DNA of 59,453 nt from Bacilli bacterium (GTDB taxonomy: Bacteria > Bacillota_I > Bacilli_A > RFN20 > CAG-826), in the NCBI GenBank assembly GCA_024695235.1, contig JAILIP010000013.1:1-59453 (forward strand), given 5' to 3'. Made by a program: the position numbers and the translations under genes. Numbering within the stretch: position 1 is the first letter of the stretch; each line of letters begins with the position of its first letter. Of the stretch, positions 1-59,453 are shown piece by piece. The notes beneath the pieces are model-generated. The model was given only the letters and a program-made list of their open reading frames with translations. It had not been told where the DNA came from and did no database searches.

Positions 1-28
1 AAGAAAATGAGAGGAAAGACAATTAAGT

Positions 29-1255
29 ATGAGTAATGTCGATTTCAAACAAGTTCTTGCTTTAGCAGAAAAGTACAAACCAGACATGGTTAAATTCCTC
101 CGCGATATGGTCGCTATTCCAAGCGAATCATGCGAGGAAAGAGAAGTTGTCTTAAGAATTAAACAAGAAATGGAAAAGGTTGGATTCGACAAAGTCGAAA
201 TCGACCCAATGGGCAACATCTTAGGCTATATCGGTCATGGTTCACACCTTATCGGTATGGACGCACACATCGATACCGTTGGTATTGGTGAAATCAAAAA
301 CTGGACATTTGATCCATATAAAGGATTTGAAGATGATGTCCATATCGGTGGTCGTGGAACATCTGACCAAGAAGGTGGTATGGCCTCAATGGTCTATGCC
401 GCTAAGATTATTAAAGATCTCGGTTTAGAAGATGATTACACCCTCCTCATCACAGGTACTGTCCAAGAAGAAGACTGCGATGGTCTTTGCTGGAAGTACA
501 TCATCCAAGAAGATAAGATTCACCCAGAATTTGTTGTCTCAACAGAACCAACAAGTTGCCGCATCTATCGTGGTCACCGTGGAAGAATGGAAATCAAAGT
601 TAATGTCCGCGGTATTTCATGCCATGGTAGTGCTCCAGAACGTGGCGATAACGCTATCTACAAAATGGCTCCGATTATCGAGCAAATCAAAGAACTTAAC
701 GAAAATGGTCTTGCCTATGACCCATTCCTTGGCAAAGGTACAGTTACCATTTCTCAAATCTTCCATAAATCACCATCAAGATGTGCAGTCGCAGATGGTT
801 GCTGGATTAGCTTAGATAGAAGACTTACTGTCGGTGAAAACGATAAGACATCAATTGCTGAAATTGAAGCCTTACCAGCCGTTAAAGCTGCTAAAGCAGA
901 AGTCACAATGTATCAATATGAACGTCCATCATATACTGGACTTAACTATCCAATCGAATGTTACTTCCCAACATGGGTCATTCCAGAGGAAAGTATCTAC
1001 TGTCAATCAATGAAGGAAGGATACCAAAAATTATTTGGTAAAGATCCTATCATCGATAAATGGACATTCTCTACCAATGGTGTTTCTATCATGGGTAGAT
1101 ATGGTATTCCATGCATCGGCTTTGGACCAGGTGATGAAAAAGAAGCTCACGCACCAAATGAAAAGACAAGAAAGCGTGATTTAGTCATCTGTGCAGCTAT
1201 GTATGCTGTCTTACCAACCTTATATCTTGAACATCTTGCAAAAGGAGAAAAATAA
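29..1255 (+). CDS. M20/DapE-family metallo-hydrolase, YgeY-like
   Basis: M20 motifs [40 protein letters not shown]; SD GAGGAA upstream. Confidence 0.85.
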
Positions 1256-2265
1256 TGCAAAAAATTGAACCAAGATTTGCTGGTCGTCACTTAATTACTT
1301 TGGAAGATTTCACCAAAGAAGAAATCGACTACATCTTAAAAGTCTCACACGATATGAAGGATGCCTTCTATCGCAACGAAGAAACCCAATGGTTAGTTGG
1401 AAAAACAGGTTTCTTGATGTTCTTTGAACAATCAACAAGAACCAGAAACTCATTTGAATCAGGTATGGCCCAACTCGGTGGTCACGCTACATTCTTAGAC
1501 ACCTCAATGATGCAAATTGCTCACGGTGAATCTGCCAAAGATACAGCCGTGATCCTTTCATCATTTGGTCACATGATCGCTTGCCGTTATTGTAACTGGG
1601 GTCTTGGCAACAAGTACATCCGTGAAATGGCAAAATGGTCCACAGTCCCAATCATCAACTTACAATGTGACTTATATCACCCAATGCAAGCGCTTGCAGA
1701 CTTAATGACAATTGAAGATGAATTTGGCAAAACCAAAAACCTCAAAGTCTCAGTCATTTGGGCAATGGCTACAACACACAAGAAACCAATTTCTGTTCCA
1801 GTTAGCCAAGTCTTATTGTTCCCACGTTATGGAATCGATGTTACATTAGCATATCCAGAAGGCTATGATCTCCCAGATTGGGTTATTGAAAAAGCTAGAA
1901 AGAACGCTGCTGAAAATGGTGGTTCTCTCACAATTACTCACGATATGGATGCAGCCTATAAAGATGCTGATGTCGTCTTCCCTAAAAACTGGGGTAGCTG
2001 GGTTACCAACCAATCCACAACAGTCGTTGACGATGCTCTTTTAGCACTTAAAGCTTGGAAGTGTACACCAGAAAAGATGGCTCTTGCAAAACCAGGATGC
2101 CGCTATATGCACGCCTTACCAGCCGACCGTGTTAACGAAGTTGTCGACGAAGTTATCGACGGACCACAATCAGTCGTTTATCAAGAAGCTGAAAACAGAA
2201 TTCATACTGCTAAAGCAGTAATGGCTCTATTTGTTCACGATAAACTCCCAAGTGATCGCCGCTAA
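1255..2265 (+). CDS. Carbamoyltransferase (OTCase superfamily, YgeW-like knotted type)
   Basis: STRT, HPMQ, HALP and ENR motifs; WAMATTHKKPISVP loop resembles YgeW; TAATG coupling to the upstream gene. Confidence 0.8.
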   Translation: MQKIEPRFAGRHLITLEDFTKEEIDYILKVSHDMKDAFYRNEETQWLVGKTGFLMFFEQSTRTRNSFESGMAQLGGHATFLDTSMMQIAHGESAKDTAVILSSFGHMIACRYCNWGLGNKYIREMAKWSTVPIINLQCDLYHPMQALADLMTIEDEFGKTKNLKVSVIWAMATTHKKPISVPVSQVLLFPRYGIDVTLAYPEGYDLPDWVIEKARKNAAENGGSLTITHDMDAAYKDADVVFPKNWGSWVTNQSTTVVDDALLALKAWKCTPEKMALAKPGCRYMHALPADRVNEVVDEVIDGPQSVVYQEAENRIHTAKAVMALFVHDKLPSDRR

Positions 2266-2278
2266 TAAATAACAAAAG

Positions 2279-2312
2279 AAAGCAAGTTCAATTGAGCTTG
2301 CTTTTTCTTTTT
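2279..2312 (+). terminator. Rho-independent terminator
   Basis: AAAGCAAG..CTTGCTTT stem followed by a T tract. Confidence 0.8.
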
Positions 2313-2340
2313 ACCAATATGCGTGTATAATATCAAGCGT

Positions 2341-3555
2341 ATGAAAAGTTTACGCAATTTATATCGTATTGGTCATGGACCTAGTTCATCACATTCAATT
2401 GGCCCAAGTAGAATCGCAAAATACTTACGCGAAAAATATCGTGATGCCAAAAGTGTGGATGTAACTTTATATGGTTCATTAGCATTCACTGGAAAAGGGC
2501 ACTTAACCGATGTTGCAATCGAAAAAGGATTTTCTCCAATTCCGTGTAATGTGGTTTTTGATTATAAAACTAGTGTTGAATTTCCAAACACTTTAGATGT
2601 CGTTATCCATTTTGACGATAAAGAAGATGTCACAAAAAGATGTCTCTCTTTAGGTGGCGGACGTATATCCATTTCAGGTGAACCAGAAGAGGATGAACCA
2701 GAAGTATATCCTCAAAAGAACTTTGAAGAAGTATCTAAATACTGCAAAGACAACAATATCGATCTCGCAGATTATGTTGAAAGATATGAAGGAAAAGAAA
2801 TTTGGGATTATCTAATGAAAGTCTGGAACCAAATGGTGAAGACAATTGATAATGGTTTGCACACAAACGGAGTTCTTCCAGGAAAACTTGAAGTCCAAAG
2901 AAGAGCATCATCATTTTTAACCCCATCCCACCTAAAAGAATCAAGCTTCTCAAGAGCAAATAGAATGCTTGCTGCATATGCCTTTGCGACAAACGAAGAA
3001 AATGCCGCCGGTGGCAAGGTTGTTACCGCTCCAACATGCGGCAGTGCTGGTACTCTTCCAGCAGTATTACTCCACTTGGTAGATAGATATGATATTCGTG
3101 ATGAAAAAATTATCCGTGCATTAGCTGTCGCTGGTGTTATTGGAAATATCGTTAAGCAAAATGGTTCTATCTCAGGTGCAGAAGCTGGATGCCAAGCTGA
3201 AATTGGAACAGCCTGCTCAATGGCAGCCGCTGCAACAAGCTATCTAAAAGGATTTAGCATTGATCAAATTGAATGTGCTGCTGAAGCCGCTATGGAACAT
3301 TCTCTTGGAACAACATGTGACCCAGTTATGGGATATGTCCAAATTCCATGTATTGAAAGAAATGCTGTAGCAGCCGTAAAAGCATTATCTGCAACATATC
3401 TCGCAGAGTATGCATCCTCAACACATCGTGTTAGTTTCGATAACATCGTTCAAACAATGTTAGAAACCGGAAAAGATTTAAAGAAAGAATATCGTGAAAC
3501 ATCTGAAGGTGGTCTTGCAAAAGACTTCAAAGAAATCGAAAAGGAAGGAGAATAA
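2341..3555 (+). CDS. sdaA: Fe-S L-serine dehydratase, single chain
   Basis: GPSSSH, VTAPTCG, GCQAEIG, CDPV.G.VQIPCIERN; start moved to ATG 2341 because the ORF-track start overlaps TATAAT at 2326-2331. Confidence 0.9.
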   Translation: MKSLRNLYRIGHGPSSSHSIGPSRIAKYLREKYRDAKSVDVTLYGSLAFTGKGHLTDVAIEKGFSPIPCNVVFDYKTSVEFPNTLDVVIHFDDKEDVTKRCLSLGGGRISISGEPEEDEPEVYPQKNFEEVSKYCKDNNIDLADYVERYEGKEIWDYLMKVWNQMVKTIDNGLHTNGVLPGKLEVQRRASSFLTPSHLKESSFSRANRMLAAYAFATNEENAAGGKVVTAPTCGSAGTLPAVLLHLVDRYDIRDEKIIRALAVAGVIGNIVKQNGSISGAEAGCQAEIGTACSMAAAATSYLKGFSIDQIECAAEAAMEHSLGTTCDPVMGYVQIPCIERNAVAAVKALSATYLAEYASSTHRVSFDNIVQTMLETGKDLKKEYRETSEGGLAKDFKEIEKEGE

Positions 3556-3557
3556 CT

Positions 3558-4889
3558 ATGGAAGTCAAATTATTTAACTCGTTATCAAACCAAGTTGATA
3601 CATTAACTCCAATCAAAAAAGATGAGGTTTCCATCTATTGTTGTGGTCCAACAGTTTATGGTGACGCTCATATTGGTAATATTCGCCCTCCAGTAGTGTT
3701 CGATACACTTAGAAGATTTTTAGAATACCTCGGATATAACGTTAAATCCGTGTCTAACTTCACAGATGTTGATGACAAGATTATCAACAAAGCTGTTCAA
3801 GAAGGTGTAAGTGAAAATGTTATCACCGATAGATATATCAAAGCATACAAAGAAGTTATCTCTGCATTAAACGTTAAGCCACATTATCAAAATCCAAGAG
3901 TCACTGAATATATGGACGATATCATCGCCTATATTGATGATCTTGTAAAAAGTGGTGCCGCTTATGAGGTTGATGGAGATGTATTCTTCAGAATATCCGC
4001 TATTAAAGACTACGGAGAACTCTCCAATGTCAAAAAAGAAGATCTTGTTGTTGGGGCACGTATTGATGAAAACTCCAAAAAAGAATCTCCGTTAGATTTT
4101 GCCTTATGGAAAAAGACAGATGTTGGTATTCAATGGGATTCACCTTGGGGCAAAGGTCGTCCAGGATGGCACACAGAATGCTGCGTTATGATTAATTCCA
4201 TCTTTGGTGGAAGAATTGATATTCATGGTGGTGGTTTTGACCTCAAATTCCCACATCACGAAAACGAAATCGCTCAAGCAAAAGCTCATGACCATAATAA
4301 AATTGCAAATCTTTGGGTTCACAATGGTTTTGTTAACTTTGGAAATGAAAAGATGTCCAAATCTTTAGGCAATGTCATTCTTGCTAAAGACGCAATTGCT
4401 AAGTTTGGTGGTAATGCTATGAGACTTTTAATTCTCTCCACACATTATCGTGCACCTGTTAGTTTCACTGATGAAACAATTGCCTCTGCTACAAATGAAC
4501 TTAATCGTATTCAAACCACATTCAAGCAATTAGCAGTGAAGATTCAATTAAATAAAGGAAGCCTCACTTCAGGTGAAGTTTCAATTGAACCATTCTTAGC
4601 TGCTTTGGCGGATGATTTAAATACAAGTAACGCTCTTGCTGAGCTATACGCAAAGCTAAAAGAAGCCAATCAAGAATTACGTAAAAATCCACTTGATATG
4701 AAGAAACTTGAATCGTTATTTGCATCACTTAAAGCGATGTTAAATATCCTTGGTTTAGATATCAAATATCCAGTGGTGGATGAAAATATTGAAAAAATTT
4801 ATAACGAATATATGAGACTCAAAGCGGAGAAGAAGTTTGAAGAGAGTGATGTTTTGCGCAGCAAACTTATTGAAGCTGGTATTTTTTAG
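3558..4889 (+). CDS. cysS: Cysteine--tRNA ligase
   Basis: CGPTVY, HIGN, PGWH.EC, FPHHENE, KMSKS. Confidence 0.97.
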   Translation: MEVKLFNSLSNQVDTLTPIKKDEVSIYCCGPTVYGDAHIGNIRPPVVFDTLRRFLEYLGYNVKSVSNFTDVDDKIINKAVQEGVSENVITDRYIKAYKEVISALNVKPHYQNPRVTEYMDDIIAYIDDLVKSGAAYEVDGDVFFRISAIKDYGELSNVKKEDLVVGARIDENSKKESPLDFALWKKTDVGIQWDSPWGKGRPGWHTECCVMINSIFGGRIDIHGGGFDLKFPHHENEIAQAKAHDHNKIANLWVHNGFVNFGNEKMSKSLGNVILAKDAIAKFGGNAMRLLILSTHYRAPVSFTDETIASATNELNRIQTTFKQLAVKIQLNKGSLTSGEVSIEPFLAALADDLNTSNALAELYAKLKEANQELRKNPLDMKKLESLFASLKAMLNILGLDIKYPVVDENIEKIYNEYMRLKAEKKFEESDVLRSKLIEAGIF

Positions 4890-4946
4890 TGAGACTATTT
4901 TGAAAGACTGAGACTAATTATGAAATTTGAGACTAATTCGAAAAAT
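4890..4946 (+). repeat. Three tandem imperfect 19-bp direct repeats (TGAGACTA core)
   Basis: TGAGACTA at 4890, 4909 and 4928, period exactly 19. Confidence 0.6.
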
Positions 4947-5660
4947 GATGTGTCAAACTTAATTTATGGAAGAAATCCTTTATTGAGTTATTTAGGTAGC
5001 GGAAAAGTGAAGAAAGTATATCTTCAAAAAGGTTTTTCCGATGCTAAGATTCTCGCTGCTATTAAAAAGGAAGGATTGAATCCAATCTATTTAGACAACA
5101 ACGCTATGAATAGTCTGACAAAAGGTGGCACTCATCAAGGTGTTGCTGCTGAAATTGCTCCTTTTGAATATTCTTCACTTAAAGAGATTATTGATAGTGC
5201 TAAGAAAAAAGAAAAACCTCTTATCCTAATCCTTGATGAGATAAATGATCCACATAACTTTGGAGCAATCATTAGATCATGTGATGCCTTCTCAGTTGAT
5301 GGAATCATTATCAAAAATAGAGGACAAGTTGCGGTGAACATGACTGTTAGCAAAGTATCTACTGGCGCAATCAATCATGTCAAAATTGCAATGGTGTCCA
5401 ATCTATCAAACGCTATTAAAGAGTTAAAAGATAATGGCTATTGGATCTATGCCGCTGATGGAAGTGGTAAAGATGATTATCAAAAGCAAAACTATGATGG
5501 TCCTACTGCTCTAATTATGGGAAGTGAAGGATTCGGAATATCTAGACTTGTCCTTGAGAATTCTGACATCATCATTAAGATTCCAATGACTGGTCATGTC
5601 AATTCACTCAATGTAAGTGTTGCAACAGGAATAATATTGTCTCGCATCAGAAATAAATAA
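4920..5660 (+). CDS. rlmB: 23S rRNA Gm2251 methyltransferase (TrmH/SpoU family)
   Basis: HQGV, DPHNFGAIIRS, GSEG.G, IPM.G.VNSLNVSVA; usual position after cysS. Confidence 0.93.
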   Translation: MKFETNSKNDVSNLIYGRNPLLSYLGSGKVKKVYLQKGFSDAKILAAIKKEGLNPIYLDNNAMNSLTKGGTHQGVAAEIAPFEYSSLKEIIDSAKKKEKPLILILDEINDPHNFGAIIRSCDAFSVDGIIIKNRGQVAVNMTVSKVSTGAINHVKIAMVSNLSNAIKELKDNGYWIYAADGSGKDDYQKQNYDGPTALIMGSEGFGISRLVLENSDIIIKIPMTGHVNSLNVSVATGIILSRIRNK

Positions 5661-5684
5661 AGCTCCCTAGTTGGGAGTTTTTAT
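5659..5684 (+). terminator. Terminator-like hairpin whose 3' arm contains the sigH SD
   Basis: AAAGCTCCC-tagtt-GGGAGTTTT; GGGAG lies 8 nt before ATG 5686. Confidence 0.6.
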
Positions 5685-5685
5685 T

Positions 5686-6294
5686 ATGTCGTTATGTTAT
5701 GACGATGATGAAGAGTTAGTTTTTCAAATACGAAATGGTGATGAAGATGCTTATAACAAGCTCGCTGGTAAATACTACGATTTATCCTGTGCAATTGCTT
5801 GCAATCTAAGCAAATCAATGAACTATTTTTCTTACTCAACAGATGAATTTATCTATGACTACTTTATGACATTAAAATCTGCGATAGAAACATATGAAAA
5901 TGGAGTAGGTACATTTAGAGGATATCTTATTCTTCTTTTAACAAGGAGATATCGTCGAACTATTAAAAATAGACTCATCAAAAGTAAGGCGACTACACTT
6001 GAACTTGATAGCACCTCACCAGGAGAAGATGGTAGAGTGGTGGATTTCCTTTCTGATAAAAATGAAATAACACCTGATATGTATGTGAATATGGTGGATA
6101 TTACCCTTCCATTAAGAGGTCAAACATTAACTCACAAAGATATCACAAAACAAAAGGTGTATATTCTGCGTCTATTTGGTCATAGTCTTAGAAATATTGC
6201 TAAGATTATGAATATGGATGTATCAAGAGTGAGAAGAATACTTGATGAATATAAAGAAAAAGAACTATCAGATATGTATTTAAAACTAAAGTAA
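5686..6294 (+). CDS. Sigma-70 family alternative sigma factor, SigH-like (divergent)
   Basis: DEELV..IRNGDEDA N-terminus, region 2 (AIETY..GTFRGY), C-terminal HTH (GHSLRNIAKIM); syntenic with sigH between rlmB and rpmG. Confidence 0.7.
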   Translation: MSLCYDDDEELVFQIRNGDEDAYNKLAGKYYDLSCAIACNLSKSMNYFSYSTDEFIYDYFMTLKSAIETYENGVGTFRGYLILLLTRRYRRTIKNRLIKSKATTLELDSTSPGEDGRVVDFLSDKNEITPDMYVNMVDITLPLRGQTLTHKDITKQKVYILRLFGHSLRNIAKIMNMDVSRVRRILDEYKEKELSDMYLKLK

Positions 6295-6300
6295 TGTTAA

Positions 6301-6329
6301 TTGCATTAAATAACATTTATTGACATAAT
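6301..6329 (+). promoter_or_regulatory. SigA promoter for mrp
   Basis: TTGCAT-17-CATAAT with TG extension. Confidence 0.55.
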
Positions 6330-6353
6330 ATATCTACTGAAAGTAGGTAATTT

Positions 6354-7175
6354 ATGGCAGATTGTAATCATCAATGCGAAGGTTGTTCGGTTGAAAATTG
6401 TTCAGAAAGAACAATTGAAAAACTAAAACCACATCCATATTCAAATATCAAAAAGATTTACGCGATTATTTCAGGTAAAGGCGGCGTTGGAAAATCTCTC
6501 GTCACATCTTTACTTGCTTCTAGCGTTAACAAAAAAGGCAAATCAGTTGCTGTTATAGACGCTGATGTAACTGGTCCAAGTGTTCCACAAGCCTTTGGCT
6601 TAAAAGATCAACTTGCTGAATCAGATGAAAGTGGACTTTATCCTGTTTTATCTAAACATGGAGTTAAGGTCATGTCCGCTAATCTTTTGCTTGAAGATAA
6701 GGAAGCTCCAATCGTCTGGAGAGGCCCTATCGTTTCATCATTTGTTCAACAATTATTCACCGATGTCATTTATGGTGATGTTGACTACATGTTTATTGAT
6801 ATGCCACCTGGAACAGGTGATATTCCATTAACTGTTTTCCAAATGATTCCAATTGATGGCATCATCGTTGTGAGTTCTCCTCAAGAACTTGTTTCAATGG
6901 TTGTAGCTAAATCAATCAACATGGCAAATATGATGAATATTCCAATTGTTGGAATGGTTGAGAATATGGCGTACATCAAATGCCCAGATTGTGGTAAGAA
7001 AATTACTGTATTTGGTGATGGTCACTTTGAAGATGATGTCAAACGTCATGGTTTAAAACTACTTGCTGAAATTCCAATTGATCCTGAACTCGCATCTAAG
7101 GTCGATAAAGGTGAGATTGAAGAGTATCAAACAAGCATCATGGATCAACTCGTGGACACATTATTCACTCGTTAG
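6354..7175 (+). CDS. Mrp/NBP35 (ApbC) Fe-S cluster carrier ATPase
   Basis: GKGGVGKS, DMPPGTGD, ENM..CPDC; Cys-rich N-terminus. Confidence 0.92.
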   Translation: MADCNHQCEGCSVENCSERTIEKLKPHPYSNIKKIYAIISGKGGVGKSLVTSLLASSVNKKGKSVAVIDADVTGPSVPQAFGLKDQLAESDESGLYPVLSKHGVKVMSANLLLEDKEAPIVWRGPIVSSFVQQLFTDVIYGDVDYMFIDMPPGTGDIPLTVFQMIPIDGIIVVSSPQELVSMVVAKSINMANMMNIPIVGMVENMAYIKCPDCGKKITVFGDGHFEDDVKRHGLKLLAEIPIDPELASKVDKGEIEEYQTSIMDQLVDTLFTR

Positions 7176-7204
7176 TTGACAAAGCGTGCGCGGAGATGTA
7201 AACT
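7176..7204 (+). promoter_or_regulatory. SigA promoter for rpmG-secE-nusG
   Basis: TTGACA-17-TAAACT. Confidence 0.7.
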
Positions 7205-7239
7205 ATGCCTTGCAAAATTAAAATGGGATAACCACTTAT

Positions 7240-7386
7240 ATGAGAAAGAAAGTAATTTTAATTTGCCCTGAATGCCTGTCAAGAAACTACACGACAAGCA
7301 AGAAGGAAGAAGATACATCTCGCTTAGAGATAAAGAAGTATTGCCCTCATTGCAATAAAATGACATTGCATAAAGAGAGCAAGTAG
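7240..7386 (+). CDS. rpmG: 50S ribosomal protein L33, Zn-binding C+ form (absent from the ORF track)
   Basis: [21 protein letters not shown]...[21 protein letters not shown], 48 aa; upstream of secE. Confidence 0.95.
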
Positions 7387-7396
7387 GAGGTAGCGT

Positions 7397-7654
7397 ATGG
7401 GAGCAAAGAAATACGTTAAAGAAGTTATAAAAGAAGGCAAAAGAGTTCGTTGGCCGAAAAAGGAACGTTTCTTTCCAGTTTTTATTTCAGTTTTAATCAT
7501 CTGTGTTGTCACAGCTTTAATCCTCATGCTTGAAGACTTAGCAGCTGGTACACTTAGAGATCGTTTAACAGAATTGTTCCAAAGCGGATCATCCTCCTCA
7601 GGCGAGGAAACTTCCTCAGCTCTAGCGGTTATCAAATCATTGATTAGGAGATAA
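7397..7654 (+). CDS. secE: Preprotein translocase SecE
   Basis: E.KRVRWP motif plus one TM; SD AGGAGG; between rpmG and nusG. Confidence 0.9.
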   Translation: MGAKKYVKEVIKEGKRVRWPKKERFFPVFISVLIICVVTALILMLEDLAAGTLRDRLTELFQSGSSSSGEETSSALAVIKSLIRR

Positions 7655-7659
7655 ACATC

Positions 7660-8220
7660 ATGGCAGAATTAGGCGAAAAACATTGGTATATTGTTAACAC
7701 TTATTCTCAACACGAGAAAAAGGTTGCAGAAAATTTAAGAAGAAGAATTGAAACACTTCAACTTCAAGATTATATTTTCAATATTCTTGTCGCAGAACAC
7801 GAAGTTCCTGTAATTGACAAAGAAACTGGTTTACCAAAACCTGGTGAAACCAAAATGAAAAATCTCTATCCAGGTTATATCTTTGTTGAAATGATCATGA
7901 CCGATAAGATTTGGTACTACGTTAGAAACACTCCAGGAGTTACCGGTATTACCGGATCTGCTGGTGGTGGTCAAAAACCAACTCCTGTTTCTAGAGAAGA
8001 AATGGAACCAGTTTTAAAACGTATGAATATGATTGATTCATCAATGTATGAAAACTATAACGTTGGTGATAGAGTCAAAGTCATTCGTGGACCACTTGAA
8101 GGTACCGAAGGTACAATTCTATCAATCGATAAATCAACAGGCGCTTGCCGCGTTGAGACAGTCTTCTTCGGAAGAGCTACTCCAATTGATGTTGATTTCT
8201 CTGAAATCGATAGAATCTAA
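7660..8220 (+). CDS. nusG: Transcription factor NusG
   Basis: WYIVNTYS.HE, YPGYIFVEM, VRNTPGVTG, KOW domain. Confidence 0.97.
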   Translation: MAELGEKHWYIVNTYSQHEKKVAENLRRRIETLQLQDYIFNILVAEHEVPVIDKETGLPKPGETKMKNLYPGYIFVEMIMTDKIWYYVRNTPGVTGITGSAGGGQKPTPVSREEMEPVLKRMNMIDSSMYENYNVGDRVKVIRGPLEGTEGTILSIDKSTGACRVETVFFGRATPIDVDFSEIDRI

Positions 8221-8235
8221 ATTAAAACCATATAG

Positions 8236-8262
8236 AAAGCACACAGAAATGTGTGTTTTTTT
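8236..8262 (+). terminator. Rho-independent terminator
   Basis: AAAGCACACA-gaaa-TGTGTGTTTT plus Ts. Confidence 0.8.
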
Positions 8263-8277
8263 ATTATCAAATAAGTA

Positions 8278-8306
8278 TTGACTATATGAACAGCTATTCA
8301 TATAAT
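8278..8306 (+). promoter_or_regulatory. SigA promoter with overlapping SmtB/CzrA-type operator
   Basis: TTGACT-17-TATAAT; inverted repeat TATATGAA-cagcta-TTCATATA at 8283-8304 matches the ArsR/SmtB operator pattern. Confidence 0.85.
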
Positions 8307-8315
8307 ATAGTAGCT

Positions 8316-8675
8316 ATGGGAAATGTAAGTATTGAAACTATTAAGAAAATAGAGCGCACGTTAAACGTGTGCGGAGACGCAACGCGTTTAAAAATATTGT
8401 TCTCGCTCGTGGATGATAATAAATGCACATGCGGGAATAGTGCTAATTGTCATTGCAGCAGATGTGGTGTTATGACATGCATGATTGAAAGATGTGTTTC
8501 TGAGATTATCGAATCTACTGGTTGCTCTCAATCTTTAGTGTCTCATCAACTTAAAGTTTTAAGAGAATTAGATCTTGTAAAAACAAGAAAGGATGGTCTT
8601 AGAGTATATTATTCACTTAAAGATGGTCACATTAAAGAATTACTAAATATCATGAAAGAACATGTAGAGGAATAG
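8316..8675 (+). CDS. ArsR/SmtB-family metal-sensing repressor
   Basis: GDATRLKIL, SQSLVSHQL..LR, alpha5 site DxHx10HxxE; start at ATG 8316, downstream of the promoter. Confidence 0.9.
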   Translation: MGNVSIETIKKIERTLNVCGDATRLKILFSLVDDNKCTCGNSANCHCSRCGVMTCMIERCVSEIIESTGCSQSLVSHQLKVLRELDLVKTRKDGLRVYYSLKDGHIKELLNIMKEHVEE

Positions 8676-8678
8676 ATT

Positions 8679-10877
8679 ATGTCAAAAAAAGTTGTTTATC
8701 ATATTTCAGGATTTGATTGTCCTAATTGCGCTGCTAAAACGGAACGACATCTTCAAAAAGATGAAAATATCTTTGAATGTTCCATCGATTTTCCTAACGA
8801 TAGGCTTTATATTAACTATAAAGATAATCCTTATACAATTGATGAACTAAAAGCTAAAATCAAAGAAGTTGAAAGTGATCCAATTAGAGTCGAAAGAATC
8901 AATAGCGGTGAGCGTAAAGAAGTAAAAATACTCACCAAGGATTTCGTCTTTAATTTAGTTAGAGTTATACTTGCTGTTTCTTTCTTTGTGGTGGGCTTTA
9001 TATTTGAACACCTAAAAGGTGATGCTTGGTGGCAAGGTGAATTTAATTGGCTAAGTAATTCATTATACCTAGTTGCTGCCGCAATAATGCTATATGACAT
9101 TGTGTGGAAAGTAATTATGAACATAGTTCATTTGCGAAACCCGATAGACATGTCATTATTACTCACAATTTCATGTGTTGGTGTCATAGTGTTAGCAATG
9201 CTAACAAATCTTCCAAAAGACAATCCGATTTTAATTGCTCCAGAAGGTTTTCCAATTGAGATGCATGAAGGCGCAATGGTCATCATCTTATATCAAATTG
9301 GCGAATTGATTGAAGCTTTTGCTTCGGGTAAGTCAAAAGTTGCTATTTCAAAAGCCATAGACTTAAGAGCCGATACCGCCAATCTTGTTACCGATAATAA
9401 GGTTGTCCAAGTTAAACCTGAAGAATTAAAAGTAGGTGATATTATCATCGTACGCGTTGGAGAAATCGTTCCTGCTGATGGAGAAATTATTGAAGGTCAA
9501 GGATCTTTAGATATGTCATCTTTAACTGGAGAACCTCTTCCTGTTGATACAACCATTGGAAACAACGTTTTAAGTGGTTCCATCCTTAGAAGTGGATCTT
9601 TAAGTATTAAGGTTAATAAAGTATTTGCCGAATCCACAATTTCTAAGATTCTTGAACTAGTCCAATCAAGTGGTGAACGCAAAGCAAAGACCGAAAAAAT
9701 CATCGATAAGTTTGCTAGATTTTACACCCCAATTGTTTTTGGTATTGGTATTGTCTTTACACTTATTTATGGACTCGTTACAAAAGAGTGGACAAGAGCA
9801 TTATTTAGTGGTCTATCAATTCTAATTGTTTCATGCCCGTGTGCGATTGTTATTTCTGTCCCATTAGCATATTTTGCAGGTATTGGCTTGGCATCAAAAA
9901 ATGGTGTTGTTATTAAAGGAGCAATATACATAGATTCACTTGCTAAACTCGGCACTGTTTTTCTTGATAAAACAGGCACATTGACATATGGAAATTTTGC
10001 CGTTACAGAAATCGTTCCAATGGGTGTTAGCAAAGAAGAGTTCCAAGAAGCTTTACTGGCTGCAGAATCAAGAAGTAATCACCCTATTGCTAAAGCAATA
10101 ACATTGCATCAAAAAGTATCAGAAATTGCCTTAGAACAAGAAGACTACGAAGAAATTGCAGGCCTTGGAGTAATGACAAATTATAAAGGAAATGTCATCC
10201 TTGCAGGCAATGCAAGTTTACTTGAACTTAATGATGTAAAAGTTGAAGAAATTGAAACTGCTGGAACAGTAATTTACGTCGCTAAAAATGGCAAATATAT
10301 TGGCTTTATTGTCATTCAAGATGTCATCCGTGAAAAAGCTAAAAAACTTATTTCAAAACTCGATGATTTAGGTGTTAAAACTGTCTTACTTTCTGGTGAT
10401 AAATTACGCACAGTTGAATATGTTGCTGGACAAGTTGGAATTAGAGAATATCACGCTCATCTTTTACCACAAGATAAAACCAAATTTGTTGAAGATGCAA
10501 TTACCCATCGTGTAGATAAAAAGACAATCGGATTTGCTGGTGATGGAATTAATGATACACCTTCGATTATTCGTGCAGACGTAGGCTTTGCTATGGGCGG
10601 AATCGGATCTGATGTTGCAGTTGAAAATAGTGATGTTGTTATCATGCAAGATCATCCTTTAAAGATATATGATTCAATCAAAATTGCTCGATTAACTAGA
10701 TTCATTGCTATCTTCAATATTGTGTTTTCGTTAGTGGTGAAACTAAGTGTTTTAATCCTCATCATGATTGGTGTTGTTGGGCAATATTCAATGCTACTTG
10801 CAATGTTGGCAGATACAGGATTAACCGTCTTAATGGTGCTTCATTCATTGTCATTAATTTATCGAAAAGTTAAATAA
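8679..10877 (+). CDS. cadA: P1B-type heavy-metal (Zn/Cd) ATPase
   Basis: HMA motif GFDCPNC, TGE, SCPC, DKTGT, HP, GDGIND. Confidence 0.9.
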   Translation: MSKKVVYHISGFDCPNCAAKTERHLQKDENIFECSIDFPNDRLYINYKDNPYTIDELKAKIKEVESDPIRVERINSGERKEVKILTKDFVFNLVRVILAVSFFVVGFIFEHLKGDAWWQGEFNWLSNSLYLVAAAIMLYDIVWKVIMNIVHLRNPIDMSLLLTISCVGVIVLAMLTNLPKDNPILIAPEGFPIEMHEGAMVIILYQIGELIEAFASGKSKVAISKAIDLRADTANLVTDNKVVQVKPEELKVGDIIIVRVGEIVPADGEIIEGQGSLDMSSLTGEPLPVDTTIGNNVLSGSILRSGSLSIKVNKVFAESTISKILELVQSSGERKAKTEKIIDKFARFYTPIVFGIGIVFTLIYGLVTKEWTRALFSGLSILIVSCPCAIVISVPLAYFAGIGLASKNGVVIKGAIYIDSLAKLGTVFLDKTGTLTYGNFAVTEIVPMGVSKEEFQEALLAAESRSNHPIAKAITLHQKVSEIALEQEDYEEIAGLGVMTNYKGNVILAGNASLLELNDVKVEEIETAGTVIYVAKNGKYIGFIVIQDVIREKAKKLISKLDDLGVKTVLLSGDKLRTVEYVAGQVGIREYHAHLLPQDKTKFVEDAITHRVDKKTIGFAGDGINDTPSIIRADVGFAMGGIGSDVAVENSDVVIMQDHPLKIYDSIKIARLTRFIAIFNIVFSLVVKLSVLILIMIGVVGQYSMLLAMLADTGLTVLMVLHSLSLIYRKVK

Positions 10878-10900
10878 AATAAACACAAAGTGTTTGCTAT

Positions 10901-10931
10901 AAAGCGCACATGCATTATCGTGTGCGTTTTT
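10901..10931 (+). terminator. Rho-independent terminator
   Basis: AAAGCGCACA..TGTGCGTTTTT. Confidence 0.75.
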
Positions 10932-10941
10932 AAAATATTTC

Positions 10942-10970
10942 TTGCGTATACGTATATGTTTTGATAGAAT
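10942..10970 (+). promoter_or_regulatory. SigA promoter for rplK
   Basis: TTGCGT-17-TAGAAT with TG extension. Confidence 0.7.
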
Positions 10971-11028
10971 CTTTTTCGCATATTGTCGTCACGGTGAGAG
11001 CGTGCGAACACATATATGTAGATACGTC

Positions 11029-11065
11029 TTGTGGAAGAGCAAACGATTTAGCTCATTAACCACAA
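11029..11065 (+). promoter_or_regulatory. Probable L1-binding autoregulatory leader of rplK-rplA
   Basis: TTGTGG/CCACAA stem, asymmetric internal loop, GAGC/GCTC stem, in the rplK 5' UTR. Confidence 0.5.
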
Positions 11066-11101
11066 CACGGACAAAACTTAAAAAGAAGGAGGAAATGTCA
11101 C

Positions 11102-11512
11102 GTGAGTAAAAGAATCGTCAAAGTTGTGAAGATGGAACTCCCTGGTGGCGAAGCTAAACCAGGTCCAAAGCTTGCTTCTGCTGGTGTTGTCATGCCAAAA
11201 TTCTGCACAGACTTCAACGCAAAGACAGCTGACCGTAAAGGACAAATCGTTCCAGTCATCATCACAGCTTATGAAGACAAGTCCCATGACTTTGTAATCA
11301 AGACTTCCCCAGTTGCAGGTTTAATCCTCAAAGCTGCTGGAGTACAAAAAGGCTCTGCTAACCCAAAAGTTATCGTTGGCCACATCTCCAAAGCTCAACT
11401 CAAGGAAATTGCTGAATACAAATTGCCAGATCTAAACTGCGACGACATCGAAGCTGCTATGAAAGTAGTTGCTGGTAGTGCACGCAATATGGGTATCGCG
11501 ATTGACGAATAA
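11102..11512 (+). CDS. rplK: 50S ribosomal protein L11
   Basis: FC..FNAKT, IPVIIT.YED, GSARNMG; GTG start with SD AGGAGG. Confidence 0.97.
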   Translation: MSKRIVKVVKMELPGGEAKPGPKLASAGVVMPKFCTDFNAKTADRKGQIVPVIITAYEDKSHDFVIKTSPVAGLILKAAGVQKGSANPKVIVGHISKAQLKEIAEYKLPDLNCDDIEAAMKVVAGSARNMGIAIDE

Positions 11513-11517
11513 GAACT

Positions 11518-12201
11518 ATGAAGTATTCAAAGAATTACAGAAAAGTTGCTGAGCTCGTCGATTCAAGCAAAGTCTATTCAATTGCAGAAGCATGCGAACT
11601 CGTCAAGAAAACTTCAACCGTTAAGTTTGATGCCACAGTCGATGTCTCATTCCACTTGAATGTTGACACAACCAAAGCCGATCAACAAGTTAGAGGCACT
11701 CTCACTCTACCAAAAGGCAATGGTAAGACCAAAAAGATCTGTGCTATTACAACTAAGGTCGAAGAAGCAAAAAATGCCGGTGCGGATTTTGCCGGGGGTA
11801 AGGAATTACTCGAAAAGATCCAAAAGGAGAACTGGTTCGACTTCGATGTCATTGTCGCCACACCAGATATGATGGGTGAACTTGGTAAGATGGGTCGTGT
11901 CCTTGGTCCAAAAGGCTTAATGCCAAACCCAAAGACAGGCACAGTTGCTGTTGATATCGCAAAAGCAATCAAGGAAATTAAGCTTGGTAAAGTTGAATAC
12001 CGTCTTGATAAGAATGCTAACATGCACCTTACAATCGGTAGAGTAAGCTTCAAAGTTGAAGATCTCCAAGAAAACCTTGTAGCACTTACATCCACACTCG
12101 TGAAGGTAAGACCAGCTGCAGTAAAAGGTACTTACATTAAAAACGCCGTTGTCCACACGACAATGGGCCCAAGCATTCACTTCACTTTCGAAGGAATGTA
12201 A
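11518..12201 (+). CDS. rplA: 50S ribosomal protein L1
   Basis: KFDATV, LGPKGLMPNPK.GTV, TTMGP. Confidence 0.98.
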   Translation: MKYSKNYRKVAELVDSSKVYSIAEACELVKKTSTVKFDATVDVSFHLNVDTTKADQQVRGTLTLPKGNGKTKKICAITTKVEEAKNAGADFAGGKELLEKIQKENWFDFDVIVATPDMMGELGKMGRVLGPKGLMPNPKTGTVAVDIAKAIKEIKLGKVEYRLDKNANMHLTIGRVSFKVEDLQENLVALTSTLVKVRPAAVKGTYIKNAVVHTTMGPSIHFTFEGM

Positions 12202-12209
12202 TAGAGCAC

Positions 12210-12267
12210 AATATACCATAGACAGCAACGGCCACGGGGCTTAATCATGTTGCCCAGGTAAATATTC
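12210..12267 (+). promoter_or_regulatory. L10 leader (rplJ-rplL autoregulation)
   Basis: AGACAGCAAC..TTAA..GTTGCCCAGG pattern in the rplA-rplJ spacer. Confidence 0.65.
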
Positions 12268-12315
12268 CCAAGTATATTGAGACTCTCAAAAACAATTTAC
12301 AAAGGAGGTAGAACA

Positions 12316-12804
12316 ATGAATCAGAAAACTCTCGAATCCAAAAAAGAGATCGTTGAATCACTTAGAAAGCAATTCCAAGATGCTAAATCTGTCGCAGTTG
12401 TTGAATATCGTGGTTTAACAGTTTCCGAATTAAGTGAACTTCGAAAGTCTCTCAAAGCGGTTGACGCTAAATTCGGTGTCTACAAAAACACTCTCGTTCG
12501 CATTGCTAACGATAGTCTCGGACATCAAGAATTAGATGAATACCTCACTGGAAGTAACGCATACGTCTTCTCCTCTGACACAACAGGAATGCCAAAAGTC
12601 TTAGCCAAATTTGCTAGAACAAACGATAAGCTTATTCTCAAAGCTGGCTTAGTCGAAGGTAGATTCGTTGACGCCAAAGGACTCAAAGAAGTTGCAAAAC
12701 TACCAAGCCGCGAAGGATTAATATCCATGTTCTTATCGTGCTTGCAAGCACCTATCCGCAGTTTCGCTTGCACAGTCAAAGCAGTAGCGGATAGTAAAAA
12801 TTAA
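12316..12804 (+). CDS. rplJ: 50S ribosomal protein L10
   Basis: YRGLTV, KNTL, LPSRE; start at ATG 12316 after AAGGAGG. Confidence 0.96.
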   Translation: MNQKTLESKKEIVESLRKQFQDAKSVAVVEYRGLTVSELSELRKSLKAVDAKFGVYKNTLVRIANDSLGHQELDEYLTGSNAYVFSSDTTGMPKVLAKFARTNDKLILKAGLVEGRFVDAKGLKEVAKLPSREGLISMFLSCLQAPIRSFACTVKAVADSKN

Positions 12805-12827
12805 TGCCTAATTAGGAGGAAATTATT

Positions 12828-13205
12828 ATGGCAAAGTTAACAAAAGAAGAAATTATTGCTTCCTTAAAAGAAATGACTGTCCTCGAACTCAATGAACTCG
12901 TTAAAGCAGTCGAGGAAGAATTCGGTGTTACAGCCGCTGCTCCAGTAGCCGCCGCTGCAGCTGCTCCAGCAGAAGAAGAAGTCAAAGCTGGACCATCCGA
13001 AGTTACATTAGTTCTCAAATCATGCGGTCAAGCTAAAGTCGCAGTTATTAAAGCTGTCCAAGCTATCACCGGTCTTGGTTTGATGGATGCTAAGAAACTC
13101 GTTGATACTGCACCATGCAATATCAAAGAAAAGATTTCACCAGTCGAAGCTGAAGAACACAAGAAAGCTCTTGTTGCAGCTGGTGCTGAAGTCGAAATTA
13201 AGTAA
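12828..13205 (+). CDS. rplL: 50S ribosomal protein L7/L12
   Basis: [15 protein letters not shown], Ala-rich hinge, GLGL.DAK.LVD. Confidence 0.98.
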
Positions 13206-13231
13206 TTTTACTTATTCAACCGAGGATCTTA

Positions 13232-13840
13232 ATGGCAAATTCACATTATTTTATCAATGACGATACTTTGGCCTCTAAACCAAGAGTTGTCACATATAGA
13301 ATCAATGACGTCGATTTTGCCTTAGATTCCGATCAAGGTGTTTTTTCCAAAGATAGATTAGATGATGGGAGCAGAATTCTCATCGAGACTCTGCTTCCAC
13401 TTCATCTTGATGGAAAACTTCTTGATTTAGGATGCGGCATCGGACCAATTGGCTTAACATTGGCCTACTTCACCCCATCCCTGAGCGTAACTTGCTCAGA
13501 CATCAATACGCGTGCGCTAGCATTATGCGAAGCCAACGCCAAAAAGCTCTCGTTAAGCCCACGAGTCACCTGCCTTCAAAGTGACATCTATATAGAGATT
13601 GAAGGATTATATGATTCAATTGTGAGCAATCCACCGATAAGGGCTGGTAAGAAAGTTACCAATGCCATCTACATCGGTGCGAAATCTCATTTAATTGATG
13701 GCGGTTCGCTTTATATCGTCGTGCGTAAGGCACAAGGAGCGCCGTCAACCAAAGCTCTTCTTGAAAAAGAATTCGGCAATGTCGAAGTCTTAGCAAGGAG
13801 CAAAGGTTACTACGTTTTGAAAGCGACAAAAGCGAATTAA
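13232..13840 (+). CDS. Class I SAM methyltransferase (YbxB/RsmC-like)
   Basis: GVFS...[18 protein letters not shown]; usual position before rpoB. Confidence 0.9.
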
Positions 13841-13859
13841 AGTACAAAGGAGCCATTAC

Positions 13860-16800
13860 ATGAGCAAAACTTACAAAAACTATCCATTATTACCAAATGA
13901 CAGAATTAATTTCTCGAAGATATCTGGTAATTTGGAACTACCAAATCTTGTTGAAATCCAAACTGACTCCTATCGTTGGTTCTTAGAAAAAGGCATCGAC
14001 GAAGTCATGAAAGAAGTGTTTCCTATTGCTAACTACAATGAAAACGTCTTCGTTGACTACGTCTCATGCGAACTCAAAGATCCAAAACACGATATTAGAG
14101 AATGTAGAGCTCATGGTTACACATATGAATCTCAACTTTATTGCAAATTGAGACTCAGAAATGAAGAAACATCAGACATCAAAGAATCAGACATCTTTAT
14201 GGGTAACGTCCCATTAATGTCATCAAGTGGTACTTTCGTTGTCAATGGTGCTGAACGTGTAATCGTTAGCCAAATTGTTCGTTCTCCAGGAGCATACCTC
14301 TCTAAAGAAATGGATAAAGCTGGTGGTAAATTCATCTTTAACGCTGACTTAATCCCAACAAGAGGTACTTGGCTTGAATTTGAAACCGATTTAAAAGATA
14401 TGATTTTTGTCCGCATTGACCGTCAAAAGAAAATGCCTGCAACAATCTTACTTAAAGCAATCGGTTTAGAATCAGCCAAGCAAATGCAAGATCTCTTTGG
14501 AAAAAATGAGATGTTGAAGAACACTATTGAAAAAGATGAAGCTACTACAAATTCATTAGATGCTTTACGTACCATCTTTGCTAAGCTCAAACCTGGTGAA
14601 CCAGCAACTGATGAAGGTGTTGCCACATTCTTAATTCAAAAGTTCTTTGACCATAGACGTTATGACATTGGATCTGCTGGTAGATTCAAATGCCGTAACA
14701 AACTCGGAATTTATAACCGTCTTGCTGGTCGTATTCTTGCCGAAGACCTCTTTAGTGCAGATGGTGAAAAACTATATTCCGCAGGCGATTACCTTTCAAA
14801 AGCTGATGTCCAAAAACTTATGGACGCTGAAGTCTTTGAAAATGGAGCACATCTCAAACACATCAAAGCTAACCCAGCGTTAGTTGATGCGATGGTGAAA
14901 AACTCTCCAAAAGGCAAAGACGACAAGGCTACTAAAGAAGAAATTGCCCAAACCTTCTCTGGCAACGTTAACGTCATCAAGGTTTATGTCGATGAAAAGA
15001 AAGACAAAGTCCAAAATATTATTGGTACTGACTTAAATTGCACCATTGAATGGATGTCATTCTCAGATATCATCGCCTTATTCTCTTACTTAATGAACGT
15101 TATGGCTGGATTTGGTGAAGTTGATGATATTGATAACCTCGGCAACCGTCGTATTAGATGTGTTGGTGAGCTTGTTCAAACTCAATTTAGAATGGGCTTA
15201 TCCAAAATGGTTAAGACCGTTCAACAAAGAATGTCAATTTCTGATTTAACAACCACAACATTGAAACAATTAATCGTCATCAAACCACTTACCAGTTCAA
15301 TTAGAGAATTCTTCGCTACAAACCAACTCTCACAAGTTATGGACCAAGTTAACCCGTTATCTGAGTTAACACACAAGAGAAGAATCTCAGCCTTAGGTCA
15401 TGGTGGTATTACTCGTGAACGTGCATCGATGGCCGTTCGTGACGTCCACCCAACACACTATGGACGTATATGTCCAATTGAAACACCTGAAGGTCAAAAC
15501 ATTGGTTTGATTAACAACTTAGCATCTTATGCTAAAATTAACCAATATGGCTTTATCGAAACTCCATACCGTATCGTCGAAGAAGGCGAAAATGGTAAAA
15601 GAAGAGTAACTGATAAGACTGAATACTTATCTGCTGATGCAGAAAGAAACCACTATATCGCTGAAGATGGTGCCCACTTAGATGAAAACGGCTATCTCCT
15701 CGATGATGAAGTTGTTGCCAGACACAATGGTGAGAACGTCGTTGTCGAAGCAAGAAAGATCGACTATATGGACGTCTCTCCAAAACAAGTTGTTTCTGTT
15801 GCATCTGCTTGTATTCCATTCTTACAAAACGACGACGCAAAACGTGCTCTTATGGGTGCTAACATGCAACGTCAAGCTCTTCCACTTTTAAAACCAAGCG
15901 CTCCATTTGTTGGCACTGGTCTTGAATACAAAGTCGCCCGCGATAGTGGTCTTGCCATTGTCTCAGCTGGTGACGGCGTAGTCAAATATGTCGATAGCCA
16001 AACAATTCGCGTTAAAGAAGGCAAGAACATTCGCGAATATAAACTCCAAAAATTCGAAAGAAGTAACCAAGGTACATGCATTAACCAAACTGCCATTGTT
16101 AAAGTTGGCCAAGAAGTCAAAAAAGGAGATATCCTTGCTGATGGTCCAGCTATGAAAAATGGTGACCTTGCTCTTGGTCAAAACGTCACAGTCGCATTCA
16201 TGACTTGGGATGGCTATAACTATGAAGATGCTGTCATCATGTCAGAAAGACTTGTCAAAGATGATGTTTACACTTCTATTCATATTGAAGAATACGTCCA
16301 CGATTGCCGTCAAACAAAGCTTGGACCTGAAGAAATCACACGTGATATTCAATCTGTTGGTGAATCTGCTAAGGCACACTTAGACGCCAATGGTATTGCT
16401 ATCATCGGTAGTGAAGTTCATGAAGGTGACATCTTAGTTGGTAAAGTCACTCCAAAGGGAACAACTGATCAATCCCCAGAAGAAAAACTTCTCATGGCTA
16501 TCTTTGCTGAAAAGACAAAAGACATGAAGGATTCCTCGTTTAGAGTTCCTCACGGTGGTGCAGGTACTGTCTTAGATGTCAAAGTATATTCACGTGAAAA
16601 CGGCGATGAACTCCCACTCGGAGTCAATAAATCAGTCCACGTCTTCGTTGCTCAAAAACGTAAGATCAGCGAAGGTGATAAGATGTCCGGACGTCATGGT
16701 AACAAGGGTGTTATTTCCCGCATCTTACCAGTTGAAGATATGCCATTCTTAGCAGATGGTACTCCAGTTGATATCATGCTTAACCCTCTTGGTGTTCCAT

Positions 16801-17513
16801 CTCGTATGAACATCGGCCAAATCTTAGAGATGCACTTAGGCCTTGCTTGTAGAAAGCTCGGACTTAAAGTTGCTACACCAGTCTTCGATGGTATCTCAAA
16901 TGAAGAGATTTTCGATCTCATGAATCAAGCAGGTATCGCCCCAGATGGAAAGACAATTCTCTATGATGGTCGTACTGGTGAAAGATTCGACGAAAGAATT
17001 TCCGTTGGATGTATGTACATGATTAAGCTCGTCCATATGGTCGATGATAAACTTCACGCCCGTGCAATTGGACCATATAGCTTAGTTACACAACAACCAC
17101 TCGGTGGTAAAGCCCAAAACGGTGGTCAACGTTTCGGTGAGATGGAAGTCTGGGCTCTTGAAGCTTATGGCGCTGCTCATACTTTGCAAGAAATTCTCAC
17201 TATTAAATCCGATGACCGTTTAGGAAGAAGAAAAGCCTATGAATCAATCGTTCGTGGCATTGATATTCCTAAACCTGGTATGCCAGAAGCCTTCAAGGTT
17301 CTCATTAAAGAACTTAAAGGTCTATGCATGAATGTTGAACTCTTAGATAAGAACGGACGCATAATTGATACAGCCGCTCTTGCTCGTAGTGATCAACAAG
17401 AAGAAAGAAAGATTAACACTGCTTTACGTAACTTAACCGGTAGTGAAAATCGCGAAGAAGAATTAACTCTCAGCAATGTCAAAGACTATGACATCGACGA
17501 GAGCATTAACTAA
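13860..17513 (+). CDS. rpoB: RNA polymerase beta subunit
   Basis: [36 protein letters not shown]. Confidence 0.99.
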
Positions 17514-17527
17514 AGGAGGAATAAACG

Positions 17528-20500
17528 ATGTTTGATGCAAATAATTTAGCTGCTATTAAAGTTGGTTTAGCTTCTCCTGAAAACATTCGTGAATGGAGCC
17601 ATGGTGAAGTTACCAAATGGGAAACAATTAACTATCGTAGTCAAAAACCAGAACCAGATGGTTTATTCTGTGAAAAAATCTTTGGTCCTAGTAAAGACTA
17701 TGAATGTCATTGTGGTAAATATAAAAAGATTAAAGACCGCGGACGTGTTTGTGAAAAATGTGGTGTCGAAGTCATCACTAAAGATGTCCGTCGTGAAAGA
17801 ATGGGTCATATTGAACTTGTTTCACCATGTACTCATATTTGGTACCTCAAAGGTGTCCCATCACGTATCGGTTTAATCCTTGATTTACCTCCAAAGCAAG
17901 TAGAAGAAATCGTCTACTTCATCGCTCACGTTTGTTTAAATGCTGGCGATAGTAAGATTCTCTCCTACCGTCAATTCCTAGATGAAAAGACAGCTCGTGA
18001 AGTATTCGCTGCTGTCATTCAAAAAGATATTATCGAATCCGGTAGAATTGCCGCTGATAGTATCGATATGGAAAAAGCAAACAAGTTTATTGAAAACTTA
18101 GGCAATCAACTAGAAGCCTTTGACTTCTTGGCCGTTTCTAAATTCATCTCCAAACATACTGGTGCTGAATTCGGTAATGGTGCTGCCTCAATTAAACGTT
18201 TGCTTAAAGAGATTGATCTTGAAGAAGAATTTAAGAAAGTCACTTTAGAAATTCAAAACTCAACTGGTCAAAAACAAGAAAAAGCGTTGAAACGCTTAAA
18301 TGTCATTGAATCATTCAGAAACTCTAAGAATAGACCTGAATGGATGGTTCTTGATGTTATTCCTGTAATACCTCCAGATCTCCGTCCTATCCTCCAACTC
18401 GATGGTGGTAGATTCGCAGATTCCGATTTGAATGATCTATATAGACGTGTCATTATTCGTAACGACAATCTTAAAAAGATGATCAATCTTAACGCTCCTG
18501 AAGTTATCTTAATGAACGGTCGCCGTATTCTCCAAGAAGCCGTCGATGCATTAATCGATAACGGAAGAAGAAATAAACCTGTTCAAGGTCTTAGTGGCCG
18601 TCCACTTAAATCACTTTCTTCCTCACTTAAAGGAAAACAAGGTAGATTTAGACAAAACCTTCTCGGTAAACGTGTCGACTATTCCGGTCGTAGCGTTATC
18701 GCTGTTGGTCCAGATCTAAGAATGTACCAATGTGGTTTACCACGTGAAATGGCTATTAAGCTTCTCAAACCTTATATTATTAATATTTTAATTAAGGAAA
18801 ATTACGCCTCTGCGCATAAGACAGCTGAAAAGATTATTGATCATTATGATCCAATCGTCTTCGACATTGTTGAGAGAATCATCTCTGACCATCCGGTCTT
18901 ACTCAACCGTGCTCCAACACTTCACCGTCTTGGTATTCAAGCCTTCCAACCTAAGTTAGTTGAAGGTCGTGCAATTCGTCTTCACCCACTTGTATGTGCT
19001 GGATTTAACGCTGACTTCGATGGTGACCAAATGGCTGTCCACCTTCCATTAAGTAAAGAAGCTCAACAAGAAGCATTAGAGTTAATGCTTGCTTCTAATA
19101 ACATCCTCTCACCAAAAGATGGAAAACCAATCGTTACCCCATCTCAAGACATGGTTTTAGGAAACTACTACCTCACCTTAGAGGAAACAAAAGAAGATCT
19201 TCTTGCTCGTGCTGGCCGTCGTAAAGACAAAGGCGATATGGAAGAATATGAATTATTTACCATTTATGGTAATGCTGAAGGTAAAGTGTTCTCAACTGTT
19301 GATGAAGTCATCATGGCTTATCAAACAAAACAAGCTCACTTACACACCCGTATTGCTATTCGTGGTAGTGCATTAAAGAAAACAGGATTCACTGAAGAGA
19401 TGAATAAGAGCTACCTTATCACAACTGTTGGTAAAGTTATCTTCAACCTCATCTTCCCGGCTGACTTCCCATATCTTAACTGCCCAGAAGCACGTAACTT
19501 AAAAGGAGACTTGATTGAATTCTTTGCTCCACGTGGAACAAACATTAAAGAATACATTCATAATCTCCCACTCATCCGTCCATTTACCAAAGGTACTTTG
19601 AAGATCATCATTGATGAAGTCTATCATCGTTATGGTACATCAAAGACATCTGCCGTTTTGGATAAGATGAAAGACCAAGGCTTCAAATATTCAACATGTG
19701 CTGGCTTTACAATCTCCTTAAGTGACGTTCCTCAACTAGTTGGAAAAGAAGAACTCATTCATAAGGGTGATGAAAAAGTCGAACAAATCCAAAAGATGTT
19801 TGAAAAAGGTCTCCTCACTGATAACGAACGTTATAAAGCTGTCTGTAAAGTTTGGGAAAACGTCAAGAATGATGTTTCCAAGAAACTTATGGAACAAGTT
19901 AGAAACGATAAACGTAACACCATCTTCATGATGATGGATAGTGGTGCTCGTGGTAGTGTATCTAACCTAACACAATTATCAGGTATTCGTGGTTTGATGA
20001 TGAATCCTAAGGGTGAATCTATCGAACTCCCAATTAAATCATGCTTCCGTGAAGGTATGACAGTATCTGAATACTTCATTGCTACTCACGGTGCTCGTAA
20101 AGGTGGTGCTGATACCGCTCTTAAGACTGCTGACTCTGGTTATTTAACAAGAAGACTTGTTGACGTTTCTCAAGATGTCATCGTCCGTGAAGAAGATTGT
20201 CACACCGACCACGGCTTTGTCGTTAGAGCCATCATCGATACAGTCAAAAATACAGTCGTCGTTCCTTTAAGAGAAAGACTTGCTGGTAGATTTGCTCTTC
20301 GTGATGTCGTTAACCCAGCCACTGGTGAAGTTATCGTCGCTGAAAATACCCTCATTGATGAAAACGCCGCTAAAGCAATTGAAGATGCTGGTATTAAAGA
20401 AGTTGAAATTAGATCCTTATTTGGTTGTGAAACTAAAAATGGTGTCTGTGCTCACTGCTATGGACGTAACCTTGCTACTGGTGAAGTCGTTAAAATCGGT

Positions 20501-21412
20501 GAAGCAGTCGGTATCATGGCTGCTCAATCCATCGGTGAACCTGGTACACAACTTACCATGAGAACATTCAACTCTGGTGGTGTTGCTGGTGCTGATATTA
20601 CAGGTGGTCTCCCACGTGTTCAAGAACTTGTTGAAGCACGTACACCTAAAGGTGAAGCCCTTATCTCAGAAATCTCTGGTAAGGTCGTCTCCGTTGAAGA
20701 TCTCGGTGGCATTTATCACTTCCGTGTGAAAAATGACATTGAAGAAAAAGAGTTCAAATCAGTTTATAATGCTCACCCAGCTGTTAAAGTTGGTGATGAA
20801 ATCAAAGCTGGTTCAAAACTCACTGAAGGTGCTATTGCTCCTAAGAAACTTCTTGAAGTTGCTACAGTTGTCGATGTTGAAAACTACATCCTCGAAGAAA
20901 TTCAAAAAGTCTATCGTGGTGTTGAAAACATCGAAATTAGTGACAAACACATTGAAGTCATCATTCGTCAAATGCTCAAGAAAGTTCGCGTTGTCTCCTC
21001 TGGTGACACCGATATGATCCCAGGCACAAAACTTGATAGTGATGAATTCACCGCAAGAAACGAAGACGCTATTCTTGATCAAGCAATGGGTGGAACCAAA
21101 GTTCCAGCTGAATATAAGCCAATGTTACTTGGTATTACCAAAGCTGCTCTTGAAACCAAGTCATTCCTCTCTGCTGCATCCTTCCAAGAAACAACACGTG
21201 TTCTTACCGATGCTGCCATTAAAGGAAAACTCGATCCATTACATGGCTTAAAAGAAAACGTCATTACTGGTAAAGTCATCCCAGCTGGTGATGGTCTATT
21301 ATCAGAAGCTGAAGAAGCTGAACACATTAAAGGCTTCACAGTTGCCTCTAAGATGAAAGAGGTTAAACAACAATATATTGAAGTTCACGATCGTGTAGAC
21401 GAAGTGGAATAA
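17528..21412 (+). CDS. rpoC: RNA polymerase beta' subunit
   Basis: NADFDGD, Zn ribbon, [15 protein letters not shown]. Confidence 0.99.
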
Positions 21413-21429
21413 TCAATACAACATTATTC

Positions 21430-21465
21430 GGAGTGCCATCGCCCGGTGGCACTCCTTATTCTCTT
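21430..21465 (+). terminator. Terminator after rpoC
   Basis: GGAGTGCCA..TGGCACTCC stem with pyrimidine tail. Confidence 0.75.
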
Positions 21466-21516
21466 GTCATAAAAATCTTTTATGATAAGATATCAAAAAA
21501 TAAGGAGGACACAGTT

Positions 21517-23241
21517 ATGAAATCTCATAAACTCTTAACTCTACTCTGCACTTTGCCTCTTGTTGCAGTAGCTTCTGGATGTAACTCCACAAAAGTTGAT
21601 CCTGATGCTGTGCTTCCTGAGAACCAAAGACATTTCCGCGATGAAGAAGAAATGAATACGCTTCGCCAAGTTGTTAGCGGTGGTGGTATGGGTATTGCAA
21701 ATCCTGCTCCATCTACTGGTGATACACGTGTTTTAGTTTTACCAATCTCCTTTACTGACTTCCCTGCTGAAGAAATCGGCATGTATTATAACGGTGAAGG
21801 TGGTAGGAAACACTTCCCAACTGGTGATATTCCAGCTGGTACAGGTCGTGGTGCAGAAAACGCAATCAAAGATATTGAAAAAACATTCTTTGGAAAACCT
21901 GAAGATACATATTGGCATTCATTAGCAAGCTACTATAAGGCATCTTCGTATGGAAAACTTAACCTTAATGGTATGGTTTATCCAGAATGGATTCCTGCTT
22001 TTACTAACTATGACACCATGGCTCCAGTAACCGCTAAAGAATTCGCAGATAAAAGCTCAGCTCAATCATTAATTACTGACACAGTTCGTAAGATTGCTAA
22101 GACAAATAGATACAAAGCTTTCAAAAATGATAAGGGACAGCAAATGTTCCAATCCGGTCAAGAATTCTTGAAATACTTTGACTCTGATAGTGATGGCTTT
22201 GTTGACTTGGTTGAAGTTGTTTATAGCGCTCCATATCATGCCCAATGGAATGATGGTGGAACATGGAAAGCAATTAATGATGAAACATTCTGGGCATATT
22301 GTGGTTACACAACTGCTTCTGCTAACTTAGGCAATCCAAACGTTGGTAAATACGTCTTCCAAAGCTATTACACAATGTTTGAAAGTGGCTATCTTGATGC
22401 AAGCGAAAAGACTGTCAACTGGACACCTCAAGAAATCTCTGATGGTGTTGCTAAAGCTGACGCTCACACAATCATTCACGAATCAGGTCACGGACTTGGA
22501 TTAGCTGACTACTATAGCTATGATACTCAATCTGCTCCTCAAATCGGTGCATGTGATATGATGGCTTTAAATATTGGCGATCATAACTCATATTCAAAAT
22601 CCATCCTTGGTTGGACAGATCCGGTTGTCGTTAAAGGACCAACTGAAGTTACAGTTAAATCCTTCACTGAAACTGGTGAATGTGTCTATATCCCATATCG
22701 TGGTTATTACGATGATGGCACTGATATTGATAAAAAGTATAAAAATACATTCAATACTGAATATATTGCTTTAGAGCTTTATAATCCAACTGGCGTTAAC
22801 GCAACTGATAGTCATCATAAATACAATGGTAGTTATCCACTTTGCCCATCAACAAACGGCCTAAAGATTTACCATGTTGATTCACGCTTAGGTTTATTTG
22901 ACTATAGTAGTGGTTCAAAACGTTTCGCTGGTTATACATCATCAATCGTTTCAACTGGTTCAAATGTTTACGTTGACTTCGCTCACGATAACACTCCAAG
23001 TAGAAGCTTAAAGAACGCAAAAGGTGAAACAATTAACTTGATTGAATATATGTACAAAAACAAAAAATCCAATCCAGCATATCTCACCAATGATTCCTTA
23101 TATCAACAAGGAGATGTCATCTTTGATGGAGAACACTTCGGTGATTTCGAATTCAACTCCGGAAATGCGTTCGGTTATAAGATTACTGTTAAGGCCTTAT
23201 CAGCTGAAAGCGTGACACTTCTTATTGAAGCAAAGAAATAA
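21517..23241 (+). CDS. M6 (immune inhibitor A-like) metalloprotease lipoprotein
   Basis: Lipobox VASGC; LVLPI.FTD; HESGHGLGLADYY (HExxHxxGxxD); Met-turn DMM; start ATG 21517 after AAGGAGG. Confidence 0.8.
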   Translation: MKSHKLLTLLCTLPLVAVASGCNSTKVDPDAVLPENQRHFRDEEEMNTLRQVVSGGGMGIANPAPSTGDTRVLVLPISFTDFPAEEIGMYYNGEGGRKHFPTGDIPAGTGRGAENAIKDIEKTFFGKPEDTYWHSLASYYKASSYGKLNLNGMVYPEWIPAFTNYDTMAPVTAKEFADKSSAQSLITDTVRKIAKTNRYKAFKNDKGQQMFQSGQEFLKYFDSDSDGFVDLVEVVYSAPYHAQWNDGGTWKAINDETFWAYCGYTTASANLGNPNVGKYVFQSYYTMFESGYLDASEKTVNWTPQEISDGVAKADAHTIIHESGHGLGLADYYSYDTQSAPQIGACDMMALNIGDHNSYSKSILGWTDPVVVKGPTEVTVKSFTETGECVYIPYRGYYDDGTDIDKKYKNTFNTEYIALELYNPTGVNATDSHHKYNGSYPLCPSTNGLKIYHVDSRLGLFDYSSGSKRFAGYTSSIVSTGSNVYVDFAHDNTPSRSLKNAKGETINLIEYMYKNKKSNPAYLTNDSLYQQGDVIFDGEHFGDFEFNSGNAFGYKITVKALSAESVTLLIEAKK

Positions 23242-23253
23242 GTATTAACAATT

Positions 23254-23288
23254 AGACCGTCTTATTAAGGCGGTCTTTTTTTATTTTT
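23254..23288 (+). terminator. Rho-independent terminator
   Basis: AGACCGTCTT-att-AAGGCGGTCT plus T tract. Confidence 0.85.
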
Positions 23289-23331
23289 AATCAAATAGAT
23301 TTGGTGTATTATTTGTTTATAACAATATAAT

Positions 23332-26300
23332 ATGAAAAAGTCCGTTTCTATCGTAGTTGCATCAGTGATTACCGCTCTTAGTATCACTAGTATAACCGCG
23401 GTAGTTTTTTCATCTAAGAATAATTCAATTGAAACTCAAGGCTATACACCTAGAACAAGCGATACTCTTCCAACCACATTATATTTAGATGATGTTGATG
23501 AACCAGATATTCGTTCATATTATTCTGCACTTAACAATAAAGGTAACTCTCAAAAGACTGGAACAAATCTTTTAGCAAGCCTAAAACCAATTCTTAAGAA
23601 CAATCAAATTTACTACAAGTACTCCAGTGATATGTCCATTTGGCAGTTATATGAAATTGCTGATAGAGATTGGAGCAAATCTCCTGCCAGTGCAATCACT
23701 TATGGAACATATGACTCAGTCAATAACGTAATCACCAGTTATCAATATGGTAATAATGATGATGGAAAGAATAATCCATATCTTCATGCTTTATACACCA
23801 ATCGTAAAAGTGACGATGGCACAAAAGCATGGGGAGACCATACCCAAACTGGTACTTATGGTATAAATAGAGAACACATCTGGCCTAAATCACATGGTTT
23901 TGATACAGAACCCGATAGTGGTGATAACGGAGGAGCTCGTGGCGATCCAATGCATCTATGGCCAGGAAATGGTAAAGCAAACAATATTCACAGTAATTAC
24001 TTCTATGGATATGTTGATAAAAACCAAAGCTACACAGATTTAGGTAGTAAATATTGGCCTTCAATTTCGGGTAACTATTTAGGACAATCTAAAACTCTTG
24101 GATCAGGAACAGTATTTGAACCACAAGATCAAGATAAAGGTGATATTGCTCGCGCAGTCTTTTATATGGTTGCTAGATACAATTGCTATGGAGGCAATGA
24201 CTCCGATGGTATTAACGGCAATAACCCTGCTTTAGTGCTTTCAAATGATTTAAGTGAAAACTCAAGAACTGGAACAAGTGCCAGTTATACAGATACTTAT
24301 TCTCTAGGTATTCTCCAAGATTTACTTGAATGGAATAGACTTGATAAACCAGATGCTTGGGAAATTCATCGAAACAATCTTTTGTATCGTAATTTCACCA
24401 ATAACAGAAACCCATTTATCGATTTCCCTGAATGGGCAGACTATATTTGGGGTGATAAAGCAGGCTCTAACTATGTTAATCCTCAAAAAGACACCCTAAA
24501 TGACTGGAGAAGTGATGTAGTTGGGACAATTACCCTAAACAAGAATAAAATCGCCTTAAAAACGGGTTCTAGTGAAACATTAACTGCAACTGTTAGTGAT
24601 GGAAGCACTGTTACATGGTCATCGTCTAACACAACTGTTGCATCAGTTAATCAAAGTGGTAAAGTCACTGCTAACTCTAAAGGCAGCGCCACAATTACAG
24701 CATCTGCCACAATTGATGACACGACAATTACTGCTACATGTGCCGTTACAGTTACTGATCCAGATGCAACTGTTAGTAGTGTCAGTGTATCTCCATCATC
24801 AACGTCACTTGATGTATATAACAACAAGACTGTTACGTTAAGTGCAACAGTTAATGGGAGTTACAATCCTCCACAAAGTGTTACTTGGTCAACATCCAAT
24901 AATACTTTAGCTACAGTTGACACTGATGGTGTTGTCACAGCCTTAAAAGAAGGTAATGTCACAATCACAGCGACATCTGTATATGATTCAACTAAATCAG
25001 GTAGTGCCACAATTTCTATTAGTGACTCAACACCTAAACTAACATCCATTATCGTTCAAAATCCAAAGACAACTTATAACGCTGGTGATTCATTTGTAAA
25101 ACCAACCGTTATTGCTACATATGATGGTTCAACCTCACATGCAGTTGATGGCGCAACATTTAGTGGCTATAGCATGGTCACTAGTGGTGAACAAACAGTT
25201 AATGTCTCATATACTGAAAACGGCATTACCGAAACTACCTCATATCAAATCACTGTTAATGCTGCGGATAGTTATAGTGATGTAATTACCTCATCTATTA
25301 CTAACCCAGAAAAGAGCGGGTACAACAAATGGAGTGATGTTTCAGTTACTTCTCCTGCAAAGTATGCTGGTGTAACAGCTAAACACACTAGTGGCGCAAT
25401 TCAAATATCCTCTACCTCTACGGGTGCTGGATATCCAATCATTTATACAACTGAATCAGGTGGATATTTATCAACTGTTACAATTGCATGGAATTCTTCT
25501 ACCGGAGAAAGAACGCTTAACGTATACGCAAGCAATACCGCATATACAACATCTGGAGATTATTCAGTAGTTGAAAATCGCGGAACACTTATAGGAAGTG
25601 TATCTAATCCATATAGCACAAGTGATGATTTAACAGTTATCTTCCATAACAATTATCGTTATCTTCTTTTAGCATCCAATTATGGTGCAATGTATATCGA
25701 TAGCATCACAGTCAACTGGTCTTCATCTGAACTTCCTGATGTCCCTGTTGAAGATTTCTCTATTAATCCTCACTCATTAACTCTAGTAGAAGGGAAGTCT
25801 CAGCAAATTGCGGCTTCTTTTACGCCTTCGTATGCCACTAACCAAGCTATTGATTGGTCTTCATCAAATACTAGTGTTGCAACTGTTAGTGATGGTGTTG
25901 TTACGGCTGTTAGTGCTGGTATAGCTACAATCAGCGCCGTTACAGATGATGGTGGCTTCGGTGATTCTTTAACTGTAACTGTTTTATCTAGTGGTGGAAC
26001 ATTCCCATATATCATTGGTCAACCATATAAGATGTACGTAAGTAATACTCTCCGTGCAGAAGAATGCTATTTCAACGGTTCAATGTCTGGAAGCTATTAT
26101 GGGGCAACATCGACTGATTATTCTAATGCCGTTGATGTTTATTTTGAAGTTAATGGTGGTGGATATAACATCTACTTCAATGATCCAAATGATAGCAACA
26201 GTAAAAAATACATTGATGTTGCAATAAATGGAGATTATAAGAATTTCTCAATTAATTCAGCATCAGCCCCAACATATACGTGGTCATACGATTCTACCAA

Positions 26301-26820
26301 CGGATATCTATATACTTCCATTGATGATAAAGATTGGAGATTAGGTGGTTATTCTAAATACACAACTTTAGCAGTCTATGACGCTACAAGAACGAATATC
26401 TATGATATTCAATTCAAAGAAACCATTGAAGTTTTTTCCTATTACATGATGAATAAAATTACATGCGATGCCTCTGGAGTTGAAGCTCCTGGATTTAATA
26501 ATGGTTATTCTTGGAATAACTTAGGAGAAATCTATGCAAGTTTAGATGCTTCTGAAAAACAAGAGTTTGTTTCTGCTTCGCCAATTGAGAATTCAATAAA
26601 TATTGTTGAGCAAGCTGCATATAGATATGACTATATTATTGAGAAATATGGCTTAACTAGCTATGCTAACTTCGCTGCAAGGAATGTAAATCCAAGAATT
26701 AAAACAACCTCGTTATTGCTAGATAGTTCATCTACAGTAGCTATCATTGTGATTATCTCTCTTGTTGGAGTTACATCCATAGGAGCGTACTTCTCACTTA
26801 GAAAACGCAAAGAGAATTAG
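23332..26820 (+). CDS. Surface-anchored endonuclease I (EndA/Bsn-like) with Ig-like repeats
   Basis: Signal peptide; NREHIWPKSHG, D.MHL.P, KGDIARAVFYMVARY, RNPFID; three W-S-S/T-S-N..A.V Big_2 repeats; C-terminal TM plus RKRK. Confidence 0.85.
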   Translation: MKKSVSIVVASVITALSITSITAVVFSSKNNSIETQGYTPRTSDTLPTTLYLDDVDEPDIRSYYSALNNKGNSQKTGTNLLASLKPILKNNQIYYKYSSDMSIWQLYEIADRDWSKSPASAITYGTYDSVNNVITSYQYGNNDDGKNNPYLHALYTNRKSDDGTKAWGDHTQTGTYGINREHIWPKSHGFDTEPDSGDNGGARGDPMHLWPGNGKANNIHSNYFYGYVDKNQSYTDLGSKYWPSISGNYLGQSKTLGSGTVFEPQDQDKGDIARAVFYMVARYNCYGGNDSDGINGNNPALVLSNDLSENSRTGTSASYTDTYSLGILQDLLEWNRLDKPDAWEIHRNNLLYRNFTNNRNPFIDFPEWADYIWGDKAGSNYVNPQKDTLNDWRSDVVGTITLNKNKIALKTGSSETLTATVSDGSTVTWSSSNTTVASVNQSGKVTANSKGSATITASATIDDTTITATCAVTVTDPDATVSSVSVSPSSTSLDVYNNKTVTLSATVNGSYNPPQSVTWSTSNNTLATVDTDGVVTALKEGNVTITATSVYDSTKSGSATISISDSTPKLTSIIVQNPKTTYNAGDSFVKPTVIATYDGSTSHAVDGATFSGYSMVTSGEQTVNVSYTENGITETTSYQITVNAADSYSDVITSSITNPEKSGYNKWSDVSVTSPAKYAGVTAKHTSGAIQISSTSTGAGYPIIYTTESGGYLSTVTIAWNSSTGERTLNVYASNTAYTTSGDYSVVENRGTLIGSVSNPYSTSDDLTVIFHNNYRYLLLASNYGAMYIDSITVNWSSSELPDVPVEDFSINPHSLTLVEGKSQQIAASFTPSYATNQAIDWSSSNTSVATVSDGVVTAVSAGIATISAVTDDGGFGDSLTVTVLSSGGTFPYIIGQPYKMYVSNTLRAEECYFNGSMSGSYYGATSTDYSNAVDVYFEVNGGGYNIYFNDPNDSNSKKYIDVAINGDYKNFSINSASAPTYTWSYDSTNGYLYTSIDDKDWRLGGYSKYTTLAVYDATRTNIYDIQFKETIEVFSYYMMNKITCDASGVEAPGFNNGYSWNNLGEIYASLDASEKQEFVSASPIENSINIVEQAAYRYDYIIEKYGLTSYANFAARNVNPRIKTTSLLLDSSSTVAIIVIISLVGVTSIGAYFSLRKRKEN

Positions 26821-26844
26821 TGGTTCAGATGCCACTTTTTCTTT
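26819..26844 (+). terminator. Probable terminator
   Basis: AGTGGT..GCCACT plus T tract. Confidence 0.55.
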
Positions 26845-26871
26845 ATCCTCTTGAAATAGATAAAATTTTTA

Positions 26872-26901
26872 TTGACTTAATATAAATATATTTGATATTA
26901 T
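26872..26901 (+). promoter_or_regulatory. SigA promoter for the str operon
   Basis: TTGACT-18-TATTAT with TG extension. Confidence 0.65.
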
Positions 26902-27005
26902 CTTCTTCGGTATCACAGATCCCTACGGGTCTTATTATTTACGGGTAATAAAGACACACCGGGAAATGTGTGCAACAATAGTATTCATTGAAAGGAGGAC
27001 ACTCA

Positions 27006-27425
27006 ATGCCAACTATTAATCAATTAGTTAAAAATGGCCGTTCTCGTGCAGTTAAGAAATCAAAAACCCCTGCTCTTGGTAAAAGATGGAATTCACTAAA
27101 AAGCCGTGAGACTGATCAACCATCAGCCCAAAAAAGAGGAGTTTGCACCCGTGTCGGTACAATGACACCTAAGAAACCAAACTCTGCTCTTCGTAAATAT
27201 GCTCGTGTACGCTTATCAAACGGATACGAAGTCACAGCTTACATCGGTGGTGAAGGCCACAACTTACAAGAACACTCCACAGTTATCATTCGTGGTGGAC
27301 GTGTTAAAGATTTACCAGGTGTTCGTTATCACATCGTTCGCGGAACACTCGACTGTGCCGGTATTGAAGCAAGACGTCAAGGTCGCTCATTATACGGAAC
27401 AAAGAAACCAAAAGCCGCCAACTAA
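27006..27425 (+). CDS. rpsL: 30S ribosomal protein S12
   Basis: [27 protein letters not shown]; start at ATG 27006. Confidence 0.99.
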
Positions 27426-27457
27426 GAATAACGAAATAAAAGAAAGGAGATTAATAT

Positions 27458-27928
27458 ATGCCACGTAAAGGAAGTGTTGCAAAACGCGAAGTCTTACCAG
27501 ATCCAATATATAACACTCAATTAGTTACTCGTTTGATCAACCGTATTATGATCGATGGTAAAAGAGGCACTGCCCAAACCATTCTCTACAATGCATTTAA
27601 GAAAATCGAGAAGACAACTGGTAAACCTGCTATGGATGTCTTTGCAACTGCATTAAATAATATTATGCCTGAAGTCGAACTTAAGGTTCGTCGTATCGGC
27701 GCAGCCAACTACCAAGTTCCTGTTGATGTTTCTAACGAAAGAAAAGTCACTCTTGGCTTACGTTGGTTAGTCACCTACTCCCGTCTCAGAAATGAAAAAT
27801 CCATGGAAGATAAACTTGCTGGAGAAATCATTGATGCTGCAAACGGAACAGGTGCATCCGTTAAGAAAAAAGAAGATACGCATAAGATGGCTGAAGCCAA
27901 CAAAGCTTATGCTCACTATCGCTGGTAA
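27458..27928 (+). CDS. rpsG: 30S ribosomal protein S7
   Basis: [24 protein letters not shown]. Confidence 0.99.
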
Positions 27929-27943
27929 TAGGAGATCACATTT

Positions 27944-30022
27944 ATGTCACGTGAATATGATTTAGCCCATACCAGAAATATCGGTATCATGGCTCACATT
28001 GATGCCGGTAAAACAACAACCACTGAAAGAATTCTTTATTTCACTGGTAAAATCCACAAAATTGGTGAGGTTCATGAAGGTGCCGCAACAATGGACTGGA
28101 TGGAACAAGAACAAGAAAGAGGTATTACAATTACCTCAGCTGCTACCACAGCTTTCTGGAAAGGTAACCGCATCAATGTTATCGACACTCCGGGGCACGT
28201 CGACTTCACAGTTGAAGTTGAACGTTCACTTCGTGTCTTAGACGGTGCTGTCACAGTTCTAGATGGTAAAAACGGTGTTGAACCACAAACCGAAACCGTT
28301 TGGAGACAAGGTACAAAATATGGTGTTCCACGTATTGTCTTTGTTAACAAACTCGACGCTATTGGCGCTGACTTCGATATGTGTGTTGCTTCATTACATG
28401 AGCGTTTAGCCGCTAATGCAGCAGCCGTTCAATATCCAATTGGAAGAGAGTCTCAATTCACTGGTGTCATCGACATCATTGAAAGAAAAGCTTGGATGTA
28501 CACATCTGATAAAGATGAAGCTCCAGCCGAAGCTCCAATTCCAGAAGAATATAAAGATAAAGTCGAAGAATTACGTCTCAAACTTCTTGAAGCACTTGCT
28601 TCATTTAATGATGATCTCATGATGCTCGTTCTTGAAGGTGAAGATGTACCACTCGACATGATCAAAGAAACAATCAGAAAAGCAGTTCTTACTGGCGAAT
28701 TCTTCCCAGTATTCTGCGGATCAGCTTACAAGAACAAAGGTATTCAATTGTTGCTTGATGGAGTTGTCAACTATCTCCCAAGCCCACTTGATATTCCAGC
28801 TGCTGTTGGCGAAGACGAACTTGGTAACAAAGTCCCATGTAAACCAGACGACAATGAACCACTTCGTGCCTTAGCCTTCAAGATTGCTACTGACCCATAC
28901 ATTGGCCGTTTAGCCTATGTCAGAGTCTACAGTGGTGTCTTAAAATCTGGTTCCTATGTCCTCAACTCAACAAAAGGCGCTAAAGAGCGTATCGCTCGTG
29001 TCGTCTTAATGCATTCCAATCATAGACAAGAAGTTGATGCTCTCCACGCTGGAGATATCGGTGCTGTTGTCGGTCTTAAAAACACAACCACTGGTGATAC
29101 TCTCTGTGAAGAAGGAAAGCCACTCATTCTTGAAAGAATGGAATTCCCAGAACCAGTTATTGAAGAAGCTGTTGAACCAAAATCAAAAGCTGATCAAGAA
29201 AAGATGGGTATCGCTCTTCAAAAATTAGCTGAAGAAGACCCAACCTTCAAAGTTCATACAAACGTTGAAACTGGTCAAACAATTATCGCCGGTGTTGGTG
29301 AGCTACACCTCGATATCATCATTGACCGTATGCGCCGTGAATTCGGTGTCCAAGTCAACGTTGGTACTCCACAAGTCGGTTACCGCGAAACAATTCGCAA
29401 AGCAGCCGAATGTGAAGGAAAATACATCAAGCAAAGCGGTGGTCGTGGTCAATATGGTCACGTTTGGATTCGCTTTGAACCTAACGAAGGCAAAGGATTT
29501 GAGTTCGTTGATGAAGTTGTCGGCGGTTCTGTTCCAAGAGAATATATCCGTCCAACTCAAGATGGTCTCGTCGATGCCTTGAATAGGGGACTTGTTGCTG
29601 GTTATCCAGTAATTGATGTCAAAGCCACATTATTTGATGGTAGTAGCCACGATGTTGATAGCTCTGAAGCTGCTTACAAAATCGCTGCCTCTATGGCTCT
29701 TAAAGAAGCCGCCAAGAAGTGCGATCCTGTAATCCTTGAACCTATCATGAAAATTGAGGTTACAGTCCCTGAACAATACTATGGTGATGTCATCGGTGAT
29801 ATCTCTCGTCGTAGAGGTAACATGACTGGCGAATCACAAAGAGGTAACGCTAAGATCGTTGAAGCTGAAGTACCTTTAGCAGAAATGTTCGGTTACGTTA
29901 CTGACTTACGTAGCTTCACCCAAGGTAGAGGTAACTACACAATGCAGTTCTCTCACTATGGTGAATGCCCACGCTTTATCCAAGACGAAATTATCAAAAA
30001 ATCCGGCATGTCCGCTAGATAA
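27944..30022 (+). CDS. fusA: Elongation factor G
   Basis: [33 protein letters not shown]. Confidence 0.99.
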
Positions 30023-30040
30023 TTCGTCAAACACATTGTG

Positions 30041-30069
30041 TTGATTTAAAACACAAATTGCTATATTAT
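30041..30069 (+). promoter_or_regulatory. Internal promoter for tuf
   Basis: TTGATT-17-TATTAT. Confidence 0.55.
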
Positions 30070-30116
30070 GATTTCGTTGAATTACGAAAAAATCTTAAAG
30101 GAGGAAATTCAATTTT

Positions 30117-31295
30117 ATGGCAAAAGCAAAATTCGATAGAAGCAAACCACACTTAAACATTGGTACTATCGGTCACGTTGACCATGGTAAAACCACATTA
30201 ACTGCTGCTATCACAAAGTACCTTTCTAAACAAGGCGGTGCTGTCGCTACAGCTTACGATCAAATCGATGCCGCTCCAGAAGAAAAGGCTCGTGGTATTA
30301 CAATCAATACTGCTCACATCGAATACCAAACAGCCAACAGACACTATGCTCACGTTGACTGCCCGGGACACGCTGACTATGTTAAAAACATGATTACAGG
30401 TGCTGCCCAAATGGATGGTGGTATTCTTGTTGTTGCCGCTACTGATGGTGTTATGCCACAAACACGTGAACACATTCTTCTTGCTCGTCAAGTTGGTGTT
30501 CCATACATTGTTGTTTTCTTAAACAAATGTGACCTTGTTGATGACCCAGAACTCATCGACATCGTTGAAATGGAAGTCCGTGAACTCTTATCTTCATACG
30601 GATTCCCAGGTGATGAAGTTCCAGTCATCCGTGGTTCTGCTAAAGTTGCCCTTGATGGTGGCGATGATACATGCATTAAAGAACTTATGGATGCTGTCGA
30701 TAGCTACATCCCACTTCCACAACATGATAAAGATAAACCATTCCTTCTTCCAGTCGAAGACGTCATCACCATTACCGGTCGTGGCACAGTCGTTACTGGT
30801 AGAGTCGAACGTGGTATCTTAAAACTCAATGATGAAGTTGAAATCGTTGGTATTCGTCCAACACAAAAATCAGTCGTCACTGGTATCGAAATGTTCAGAA
30901 AGACACTCGATTACGCCGAACCTGGAGATAATGTTGGTGTACTTCTCCGTGGTATTAACCGTGATCAAGTCGTCCGTGGTCAAGTCCTCGCAAAACCTGG
31001 ATCAATTACTCCACACACCAAATTCACAGCTTCAGTTTACGTACTCAAGAAAGAAGAAGGTGGTCGTCATACAGCTTTCTTAAGCAACTACCGTCCACAA
31101 TTCTACTTCAACACAACTGATATTACAGGTGTCATCACTCTTCCAAGTGGTGTTGAAATGGTTATGCCAGGTGATAACGTCGAATTAACCGTCGAACTCA
31201 TTCACCCAGTTGCAATTGAAAAAGGAACCAAGTTCTCCATCCGTGAAGGTGGACGTACAGTCGGTTCCGGTTCAGTTACCGAAATTCTTAAATAA
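30117..31295 (+). CDS. tuf: Elongation factor Tu
   Basis: [25 protein letters not shown]. Confidence 0.99.
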
Positions 31296-31315
31296 TTACG
31301 TCTACGTAATCAACT

Positions 31316-31338
31316 AGACCTCTTCGGAGGTCTTTTTT
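31316..31338 (+). terminator. Rho-independent terminator
   Basis: AGACCTC-TTCG-GAGGTCT plus T tract. Confidence 0.9.
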
Positions 31339-31386
31339 GTTATGTTTAGATTGCATTTTATCTAAAATGAAACAATAATAGTTTTA

Positions 31387-32514
31387 ATGGATCAAGTTTC
31401 TAAGTATTCTCTTCCAAGACATACTAACCTTGCTAGTATGTCCGCTCGCTTTGGAGCCGCTATTGTTGACTTAGCTATTTTTATTGCAACAGCCGCAATC
31501 CTTTTCTTTGGATGTTCAAACCTAATTGTCACACATGCTTGGACAAATGCGATGAGCGAAACAATGGAAAAGTATGACCTCGAATCACATCTATCATATT
31601 TAGATGAAAGTGGCACAAAACAATTCTATGAATCCACTGACGATTACACAGTATTTGATACCCAATTAAGATATTATTATCTTAACTACCTTACGGGAGT
31701 TGGTATCGAAGAGCCAGAAAAATACGCTTCTCCAATATATAACGATGAAGTTACTTTAGATGATGGAAGTAAAGCCCTTCCTAAAGACGTCTATACCATT
31801 TACTGGTATAACACGAACGTCCTCGAGATTAATCCAAATGATCCTTTTGGTGAATCTAAAGTATGTTACTTCAAAGCCGATGTCGATGAAGAAAATAAAC
31901 CTGATTTATATAATAAAATCGGCGTTATTCAAAGTGAAGAATATGACAAGGACAAGAACCTCTCAAATGTTGATCGTGTCACATTCATGAGACTTAAATA
32001 TCGCCTTGCTTATAACCATTTAGTTAATCTTAGATTTTATAAGACTATCTACGATAAGTATGTATTTATCACAACATTAAGCGGCATGATTCCTGTACTT
32101 GTTTCAGGTATCATTTGCTATATCGCAATTCCATGGTTTTTGAAGTATCAAGCCACGCTTGGAAAACTCATATTCAAATGTGGTCTTGCTAACATTCATG
32201 GTTATTTCTTAGACAAAAAGAAACTGTTATTAAGATTTGTCCCATTTTTACTTGTATGGGCAGTTATTACATTCCTCACATATAATTTCCTACTCATTTC
32301 AGCGATTATCTTTATTGCTATATTCATATCTTCATTTGCAGTTATGATGGCATCACCAAAGAAAGCCGCTTTGCATGACTGGGTTGCTCAAAGTATCGTT
32401 ATTGATACCAAGTCTTCAATCATTTTTAATGATTCAATTGAAGAAGAAACATATGTTGAAAATGAAGATAGATTAGAAGAACAACGTATCTTAAATAAAG
32501 CACACAATGGATAG
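31387..32514 (+). CDS. RDD-family membrane protein with large extracytoplasmic loop
   Basis: R..A.IVD, TLGK, LHD motifs; TM segments flanking a ~180-aa loop. Confidence 0.7.
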   Translation: MDQVSKYSLPRHTNLASMSARFGAAIVDLAIFIATAAILFFGCSNLIVTHAWTNAMSETMEKYDLESHLSYLDESGTKQFYESTDDYTVFDTQLRYYYLNYLTGVGIEEPEKYASPIYNDEVTLDDGSKALPKDVYTIYWYNTNVLEINPNDPFGESKVCYFKADVDEENKPDLYNKIGVIQSEEYDKDKNLSNVDRVTFMRLKYRLAYNHLVNLRFYKTIYDKYVFITTLSGMIPVLVSGIICYIAIPWFLKYQATLGKLIFKCGLANIHGYFLDKKKLLLRFVPFLLVWAVITFLTYNFLLISAIIFIAIFISSFAVMMASPKKAALHDWVAQSIVIDTKSSIIFNDSIEEETYVENEDRLEEQRILNKAHNG

Positions 32515-33736
32515 AAGTAAAATTGAGAAAATGACCTCAATTAATGAGGCTCATATCGTTAGACGACTAATAGCAGCGATATTAGACGCTCTTTTAGGTA
32601 TTTTCTTATTTTTCCTTTTATCTATGACTGCAATGACTGCTATTGCAAATAAAGCCTTTGGCTATTCTGATTTACACCAAGTATATGCTAGATATCAAAC
32701 AGCATCTCATCTATACATGTACCAACAAGCAAATAATGATGGTTCTGTTAGCCTCATTGAAGTCAAAGATTATGAAAAAGAAATAGATCCTGAAAAAGAT
32801 TCGAAGATCATTTCTATTGTTGATATTGATACTGAAACACCTAGTTATGTTTTAGAACATATTCGTTATTACTATCTATCATTCTTAACAGGTGAAAATA
32901 TTGAAGTTCCAGAGTCTGTTACACGTGAATACGATATTGTCAAAGACAATCTCGTAGATCCAAATTACGATAAGGCGTTAGAGAATGGCCAACTTCCAAA
33001 AGAATTCTATACAGAAGAATATTTTTCTAAGGAAATTCTTAAGGTTGAAAGTGATGGTCAATATTACTTTGATGTTGATGAAAACTTCAAAGCTTCTATC
33101 AAAGAAGGTGTGGATGAAACCGCAGTGATGAAGTACATCAAAAATGTTGGTTATAGTGCTCAAAAAGGACTATATTACGCTGACTATATGCAGGCAATGA
33201 ATAAGAGAGCAAAATGGATTCAAGTATTCATCTTTGTTCCACCTTATGTCTTAGTTATGTGCCTAGAATATTTACTCGTTCCAATGCTATTTAAAAATGG
33301 CGAAACACTTGGTAAAAAGACAATGCACATATGCTTGCTTGCTAAAGATGGATACGCGATTAAAAAGCGACAAGTAATCTTTAGATTCTTAGTATTTTTT
33401 GTTGAAATATCACTGTCCTTATTCGTTGTAGGTGTTGGCATGATGTCGTTTGTCACAGGAGCAGTAGGTGTTCTCATCTTATTTGCAGCGACATTGATCT
33501 CAAAGACTAACCGTTCTCCTCACGATTATGCTGCCGCTACAGTTGTCATTGATGAAAGAACATCTGTCTTCTTTGAATCACCTCTTAGTGAAAAGCAACA
33601 CGTTGACGCCTTTAACGAGAATATATCCTCACTTAATGAATATAACGAGATAGGCAAAAACGTCATTCAAGTCGGTGGAGAAATCATCGATCCTGAGCTC
33701 AAAAAGGAAATTGAGAGCAAAAGAAAAGAAAAATAA
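32507..33736 (+). CDS. RDD-family membrane protein (paralog of the upstream gene)
   Basis: RRLIAAILD, GETLGK, PHD motifs; 8-nt overlap with the upstream paralog. Confidence 0.7.
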   Translation: MDRSKIEKMTSINEAHIVRRLIAAILDALLGIFLFFLLSMTAMTAIANKAFGYSDLHQVYARYQTASHLYMYQQANNDGSVSLIEVKDYEKEIDPEKDSKIISIVDIDTETPSYVLEHIRYYYLSFLTGENIEVPESVTREYDIVKDNLVDPNYDKALENGQLPKEFYTEEYFSKEILKVESDGQYYFDVDENFKASIKEGVDETAVMKYIKNVGYSAQKGLYYADYMQAMNKRAKWIQVFIFVPPYVLVMCLEYLLVPMLFKNGETLGKKTMHICLLAKDGYAIKKRQVIFRFLVFFVEISLSLFVVGVGMMSFVTGAVGVLILFAATLISKTNRSPHDYAAATVVIDERTSVFFESPLSEKQHVDAFNENISSLNEYNEIGKNVIQVGGEIIDPELKKEIESKRKEK

Positions 33737-33759
33737 TTTTTAGCCAAAAATAGCAAAAA

Positions 33760-33784
33760 CTCCGATTTTTCGGGGCTTTTCTTT
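33760..33784 (+). terminator. Probable terminator
   Basis: CTCCGA-tttt-TCGGGG plus T-rich tail. Confidence 0.55.
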
Positions 33785-33791
33785 ATATTCA

Positions 33792-33843
33792 TAAAAGCGC
33801 TTACAAGTTTTGTTTGTAGTCGTTCTTATAACTATGTTATTAT
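33792..33843 (+). promoter_or_regulatory. cre/LacI-like site plus promoter of the ABC operon
   Basis: TAAAAGCGCTTACA at 33792-33805; TTGTAG-18-TATTAT with TG extension. Confidence 0.45.
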
Positions 33844-33896
33844 TGGATTGTAGTAAAACAGCTACGTATATTTACACCATAGGAGGTACAAACTAC

Positions 33897-35438
33897 ATGG
33901 AAGTAAGAATTGAAAATCTTACGAAAACCTTCATCGGTCGAAAAGGTGCAAAAACAACCGCTGTTAATCAAATGAGCTTCACAATTCCTGACGGTAAACT
34001 CGTCGGACTTTTAGGTCCATCTGGTTGCGGTAAATCGACAACTCTATACATGATTGCCGGATTGCATAAACCGACTGATGGACATATCTGGTTTGGTGAT
34101 GAGGATGTTACAAACGTTCCACCTGAGAACCGTGGCATTGGCTTAGTTTTCCAAAACTATGCTCTTTACCCACACCTCTCTGTTAGAAAGAACATTCAAT
34201 TCCCACTAGATAACGTTCGCTTCCCAGGTCCATTTGGTGATGAAGAGAACCGCTTACACGATGTTAAGCACGATCTCAAACAAACCAATGCAGACATTAA
34301 GGCTAACAAAAAAGCCCTTAAGGAAGCAGAATCTAACGTTGCTAAGGCACAAGTTAAACTTGAAAAAGCAAAAGAGCTTGATGACAAAGCAGCTATTGAA
34401 CTCAACGAAGAGTTAGTTAAGAACTATTCTGTCGCAATCGAAGACGCTAAAGAAAAATTAGTTCACCTCGATGAACACTTAGAATACGTTCAAAAAGAAC
34501 TAGTCGCAGCTCAAGAAGCACTTGACAAAGCCAAAGCCGACTTCGCAGTGTTCAAACAAGAACATCCTGAAGAAGCAGCATTAAAAGAAAGAACAAAACT
34601 TTCTAAAGAAGATAAAGATGCAATTGCTCTTGAAATGGCCAAGATCGTTGATATTGCTCCATACCTTGATCGTAAACCAAAAGAATTATCAGGTGGTCAA
34701 CAACAACGTGTCGCTATTGCTCGTGCTCTTGCTAAAAAACCACGTGTCCTTCTTCTTGACGAACCATTATCAAACTTAGACGCACGTCTTCGTTTACAAA
34801 CTCGTGAAGAAATTAAACGTATTCAACGTGAAACAGGTATTACAACTGTCTTCGTTACTCACGACCAAGAAGAAGCTATGTCAATTTCAGATACCATCGT
34901 CGTTATGAAGTTTGGTGTCATTCAACAAATTGACGAACCACAAAAGGTATATGAAGAACCAGCCAACTTATTCGTTGCTAAGTTCTTAGGCTCACCTGCT
35001 ATTAACGTCTTTGATGGCGAAATTAAAGGTGGAAAATTATATTTAAACGGAAAAGAATTCGATAAGGATCCTTGCTATAAGAAACCATATGTAGGTGTTA
35101 TCGAAGAAGAAGTTGAAAAAGAACTTGATTCTGGTGAAGTCGCTAAAGTGAAAGAATCCAGAGAAGTTACTTTAGAAGATCGTAAGGTCAAAATCGCTAT
35201 CCGTCCTGAATCATTCAGCTATGATGACAAGAAAGGTCTTGTACCAGTTGATGTCTTACAAGTTGAAAACATCGGACGTGATATTAACGTTGTCGGACAT
35301 ATTTCCGAACAACCAGAAAATCACATTAAGGTCATTATTCCATCTGAACTTCGTGAAAAAATTCTTGGAAAGGCCCATTTGAATTTCCAACCAAAACGTT
35401 TCTACGTTTTCGAAGAAACCGGAGAAAGAATCAAATAA
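33897..35438 (+). CDS. ABC importer ATPase (MalK/UgpC type) with coiled-coil insertion
   Basis: GPSGCGKST, FQNYALYPH, LSGGQQQR, LLLDEP, VTHDQEEA; start at ATG 33897 after AGGAGG. Confidence 0.92.
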   Translation: MEVRIENLTKTFIGRKGAKTTAVNQMSFTIPDGKLVGLLGPSGCGKSTTLYMIAGLHKPTDGHIWFGDEDVTNVPPENRGIGLVFQNYALYPHLSVRKNIQFPLDNVRFPGPFGDEENRLHDVKHDLKQTNADIKANKKALKEAESNVAKAQVKLEKAKELDDKAAIELNEELVKNYSVAIEDAKEKLVHLDEHLEYVQKELVAAQEALDKAKADFAVFKQEHPEEAALKERTKLSKEDKDAIALEMAKIVDIAPYLDRKPKELSGGQQQRVAIARALAKKPRVLLLDEPLSNLDARLRLQTREEIKRIQRETGITTVFVTHDQEEAMSISDTIVVMKFGVIQQIDEPQKVYEEPANLFVAKFLGSPAINVFDGEIKGGKLYLNGKEFDKDPCYKKPYVGVIEEEVEKELDSGEVAKVKESREVTLEDRKVKIAIRPESFSYDDKKGLVPVDVLQVENIGRDINVVGHISEQPENHIKVIIPSELREKILGKAHLNFQPKRFYVFEETGERIK

Positions 35439-35490
35439 TTATTTGTGATTAATTTATGACAAAAATCTTAAAGAAAGGAAGGAAATAGGA

Positions 35491-36582
35491 ATGTCAGTAG
35501 AAACCGCTGAAGCAGTCAAAATGCCAGAGTTCGATGCAACTAAGGCACGTTTGATTTCCAAAAGACGTCGTTTAAGCCTCCCTCAATGGGCAAATGCTTG
35601 GATCGTCTTAATTCCAGCAATGATTTTCTTGGTCCTATTCATGTTCTATCCGATTTTGAATACATTCTTGATGGCTTTCATTCAAGACTTCGATTTCGGT
35701 AAAGGCGCAGGAAGCTTTGCTTTAGGCAACTTCTTTATCTCGCTTTCGAACGCAAGAAAGGTTCACCAGACATTTGGTTTTGAAAACTTTAGATTAGTTT
35801 TGACTGATGATGTATTCCCAAGAACTATTCTTAATACATTAACATTGGTTGTTATCGAAGTTCCTCTTACCATTATTGTCGCATTGCTGATCGCTACATT
35901 TCTTAACTCAATTAAAGCTCTCAAAGGCTTATTCCAAACCATCTTCTTCTTACCATACGTCACAAACTCTATCGCTTTAGGTCTTGTCTTTACGATGTTA
36001 TTCTCCACGGGTGAGGGTGGTATCGTGAACATGTTCTTAATGAAAGTGTTTGGTATGAAAGAACCTATTAACTGGTTAAAAACATTCGGTACAAGTGGTA
36101 TTGAACCAGCAACTAGAGGACATCAATTAGTTGTTATCGTTACCTCTGCCGTATGGAATGGTATTGCCTTTAAGATTCTCGTCTTCTTGTCAGGTTTAGC
36201 CACAATTGATAAACAGTATTATGATGCTGCTAAGATTGATGGTTCATCAAACTTCACAATTTGGCGCAGAATTACACTCCCATTACTCAGTCCTCAAATT
36301 CTCTACATCACAATTACATCGTTCATCGGTGCATTCAAGATGTACACAGGTGTTATGTCAGTCTACTCATCTATCGCTGGCTCAATGAACGCCTCATACT
36401 ACTTCGGTGGTGAGAAAGGTGAAGACTGGATGCCAATCGTTGGTTGGATTTATCGTATTTTAGGCACACAAACAAATACCTCTAAAGGTGTTGCTGCTGC
36501 CGGATCTTTAATCCTCCTCGGCATTATCTTATTTATTACTCTCGTACAATTTGCTGTTAGCAAAAAGAGAGTTCACTATTAG
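35491..36582 (+). CDS. CUT1 ABC permease (UgpA/MalF type)
   Basis: TM helices; EAA-like loop YYDAAKIDG; ITLPLL.P. Confidence 0.9.
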   Translation: MSVETAEAVKMPEFDATKARLISKRRRLSLPQWANAWIVLIPAMIFLVLFMFYPILNTFLMAFIQDFDFGKGAGSFALGNFFISLSNARKVHQTFGFENFRLVLTDDVFPRTILNTLTLVVIEVPLTIIVALLIATFLNSIKALKGLFQTIFFLPYVTNSIALGLVFTMLFSTGEGGIVNMFLMKVFGMKEPINWLKTFGTSGIEPATRGHQLVVIVTSAVWNGIAFKILVFLSGLATIDKQYYDAAKIDGSSNFTIWRRITLPLLSPQILYITITSFIGAFKMYTGVMSVYSSIAGSMNASYYFGGEKGEDWMPIVGWIYRILGTQTNTSKGVAAAGSLILLGIILFITLVQFAVSKKRVHY

Positions 36583-36597
36583 AAAGGAGGAAATAAA

Positions 36598-37560
36598 ATG
36601 GCTGAACATGCTATGTACTTCGCCGATAAAGGCGCTCTCATTAGATACAGAACCAAAACCATTATTCTTAGAACATTGGTTTACTTGTTCTTAACAGTGT
36701 TTGCATTATTTATGCTTCTTCCTTTCGTATTCATGATTGTTGCTTCGTTTATTAAAGCCGAAGCATTCCAAGAATTCACAACAAGAGCAGATTTCTCTCA
36801 ACTCGGATTTACGAACTGGACATTTGATAACTATGCTCAAGTCTTCGCAGATCACTATACAGACTCTCTTGGTCACGTATTACCACGTCCATCGTTTGGA
36901 CATTACTTCCTCAACACATTTATCGTGGCAATCGGATCAACTGCAGTTACAGTTGTTACTGCTGTTCTTGCTGCCTTTGCGTTCGCAAGACTTGAATTCA
37001 AAGGAAAGAACTTATTGTTCACACTCTTACTCGCCACAATGATGATTCCTGGCGAAATGATGGTTATTACTAACTATCAAACAACAATTCAAATCGGATG
37101 GACCAACACCTTCGCAGCCTTGATTCTTGTTCATGGTGTTTCTGTCTTCTATATCTTCTATTTAAGACAAACATTCCAACAAATTCCTAATGAACTTTAT
37201 CTCGCTGCCAAAGTTGATGGTGTCAACGATATTGGATACTTATTCAAAGTTATGATTCCAATTGCTATGCCAACAATCACAACAATCATTATTCTTACAC
37301 TTATGGGTTCATGGAACTCCTTCGTGTGGCCTAACCTTGTTGCTAATGGTAACTGGAAATATAACGCTAACTATTCTATGAAACTTGTTTCCAACGGACT
37401 TATGTCCTTGTTCGGACAACAAGCTAGTGGAGCCGCCGATGGTGGAGACACAATCAAGATTGCAGGATCAATGGTTGTTACCGCTCCTCTATTCGTCTTC
37501 TTCATTATTTTCCATAAGTACATTATGCGCGGCGTATCACGCTCAGGTATTAAAGGATAA
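36598..37560 (+). CDS. CUT1 ABC permease (UgpE/MalG type)
   Basis: AAFAFARL.F.GK, IP.ELY.AAKVDG, WNSF.WP. Confidence 0.9.
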   Translation: MAEHAMYFADKGALIRYRTKTIILRTLVYLFLTVFALFMLLPFVFMIVASFIKAEAFQEFTTRADFSQLGFTNWTFDNYAQVFADHYTDSLGHVLPRPSFGHYFLNTFIVAIGSTAVTVVTAVLAAFAFARLEFKGKNLLFTLLLATMMIPGEMMVITNYQTTIQIGWTNTFAALILVHGVSVFYIFYLRQTFQQIPNELYLAAKVDGVNDIGYLFKVMIPIAMPTITTIIILTLMGSWNSFVWPNLVANGNWKYNANYSMKLVSNGLMSLFGQQASGAADGGDTIKIAGSMVVTAPLFVFFIIFHKYIMRGVSRSGIKG

Positions 37561-37580
37561 TAAAAAGAAAGGATTTATTT

Positions 37581-39224
37581 ATGAAAAAATCAAAATTGAT
37601 TGCTACCGCGTTCGTTGGAGTGCTCTCTGCAGGTGCTCTTGCTGGCTGTGGTAAGAAAGGTGACCTCATGATGTGGACCGGTTTCGGTTCTTCATATTCC
37701 GTCGCCTTAAGAGATGTTCTTGATCAATACACTGCAGCGACCGGTGTCAGTGTTGACCACGAATCTCAATCAGGTTATCCAAACCTCCAAAACAATATCA
37801 ATAACTCAATCGCAACCGAGTCATTCCCAAATATTGCTAATGGTTATCCTGATCACTTTGCTGGATATATTTCCAACGATATTCAAGTACCTCTTGATTC
37901 CTACATTGAAGCTTACAACGAGAGTCATGCTGATTTATTAGCAGAAAGAGGCATCTCAAATATTCTTGATGATTTCTATCCAGAATACATGACCGAAAAC
38001 CAAACTCTTGCATATGATGACGCAGGTAAAGGTATCACCTATGGTCTTCCATTTAACAAATCAACAGAAGTCTTAGGTTACAATAACTTCTTCGTCCAAT
38101 ATGCTCAATCTATCGATCCATCTCTTAGAGTCCCTAAGACATGGGAAGAAGTTCAAGTAGATGGTCCAAAATATCGTGCAATCATGGATACACTTGCTCA
38201 AAAACACGATGACGAATCAGTCACCGCTGGTAAGTGGTTATTCGGTAAACTCGATATGAGAGAAGAAAGTGTTACTGGTCTTCCACCAGGCACACTCGTC
38301 CAACCAGGCACATTCCGTGTCGTTGATGCTCAATATGATGAAAGTGGCGCTGAAAAAGATGCCAAGAGCTATGCTCAAGAAGGTGAATCCCTCTTAATTA
38401 GCTGTGCTAAAGTTGATATGGGTTACTTCCGTGTCTTCTCATGGGATAGTGCTGATAACATGTTCATTACTATTGTCCGTCAATGGGGTGGACAATACAC
38501 CAAATATGACAAGGACGATATCGTCTTTGGTCACGGCTGGGCAAGATTCTATGATGATGATGTTAAAGCCAAGACAAAAGAAGCATTAGAATACTTCTGC
38601 GATCTTTACACAGATAAGACCTTTGGTCTTCCATCAGACTTATCTGCAACCGCATCCTACTCATCTGATTCATTCTTAGTCAATCAATGTATCTTCACCG
38701 TCTGTTCATCAGGTGGCCTAAGCTACAACATTAAAGAAGGTTTCGGACGTAGATTCCGCGTTGCTCCAATTCCTTATAAAGATGCTGATCATAAGTATGT
38801 TATCTCCCAAGGTACAAACTTAGCCGTCTTTGATCAAGGTGGAGAAGATAAGATTCAAAAATCATTCGATTTAATCATCGAACTCTGTACTGGCGATTAT
38901 CAATCACAATGGGCTGTTGAAACTGGTTACTATCCAGCTGCTAAGTCCGCTGTTGTTGAAGGTTCACCATACTACAAGTTAATTCATGAAACTCAAGATA
39001 CTGAAGTTAAGCTTGCTTACCAAGAATCTGCTAGAGTCAATGAAGAAAACTACATGAAAGAAAGCGAAAAATGGATTAAGTTCGTTGATCCAGGATTCGT
39101 CGGTTCATCAGTCATCCGTAACGAAGTTGGTACACTTCCAGGTATCGTCTTCCTTCACGGTAAGACTTCCATCGATGAAGAGCTTGCAAAAGCTTATTCA
39201 CGTCTAAAAGGTTACGTTAAATAA
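37581..39224 (+). CDS. ABC substrate-binding lipoprotein
   Basis: Lipobox LAGC; YGLPFNKSTE, QG.NL, W...TGY.P typical of cluster D binding proteins. Confidence 0.85.
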   Translation: MKKSKLIATAFVGVLSAGALAGCGKKGDLMMWTGFGSSYSVALRDVLDQYTAATGVSVDHESQSGYPNLQNNINNSIATESFPNIANGYPDHFAGYISNDIQVPLDSYIEAYNESHADLLAERGISNILDDFYPEYMTENQTLAYDDAGKGITYGLPFNKSTEVLGYNNFFVQYAQSIDPSLRVPKTWEEVQVDGPKYRAIMDTLAQKHDDESVTAGKWLFGKLDMREESVTGLPPGTLVQPGTFRVVDAQYDESGAEKDAKSYAQEGESLLISCAKVDMGYFRVFSWDSADNMFITIVRQWGGQYTKYDKDDIVFGHGWARFYDDDVKAKTKEALEYFCDLYTDKTFGLPSDLSATASYSSDSFLVNQCIFTVCSSGGLSYNIKEGFGRRFRVAPIPYKDADHKYVISQGTNLAVFDQGGEDKIQKSFDLIIELCTGDYQSQWAVETGYYPAAKSAVVEGSPYYKLIHETQDTEVKLAYQESARVNEENYMKESEKWIKFVDPGFVGSSVIRNEVGTLPGIVFLHGKTSIDEELAKAYSRLKGYVK

Positions 39225-39235
39225 CCACTTTAAAT

Positions 39236-39262
39236 GGCTGCACTCATTTTGGGTGCAGCCTT
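39236..39262 (+). terminator. Strong hairpin with weak U tract (leaky terminator or stabiliser)
   Basis: GGCTGCAC..GTGCAGCC. Confidence 0.55.
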
Positions 39263-39336
39263 AAGTCGTTTATTTCAATATTTGTTCAAGTTAGCTAGTT
39301 GAATAAATGTTGTGATAATAAAATGAAAGGATTCAT

Positions 39337-40527
39337 ATGAAACTTACAAAACTCTTATTACTAAGTGCTGGTATGTTATCCGTTAGTGCCCTTGCATCAT
39401 GTGGTACAAAGGATGAAAAAGCCGCCTTAGAAAAAGTAATGAAAGGTACAATCATTACTGAAAACGCAACAGGTGCTCCAGTTGTCTCTGGTACACCATC
39501 TGAACTTGATGGTTTTAAAAACACATGTTTAGATTTAACAACTGTTCAAATTAAAAACAAAAAGAACGTTAAGATTACATGGGAAGTTGTTTCTAACAAA
39601 GACAAAGTAAAATCACAAGCTAAATTAGATGACAACCACGATCGTTTGAAATTCAACTATGGTTCCCATGCTGAAGGTCATGACGATCAATATGAAACAA
39701 CAGAAGTCGAACTTAAGGCTACTGGTAAATGTGGTGGTGCTAAACTCACCAAAAACTACAAAGTCGTCTTAAAACACAACAAGAATATCTACGATGCATT
39801 ATCACTCGAAGAATTCTATGCTGCAGAAGGCGATCGTTATGCCATCCAAGATGAAGACTATGGTCTTCCAGGCAACCACGGACAACAATATAACTATGTT
39901 AAAGTCTCTGGTAAGTTAGAATATATGTCACCAGATGGTAACTGGGGTCTTCTCAGTGATGGTGATCACGTTGTTGAACTTTATCAATTAACAAAATCAA
40001 CCGACTACGCAATGTGTGAAGTTGGTAAATACCTTGATGTTTATGGTTCCGTTTCTCAATACAAAGGTAATTTACAAGTCCAATACTGTAACTTTATCGA
40101 AGAAATGAGCGATCATAGCAGAATTCAAGCCATGACGGAATATGGTGAAATGCCTGAAGATATGAATACATCAGTCGCGTTCAATTCTGGCGTTATGAGC
40201 CGTATTGCAACTCTTTCAAACGTTGAAGTACTCAAATTCTTTGATAAGAACAATAACGAAAAAGCAGCTACTGATTTTGATGCTGGCGATCGTTTCGTTA
40301 TTCAAGTCCAAAAAGGCGCAAAGAAATTCAACATCGCTTATGACTATCACGCAGCTAAAGGTGATGATACACTTACAGCAGCATTCAATAGCTTCATCAA
40401 AGGCTTATCAGCTGGCGATCACATCAATGTTAAAGGTACAATCAGATACAACATTGATGGTGACTTGGCAAAACCTGGTGGTGAATATCAACTTACACCA
40501 TACTTTGCTGAACACTTAAGCAAATAA
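39337..40527 (+). CDS. Lipoprotein with probable tandem OB folds
   Basis: Lipobox LASC; V.VSG..EVG.YLDVYG.VSQYKGNLQV and GDHINVKG.I..GEYQLTP resemble OB folds of extracellular nucleases. Confidence 0.55.
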   Translation: MKLTKLLLLSAGMLSVSALASCGTKDEKAALEKVMKGTIITENATGAPVVSGTPSELDGFKNTCLDLTTVQIKNKKNVKITWEVVSNKDKVKSQAKLDDNHDRLKFNYGSHAEGHDDQYETTEVELKATGKCGGAKLTKNYKVVLKHNKNIYDALSLEEFYAAEGDRYAIQDEDYGLPGNHGQQYNYVKVSGKLEYMSPDGNWGLLSDGDHVVELYQLTKSTDYAMCEVGKYLDVYGSVSQYKGNLQVQYCNFIEEMSDHSRIQAMTEYGEMPEDMNTSVAFNSGVMSRIATLSNVEVLKFFDKNNNEKAATDFDAGDRFVIQVQKGAKKFNIAYDYHAAKGDDTLTAAFNSFIKGLSAGDHINVKGTIRYNIDGDLAKPGGEYQLTPYFAEHLSK

Positions 40528-40546
40528 TAATCTTTGATTAAAAATC

Positions 40547-40576
40547 GAACCCGTTAGAAATAATGGGTTCTTTTTT
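40547..40576 (+). terminator. Rho-independent terminator
   Basis: GAACCCGTTA-gaaa-TAATGGGTTC plus T6. Confidence 0.85.
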
Positions 40577-40578
40577 AA

Positions 40579-40607
40579 TTGCAAGAATGAAACGATTAGT
40601 ATATTAT
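40579..40607 (+). promoter_or_regulatory. SigA promoter for tRNA-Lys
   Basis: TTGCAA-17-TATTAT. Confidence 0.7.
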
Positions 40608-40619
40608 AGATAAGCCGAT

Positions 40620-40695
40620 GCACCATTAGCTCAGCTGGTAGAGCAACTGACTCTTAATCAGTGGGTCGTGAGTTCGAATCCTACATGGTGCACCA
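40620..40695 (+). tRNA. tRNA-Lys(CUU)
   Basis: 76-nt cloverleaf: GCACCAT/ATGGTGC acceptor, ACTGA-CTCTTAA-TCAGT anticodon arm, TTCGAAT, encoded CCA. Confidence 0.95.
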
Positions 40696-40707
40696 CTTAA
40701 CAAATTT

Positions 40708-40729
40708 CCGCACTTTGTGCGGTTTTTTT
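40708..40729 (+). terminator. Terminator after tRNA-Lys
   Basis: CCGCAC-ttt-GTGCGG plus T7. Confidence 0.8.
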
Positions 40730-40744
40730 GTTATCATATCAAAG

Positions 40745-41257
40745 ATGAAAACATTTATTCTTCTTTCTGCTATCCCTGGAGCAGGTAAATCCACATGGGC
40801 TGAACAGTACCGTTTAACCCATAGACATGTTTTAGTTGTCTCTAGTGATGAAATAAGAAAAGAAATCACTGGTTTATATCAAAATTTTGAACATGAAAAG
40901 GAAGTGTGGGATCTCTTTTTTAAAAGAATCTTAGAGTATCGTGATAAGTATGATGATGTTACCGTTATTGCAGATTCTACAAACACTCAAAATAAATACA
41001 GGATGTTTTATGCTGAAAATGTCGTAGGTTTTGATAGAAAAGTATTAATTGAATTCAAAAAACCATTTGAGCAAATTCTTAAACAGAACAAAGAAAGAAA
41101 TGAATCAAAGATTGTTCCTGAAAAGATACTTAAAGCAATGTGGGATTCTTATGAAGAACCTGATGATGAAGTAATTGATAATTTTGATGAATACATTGTG
41201 ATCCATAAATGGTTTGATTCATCAAAGGTAAAACAATCATTCCATTATAATCCTTAG
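40745..41257 (+). CDS. P-loop kinase (AAA_33 / Pnk-like)
   Basis: IPGAGKST, SSDEIR, DSTN, R....VP; start at ATG 40745 because the ORF-track start lies inside the tRNA. Confidence 0.8.
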   Translation: MKTFILLSAIPGAGKSTWAEQYRLTHRHVLVVSSDEIRKEITGLYQNFEHEKEVWDLFFKRILEYRDKYDDVTVIADSTNTQNKYRMFYAENVVGFDRKVLIEFKKPFEQILKQNKERNESKIVPEKILKAMWDSYEEPDDEVIDNFDEYIVIHKWFDSSKVKQSFHYNP

Positions 41258-41277
41258 AAAGATATATAATTAAATAT

Positions 41278-41682
41278 ATGAATAAAACGACTGCTAAAAA
41301 ATATTTATCCGCGATTAAAAACGCTAAGAAGAAATGCCTTACTAGCGAAGGTCTTTCTCGTTTGATCGGTATTTATCCAGAAATTATCAATGAACAACTA
41401 TCTTTCTTTGAGCCAATGCTTGCAATGGATACTTCCTATAACCTAAAGGATTTAATTCCTACCATTGAAGAGTACATTGAAAAAGAAGAGGCTGTTAAAG
41501 TTAAGAAAGCCAAATTTGAAGCCAAAAAACACGCTTCTAAATATAAAGGTGTCTCTGATTTCGTTTATCAAAAGCTCACAGTCGGAGGCTTAGTCAATAG
41601 AAATGCCTCCTTAAATGAGGCTGAACTAAAGGTTCTCCGTAAGCTCGTAAATGAAGAGTTAGAGGCCCTAAAAAAGCAATAA
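41278..41682 (+). CDS. Hypothetical protein with Rex-like N-terminal winged helix
   Basis: KTTAKK..LTSEGLSRLIGI...INEQLSFF..SYNLKDLI aligns by eye to the Rex DNA-binding domain; no Rossmann domain. Confidence 0.55.
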   Translation: MNKTTAKKYLSAIKNAKKKCLTSEGLSRLIGIYPEIINEQLSFFEPMLAMDTSYNLKDLIPTIEEYIEKEEAVKVKKAKFEAKKHASKYKGVSDFVYQKLTVGGLVNRNASLNEAELKVLRKLVNEELEALKKQ

Positions 41683-41698
41683 TTCATAAAAATTATCA

Positions 41699-41756
41699 TG
41701 AAATCGGTTTCAATGCCGATTTTTTTATTGAAACTATGCATTTTGCTACTTATAAT
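41699..41756 (+). promoter_or_regulatory. cre-like palindrome overlapping a terminator, plus the nifJ promoter
   Basis: TGAAATCGGTTTCA at 41699-41712; hairpin AAATCGG..CCGATTT plus Ts; TTGAAA-17-TATAAT at 41728-41756. Confidence 0.7.
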
Positions 41757-41785
41757 AATTTTGTAAAAATTAAGGAGTTTTTATA

Positions 41786-44700
41786 ATGGAAATTAAAAAA
41801 TCATTCCTCTCGGTTGATGGTAATACTGCCGCTGCTATTGGTAGCTATTATTTTACTGAAGTAGCTGGTATTTATCCTATTACCCCATCCTCCCCAATGG
41901 CTGAATTAGTTGATGTCTATGCCTCCCAAGGTAAGAAAAACTTATTTGGCACCCCTGTTAAAGTTGTTGAAATGCAATCTGAAGCTGGCGCATCTGGTAC
42001 AGTCCATGGTGCTCTTCAAGCTGGTGCACTTGCTACAACATATACAGCATCACAAGGTTTACTCTTAATGATTCCAAACCTCTATAAGTGGTGTGGTGAA
42101 CTTCTTCCAGCAGTTTTACATGTCTCTGCAAGAAGCTTAGCAACACGTTCCTTATCAATCTTTGGTGATCATCAAGATATTTATGCTTGCCGTCAAACAG
42201 GCGCAACAATGTTATGCGCTCACTCCGTTCAAGAAATCGCAGATCTTGCTCCAATTGCTCACTTAATCGCAATCGAATCAAGCACACCTGTCTTACACTT
42301 CTTTGATGGATTTAGAACTTCTCACGAAATTCAAAATGTCGAGTTCCTTGATGAAGAAGTTTATCGCAAACTCCTTCCAATGGATAAGGTTGAAGAATTT
42401 AGAGCACGCGCTTTAAACCCACACACTCACGCCGTTACACGTGGTGGTGCTGAAAACGATGACGTTTACTTCCAAGGTCGTGAAGCTCAAAACGAGCACT
42501 ATAACAACGTTATAGCAATTACAGAAAAATACTTAAAGAAAGTAAGCAAACTCACAGGACGTAACTATGCTCCATTCACCTACTATGGTGATCCAAAGGC
42601 TAAATTCGTTATCGTTGCTATGGGTTCAATTACTGAAACAACAATTGAAGTTATCGATCAACTTGCAAAAGAAGGTCGTTCAGTTGGTCTTGTTAAGGTT
42701 CACTTATATCGTCCGTTCTCTGCAGCTCATTTATCCAAAGCTCTTCCAAGAAGCGCCAAACGCGTCGCTGTCTTAGATAGAACAAAAGAAATGGGTGCTG
42801 CTGGTGAACCACTCTACCTCGATGTCGTTGCCGCTTTAAAACAAGTTGGTAGAAAGAACGTCGAAGTCTATGGTGGACGTTATGGTCTATCTAGCAAAGA
42901 CACACAACCAAAACATGTTAAATCAGTCTATGACTTCCTTGAAGGAAAGCCATTCCATAACTTCACAGTTGGAATTAACGATGATATCACACATTTATCA
43001 ATCCCAGTTGATGAATCATTCCATATTAAAGGTGATTACACATCCTGCTTATTCTACGGTTTAGGTAGTGATGGTACAGTCTCCGCTAATAAATCATCAA
43101 TTAAGATCATTGGTGATGCTACACATCAATATGCTCAAGCATACTTCCAATATGACTCAAGAAAAGCTGGTGGTGTCACTCGTTCACACTTAAGATTTGG
43201 TCATTCACCAATCCGTTCTACATATTATGTAGAGAACGCTGACTTCATCTCCTGCTCACTTGATACATACGTTCTTAAATTCGATATGATTAAGAACTTA
43301 AAACAAGGTGGAACATTCCTCCTCAATACCGATATGAGCGATGAGCAACTTGTTAAAGCTCTTCCAAATCGTGTTAAACATCAAATGGCTGAAAAGAAGA
43401 TTAAATTCTATGTCATCGATGCTAACAAGATTGCTGCTGAAATCGGTATGGGAAGACACACAAATACAATTCTTCAAGCTTCATTCTTCTATCTTAACCA
43501 AGGTATTATGCCTTACTCTGAAGCAAATGAATGGATGAAGAAATTTGCTAAGAAGACATATGCTAAGAAGGGTGAAGAAGTCGTCCAACTTAACTACAAA
43601 GCTATCGATGCCGGTACAGAAGGTCTCCGTGAAGTTAAAGTTGATCCAAAATGGATTGAACTTCCAGCAACACGTGTCCGCGAAATGACTGGCGATGAAT
43701 ACTTTGATTCATATGTTAACGTCATGGGTACACTTGATGGTGATACTCTCCCAGTTAGCAAATTCAAAGAATTTGAACTCCTTGATGGTACTATGAATAA
43801 CGACGTTACATTTATGGAAAAACGTTCTATTGCAGACCGTGTTCCATTATGGAATAGCGCCGATTGTATCCAATGTAATAACTGTGCATTCGTTTGCCCA
43901 CACGCAACAATTAGACCGTTCTTACTTAATGATGAAGAACTTGCAAAAGCTCCTGAAATCGTTAAGAAAGATGTTCTTCCAGCAATGGGTGTTGCAGGAC
44001 ATAAATACCGCTTACAAATTTCTCCAAAGAACTGTGTCGGCTGTGGCCTCTGTGTCAGTGAATGTAATGCTAACAAGATTGGTAAGAAAGCCCTCACCAT
44101 GGTTGAAGCCAAATCACAATTCGATCAAGAAGAAGGCGCTGATTACTTATTCAAACACGTTTCCTATAAAGCCGATAAACTTCCAGCTGCACTTCAAAAC
44201 TCAGTTAAAGGCGTTGGCTTCTTAATGCCATATATGGAAATCTCCGGAGCATGTGCTGGTTGTGGTGAAACTCCATACTATCGCTTAGCTTCACAATTAT
44301 TTGGTAAAGACATGCTTGTTGCGAATGCAACAGGATGTTCATCAATCTATTCAGGTAGTACACCTCTTACCCCATTCTGCACAGATAAGAATGGTGAAGG
44401 TATTGCCTGGGCTAACTCCTTATTCGAAGATAACGCTGAATTTGGTTTTGGTATGAGAGCAGCCACAAACTATCGCTTAGCTCAAATCGTTTCAATTCTT
44501 GAACCGGCCTTATCTCGTAGAGGTGTTTCAAAAGATCTTAAAGCTGCTATTCGTCAATATCTTGCAAACATCAAGAATAAAGAAGAAGCACGCAAGATTA
44601 TTCCAGAACTCGTTAAGCTCGTTAAAGAAAGCAAAGATAAACAAGTCAAAGCTGTCTTAGCTTACGAAAGAGACTTACTTGATAAGTCTGTATGGATTAT

Positions 44701-45331
44701 CGGTGGTGACGGATGGAGCTACGATATTGGTTACGGTGGTCTTGATCATGTTCTTGCTAACGATGAAGACGTTAATGTCATGGTCTTAGATACCGAAGTC
44801 TACTCCAATACCGGTGGTCAATCATCTAAATCATCACAAACAGGTAGTATTGCCAAGTTTACAGCTTCTGGTAAGACTGGTGAAAAGAAGAACCTTGCCC
44901 TTATCGCTATGAGCTATGGACATGTCTATGTTGCTCAAATCAGCTTAGGTGCAAATCCTGCTAAAGCCATTCAAGCCATGAAAGAAGCTGAAAGCTATAA
45001 TGGACCATCACTCATCATTTGCTACGCACCATGTGCCAACCACGGTATTAAAGGTGGCTTATCAAATGCTATGAAAGTCGAGAAGAAAGCCGTTGATTGC
45101 GGTTACTTCACATGCTTCCGTTATGATCCACGTAATCTTGCTGAAGGTAAACCAGCTCTTACACTCGACTGCAAAGAGCCAGACTTCTCCAAATTCCGTG
45201 AATTCGTCATGGGTGAAACAAGATTCTCACAACTTCCAGTTGTCAACCCAGCTCACGCTGAAGAACTCCTTCAAAAGAGTGAACGTTGCGCTAAGGAACG
45301 TTGGGAAAGAATCAAAAAATTCGGTTTATAA
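41786..45331 (+). CDS. nifJ: Pyruvate:ferredoxin (flavodoxin) oxidoreductase
   Basis: YPITPS, two CxxCxxC ferredoxin motifs, GACAGCGE, GGDGW.YDIG, EVYSNTGGQ. Confidence 0.97.
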   Translation: MEIKKSFLSVDGNTAAAIGSYYFTEVAGIYPITPSSPMAELVDVYASQGKKNLFGTPVKVVEMQSEAGASGTVHGALQAGALATTYTASQGLLLMIPNLYKWCGELLPAVLHVSARSLATRSLSIFGDHQDIYACRQTGATMLCAHSVQEIADLAPIAHLIAIESSTPVLHFFDGFRTSHEIQNVEFLDEEVYRKLLPMDKVEEFRARALNPHTHAVTRGGAENDDVYFQGREAQNEHYNNVIAITEKYLKKVSKLTGRNYAPFTYYGDPKAKFVIVAMGSITETTIEVIDQLAKEGRSVGLVKVHLYRPFSAAHLSKALPRSAKRVAVLDRTKEMGAAGEPLYLDVVAALKQVGRKNVEVYGGRYGLSSKDTQPKHVKSVYDFLEGKPFHNFTVGINDDITHLSIPVDESFHIKGDYTSCLFYGLGSDGTVSANKSSIKIIGDATHQYAQAYFQYDSRKAGGVTRSHLRFGHSPIRSTYYVENADFISCSLDTYVLKFDMIKNLKQGGTFLLNTDMSDEQLVKALPNRVKHQMAEKKIKFYVIDANKIAAEIGMGRHTNTILQASFFYLNQGIMPYSEANEWMKKFAKKTYAKKGEEVVQLNYKAIDAGTEGLREVKVDPKWIELPATRVREMTGDEYFDSYVNVMGTLDGDTLPVSKFKEFELLDGTMNNDVTFMEKRSIADRVPLWNSADCIQCNNCAFVCPHATIRPFLLNDEELAKAPEIVKKDVLPAMGVAGHKYRLQISPKNCVGCGLCVSECNANKIGKKALTMVEAKSQFDQEEGADYLFKHVSYKADKLPAALQNSVKGVGFLMPYMEISGACAGCGETPYYRLASQLFGKDMLVANATGCSSIYSGSTPLTPFCTDKNGEGIAWANSLFEDNAEFGFGMRAATNYRLAQIVSILEPALSRRGVSKDLKAAIRQYLANIKNKEEARKIIPELVKLVKESKDKQVKAVLAYERDLLDKSVWIIGGDGWSYDIGYGGLDHVLANDEDVNVMVLDTEVYSNTGGQSSKSSQTGSIAKFTASGKTGEKKNLALIAMSYGHVYVAQISLGANPAKAIQAMKEAESYNGPSLIICYAPCANHGIKGGLSNAMKVEKKAVDCGYFTCFRYDPRNLAEGKPALTLDCKEPDFSKFREFVMGETRFSQLPVVNPAHAEELLQKSERCAKERWERIKKFGL

Positions 45332-45344
45332 TCTGAATTAAAAT

Positions 45345-45375
45345 AAAGGCTCTGGGTCAATTCCTAGAGCTTTTT
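45345..45375. terminator. Likely bidirectional terminator (nifJ / tRNA-Pro)
   Basis: A-rich flank, GCTCTGGG..CCTAGAGC stem, T5. Confidence 0.7.
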
Positions 45376-45384
45376 GTATACAAA

Positions 45385-45461
45385 TGGTCGGGACAAAGGG
45401 ATTTGAACCCTTGACCTCTTCCTCCCTAAGGAAGCGCGATACCAAGCTACGCTATGTCCCG
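45385..45461 (-). tRNA. tRNA-Pro(AGG), A34 anticodon
   Basis: Reverse complement folds as CGGGACA/TGTCCCG acceptor, CTTCC-TTAGGGA-GGAAG anticodon arm, AAGGG-TTCAAAT-CCCTT T arm, A73, CCA; 77 nt. Confidence 0.93.
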
Positions 45462-45470
45462 AATGCATAT

Positions 45471-45479
45471 ATTGTAGCA
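45471..45479 (-). promoter_or_regulatory. Extended -10 promoter for tRNA-Pro
   Basis: TGcTACAAT on the minus strand, 9 nt before the tRNA 5' end. Confidence 0.55.
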
Positions 45480-45532
45480 AAAATGCATCCTAGTAGTTAT
45501 ATTTTGTTATTTGTGATAAAATCACACTAACT

Positions 45533-48367
45533 ATGGAAAACAAATCAATAATAGTTAAAGGCGCAAAAGAAAATAACCTTAAAAATATCGATGTGACAAT
45601 TCCTAAGTACGCATTGACTGTTTTTACAGGTCTTTCTGGATGTGGTAAAACCACTTTAGCGTTTGACACTATTTTCGCTGAAGGACAAAGAAGATTCGTA
45701 GAATCACTTTCTAGTTATGCTCGTCAATTCCTTGGTGGAATGGAAAAGCCTAACGTTGAATCTATTGAAGGTCTTTCTCCTGCAATTAGTATTGATCAAA
45801 AGACAACATCTCATAACCCACGTTCCACAGTTGGAACCGTTACTGAGATATATGATTACCTTCGTCTACTATATACCCATATAGGTGTCCCATATTGTCC
45901 TAAACATGGTGATCCAATTGTGGCATTTTCTCCATCTAAGATGGCAGATATCGCAATGGAATATCCTGAAGGCACAAAGCTACATATCCTTTCTCCAGTA
46001 GTGAGAAATGAAAAAGGCACTCAAAAAGATGAGTTATTCCATATTAAACAACAAGGTTTTGAACGTGTTCGCATTGATGGAGAAATATATCGCATTGATG
46101 AAGCACCTCAACTAGATAAAAATAAACGTCATAACGTTGATATCGTTGTAGATAGAATCGTTGTTAAAGACGGAGTGAAAAATAGAATATCTGAAGACTG
46201 TGAACTTGCTTGCAATCATTCACGTGGATATTGTGTTTTCTTAACCGACAAAGAAGAAAGACTTTTCTCTGAACATCATTCATGTCCAAAGTGTGGTTTT
46301 TCTGTTCCTAAACTTGAACCACGTTTCTTCTCATTTAATGCTCCTTTAGGATGCTGCCCAGATTGCCATGGTATTGGTATTAAAAGAGAAGCAGCTAGAG
46401 ACTTACTTGTTCCTGATGATTCTTTATCAATCAATCAAGGTGCAATTAGATGGTTTAAAAACATCGTTGGTTCTAAGAATATTGAATGGCAAGAATTTGA
46501 CTATCTTTGTAAGCAATACAAAATTGATATGAATAAGCCATTCAGAGAATTAACCGATAAAGAAAAAGACATTGTCTTTATTGGTTCAGACAAGCCATTC
46601 AGTTATGAAATCACATCTGTAAATGGAAATGTGATGCATAGGAATGGTTATATTGAAGGCATCAAGACTAGAATTGATCGCCTTTATGGAGACACTAATA
46701 GTGAAATGATGAGGGGCATATATGAATTTTATATGCGTGATAGTGAATGTACGACATGTCACGGTTCTAGACTTAACGAAGCAGCCTTATCAGTTAAAGT
46801 TAATGGTCTAAATATTTATGAAGCCACATGTTTATCCATTGAAGAACTTCAAAAATGGATTGAAGATACAAGAAGTAAACTTACTCCAACACAATTAGAA
46901 ATCACTAGACTCATTGTTAAAGAAATATCTTCAAGAGTTAAGTTCCTTGTGGATGTTGGATTAAACTATCTAACTCTTTCGCGTATGGCTATGACCCTTA
47001 GTGGTGGAGAATCACAACGTATTAGATTAGCCACTCAAATTGGAAGCAATCTTTCAGGTATTTTATATGTTCTTGATGAACCAAGCATTGGCTTACATCA
47101 AAAGGATAACGATAAACTTATTGGCACCTTAAAAGAAATGGTGGAACTTGGAAACACACTTATTGTTGTTGAACACGATGAAGACACAATGAGAGCGGCT
47201 GATTATCTTGTAGATATCGGTCCAGGTGCTGGTGTCCATGGTGGTGAAATTGTCGCCACTGGTTCAGTTAAAGATTTAGAAAATGAACCACGTTCAATTA
47301 CTGGTCAATACCTTTCAGGGAAGAAGAAAATTGAAGTTCCGCCTGAAAGAAGAAAAGGTAACGGAAAAAGCATCACAATCAAGGGCGCAGAGAAAAACAA
47401 TCTTAAAAAGATTGATGTCTCAATTCCTTTAGGTACATTTACCGTTGTTAGTGGTGTCTCTGGAAGTGGGAAATCATCATTAGTTAATCAAACTTTATAT
47501 CCTGCTATCAAGAAACAATTGGGTTCTGAAGAGGATGATATTATTCCAGGAAAATATAAAGAAATGCTTGGCCTAGAAAACATCGATAAAGTTATCACAA
47601 TTGACCAAGATCCTATTGGAAGAACTCCAAGAAGTAACCCTGCTACATATGTAGGATTGTTTGATGAAATCCGCGCCGTATTTGCAGAAACAATAGATGC
47701 TAAAACTAGAGGATATGATAAAGGTAGATTCTCCTTTAACGTTCCAGGTGGAAGATGCGAAGCTTGCCAAGGTGCAGGTGTCATGTGCATTCCAATGAAC
47801 TTTCTACCAGATGTTTACGTTAAATGTGATCAATGTCATGGACATAGATATAACGAATCAACACTAGAAGTCACATACAAAGGCAAAAACATCTTTGAAG
47901 TTCTTGAGATGACAGTTGAAGAAGCACTTAAATTCTTTGAGGCACGTCCAAAACTCGCTAGAAAACTTCAAACCCTATACGATGTTGGTCTTGGCTACAT
48001 TAAGCTTGGCCAACAAGCCACAACTCTTTCTGGCGGTGAAGCTCAAAGAATTAAACTTGCCTATGAACTTCAAAAACGTCCAACAGGAAAAACTTTATTT
48101 ATATTAGATGAACCTACAACCGGTCTACACACCGATGACGTTAAACGTCTAATCACAGTTCTTCAAAGAATTGTTGATCACGGAGATACGGTTTTAGTTA
48201 TTGAACATAACTTAGATGTTATTAAAGTTGCTGATTATATTATTGATTTAGGCCCTGAAGGTGGTAATCGTGGTGGTCAAGTTATCGCTACTGGAACACC
48301 AGAGGAAGTCGCAAAGAATCCTAAGTCATATACTGGTCAATATTTAAAAAGGATTTTAAAGATATAG
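45533..48367 (+). CDS. uvrA: Excinuclease ABC subunit A
   Basis: Two Walker A motifs, LSGGE signatures, Zn fingers, GRTPRSNPATY. Confidence 0.98.
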   Translation: MENKSIIVKGAKENNLKNIDVTIPKYALTVFTGLSGCGKTTLAFDTIFAEGQRRFVESLSSYARQFLGGMEKPNVESIEGLSPAISIDQKTTSHNPRSTVGTVTEIYDYLRLLYTHIGVPYCPKHGDPIVAFSPSKMADIAMEYPEGTKLHILSPVVRNEKGTQKDELFHIKQQGFERVRIDGEIYRIDEAPQLDKNKRHNVDIVVDRIVVKDGVKNRISEDCELACNHSRGYCVFLTDKEERLFSEHHSCPKCGFSVPKLEPRFFSFNAPLGCCPDCHGIGIKREAARDLLVPDDSLSINQGAIRWFKNIVGSKNIEWQEFDYLCKQYKIDMNKPFRELTDKEKDIVFIGSDKPFSYEITSVNGNVMHRNGYIEGIKTRIDRLYGDTNSEMMRGIYEFYMRDSECTTCHGSRLNEAALSVKVNGLNIYEATCLSIEELQKWIEDTRSKLTPTQLEITRLIVKEISSRVKFLVDVGLNYLTLSRMAMTLSGGESQRIRLATQIGSNLSGILYVLDEPSIGLHQKDNDKLIGTLKEMVELGNTLIVVEHDEDTMRAADYLVDIGPGAGVHGGEIVATGSVKDLENEPRSITGQYLSGKKKIEVPPERRKGNGKSITIKGAEKNNLKKIDVSIPLGTFTVVSGVSGSGKSSLVNQTLYPAIKKQLGSEEDDIIPGKYKEMLGLENIDKVITIDQDPIGRTPRSNPATYVGLFDEIRAVFAETIDAKTRGYDKGRFSFNVPGGRCEACQGAGVMCIPMNFLPDVYVKCDQCHGHRYNESTLEVTYKGKNIFEVLEMTVEEALKFFEARPKLARKLQTLYDVGLGYIKLGQQATTLSGGEAQRIKLAYELQKRPTGKTLFILDEPTTGLHTDDVKRLITVLQRIVDHGDTVLVIEHNLDVIKVADYIIDLGPEGGNRGGQVIATGTPEEVAKNPKSYTGQYLKRILKI

Positions 48368-48390
48368 CTTTTTGCTATACTTAAGTTACT

Positions 48391-49653
48391 ATGGGAATTG
48401 CATTACTTGTTATTGGATTAGTCATCGGAGTAGGATGCTTCGGGTTTTTAATCTATAAATTAGTGAGATTTTGTAAAGCCTCACCTTTAGGTGGGGTTAC
48501 ACCAAAGGTATTTGGCTTAGATAGATTTCTTTTCATTGCTTTAGTAGCTGCTACTGGAGTAGGAACTATTCTTTCAAGCTATGGAATAGTGTTTATCAAA
48601 CAATTTACACTTTCAATTGGTGAACATCTCCTCCTAGCTTTTGGTTCATATTTATTTGGCACATTTGTGTCTTTGTTTACATCTTCATTTACGATGTATT
48701 ACTATCGTCCAGATTTAGATGCTAAGCAAAGAAAGATATCACGTGTCTTAACATTTGCCGCAATTCCATTTATGGTGGCAGGCCTATGGATGTTAACAGA
48801 TGCATTTGCTGCACATGCCGCATATCCACTTGTTAACGCTCTCTCATTCACAAAAGGTCTTGTCTATGATGATGGTGATGCTGGCTTCACAATTAAGTTC
48901 TACGGAATATTAATTGTCACAGGTGCTGCTATTAGCTATTTCATTTCTGATCACTATTTCTTTAAGAAATATGAAAAGCATGGATTATTAGATGGATGTC
49001 TACTTGTAGCATTCCCAGCCGGTATTATTGGCGGAAGACTTTGGTATTGTCTTATCCTTGAACCAGGAACAAATATCTTTGCAATTAGAGATGGTGGTAT
49101 GGCCATTCAAGGTGGTGCTTTGTTAGGCATTATTGCTGGTGTAGCATACATGCTTATCTTTAGAAGATATATTAATATCCGTTGGGCAATGGATATCATT
49201 ATTCCAACTATTCTTATTGCTCAAGTCATGGGTAGATGGGGCAATTTCTTCAATCAAGAAGTTTATGGTGCGGTTACTAATCAATCTTCATATTGGTGGT
49301 TACCAAAGATGGTTCAAAATAACATGATTATCTTTGGTGAATTCCGCGTGCCTTTGTTCTTCATCGAAGGAGTAATTAACTTAGCTGGATATTTCATCAT
49401 TAGATACGCTGTTGGAAAAGGTTTAAAGAAATTCTTAGCATTAGGCGATATATCTATGTGCTACTTAATTTGGTATGGCCTTGTCCGTGTCGCCTTAGAA
49501 AGACTACGTGATGGTGAATTTGAATACCAAAACTCCTGGATTACCGCTTTAGTATTTATCGGTATTGGTGTCTTAGGAATTGTTGGCTTCCACGTCTATG
49601 ATTTAATTCGTAAGAAAAAAGGATTACCACCAAAGAATTTAGAAACAATTTAA
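48391..49653 (+). CDS. lgt: Prolipoprotein diacylglyceryl transferase with N-terminal membrane extension
   Basis: FYG, GGRL.Y, GGMAIQGG, GRWGNFFNQEVYG. Confidence 0.9.
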   Translation: MGIALLVIGLVIGVGCFGFLIYKLVRFCKASPLGGVTPKVFGLDRFLFIALVAATGVGTILSSYGIVFIKQFTLSIGEHLLLAFGSYLFGTFVSLFTSSFTMYYYRPDLDAKQRKISRVLTFAAIPFMVAGLWMLTDAFAAHAAYPLVNALSFTKGLVYDDGDAGFTIKFYGILIVTGAAISYFISDHYFFKKYEKHGLLDGCLLVAFPAGIIGGRLWYCLILEPGTNIFAIRDGGMAIQGGALLGIIAGVAYMLIFRRYINIRWAMDIIIPTILIAQVMGRWGNFFNQEVYGAVTNQSSYWWLPKMVQNNMIIFGEFRVPLFFIEGVINLAGYFIIRYAVGKGLKKFLALGDISMCYLIWYGLVRVALERLRDGEFEYQNSWITALVFIGIGVLGIVGFHVYDLIRKKKGLPPKNLETI

Positions 49654-50301
49654 ATGTATAAATTAATACTGTTTGATTTTGATGGAACATTACTTGATAG
49701 TGACCAAATGCTCGTGGTCACTTTTAAGCAATTATATGAGAAATATAAGCCAGATTTTCATCCTAGCGATGATTACATCTTAAAATTTTCTGGACCTCAG
49801 ATTGTAGATACTCTCAAACAGGAATTCCCAGATCTAGATCAAAAGATGATGTTTGATGAATGGGTTAAATATTCAACTGAGAATTACATTAAAACAACAA
49901 AGCTATTCCCTTATGTTAAGGAAATGCTCGTAAGTTTCAAAAAGAATCATGTTAAATATGGACTAATCACATCTAAAGCTAGAGCCGCAACCGATTTTGC
50001 TATTAAGCTTGTTGGGTTAGATGGTTTGTTAGATTTTTCAATTACTGCATCTGAAGTTAATAACTTCAAACCAGATCCTGAAGGCATATTCCTTGCAATG
50101 AAACATTTCAATGTTTTAAATAAAGAAGAAGTTTTGTATGTCGGAGATGGTATCTATGATTACGAAACTGCAAAAAATGCTGGAGTGAAATTTGGATATG
50201 TTACATTCTCTCCACGTAAACTTGATCCAAATAGTAAAATAGATGTGTTAATTCACTCGTTCAAAGAATTTGAAAAGGAGATCATCAATGAAAAATTATG
50301 A
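49654..50301 (+). CDS. HAD-family hydrolase (PpaX/Gph-like)
   Basis: FDFDGTLLD, KPDP, YVGD...D. Confidence 0.9.
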   Translation: MYKLILFDFDGTLLDSDQMLVVTFKQLYEKYKPDFHPSDDYILKFSGPQIVDTLKQEFPDLDQKMMFDEWVKYSTENYIKTTKLFPYVKEMLVSFKKNHVKYGLITSKARAATDFAIKLVGLDGLLDFSITASEVNNFKPDPEGIFLAMKHFNVLNKEEVLYVGDGIYDYETAKNAGVKFGYVTFSPRKLDPNSKIDVLIHSFKEFEKEIINEKL

Positions 50302-51184
50302 CATTGTTGTTATTGGTGCTGGCATTGCCGGCTTAACATCCGCAATTTATCTAAAAAGAGCAAACGCAAACTTTGCCATTTTAGAGTCAGGTAAAGTTGG
50401 TGGTCAACTTTCCAACCTTAAAGAAGTCGAAAACTATCCTGGCTTTCCAAAAACTAGTGGTGAAGCAATCCTCTCTTCTTTAGAAGAACAAGTAAAAGAA
50501 CTTGGTATTAATATCGAAAAAGGAAGCGTTCAAACAATCCTTAAAGACCAAGTTGGTTTTAGAGTAGTTTCTGATTTTGAATCATATCTATGCAAAGCCG
50601 TTATTGTTGCCACAGGTATTTCACGTAACCAAATTAAACTTGAAGGTGAAAGCGAATTCCTTGGAAGAGGCGTTTCCTATTGTGCTACTTGTGATGGTAG
50701 TTTCTTTAAGAATGATGATGTGGTGGTCTACGGAAACAATCACGTCGCAATTGAAGAAGCACTATATTTATCTAACCTTGTTAAAACCCTCTACTTAGTA
50801 GTTGATGGAGAAAAACTTGTCGGTGAAGAAGCAGAAAAACTTCTTTCTCTTTCAAAAGTTAAGCCATATATCAATCACAAGATTCAAAAGATCAGTGGCG
50901 ATATGTTTGGTGTTAGTGATGTCACACTTGATGACGGAACAGTTATCAACGTCCATGGAGTATTCCCATTTACTGGTAGTAAATCATCAGCAGATTTCTT
51001 AAGAAATCTAAATCCATCAATGAACGGTAATTTCATTGTCACAGATGAAAATATGAAGACAAATATTGATGGTTTGTATGCAATCGGAGATGTCCGTCAA
51101 AAAGGACTTAGACAGCTTGTTACAGCAGCTTCCGATGGAGCAATTGCAGCATTAGATGCAAACAAATATGTAAAGAACAAATAG
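50288..51184 (+). CDS. trxB: Flavin thioredoxin reductase (TrxB family)
   Basis: GAGIAG, ENYPG, GVSYCATCDG, AIGDV..RQLVTA; start at ATG 50288. Confidence 0.88.
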   Translation: MKNYDIVVIGAGIAGLTSAIYLKRANANFAILESGKVGGQLSNLKEVENYPGFPKTSGEAILSSLEEQVKELGINIEKGSVQTILKDQVGFRVVSDFESYLCKAVIVATGISRNQIKLEGESEFLGRGVSYCATCDGSFFKNDDVVVYGNNHVAIEEALYLSNLVKTLYLVVDGEKLVGEEAEKLLSLSKVKPYINHKIQKISGDMFGVSDVTLDDGTVINVHGVFPFTGSKSSADFLRNLNPSMNGNFIVTDENMKTNIDGLYAIGDVRQKGLRQLVTAASDGAIAALDANKYVKNK

Positions 51185-51216
51185 AATATTTTGTTCACTC
51201 ATAGTAGTATAAATGT

Positions 51217-52047
51217 ATGATTAATCTCGTTATTATTTCTGGAGTTCATGGAGCAGGTAAGACAGTCGCCTTATCCTCTTTTGAAGAAAACGGTTATGTC
51301 ATCGTTGATAACATTCCTCATGTTTTGCTTGATGACTTTTTTAAATCATTGATTGATGGTAAATATAAAAAAGTCGCTTTATCCATTCCTCTAGAATATT
51401 GCCAAGAAGCATATGAATCTGCTAAGCAATTCAAAGAATTCAATATTACATTTTTAGGACTATATTGCTCTGAATCTGTTTTACTTGAAAGATATAAACT
51501 ATCTCGTAGAGTCCATCCTTTAGAACACCAAGGATTATCTTTAGTAGAGGCCATTAAAAAAGATGATGAATTGATGTTAAAGATGAAAGAGAAATTTACT
51601 CATTTCATTGATACATCCAAAACATCACCGCAAGAGTTTAGAAAATATTTAAATGTTAATATCTTCTCTCCGAAGGAAAGAAAACTCACAGTTAATTTCA
51701 TCTCTTTTGGCTATAAAAAGAGTGTTCCTCAAGATGTTGAAATTGTTTTTGATGCTAGACTTCTTCCAAATCCATTCTGGGTACCTGCTTTGAAAGAAAA
51801 GACAGGTTTAGATAAAGAAGTCGTAAATTACATCTTCTCTCGTAAAGAGACAGAAGAGTATTTAAAACACGTCACCGAATATCTTGATTTCTATCTTCCA
51901 AAACTTGAAGAAAGTGGAAAGAAATCTACCACAATTGGTATTGCCTGTAGTGGTGGTCAACATCGTTCAGTAGCAATAAGTGAATATTTGAAAAAGTATT
52001 ATTCGAAACGATATAATACTAACGTTTCTCATAGGGATCTAAAGTAA
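51217..52047 (+). CDS. rapZ: RNase adapter RapZ/YvcJ P-loop protein
   Basis: GAGKT, VDNIP, SFGYK, LPNPFW, C.GGQHRSV, HRD. Confidence 0.92.
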   Translation: MINLVIISGVHGAGKTVALSSFEENGYVIVDNIPHVLLDDFFKSLIDGKYKKVALSIPLEYCQEAYESAKQFKEFNITFLGLYCSESVLLERYKLSRRVHPLEHQGLSLVEAIKKDDELMLKMKEKFTHFIDTSKTSPQEFRKYLNVNIFSPKERKLTVNFISFGYKKSVPQDVEIVFDARLLPNPFWVPALKEKTGLDKEVVNYIFSRKETEEYLKHVTEYLDFYLPKLEESGKKSTTIGIACSGGQHRSVAISEYLKKYYSKRYNTNVSHRDLK

Positions 52048-52048
52048 T

Positions 52049-53035
52049 ATGCAAGCTAAAGTATCATTCACTCAAAAGGTAAAAGAGGAAGTTGTTTCCA
52101 TCTCTTTTAGTGATGAACACTTACGTGCAATTCTCGCTGCATTTATTAAAATAAATGGTTCTTTAACAATCAACAATAAAAAAGAAGGCATCGCCTTAAA
52201 AACAGAAAACGCTAAGATTGCTAAATTCATTTATCATGCAATCGAAAAAGTCTATGGAGTTCCATGCCGTTTTACATACTCCAAGGCCATGAACTTTAAG
52301 AAGCGTTTATTCTATAACGTAGTTGTTGATGAAGCAGATTACATTATTTCCGATCTTGAAATCAACTTCCTTGATGGCAAGATTGCTAAAAGCATTGTTT
52401 CAAATGATGACTTAATTGCTGGATATATTTCTGGAGCATTCCTTGCAAGTGGCTCAGTTAATTCTCCAAAGAAATCTAACTACCATCTTGAAATTGCTTT
52501 AACAGACGCTAACTATGCTAAGTGGTTCTCAAAACTCTTCCTCAAATACAAAGGTGGAGAATTTAACGTTAAGATCATCAAACGTCGTAATCAACATGTT
52601 GTGTATTTAAAACGCAGTTCTCAAATCGTAGATTTCCTCATCCTCATTGGTGCGACAAATACAGCACTAGAGTTTGAGAATGTTCGTATTAGTAGAGACT
52701 TCTCTAACATCGGTAATAGACTTAACAATTTGGATGCCGCTAATTATTCAAAAACAACAAGTGCTGCTCAAAGACAAATTCATGATATTCAAGTCATAGA
52801 CAAAGTCTTTGGTATCGATAACATCAAAAATGAGAAGCAAAGAGAACTCATGAAACTAAGACTTACAAGTGATGATCTTTCTTTACAAGAAATGGCGGCG
52901 AGATTAAGTGAAGTTTTAGGCAAAGAAGTATCACGTAGTAATATTAATCACCTCTTCAGAGCAATCCACGCTCAAGCAGTCCAATACGAGGAAACTTACA
53001 ATGAAAGTGTCTCAAGTTCTAGGAAAGAGAATTGA
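52049..53035 (+). CDS. whiA: DNA-binding protein WhiA
   Basis: SFT..VKEE, GAFLASGS..P...YHLE, NR.NN...AN..KT, C-terminal HTH. Confidence 0.92.
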   Translation: MQAKVSFTQKVKEEVVSISFSDEHLRAILAAFIKINGSLTINNKKEGIALKTENAKIAKFIYHAIEKVYGVPCRFTYSKAMNFKKRLFYNVVVDEADYIISDLEINFLDGKIAKSIVSNDDLIAGYISGAFLASGSVNSPKKSNYHLEIALTDANYAKWFSKLFLKYKGGEFNVKIIKRRNQHVVYLKRSSQIVDFLILIGATNTALEFENVRISRDFSNIGNRLNNLDAANYSKTTSAAQRQIHDIQVIDKVFGIDNIKNEKQRELMKLRLTSDDLSLQEMAARLSEVLGKEVSRSNINHLFRAIHAQAVQYEETYNESVSSSRKEN

Positions 53036-53228
53036 GTATCTTCGTAAATCAAAAGGCTGGTCGCAGTTAGAACTTGCTTTAGAAAGTGAAGTTAACAAAA
53101 ATTATCTTTGTGATTTAGAAAAAGGACGTCGCAATCCATCACTAGAAATACTGGAGAGAATTGCTGATGCACTAAACATAAGTTTAGAAGAACTCTTCAA
53201 AGGTGTTCATTCAATTCCAGAAATCTAG
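53001..53228 (+). CDS. XRE-family HTH regulator
   Basis: LRK.KGWSQ.ELA..LEKGRRNPSL...IA.AL; SD GAGGA inside whiA. Confidence 0.85.
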   Translation: MKVSQVLGKRIEYLRKSKGWSQLELALESEVNKNYLCDLEKGRRNPSLEILERIADALNISLEELFKGVHSIPEI

Positions 53229-53245
53229 CCCACATGGGCTTTTTT
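53227..53245 (+). terminator. Rho-independent terminator
   Basis: AGCCC-acat-GGGCT plus Ts. Confidence 0.75.
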
Positions 53246-53253
53246 CTTTGTAA

Positions 53254-53308
53254 AGAAAGCACTTTCACAACAAAAATATATTGTATAAGTCCAAGTATTA
53301 TATATAAT
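53254..53308 (+). promoter_or_regulatory. cre-like site plus gap promoter
   Basis: AGAAAGCACTTTCA at 53254-53267; TTGTAT-16-TATAAT. Confidence 0.5.
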
Positions 53309-53343
53309 AATATCATCAAAATATTAAAGGAGGACATTTATAT

Positions 53344-54414
53344 ATGTCAGTCAAAGTTGCAATTAATGGATTTGGACGTATCGGCCGTTTGGCATTCCGT
53401 CAAATGTTTGGTGCAGAAGGTTATGAAATCGTCGCAATCAACGATTTAACTTCCCCAAAGATGCTCGCCAATCTATTAAAATATGACACCGCTCAAGGTG
53501 GATATGCTGGTTTCTATGGTGAAGCCCGTCATACAGTCTCGAGCAAAGAACCAGTCTTAGCAGAAGACGGAAAGACAATCGTCACTCCAGGTTCAATCAC
53601 AGTTGACGGAAAAGAAATCACCATCTATGCTGAACCAAAAGCCGAAAACCTCCCATGGGGAAAACTCGGTGTTGATGTTGTCTTAGAATGTACAGGTTTC
53701 TACACAAGCCGTGAAAAATCACTCGCTCACATTAAAGCCGGTGCACGTAAAGTCGTCATCTCTGCTCCAGCAGGTAAAGATTTACCAACCATCGTCTATG
53801 GCGTTAACGAAAAGACACTTAAAGCCAGTGATGATGTCATCTCAGCTGCAAGCTGCACAACCAACTGCTTAGCCCCAATGGCAAAAGCTCTCAATGATTT
53901 AGCTCCAATTAAATCAGGCATCATGAGCACAATTCACGCTTACACTGGTGACCAAATGATTCTTGATGGTCCACACAGAAAAGGTGACTTACGTAGAGCC
54001 CGTGCCGGTGCTGCGAACATCGTTCCAAACAGCACAGGTGCTGCTAAAGCTATCGGCTTAGTTATTCCAGAACTCAATGGCAAACTCATTGGTTCCGCTC
54101 AACGTGTCCCAGTTGCTACTGGTTCCACAACAATCTTAACAGCCGTTGTTAAAGGTAAAGATGTCACAGCTGAAGGCATCAATGCTGCTATGAAGGTTGC
54201 TGCTAACCAATCCTTCGGTTACAACGAAGATCAAATCGTTTCCTCCGACGTTATCGGTATGAGATTCGGTTCCTTATTCGATGCTACACAAACAATGGTT
54301 AGCAAAATCGCTGATGATTTATATGAAGTCCAAGTCGTCTCTTGGTATGACAACGAAAACTCCTATACATCACAAATGGTCCGCACCATCAAATACTTTG
54401 CGGAAAAGTGCTAA
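53344..54414 (+). CDS. gap: Glyceraldehyde-3-phosphate dehydrogenase
   Basis: [21 protein letters not shown]. Confidence 0.98.
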
Positions 54415-54507
54415 TTAACTCAATAGAGTTCAATTAACCCATAGAAAAATATACGGCACCTGTGTACTATGGGTGCCGTTATTATTGAAATAAAGGAGAA
54501 TTTAACT

Positions 54508-55737
54508 ATGTTAACAGTTAAAGAAATGAACAATCTTCAAGGCAAACGTGTGATTGTTCGTGTTGACTTCAACGTCCCACTCAAGAGTGGTGAAATCCGC
54601 GATGACAACAGAATCGTTGCCGCCTTGCCAACCATCAAGGAATTAATTGCTAAAGGTGCTAGAGTTGTCTTAATGTCCCATTTAGGCAAAGTCAAACACA
54701 AATTAGCCCAAGAAGATCCAGAAAAATTTGCCAAACAAATCAAAGATGGTAACTTAGAACCAGTTGCTAAACGTTTAGGCGAATTATTAAATCAACCAGT
54801 CGTGTTTGTTCCTGAAACACGTGGTGAAAACTTAACAAACGCTGTCAACGCTTTAAAAGATGGCGAAGTGTTATTAATGCAAAATACCCGTTATGAAAAG
54901 GGTGAAGAAAAGAACGATCCTGAATTAGCCAAGATCTGGGCTGCTTTAGGCGATGCATTCGTCATGGATGCCTTCGGTTCCGCTCATAGAGCTCACGCCT
55001 CCACATACGGTATCCCAGAAATCTTAAAAGGCGAAGGTAAACCAGTCGCTGTTGGTTACCTCGTTGAAAAAGAAGTCGCTAACTTAACAAGATGTGTTGA
55101 TGTTAAAGACGAAGACCGTCCATACGTCGCTATCTTAGGTGGCTTAAAAGTTTCCGATAAGATTAAAGTTATCGAATCCTTATTAAATAAGTGTGATAAA
55201 GTCCTCATCGGTGGTGCTATGGCATTCACATTCTTAAGAGCTTTAGGTCACACAACTGGCAATTCCCCAGTGGAAGAAGACCAATTAGAATACGCCAAGA
55301 ACTGCTATGTCAAAGCGAATGGCAAAATCGTCTTACCAGTTGACTCCGTCATCGGTGATGCTTTCGACCCAGCAGAAAGAACAACAGTCGAAACTGTTCA
55401 ATCTGGTGAAATTCCAGAAGGTTTCCAAGGCTTAGACATCGGTCCAAAGACCAGAGAACTCTTCGCTAACGAAATCGCCAAAGCCAGAATGATTTTCTGG
55501 AACGGCCCAAGTGGTGTCTTCGAACAAGATGAATTCCAAAAAGGTACATTAGCCATTTGTGAAGCTATCGCTAAAAACGACAAAGCCTTCACTGTCTGTG
55601 GTGGTGGTGACTCCGCCGCTGCTGTCAAACAATTCGGCTATAAAGACAAATTCTCTCACGTTTCCACAGGTGGCGGTGCTTCCTTAGAAATGATTGAAAA
55701 CGATGGCCACTTACCAGGCATCGACGTGGTTAGATAA
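54508..55737 (+). CDS. pgk: Phosphoglycerate kinase
   Basis: RVDFNVP, SHLG, DAFG.AHR.HAS, STGGGASL; start at ATG 54508 after AAGGAG. Confidence 0.98.
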   Translation: MLTVKEMNNLQGKRVIVRVDFNVPLKSGEIRDDNRIVAALPTIKELIAKGARVVLMSHLGKVKHKLAQEDPEKFAKQIKDGNLEPVAKRLGELLNQPVVFVPETRGENLTNAVNALKDGEVLLMQNTRYEKGEEKNDPELAKIWAALGDAFVMDAFGSAHRAHASTYGIPEILKGEGKPVAVGYLVEKEVANLTRCVDVKDEDRPYVAILGGLKVSDKIKVIESLLNKCDKVLIGGAMAFTFLRALGHTTGNSPVEEDQLEYAKNCYVKANGKIVLPVDSVIGDAFDPAERTTVETVQSGEIPEGFQGLDIGPKTRELFANEIAKARMIFWNGPSGVFEQDEFQKGTLAICEAIAKNDKAFTVCGGGDSAAAVKQFGYKDKFSHVSTGGGASLEMIENDGHLPGIDVVR

Positions 55738-55739
55738 TT

Positions 55740-56495
55740 ATGAGAAGAAAATTATTATTAGGTAACTGGAAGATGAACAAACTCGCTAGCGAAGCTAAAG
55801 AGTTTGCTATCGCTTCCCGTGACTTAGCTAAAAAAGCTGAAGCTAACAACATCGACTTAGGTGTTGCTCCAACATACCTTTCCTTAGCCGCGGTTAAAGA
55901 AAACGCTGCTAAAGAAATGATCGTGGCCGCTCAAAACGTCCACTTCAACGACCACGGTGCATTTACTGGTGAAGTTTCTATCCCAATGCTCAAAGAATTC
56001 GGTATTGACTGGGTCTTAATCGGTCATAGCGAAAGAAGAACATACGATAACGAAACAAACGAAAAATGTAATGCCAAAATCAAAGCCTTAATCGCTAATG
56101 ATATGGTGCCAGTTTACTGCGTTGGTGAAACTCTCGAACAATTCGAAGCTAACCAAACAAAAGCCGTTGTCGGTGAACAAGTTCGCGTTGGTTTAAAAGA
56201 ATTAACCTCCGAACAAGTCAAAAATTTAGTCGTTGCTTATGAACCAGTTTGGTCCATTGGTACTGGCAAAAACGCTTCTACAGAAATCGCAGAGGATGTC
56301 TGCAAATTCATTCGTGATGTCTTAAGAGAATTATTCGGTGATGTCGCTGATGAAATCAGAGTCTTGTACGGTGGTTCCGTGAAACCAGAAAACATCAAAG
56401 CATACCTTTCTTGCCCAGATGTTGATGGTGGCTTAGTTGGTGGTGCTTCCTTAAAGATTGATTCTTACGAAGCATTATTAACAAACATTCTTTAA
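55740..56495 (+). CDS. tpiA: Triosephosphate isomerase
   Basis: GNWKMN, GHSERR, AYEPVW.IGTG, YGGSV. Confidence 0.98.
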   Translation: MRRKLLLGNWKMNKLASEAKEFAIASRDLAKKAEANNIDLGVAPTYLSLAAVKENAAKEMIVAAQNVHFNDHGAFTGEVSIPMLKEFGIDWVLIGHSERRTYDNETNEKCNAKIKALIANDMVPVYCVGETLEQFEANQTKAVVGEQVRVGLKELTSEQVKNLVVAYEPVWSIGTGKNASTEIAEDVCKFIRDVLRELFGDVADEIRVLYGGSVKPENIKAYLSCPDVDGGLVGGASLKIDSYEALLTNIL

Positions 56496-56498
56496 TAA

Positions 56499-57275
56499 AT
56501 GGCTACTTATAGTAACGACAATTCCCAAGTTGTTTACGATTTTTCAAGTAAGCAAACCAAAGGTGCTTTCTTAACAAAAGTCTTTGGTATGATGTTTGTC
56601 CTGTTACTCATCACCACTGTGGTGGCAGCAGGCCTCGGTTACGGCTCCCAATATTTCTTGGAACAAGCCGTTAACGCGGATAACGGACAACTTGTCACAA
56701 ACATCGTTTATGGTTTAGTCGGAACATTAATTGTTTCCGCGATTGCCTTACTTATCATGTCGTTTGTCTTACCAATCACTTATTTAAGAGGCAGACATAA
56801 TATCCTCGTTCCACTAATGATTTATGTGGTCTTAATGGGGATTATGCTCTCAACATTTACATTCCTCTTTGATTGGGTGATTCTTGTTGAGGCATTTGGC
56901 ATTACGACAGTCATCTTCGGTGTGATGGCCTTATTAGGCTATCTAAGCAAAGGAAGACTCGCTGGTATAGGCTTTATCCTACTAGGTCTATTAATCGGCG
57001 CTTTAGCCCTTTCTTTAGTGAATTACCTGATGATTATGTTCGGTGGTGTTAAACAAGGCAATGTGACTCTATCTTGGATTGTCTCATTATTAATCTTCGG
57101 TTTCTTAATGCTCGTCACCTTATATGACGTCAACCGTATTAAGAGAATTGCCGAATCAGGAGCGGGCACAAATAACAATTTAGTTTATTACTGCGCCTTC
57201 ATCCTTTTTACAGATTTCATCTCTATCTTAATTAGAGTGATCTACTACCTAGCGATTTTTACTAGAAGAAGATAA
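56499..57275 (+). CDS. Bax inhibitor-1/YccA-family membrane protein
   Basis: About 7 TM; FL.KVF, YD..RIK, LF.DFI. Confidence 0.8.
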   Translation: MATYSNDNSQVVYDFSSKQTKGAFLTKVFGMMFVLLLITTVVAAGLGYGSQYFLEQAVNADNGQLVTNIVYGLVGTLIVSAIALLIMSFVLPITYLRGRHNILVPLMIYVVLMGIMLSTFTFLFDWVILVEAFGITTVIFGVMALLGYLSKGRLAGIGFILLGLLIGALALSLVNYLMIMFGGVKQGNVTLSWIVSLLIFGFLMLVTLYDVNRIKRIAESGAGTNNNLVYYCAFILFTDFISILIRVIYYLAIFTRRR

Positions 57276-57287
57276 AAAACAAACTAT

Positions 57288-57318
57288 AAAAGAGGGGTGC
57301 TTAGCATCTCTCTTTTTT
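57288..57318 (+). terminator. Rho-independent terminator
   Basis: AGAGGGGTGC-tta-GCATCTCTCT plus Ts. Confidence 0.85.
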
Positions 57319-57422
57319 ATTTTATTGCTCAAAAGAATAAAAATAACTTTATCTTCAAGCCTTTTTAAGGGAAGATAAATAGTAGATTTACTTTGAATGA
57401 TATCTCCAGAAAGGAATTATTT

Positions 57423-58937
57423 ATGAAAAAGTCTCTTCTTTTATTTTCCATGATTGCCGCTTTATGCGTTACTGGCTGTAGTGGTGCTTCAACAAGTGAA
57501 AAATCACAAGGTACAAATGAACCAAGTGAAAGCTCAAATGTTGATCCAGTTAATCCATCATCAAGTAAAAATGATGAATCTTCCAATAGTTCTAGTTCAT
57601 CTTCTCAACCTGCCGCTCCTAAAGAAGAAGTGAAAAACGATAACTTTACTCTTCTTAAACCAAATAATCTATCTTCCATGAGCAATAACTGTAAGCAATA
57701 TGTCGATGATATGCGTACTCAACAAAGAAAGCTCATTCAAGAAAAAGGCACTCAAGCGGATTATTACTTAAATGATTTATATGGTACTGCTGGCGTTGAC
57801 CTCACCAAAGGTGTTTTACCAAGCACTCGTGATTATCAAGACAACACAGGTGGCTATCGTGATGGCACCACAGAGAACAACTATTTAGATCCTATCGGTG
57901 CGGATTACACCAAAGGTGAAAAGAGTGATGAATCTAAAGGTATTGAAATCGAATTCACACCTGCTGATGCTTTAAAGAACAAACAATACACAATTACTTA
58001 TAGTCAAAAGGAAGATTTCTCTGATGCGAAATCATTTAATTCCAATGACACTAAAGTGTATCTCAAAAACCTTTTAGTCAATCAAAAATACTACGTTAAA
58101 GTCTCCGCGGATGGCAAAGATTCACAAACCATTAACTTTACCACTGGTGATTATCCACGTTGGATTGACGCTCGACCAATGTTCAATGTCCGTGATATGG
58201 GTGGCTATATGACTTCCTCTGGTCAAAGAATTAAACAAGGTTTAGTTTATAGAGGTGGAGAAATCAACAAGAAAACTGGTTGGTATGGTACACAACGCTA
58301 TACTGACGATACAGGCAAAACCGATGCTAGAGATGGTCATATCGTTTCTGAGACAACTGAATCCAAGAGAGCGTTTAGAGAAGATATGGGCATGGTCAAT
58401 GGTCTAGAAATTGACTTAAGAGGTAGTTCTGAAACAAATGGCTATCCTGCTAAAGCAAATTACTGTGACTTTGCTGAGAATAATGATATCTCTTATAAGA
58501 TGCTCTCTATCAGTAGCTACCATAAGGGTATGCAAAATAACACCACACAGATCAAACAATTATTTGAAGCTTTCTCTCAAGCAGATCAACACCCAGTTTA
58601 TTTCCATTGTTATGGTGGTGCTGACCGTACAGGTGTTGTCGGCTTTATGCTCGGTGCAATGCTTGGCATGAGCTATACAGACTTAGTTATCGACTTTGAA
58701 TTAACAAGTTATAGTTCTAATCCATCCAGAAATTATCGTAGTCATTTACGTAATGGCCCATGGAATGAATGGCCAGGCATGGTGGACTACCTTAAAGGAA
58801 CTTTAGGTTGGGAAAGAGATGGCGCTCCAGCCAAAACCATTAAACAAGGCATGGAAGAATATTTGCTTAATAAATGCAGAATTTCTCAAGAAACAATTAA
58901 TAAAATTAGAGAAATTATGCTCGAGCCTGCAAAATAA
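57423..58937 (+). CDS. Lipoprotein PTP-like phosphatase (MptpB/LipA type)
   Basis: Lipobox VTGC, Ser-rich linker, NVRDMGG, YRG, IDLR, HCYGGADRTG; start at ATG 57423. Confidence 0.85.
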   Translation: MKKSLLLFSMIAALCVTGCSGASTSEKSQGTNEPSESSNVDPVNPSSSKNDESSNSSSSSSQPAAPKEEVKNDNFTLLKPNNLSSMSNNCKQYVDDMRTQQRKLIQEKGTQADYYLNDLYGTAGVDLTKGVLPSTRDYQDNTGGYRDGTTENNYLDPIGADYTKGEKSDESKGIEIEFTPADALKNKQYTITYSQKEDFSDAKSFNSNDTKVYLKNLLVNQKYYVKVSADGKDSQTINFTTGDYPRWIDARPMFNVRDMGGYMTSSGQRIKQGLVYRGGEINKKTGWYGTQRYTDDTGKTDARDGHIVSETTESKRAFREDMGMVNGLEIDLRGSSETNGYPAKANYCDFAENNDISYKMLSISSYHKGMQNNTTQIKQLFEAFSQADQHPVYFHCYGGADRTGVVGFMLGAMLGMSYTDLVIDFELTSYSSNPSRNYRSHLRNGPWNEWPGMVDYLKGTLGWERDGAPAKTIKQGMEEYLLNKCRISQETINKIREIMLEPAK

Positions 58938-58965
58938 ATTAAGGTTTTAAAGAGAAATAATAAAG

Positions 58966-58997
58966 AGAGATCAGAAAAATCTGGTCTCTTTCTTTTT
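58966..58997 (+). terminator. Rho-independent terminator
   Basis: AGAGATCAGA..TCTGGTCTCT plus T-rich tail. Confidence 0.8.
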
Positions 58998-59069
58998 ATA
59001 TAATAACGCGTACGCGCGCGTTATACAGGCGCATATATGCATATTTTTATAAAAAATATTAAAAAGTAC

Positions 59070-59200
59070 TTGCACACTATATTAACATGCGTATAATAGA
59101 TAAAGCGCGCCCCAAAAGGGAAAGCGAAATATCACTGAAAAAAATGGTGAAAAAAAATTAAAAAAAGCCATTGACATTAATAAATGTTAAGTGATATCAT
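59070..59200 (+). promoter_or_regulatory. Tandem rRNA promoters P1 and P2
   Basis: TTGCAC-16-TATAAT at 59070-59097; TTGACA-18-TATCAT at 59171-59200; A-tract UP elements. Confidence 0.8.
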
Positions 59201-59259
59201 ATCAAAGCACGTGTCGGGGAGACCCAATGAGATTATTACTAAAGTAATAACGTGCAACT

Positions 59260-59273
59260 GATCTTTGAAAACT
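59260..59273 (+). promoter_or_regulatory. rrn boxA antitermination element
   Basis: GATCTTTGAAAACT in the rRNA leader. Confidence 0.75.
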
Positions 59274-59356
59274 AAACAGATGTACAAACATCACAACGTC
59301 AATTTGTTTAATAAAACAAAAATACAAAACCAGATAATTATTTTGAACTAGAATAA

Positions 59357-59453
<97 letters not shown>

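Follow-up and report, generated by a model that had tools for sequence, protein, structure and literature searches.

To our knowledge, bacteria are usually described as using adenosine at anticodon position 34 (A34) only in tRNA-Arg(ACG). The nearest known case to the gene described below is the laboratory-made proL mutant of Salmonella enterica (GGG to AGG; Chen et al. 2002, as cited), the same isoacceptor with the same G34A exchange and no GGG tRNA left, in which only position 34 was changed; its A34 is unmodified, CCC and CCU are read efficiently, and CCC is read about as in the wild type (PMC6103715, PMC3711424). An AGG anticodon has also been placed in a bacterial cell with TadA, in the form of an orthogonal M. 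jannaschii tRNA in E. coli, where no inosine was found and CCU and CCC were read at 56:44 (PMC11066159). That tRNA differs from the one studied here in its archaeal tRNA-Tyr body, its Arg2-type loop (C32, A37) and its amino acid, and the deaminase was that of E. coli rather than that of the present lineage. On orthogonal tRNAs with the Arg2-type loop, E. coli TadA edited ACG fully, AUG by about half and AAG by about 15%, and A37G abolished the editing of AAG (PMC11066159).

The nearest natural cases, the non-Arg A34 tRNAs of Bacillota and Mollicutes, are extra tRNAs of four-codon boxes in low-GC Gram-positives, as is the gene described here. They belong to other codon boxes and include the unmodified tRNA-Thr(AGU) of Mycoplasma capricolum and the tRNA-Leu(AAG) of Oenococcus oeni and Streptococcus pyogenes, which carries inosine (I34); the edited cases have A35, whereas the tRNA-Pro studied here has G35. 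Most bacterial non-Arg A34 tRNAs are apparently not converted to inosine (PMC8879553). In eukaryotes, tRNA-Pro(IGG) is made by ADAT2/3 from the same genomic AGG anticodon, with the same exclusion of a GGG gene; ADAT2/3 is a heterodimer with loose sequence needs, whereas the only TadA gene found here is of the homodimer type. In a full-text literature search, no paper was found that deals with how a natural bacterial tRNA-Pro(AGG) is modified; such genes may already be listed in the surveys of Rafels-Ybern et al. (2018/2019), and the A34 genes of GtRNAdb plotted in the supplements of PMC13249217 may be relevant to how widely Pro-AGG is known. The gene described here is a natural example of A34 in the Pro box that spans several species. 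Compared with the Salmonella mutant, the gene is natural, fixed across species and accompanied by A38, A9 and U22.

Structure and setting of the tRNA-Pro(AGG) gene

The window, that is, the whole stretch of 59,453 nucleotides analysed here, is contig JAILIP010000013.1 of the Bacilli bacterium assembly GCA_024695235.1. ARAGORN reported two tRNAs in it, one of which is tRNA-Pro(agg), and Rfam RF00005 matched this gene at 45388-45461 on the minus strand with 64.3 bits (E 1.8e-12; gathering score 29). The coordinates of the gene and its surroundings are collected in Table 1.

Table 1. The tRNA-Pro(AGG) gene and neighbouring features in the window.
Feature	Position	Strand	Evidence or remark
tRNA-Pro(AGG) gene, encoded CCA, 77 nt	45385..45461	-	ARAGORN, Rfam RF00005, covariation
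Anticodon A34 (45427), G35 (45426), G36 (45425)	45425..45427	-	sequence
Extended -10-like TGcTACAAT, putative promoter	45471..45479	-	sequence; 9 nt 5' of mature 5' end
Hairpin and U-run downstream of the tRNA	45340..45370	-	MFE fold, hairpin then CUUUAUUUU
nifJ (pyruvate:ferredoxin oxidoreductase), locus-marking flank	41786..45331	+	TIGR02176, 1578.9 bits
uvrA, divergent from the tRNA, locus-marking flank	45533..48367	+	NF001503, 1465 bits

The acceptor stem (CGGGACA/UGUCCCG, with C1-G72 and A73), the anticodon stem (CUUCC/GGAAG), a variable loop of 5 bases and the T loop UUCAAAU are all present, with a U13-U22 mismatch in the D arm, and the anticodon loop reads U32 U33 A34 G35 G36 G37 A38 (UUAGGGA), in which G37 following G36 is the context for m1G37 formation by TrmD. 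The identity set of bacterial ProRS consists of G35, G36, A73 and G72; all four are found in this tRNA and are invariant across the 13 A34 or G34 tRNAs of the genus. The complete cloverleaf with Pro identity features, loop and encoded CCA that the first-pass annotation had read from the letters was therefore recovered by ARAGORN, Rfam and the sequence itself, as was the placement of A34 at 45427. The tRNA-Pro(AGG) gene is real, intact and conserved.

The gene had further been credited with its own extended -10 element and terminator. Both elements are visible, and a TGnTAnnAT motif stands at the same 9-nt distance in all 13 A34 or G34 loci of the genus, while a hairpin with a T-run was seen by eye downstream in most related loci; however, a two-hexamer consensus scan reported no promoter and a strict terminator scan no terminator for tRNA-Pro(AGG). 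Lying as it does in the gap that separates the tRNA from the stop codon of nifJ, the hairpin may be a terminator shared by both genes. Strand bias in the window is extreme, with 44 of the 45 non-overlapping ORFs of at least 100 aa on the plus strand, so that the description of the tRNA as the only minus-strand gene was nearly right; the single minus-strand ORF of this set is at 7324-7635 (104 aa).

The assembly (G000; 994 kb, 33 contigs, 36% G+C, 69.6% complete) was also scanned as a whole with ARAGORN, which gave 44 tRNAs. The Pro set of this four-codon box comprises CGG, UGG and AGG, and Pro-GGG was not found by ARAGORN in this 69.6% complete assembly; the Arg set comprises ACG, UCG, CCU and two UCU tRNAs, with no CCG. 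A 101-nt 'tRNA-Ile(aat)' call (G000:C16:15735-15835) lies inside an ORF of 320 aa and has no Rfam match at E<=1. It was rejected as a false positive, leaving Arg-ACG and Pro-AGG as the only A34 tRNAs seen in the genome, in line with the tRNA inventory that the first-pass annotation had proposed as a check.

Distribution within the genus

A specific pattern spanning D loop and anticodon was used to search 37 species genomes of the genus. The AGG pattern was found in nine of them (G000, G012, G014, G018, G019, G024, G041, G051 and G052) and the GGG pattern in four (G007, G011, G015 and G044); no genome matched both, so that GGG is absent by this pattern from every AGG genome, and 24 matched neither. 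All nine AGG tRNAs carry the loop UUAGGGA. GGG or UGG in close relatives had been named in advance as speaking against the call: eight other species share AGG, and four of the 37 have GGG at the same locus.

The surroundings of the two kinds of gene are alike. In 13 of 13 A34 or G34 loci the tRNA lies upstream of uvrA on the opposite strand, and a tblastn search placed nifJ on the other side in eight of the 13, namely four of the nine AGG loci (G000, G014, G012 and G024) and all four GGG loci; no nifJ was found within the examined flanks of the remaining five AGG loci. In the 19 neither-pattern genomes whose uvrA locus was examined, no tRNA stands upstream of uvrA. The nifJ-uvrA spacers of 10 of these 19 loci (97-205 bp) show no similarity to the tRNA, which rules out a decayed tRNA remnant there and is compatible with gain as well as with loss of the gene at this locus.

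For 32 of the 37 genomes, a UvrA tree was built with a quick IQ-TREE run (LG+G4, midpoint root), leaving out G002, G013, G023 and G049 (no usable match), the fragments of G016 and the second uvrA copy of G012. Eight AGG species together with G003 form one clade (SH-aLRT 100), and the four GGG species form a separate one (SH-aLRT 99). No tRNA is present at the locus of G003, a 97% complete genome nested in the AGG clade. The ninth carrier, G012, with 5% contamination and two uvrA copies, groups with G046, apart from the AGG clade; this placement could be due to mixing in the bin, to transfer or to AGG having arisen a second time. The two copies of G012 (on C6 and C159) are partial and differ from one another, and it is the AGG-linked copy that falls outside the main AGG clade.

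Occurrence in other bacteria

A stricter pattern covering the D loop, the AGG loop and the T loop was run on one genome per species, with the window genus's own records left out, and returned at least 121 AGG loci. By record title, the 80 loci listed belong mostly to gut Lachnospiraceae, Anaerotignum, Eubacterium, Erysipelotrichaceae or Solobacterium, with some Succinatimonas or Succinivibrio and single MAGs of other phyla. Cultured carriers among the loci listed are Anaerotignum lactatifermentans, A. propionicum, Clostridium sp. ASF356 (a complete genome), Diplocloster agilis, Fusibacillus kribbianus, Succinatimonas hippei and Schleiferilactobacillus shenzhenensis. ARAGORN called 87 Pro-AGG genes on the 80 listed loci; the anticodon loop is UUAGGGA in 86 of them and UUAGGGU in the remaining one.

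From the window's phylum, 401 genomes were drawn evenly; all were of one class and 0.6-3.4 Mb in size. A pattern allowing either purine at position 34 matched 32 of the 401, once each: 28 are GGG, all with U38, and four are AGG, all with A38. The AGG genes of the draw come from three genera of the window's family, and A38 is found in two AGG genes of genera other than that of the window. Bacterial Pro-AGG is thus uncommon but recurrent, occurs without GGG beside it and is coupled to A38. Of the first-pass description as rare in bacteria, the uncommonness stands; with at least 121 loci elsewhere and no fewer than three genera of the window's family involved, the gene is recurrent. Since AGG recurs in many gut Bacillota, it is not an oddity of one lineage.

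The repeated appearance of tRNA-Pro(AGG) in gut bacteria offers a natural series, cultured strains included, in which to ask how freely the wobble purine of tRNA-Pro can switch, and whether A34 stays unmodified or TadA is recruited, the proposed first step of the eukaryotic inosine expansion. For genome annotation, it means that AGG anticodons should not be dismissed as errors.

Two tandem Pro-AGG copies were observed in several Anaerotignum or Lachnospiraceae genomes (L111, L144, L147, L148, L155, L164, L180 and G449), and three copies in A. lactatifermentans; in these multi-copy genomes Pro-AGG looks like a major isoacceptor and not an auxiliary one. Identical or near-identical Pro-AGG genes of the family were also met under the titles E. 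coli, Faecalibacterium, Sodaliphilus and Coriobacteriaceae (L106, L113, L125, L127, L165 and L174). Such titles cannot all be right and were therefore not used for taxonomy.

Proline codon usage and the proposed role of the tRNA

Codons of G000 were counted in 714 long ORFs (286,015 codons, 9164 of them Pro). CCA accounts for 5669 (62%) and CCU for 2943 (32%) of the Pro codons, followed by CCG with 462 (5%) and CCC with 90 (1.0%), confirming the earlier impression by eye that CCA and CCU dominate and CCC is rare. The C-ending codons of the other four-codon boxes in this genome reach 10-24%, and the 10- to 20-fold stronger avoidance of CCC relative to them was observed genus-wide, whatever the tRNA-Pro state. 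CGG is likewise almost unused in G000 (9 of 9956 Arg codons), which resembles the early reduction of the Arg box in Mollicutes as described in part of PMC3711424. The avoidance of CCC and CGG is genus-wide and typical of low-GC small genomes.

Samples of 9-20 kb from each of 20 of the 37 genomes gave CCC at 25 of 1376 Pro codons in AGG genomes, 14 of 649 in GGG genomes, 10 of 1315 in neither-pattern genomes and 1 of 219 in G003. Codon usage in the genus is independent of the tRNA state. A higher CCU share in the presence of the tRNA, as seen in the first samples (34.7% with AGG, 29.0% with GGG, 26.9% with none and 17.4% in G003), was rejected on more sequence, in which G003 uses CCU at 206 of 694 Pro codons (29.7%) against 28-35% in its sisters. 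Because codon usage does not track the tRNA, the counts show no selective benefit of A34 for CCU. The suggestion of a rewired decoding system in this lineage could not be upheld, given that the avoidance of CCC and CGG is shared across the genus irrespective of the tRNA, that 24 of 37 genomes match neither pattern and that TadA is ordinary (see below).

Rarity of CCC is not a general precondition for AGG either. In 40 kb from each of five named carriers, the CCC share is 4% in ASF356, 11% in S. hippei, 26% in A. lactatifermentans, 29% in S. shenzhenensis and 32% in D. agilis, and no GGG gene was found in these five by pattern, which is not a full tRNA scan. Carriers with 26-32% CCC and no GGG gene by pattern imply that AGG tRNAs must cope with CCC somewhere.

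Judged from these sequences and by analogy with the published tRNA-Pro mutants, the gene probably encodes an auxiliary but expressed and functional tRNA-Pro with unmodified A34 that stands in place of the GGG isoacceptor. In this scheme, A34 would stay adenosine, reading CCU by Watson-Crick A:U pairing and the few CCC codons through the A:C wobble documented for tRNA-Pro. As tRNA-Pro(UGG) would cover CCA and CCG and could back up the whole Pro box, the AGG tRNA would be auxiliary, a role also suggested by the 24 of 37 genomes that match neither pattern and by the loss in G003. The place of GGG is indicated by the locus that the two genes share on the uvrA side, and partly on the nifJ side, together with their failure to co-occur. 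If A34 and G34 are about equally good in tRNA-Pro, the purine could switch at little cost, which would account for the recurrence of AGG in many bacteria. A38 in place of the U38 of GGG-type tRNAs would most simply reflect a retuned 32-38 pair or inheritance from UGG-type genes. The first-pass annotation had put forward two mechanisms, an edited and an unmodified A34; both stay candidates, with the unmodified one favoured. Among sequencing runs searched for the locus, none of RNA was found to contain it.

TadA and the possibility of inosine

The main alternative is that A34 is deaminated to inosine by the lineage's own TadA, giving a tRNA-Pro(IGG) that, like its eukaryotic counterpart, would decode CCU, CCC and CCA. 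This is possible but, on the whole, unlikely. The enzyme itself is available: examination of tadA, one of the checks foreseen in advance, located the gene at G000:C22:22772-23251 downstream of serS, encoding a canonical protein of 160 aa (PF14437, 144.9 bits) that matches the solved S. aureus and B. subtilis enzymes at E 1e-39 and contains the H-A-E and P-C-x-x-C motifs, and a TadA was detected in 36 of 37 genomes of the genus. Bacterial TadA has also widened its specificity before, to Leu-AAG. The described loop motifs are YUACGAA in E. coli and Klebsiella and the widened YUAMGRA in S. pyogenes (PMC11472039). UUAGGGA matches the relaxed motif at six of seven positions, departing only at position 35, and its A38 (in all nine genus AGG tRNAs and 86 of the 87 from the 80 loci listed, against U38 in 28 of 28 GGG genes) fits the consensus Y-U-A-N-G-R-A. 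G37 would not stand in the way, as m1G37 occurs together with I34 in a tRNA-Arg of Barnesiella viscericola (PMC6297222), and a TadA that tolerates G35 could evolve, since the enzyme contacts C35 through a single hydrogen bond (PMC11472039). I34 would, in addition, explain how the carriers with 26-32% CCC manage with no GGG gene by pattern.

Against this, G35 fits neither motif and lies outside all bacterial TadA specificities described in the parts of the literature examined; G37 is also off the strict motif, and positions 32, 35 and 37 set the loop apart from that of the same genome's tRNA-Arg(ACG), CUACGAA. E. coli TadA produced no inosine on AGG even within an Arg2-type loop, as noted above, and the part of PMC8266599 consulted reports bacterial I34 only for Arg-ACG and Leu-AAG. 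Nor do the TadA sequences follow the tRNA. Among 34 aligned genus TadAs, no alignment position tells the AGG clade apart from the other sequences, and the most divergent proteins are those of two AGG carriers, G012 and G041. A LGTTFNLY..NHYPEV motif is clade-wide but also present in G003, G013 and G023, in which no AGG tRNA was detected, and absent from the carriers G012 and G041. Co-evolution of TadA with AGG was rejected on these grounds. A38, moreover, is shared by the genome's Pro-UGG and Pro-CGG tRNAs, so that no explanation by TadA is needed for it. A TadA of widened specificity, as previously proposed, therefore has nothing pointing to it, in view of the canonical enzyme, the lack of an AGG-specific column and the published non-editing of AGG (PMC11066159); editing as such keeps the low but real probability given above.

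That the TadA of this gut lineage, and perhaps that of the Lachnospiraceae and Anaerotignum carriers, accepts G35 and makes IGG from tRNA-Pro(AGG) is a rather doubtful proposition. If true, wobble inosine would have expanded in bacteria a third, independent time, here for the first time into the Pro box, and I34 would be known for the first time from a bacterial tRNA of neither the Arg nor the Leu box; the near-universal A38 would be a recognition signature, and cultured bacteria would be at hand to test the first steps of a eukaryote-type I34 expansion.

Most genus genomes, AGG carriers or not, contain another deaminase of about 157-170 aa that shares 41-48% identity with TadA (for example G006:C10:115258-115614 and G050:C2:212053-212409); the incomplete G000 showed none. 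Given that solved guanine deaminases are matched by TadA itself at E 1e-21, this protein may be a paralogue of the guanine deaminase type.

Decay, sequence error and the origin of the gene

A silent or decaying copy, in which a GGG gene mutated from G to A and is on its way to being lost because tRNA-Pro(UGG) suffices, would agree with the 24 genomes that match neither pattern, with the loss in G003 inside the AGG clade, with a codon usage that ignores the tRNA and with a gene oriented against 44 of 45 ORFs. However, A34 is kept in nine species whose tRNAs are 86-94% identical to that of G000. In the 13 genus tRNAs (8 distinct), 95.2% of stem cells are paired and six pairs have changed on both sides, a covariation score reached by none of 500 shuffles, and the anticodon arm is invariant, with the CCA and the -10-like element retained. 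A decaying gene would not be expected to keep such features, and we regard this explanation as very improbable for the tRNA-Pro(AGG) gene.

An error of sequencing or assembly, or a strain polymorphism of a GGG gene, might be suspected from the four genus species with GGG at the same locus, but can be set aside as practically negligible, given AGG in eight other species-level genomes, DNA contigs of two other studies that span the gene with no change at 45425-45427 among the differences listed, and further differences between AGG and GGG tRNAs beyond the anticodon; the base check asked of the anticodon thus came out in favour of A34.

These further differences bear on the origin of the gene. 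Within the genus, AGG tRNAs have A9, U22 and A38 where GGG tRNAs have G, G and U; all three are the states of Pro-UGG tRNAs, while the anticodon stem and T arm are GGG-like. With position 34 excluded, the AGG gene shares on average 82.5% identity with GGG genes and 80.4% with UGG genes, and its highest identity, 94.7%, is to a UGG gene. By sequence comparison, the AGG gene is a mosaic of GGG-like and UGG-like states. In another genus of the same family, the AGG gene at G330:C25:8683-8708 is the same as the Pro-UGG gene of G000 (G000:C16:61461-61537) from the D loop to position 38, except for U34 to A; a U34-to-A change in a UGG gene is thus probably another route by which AGG genes can arise.
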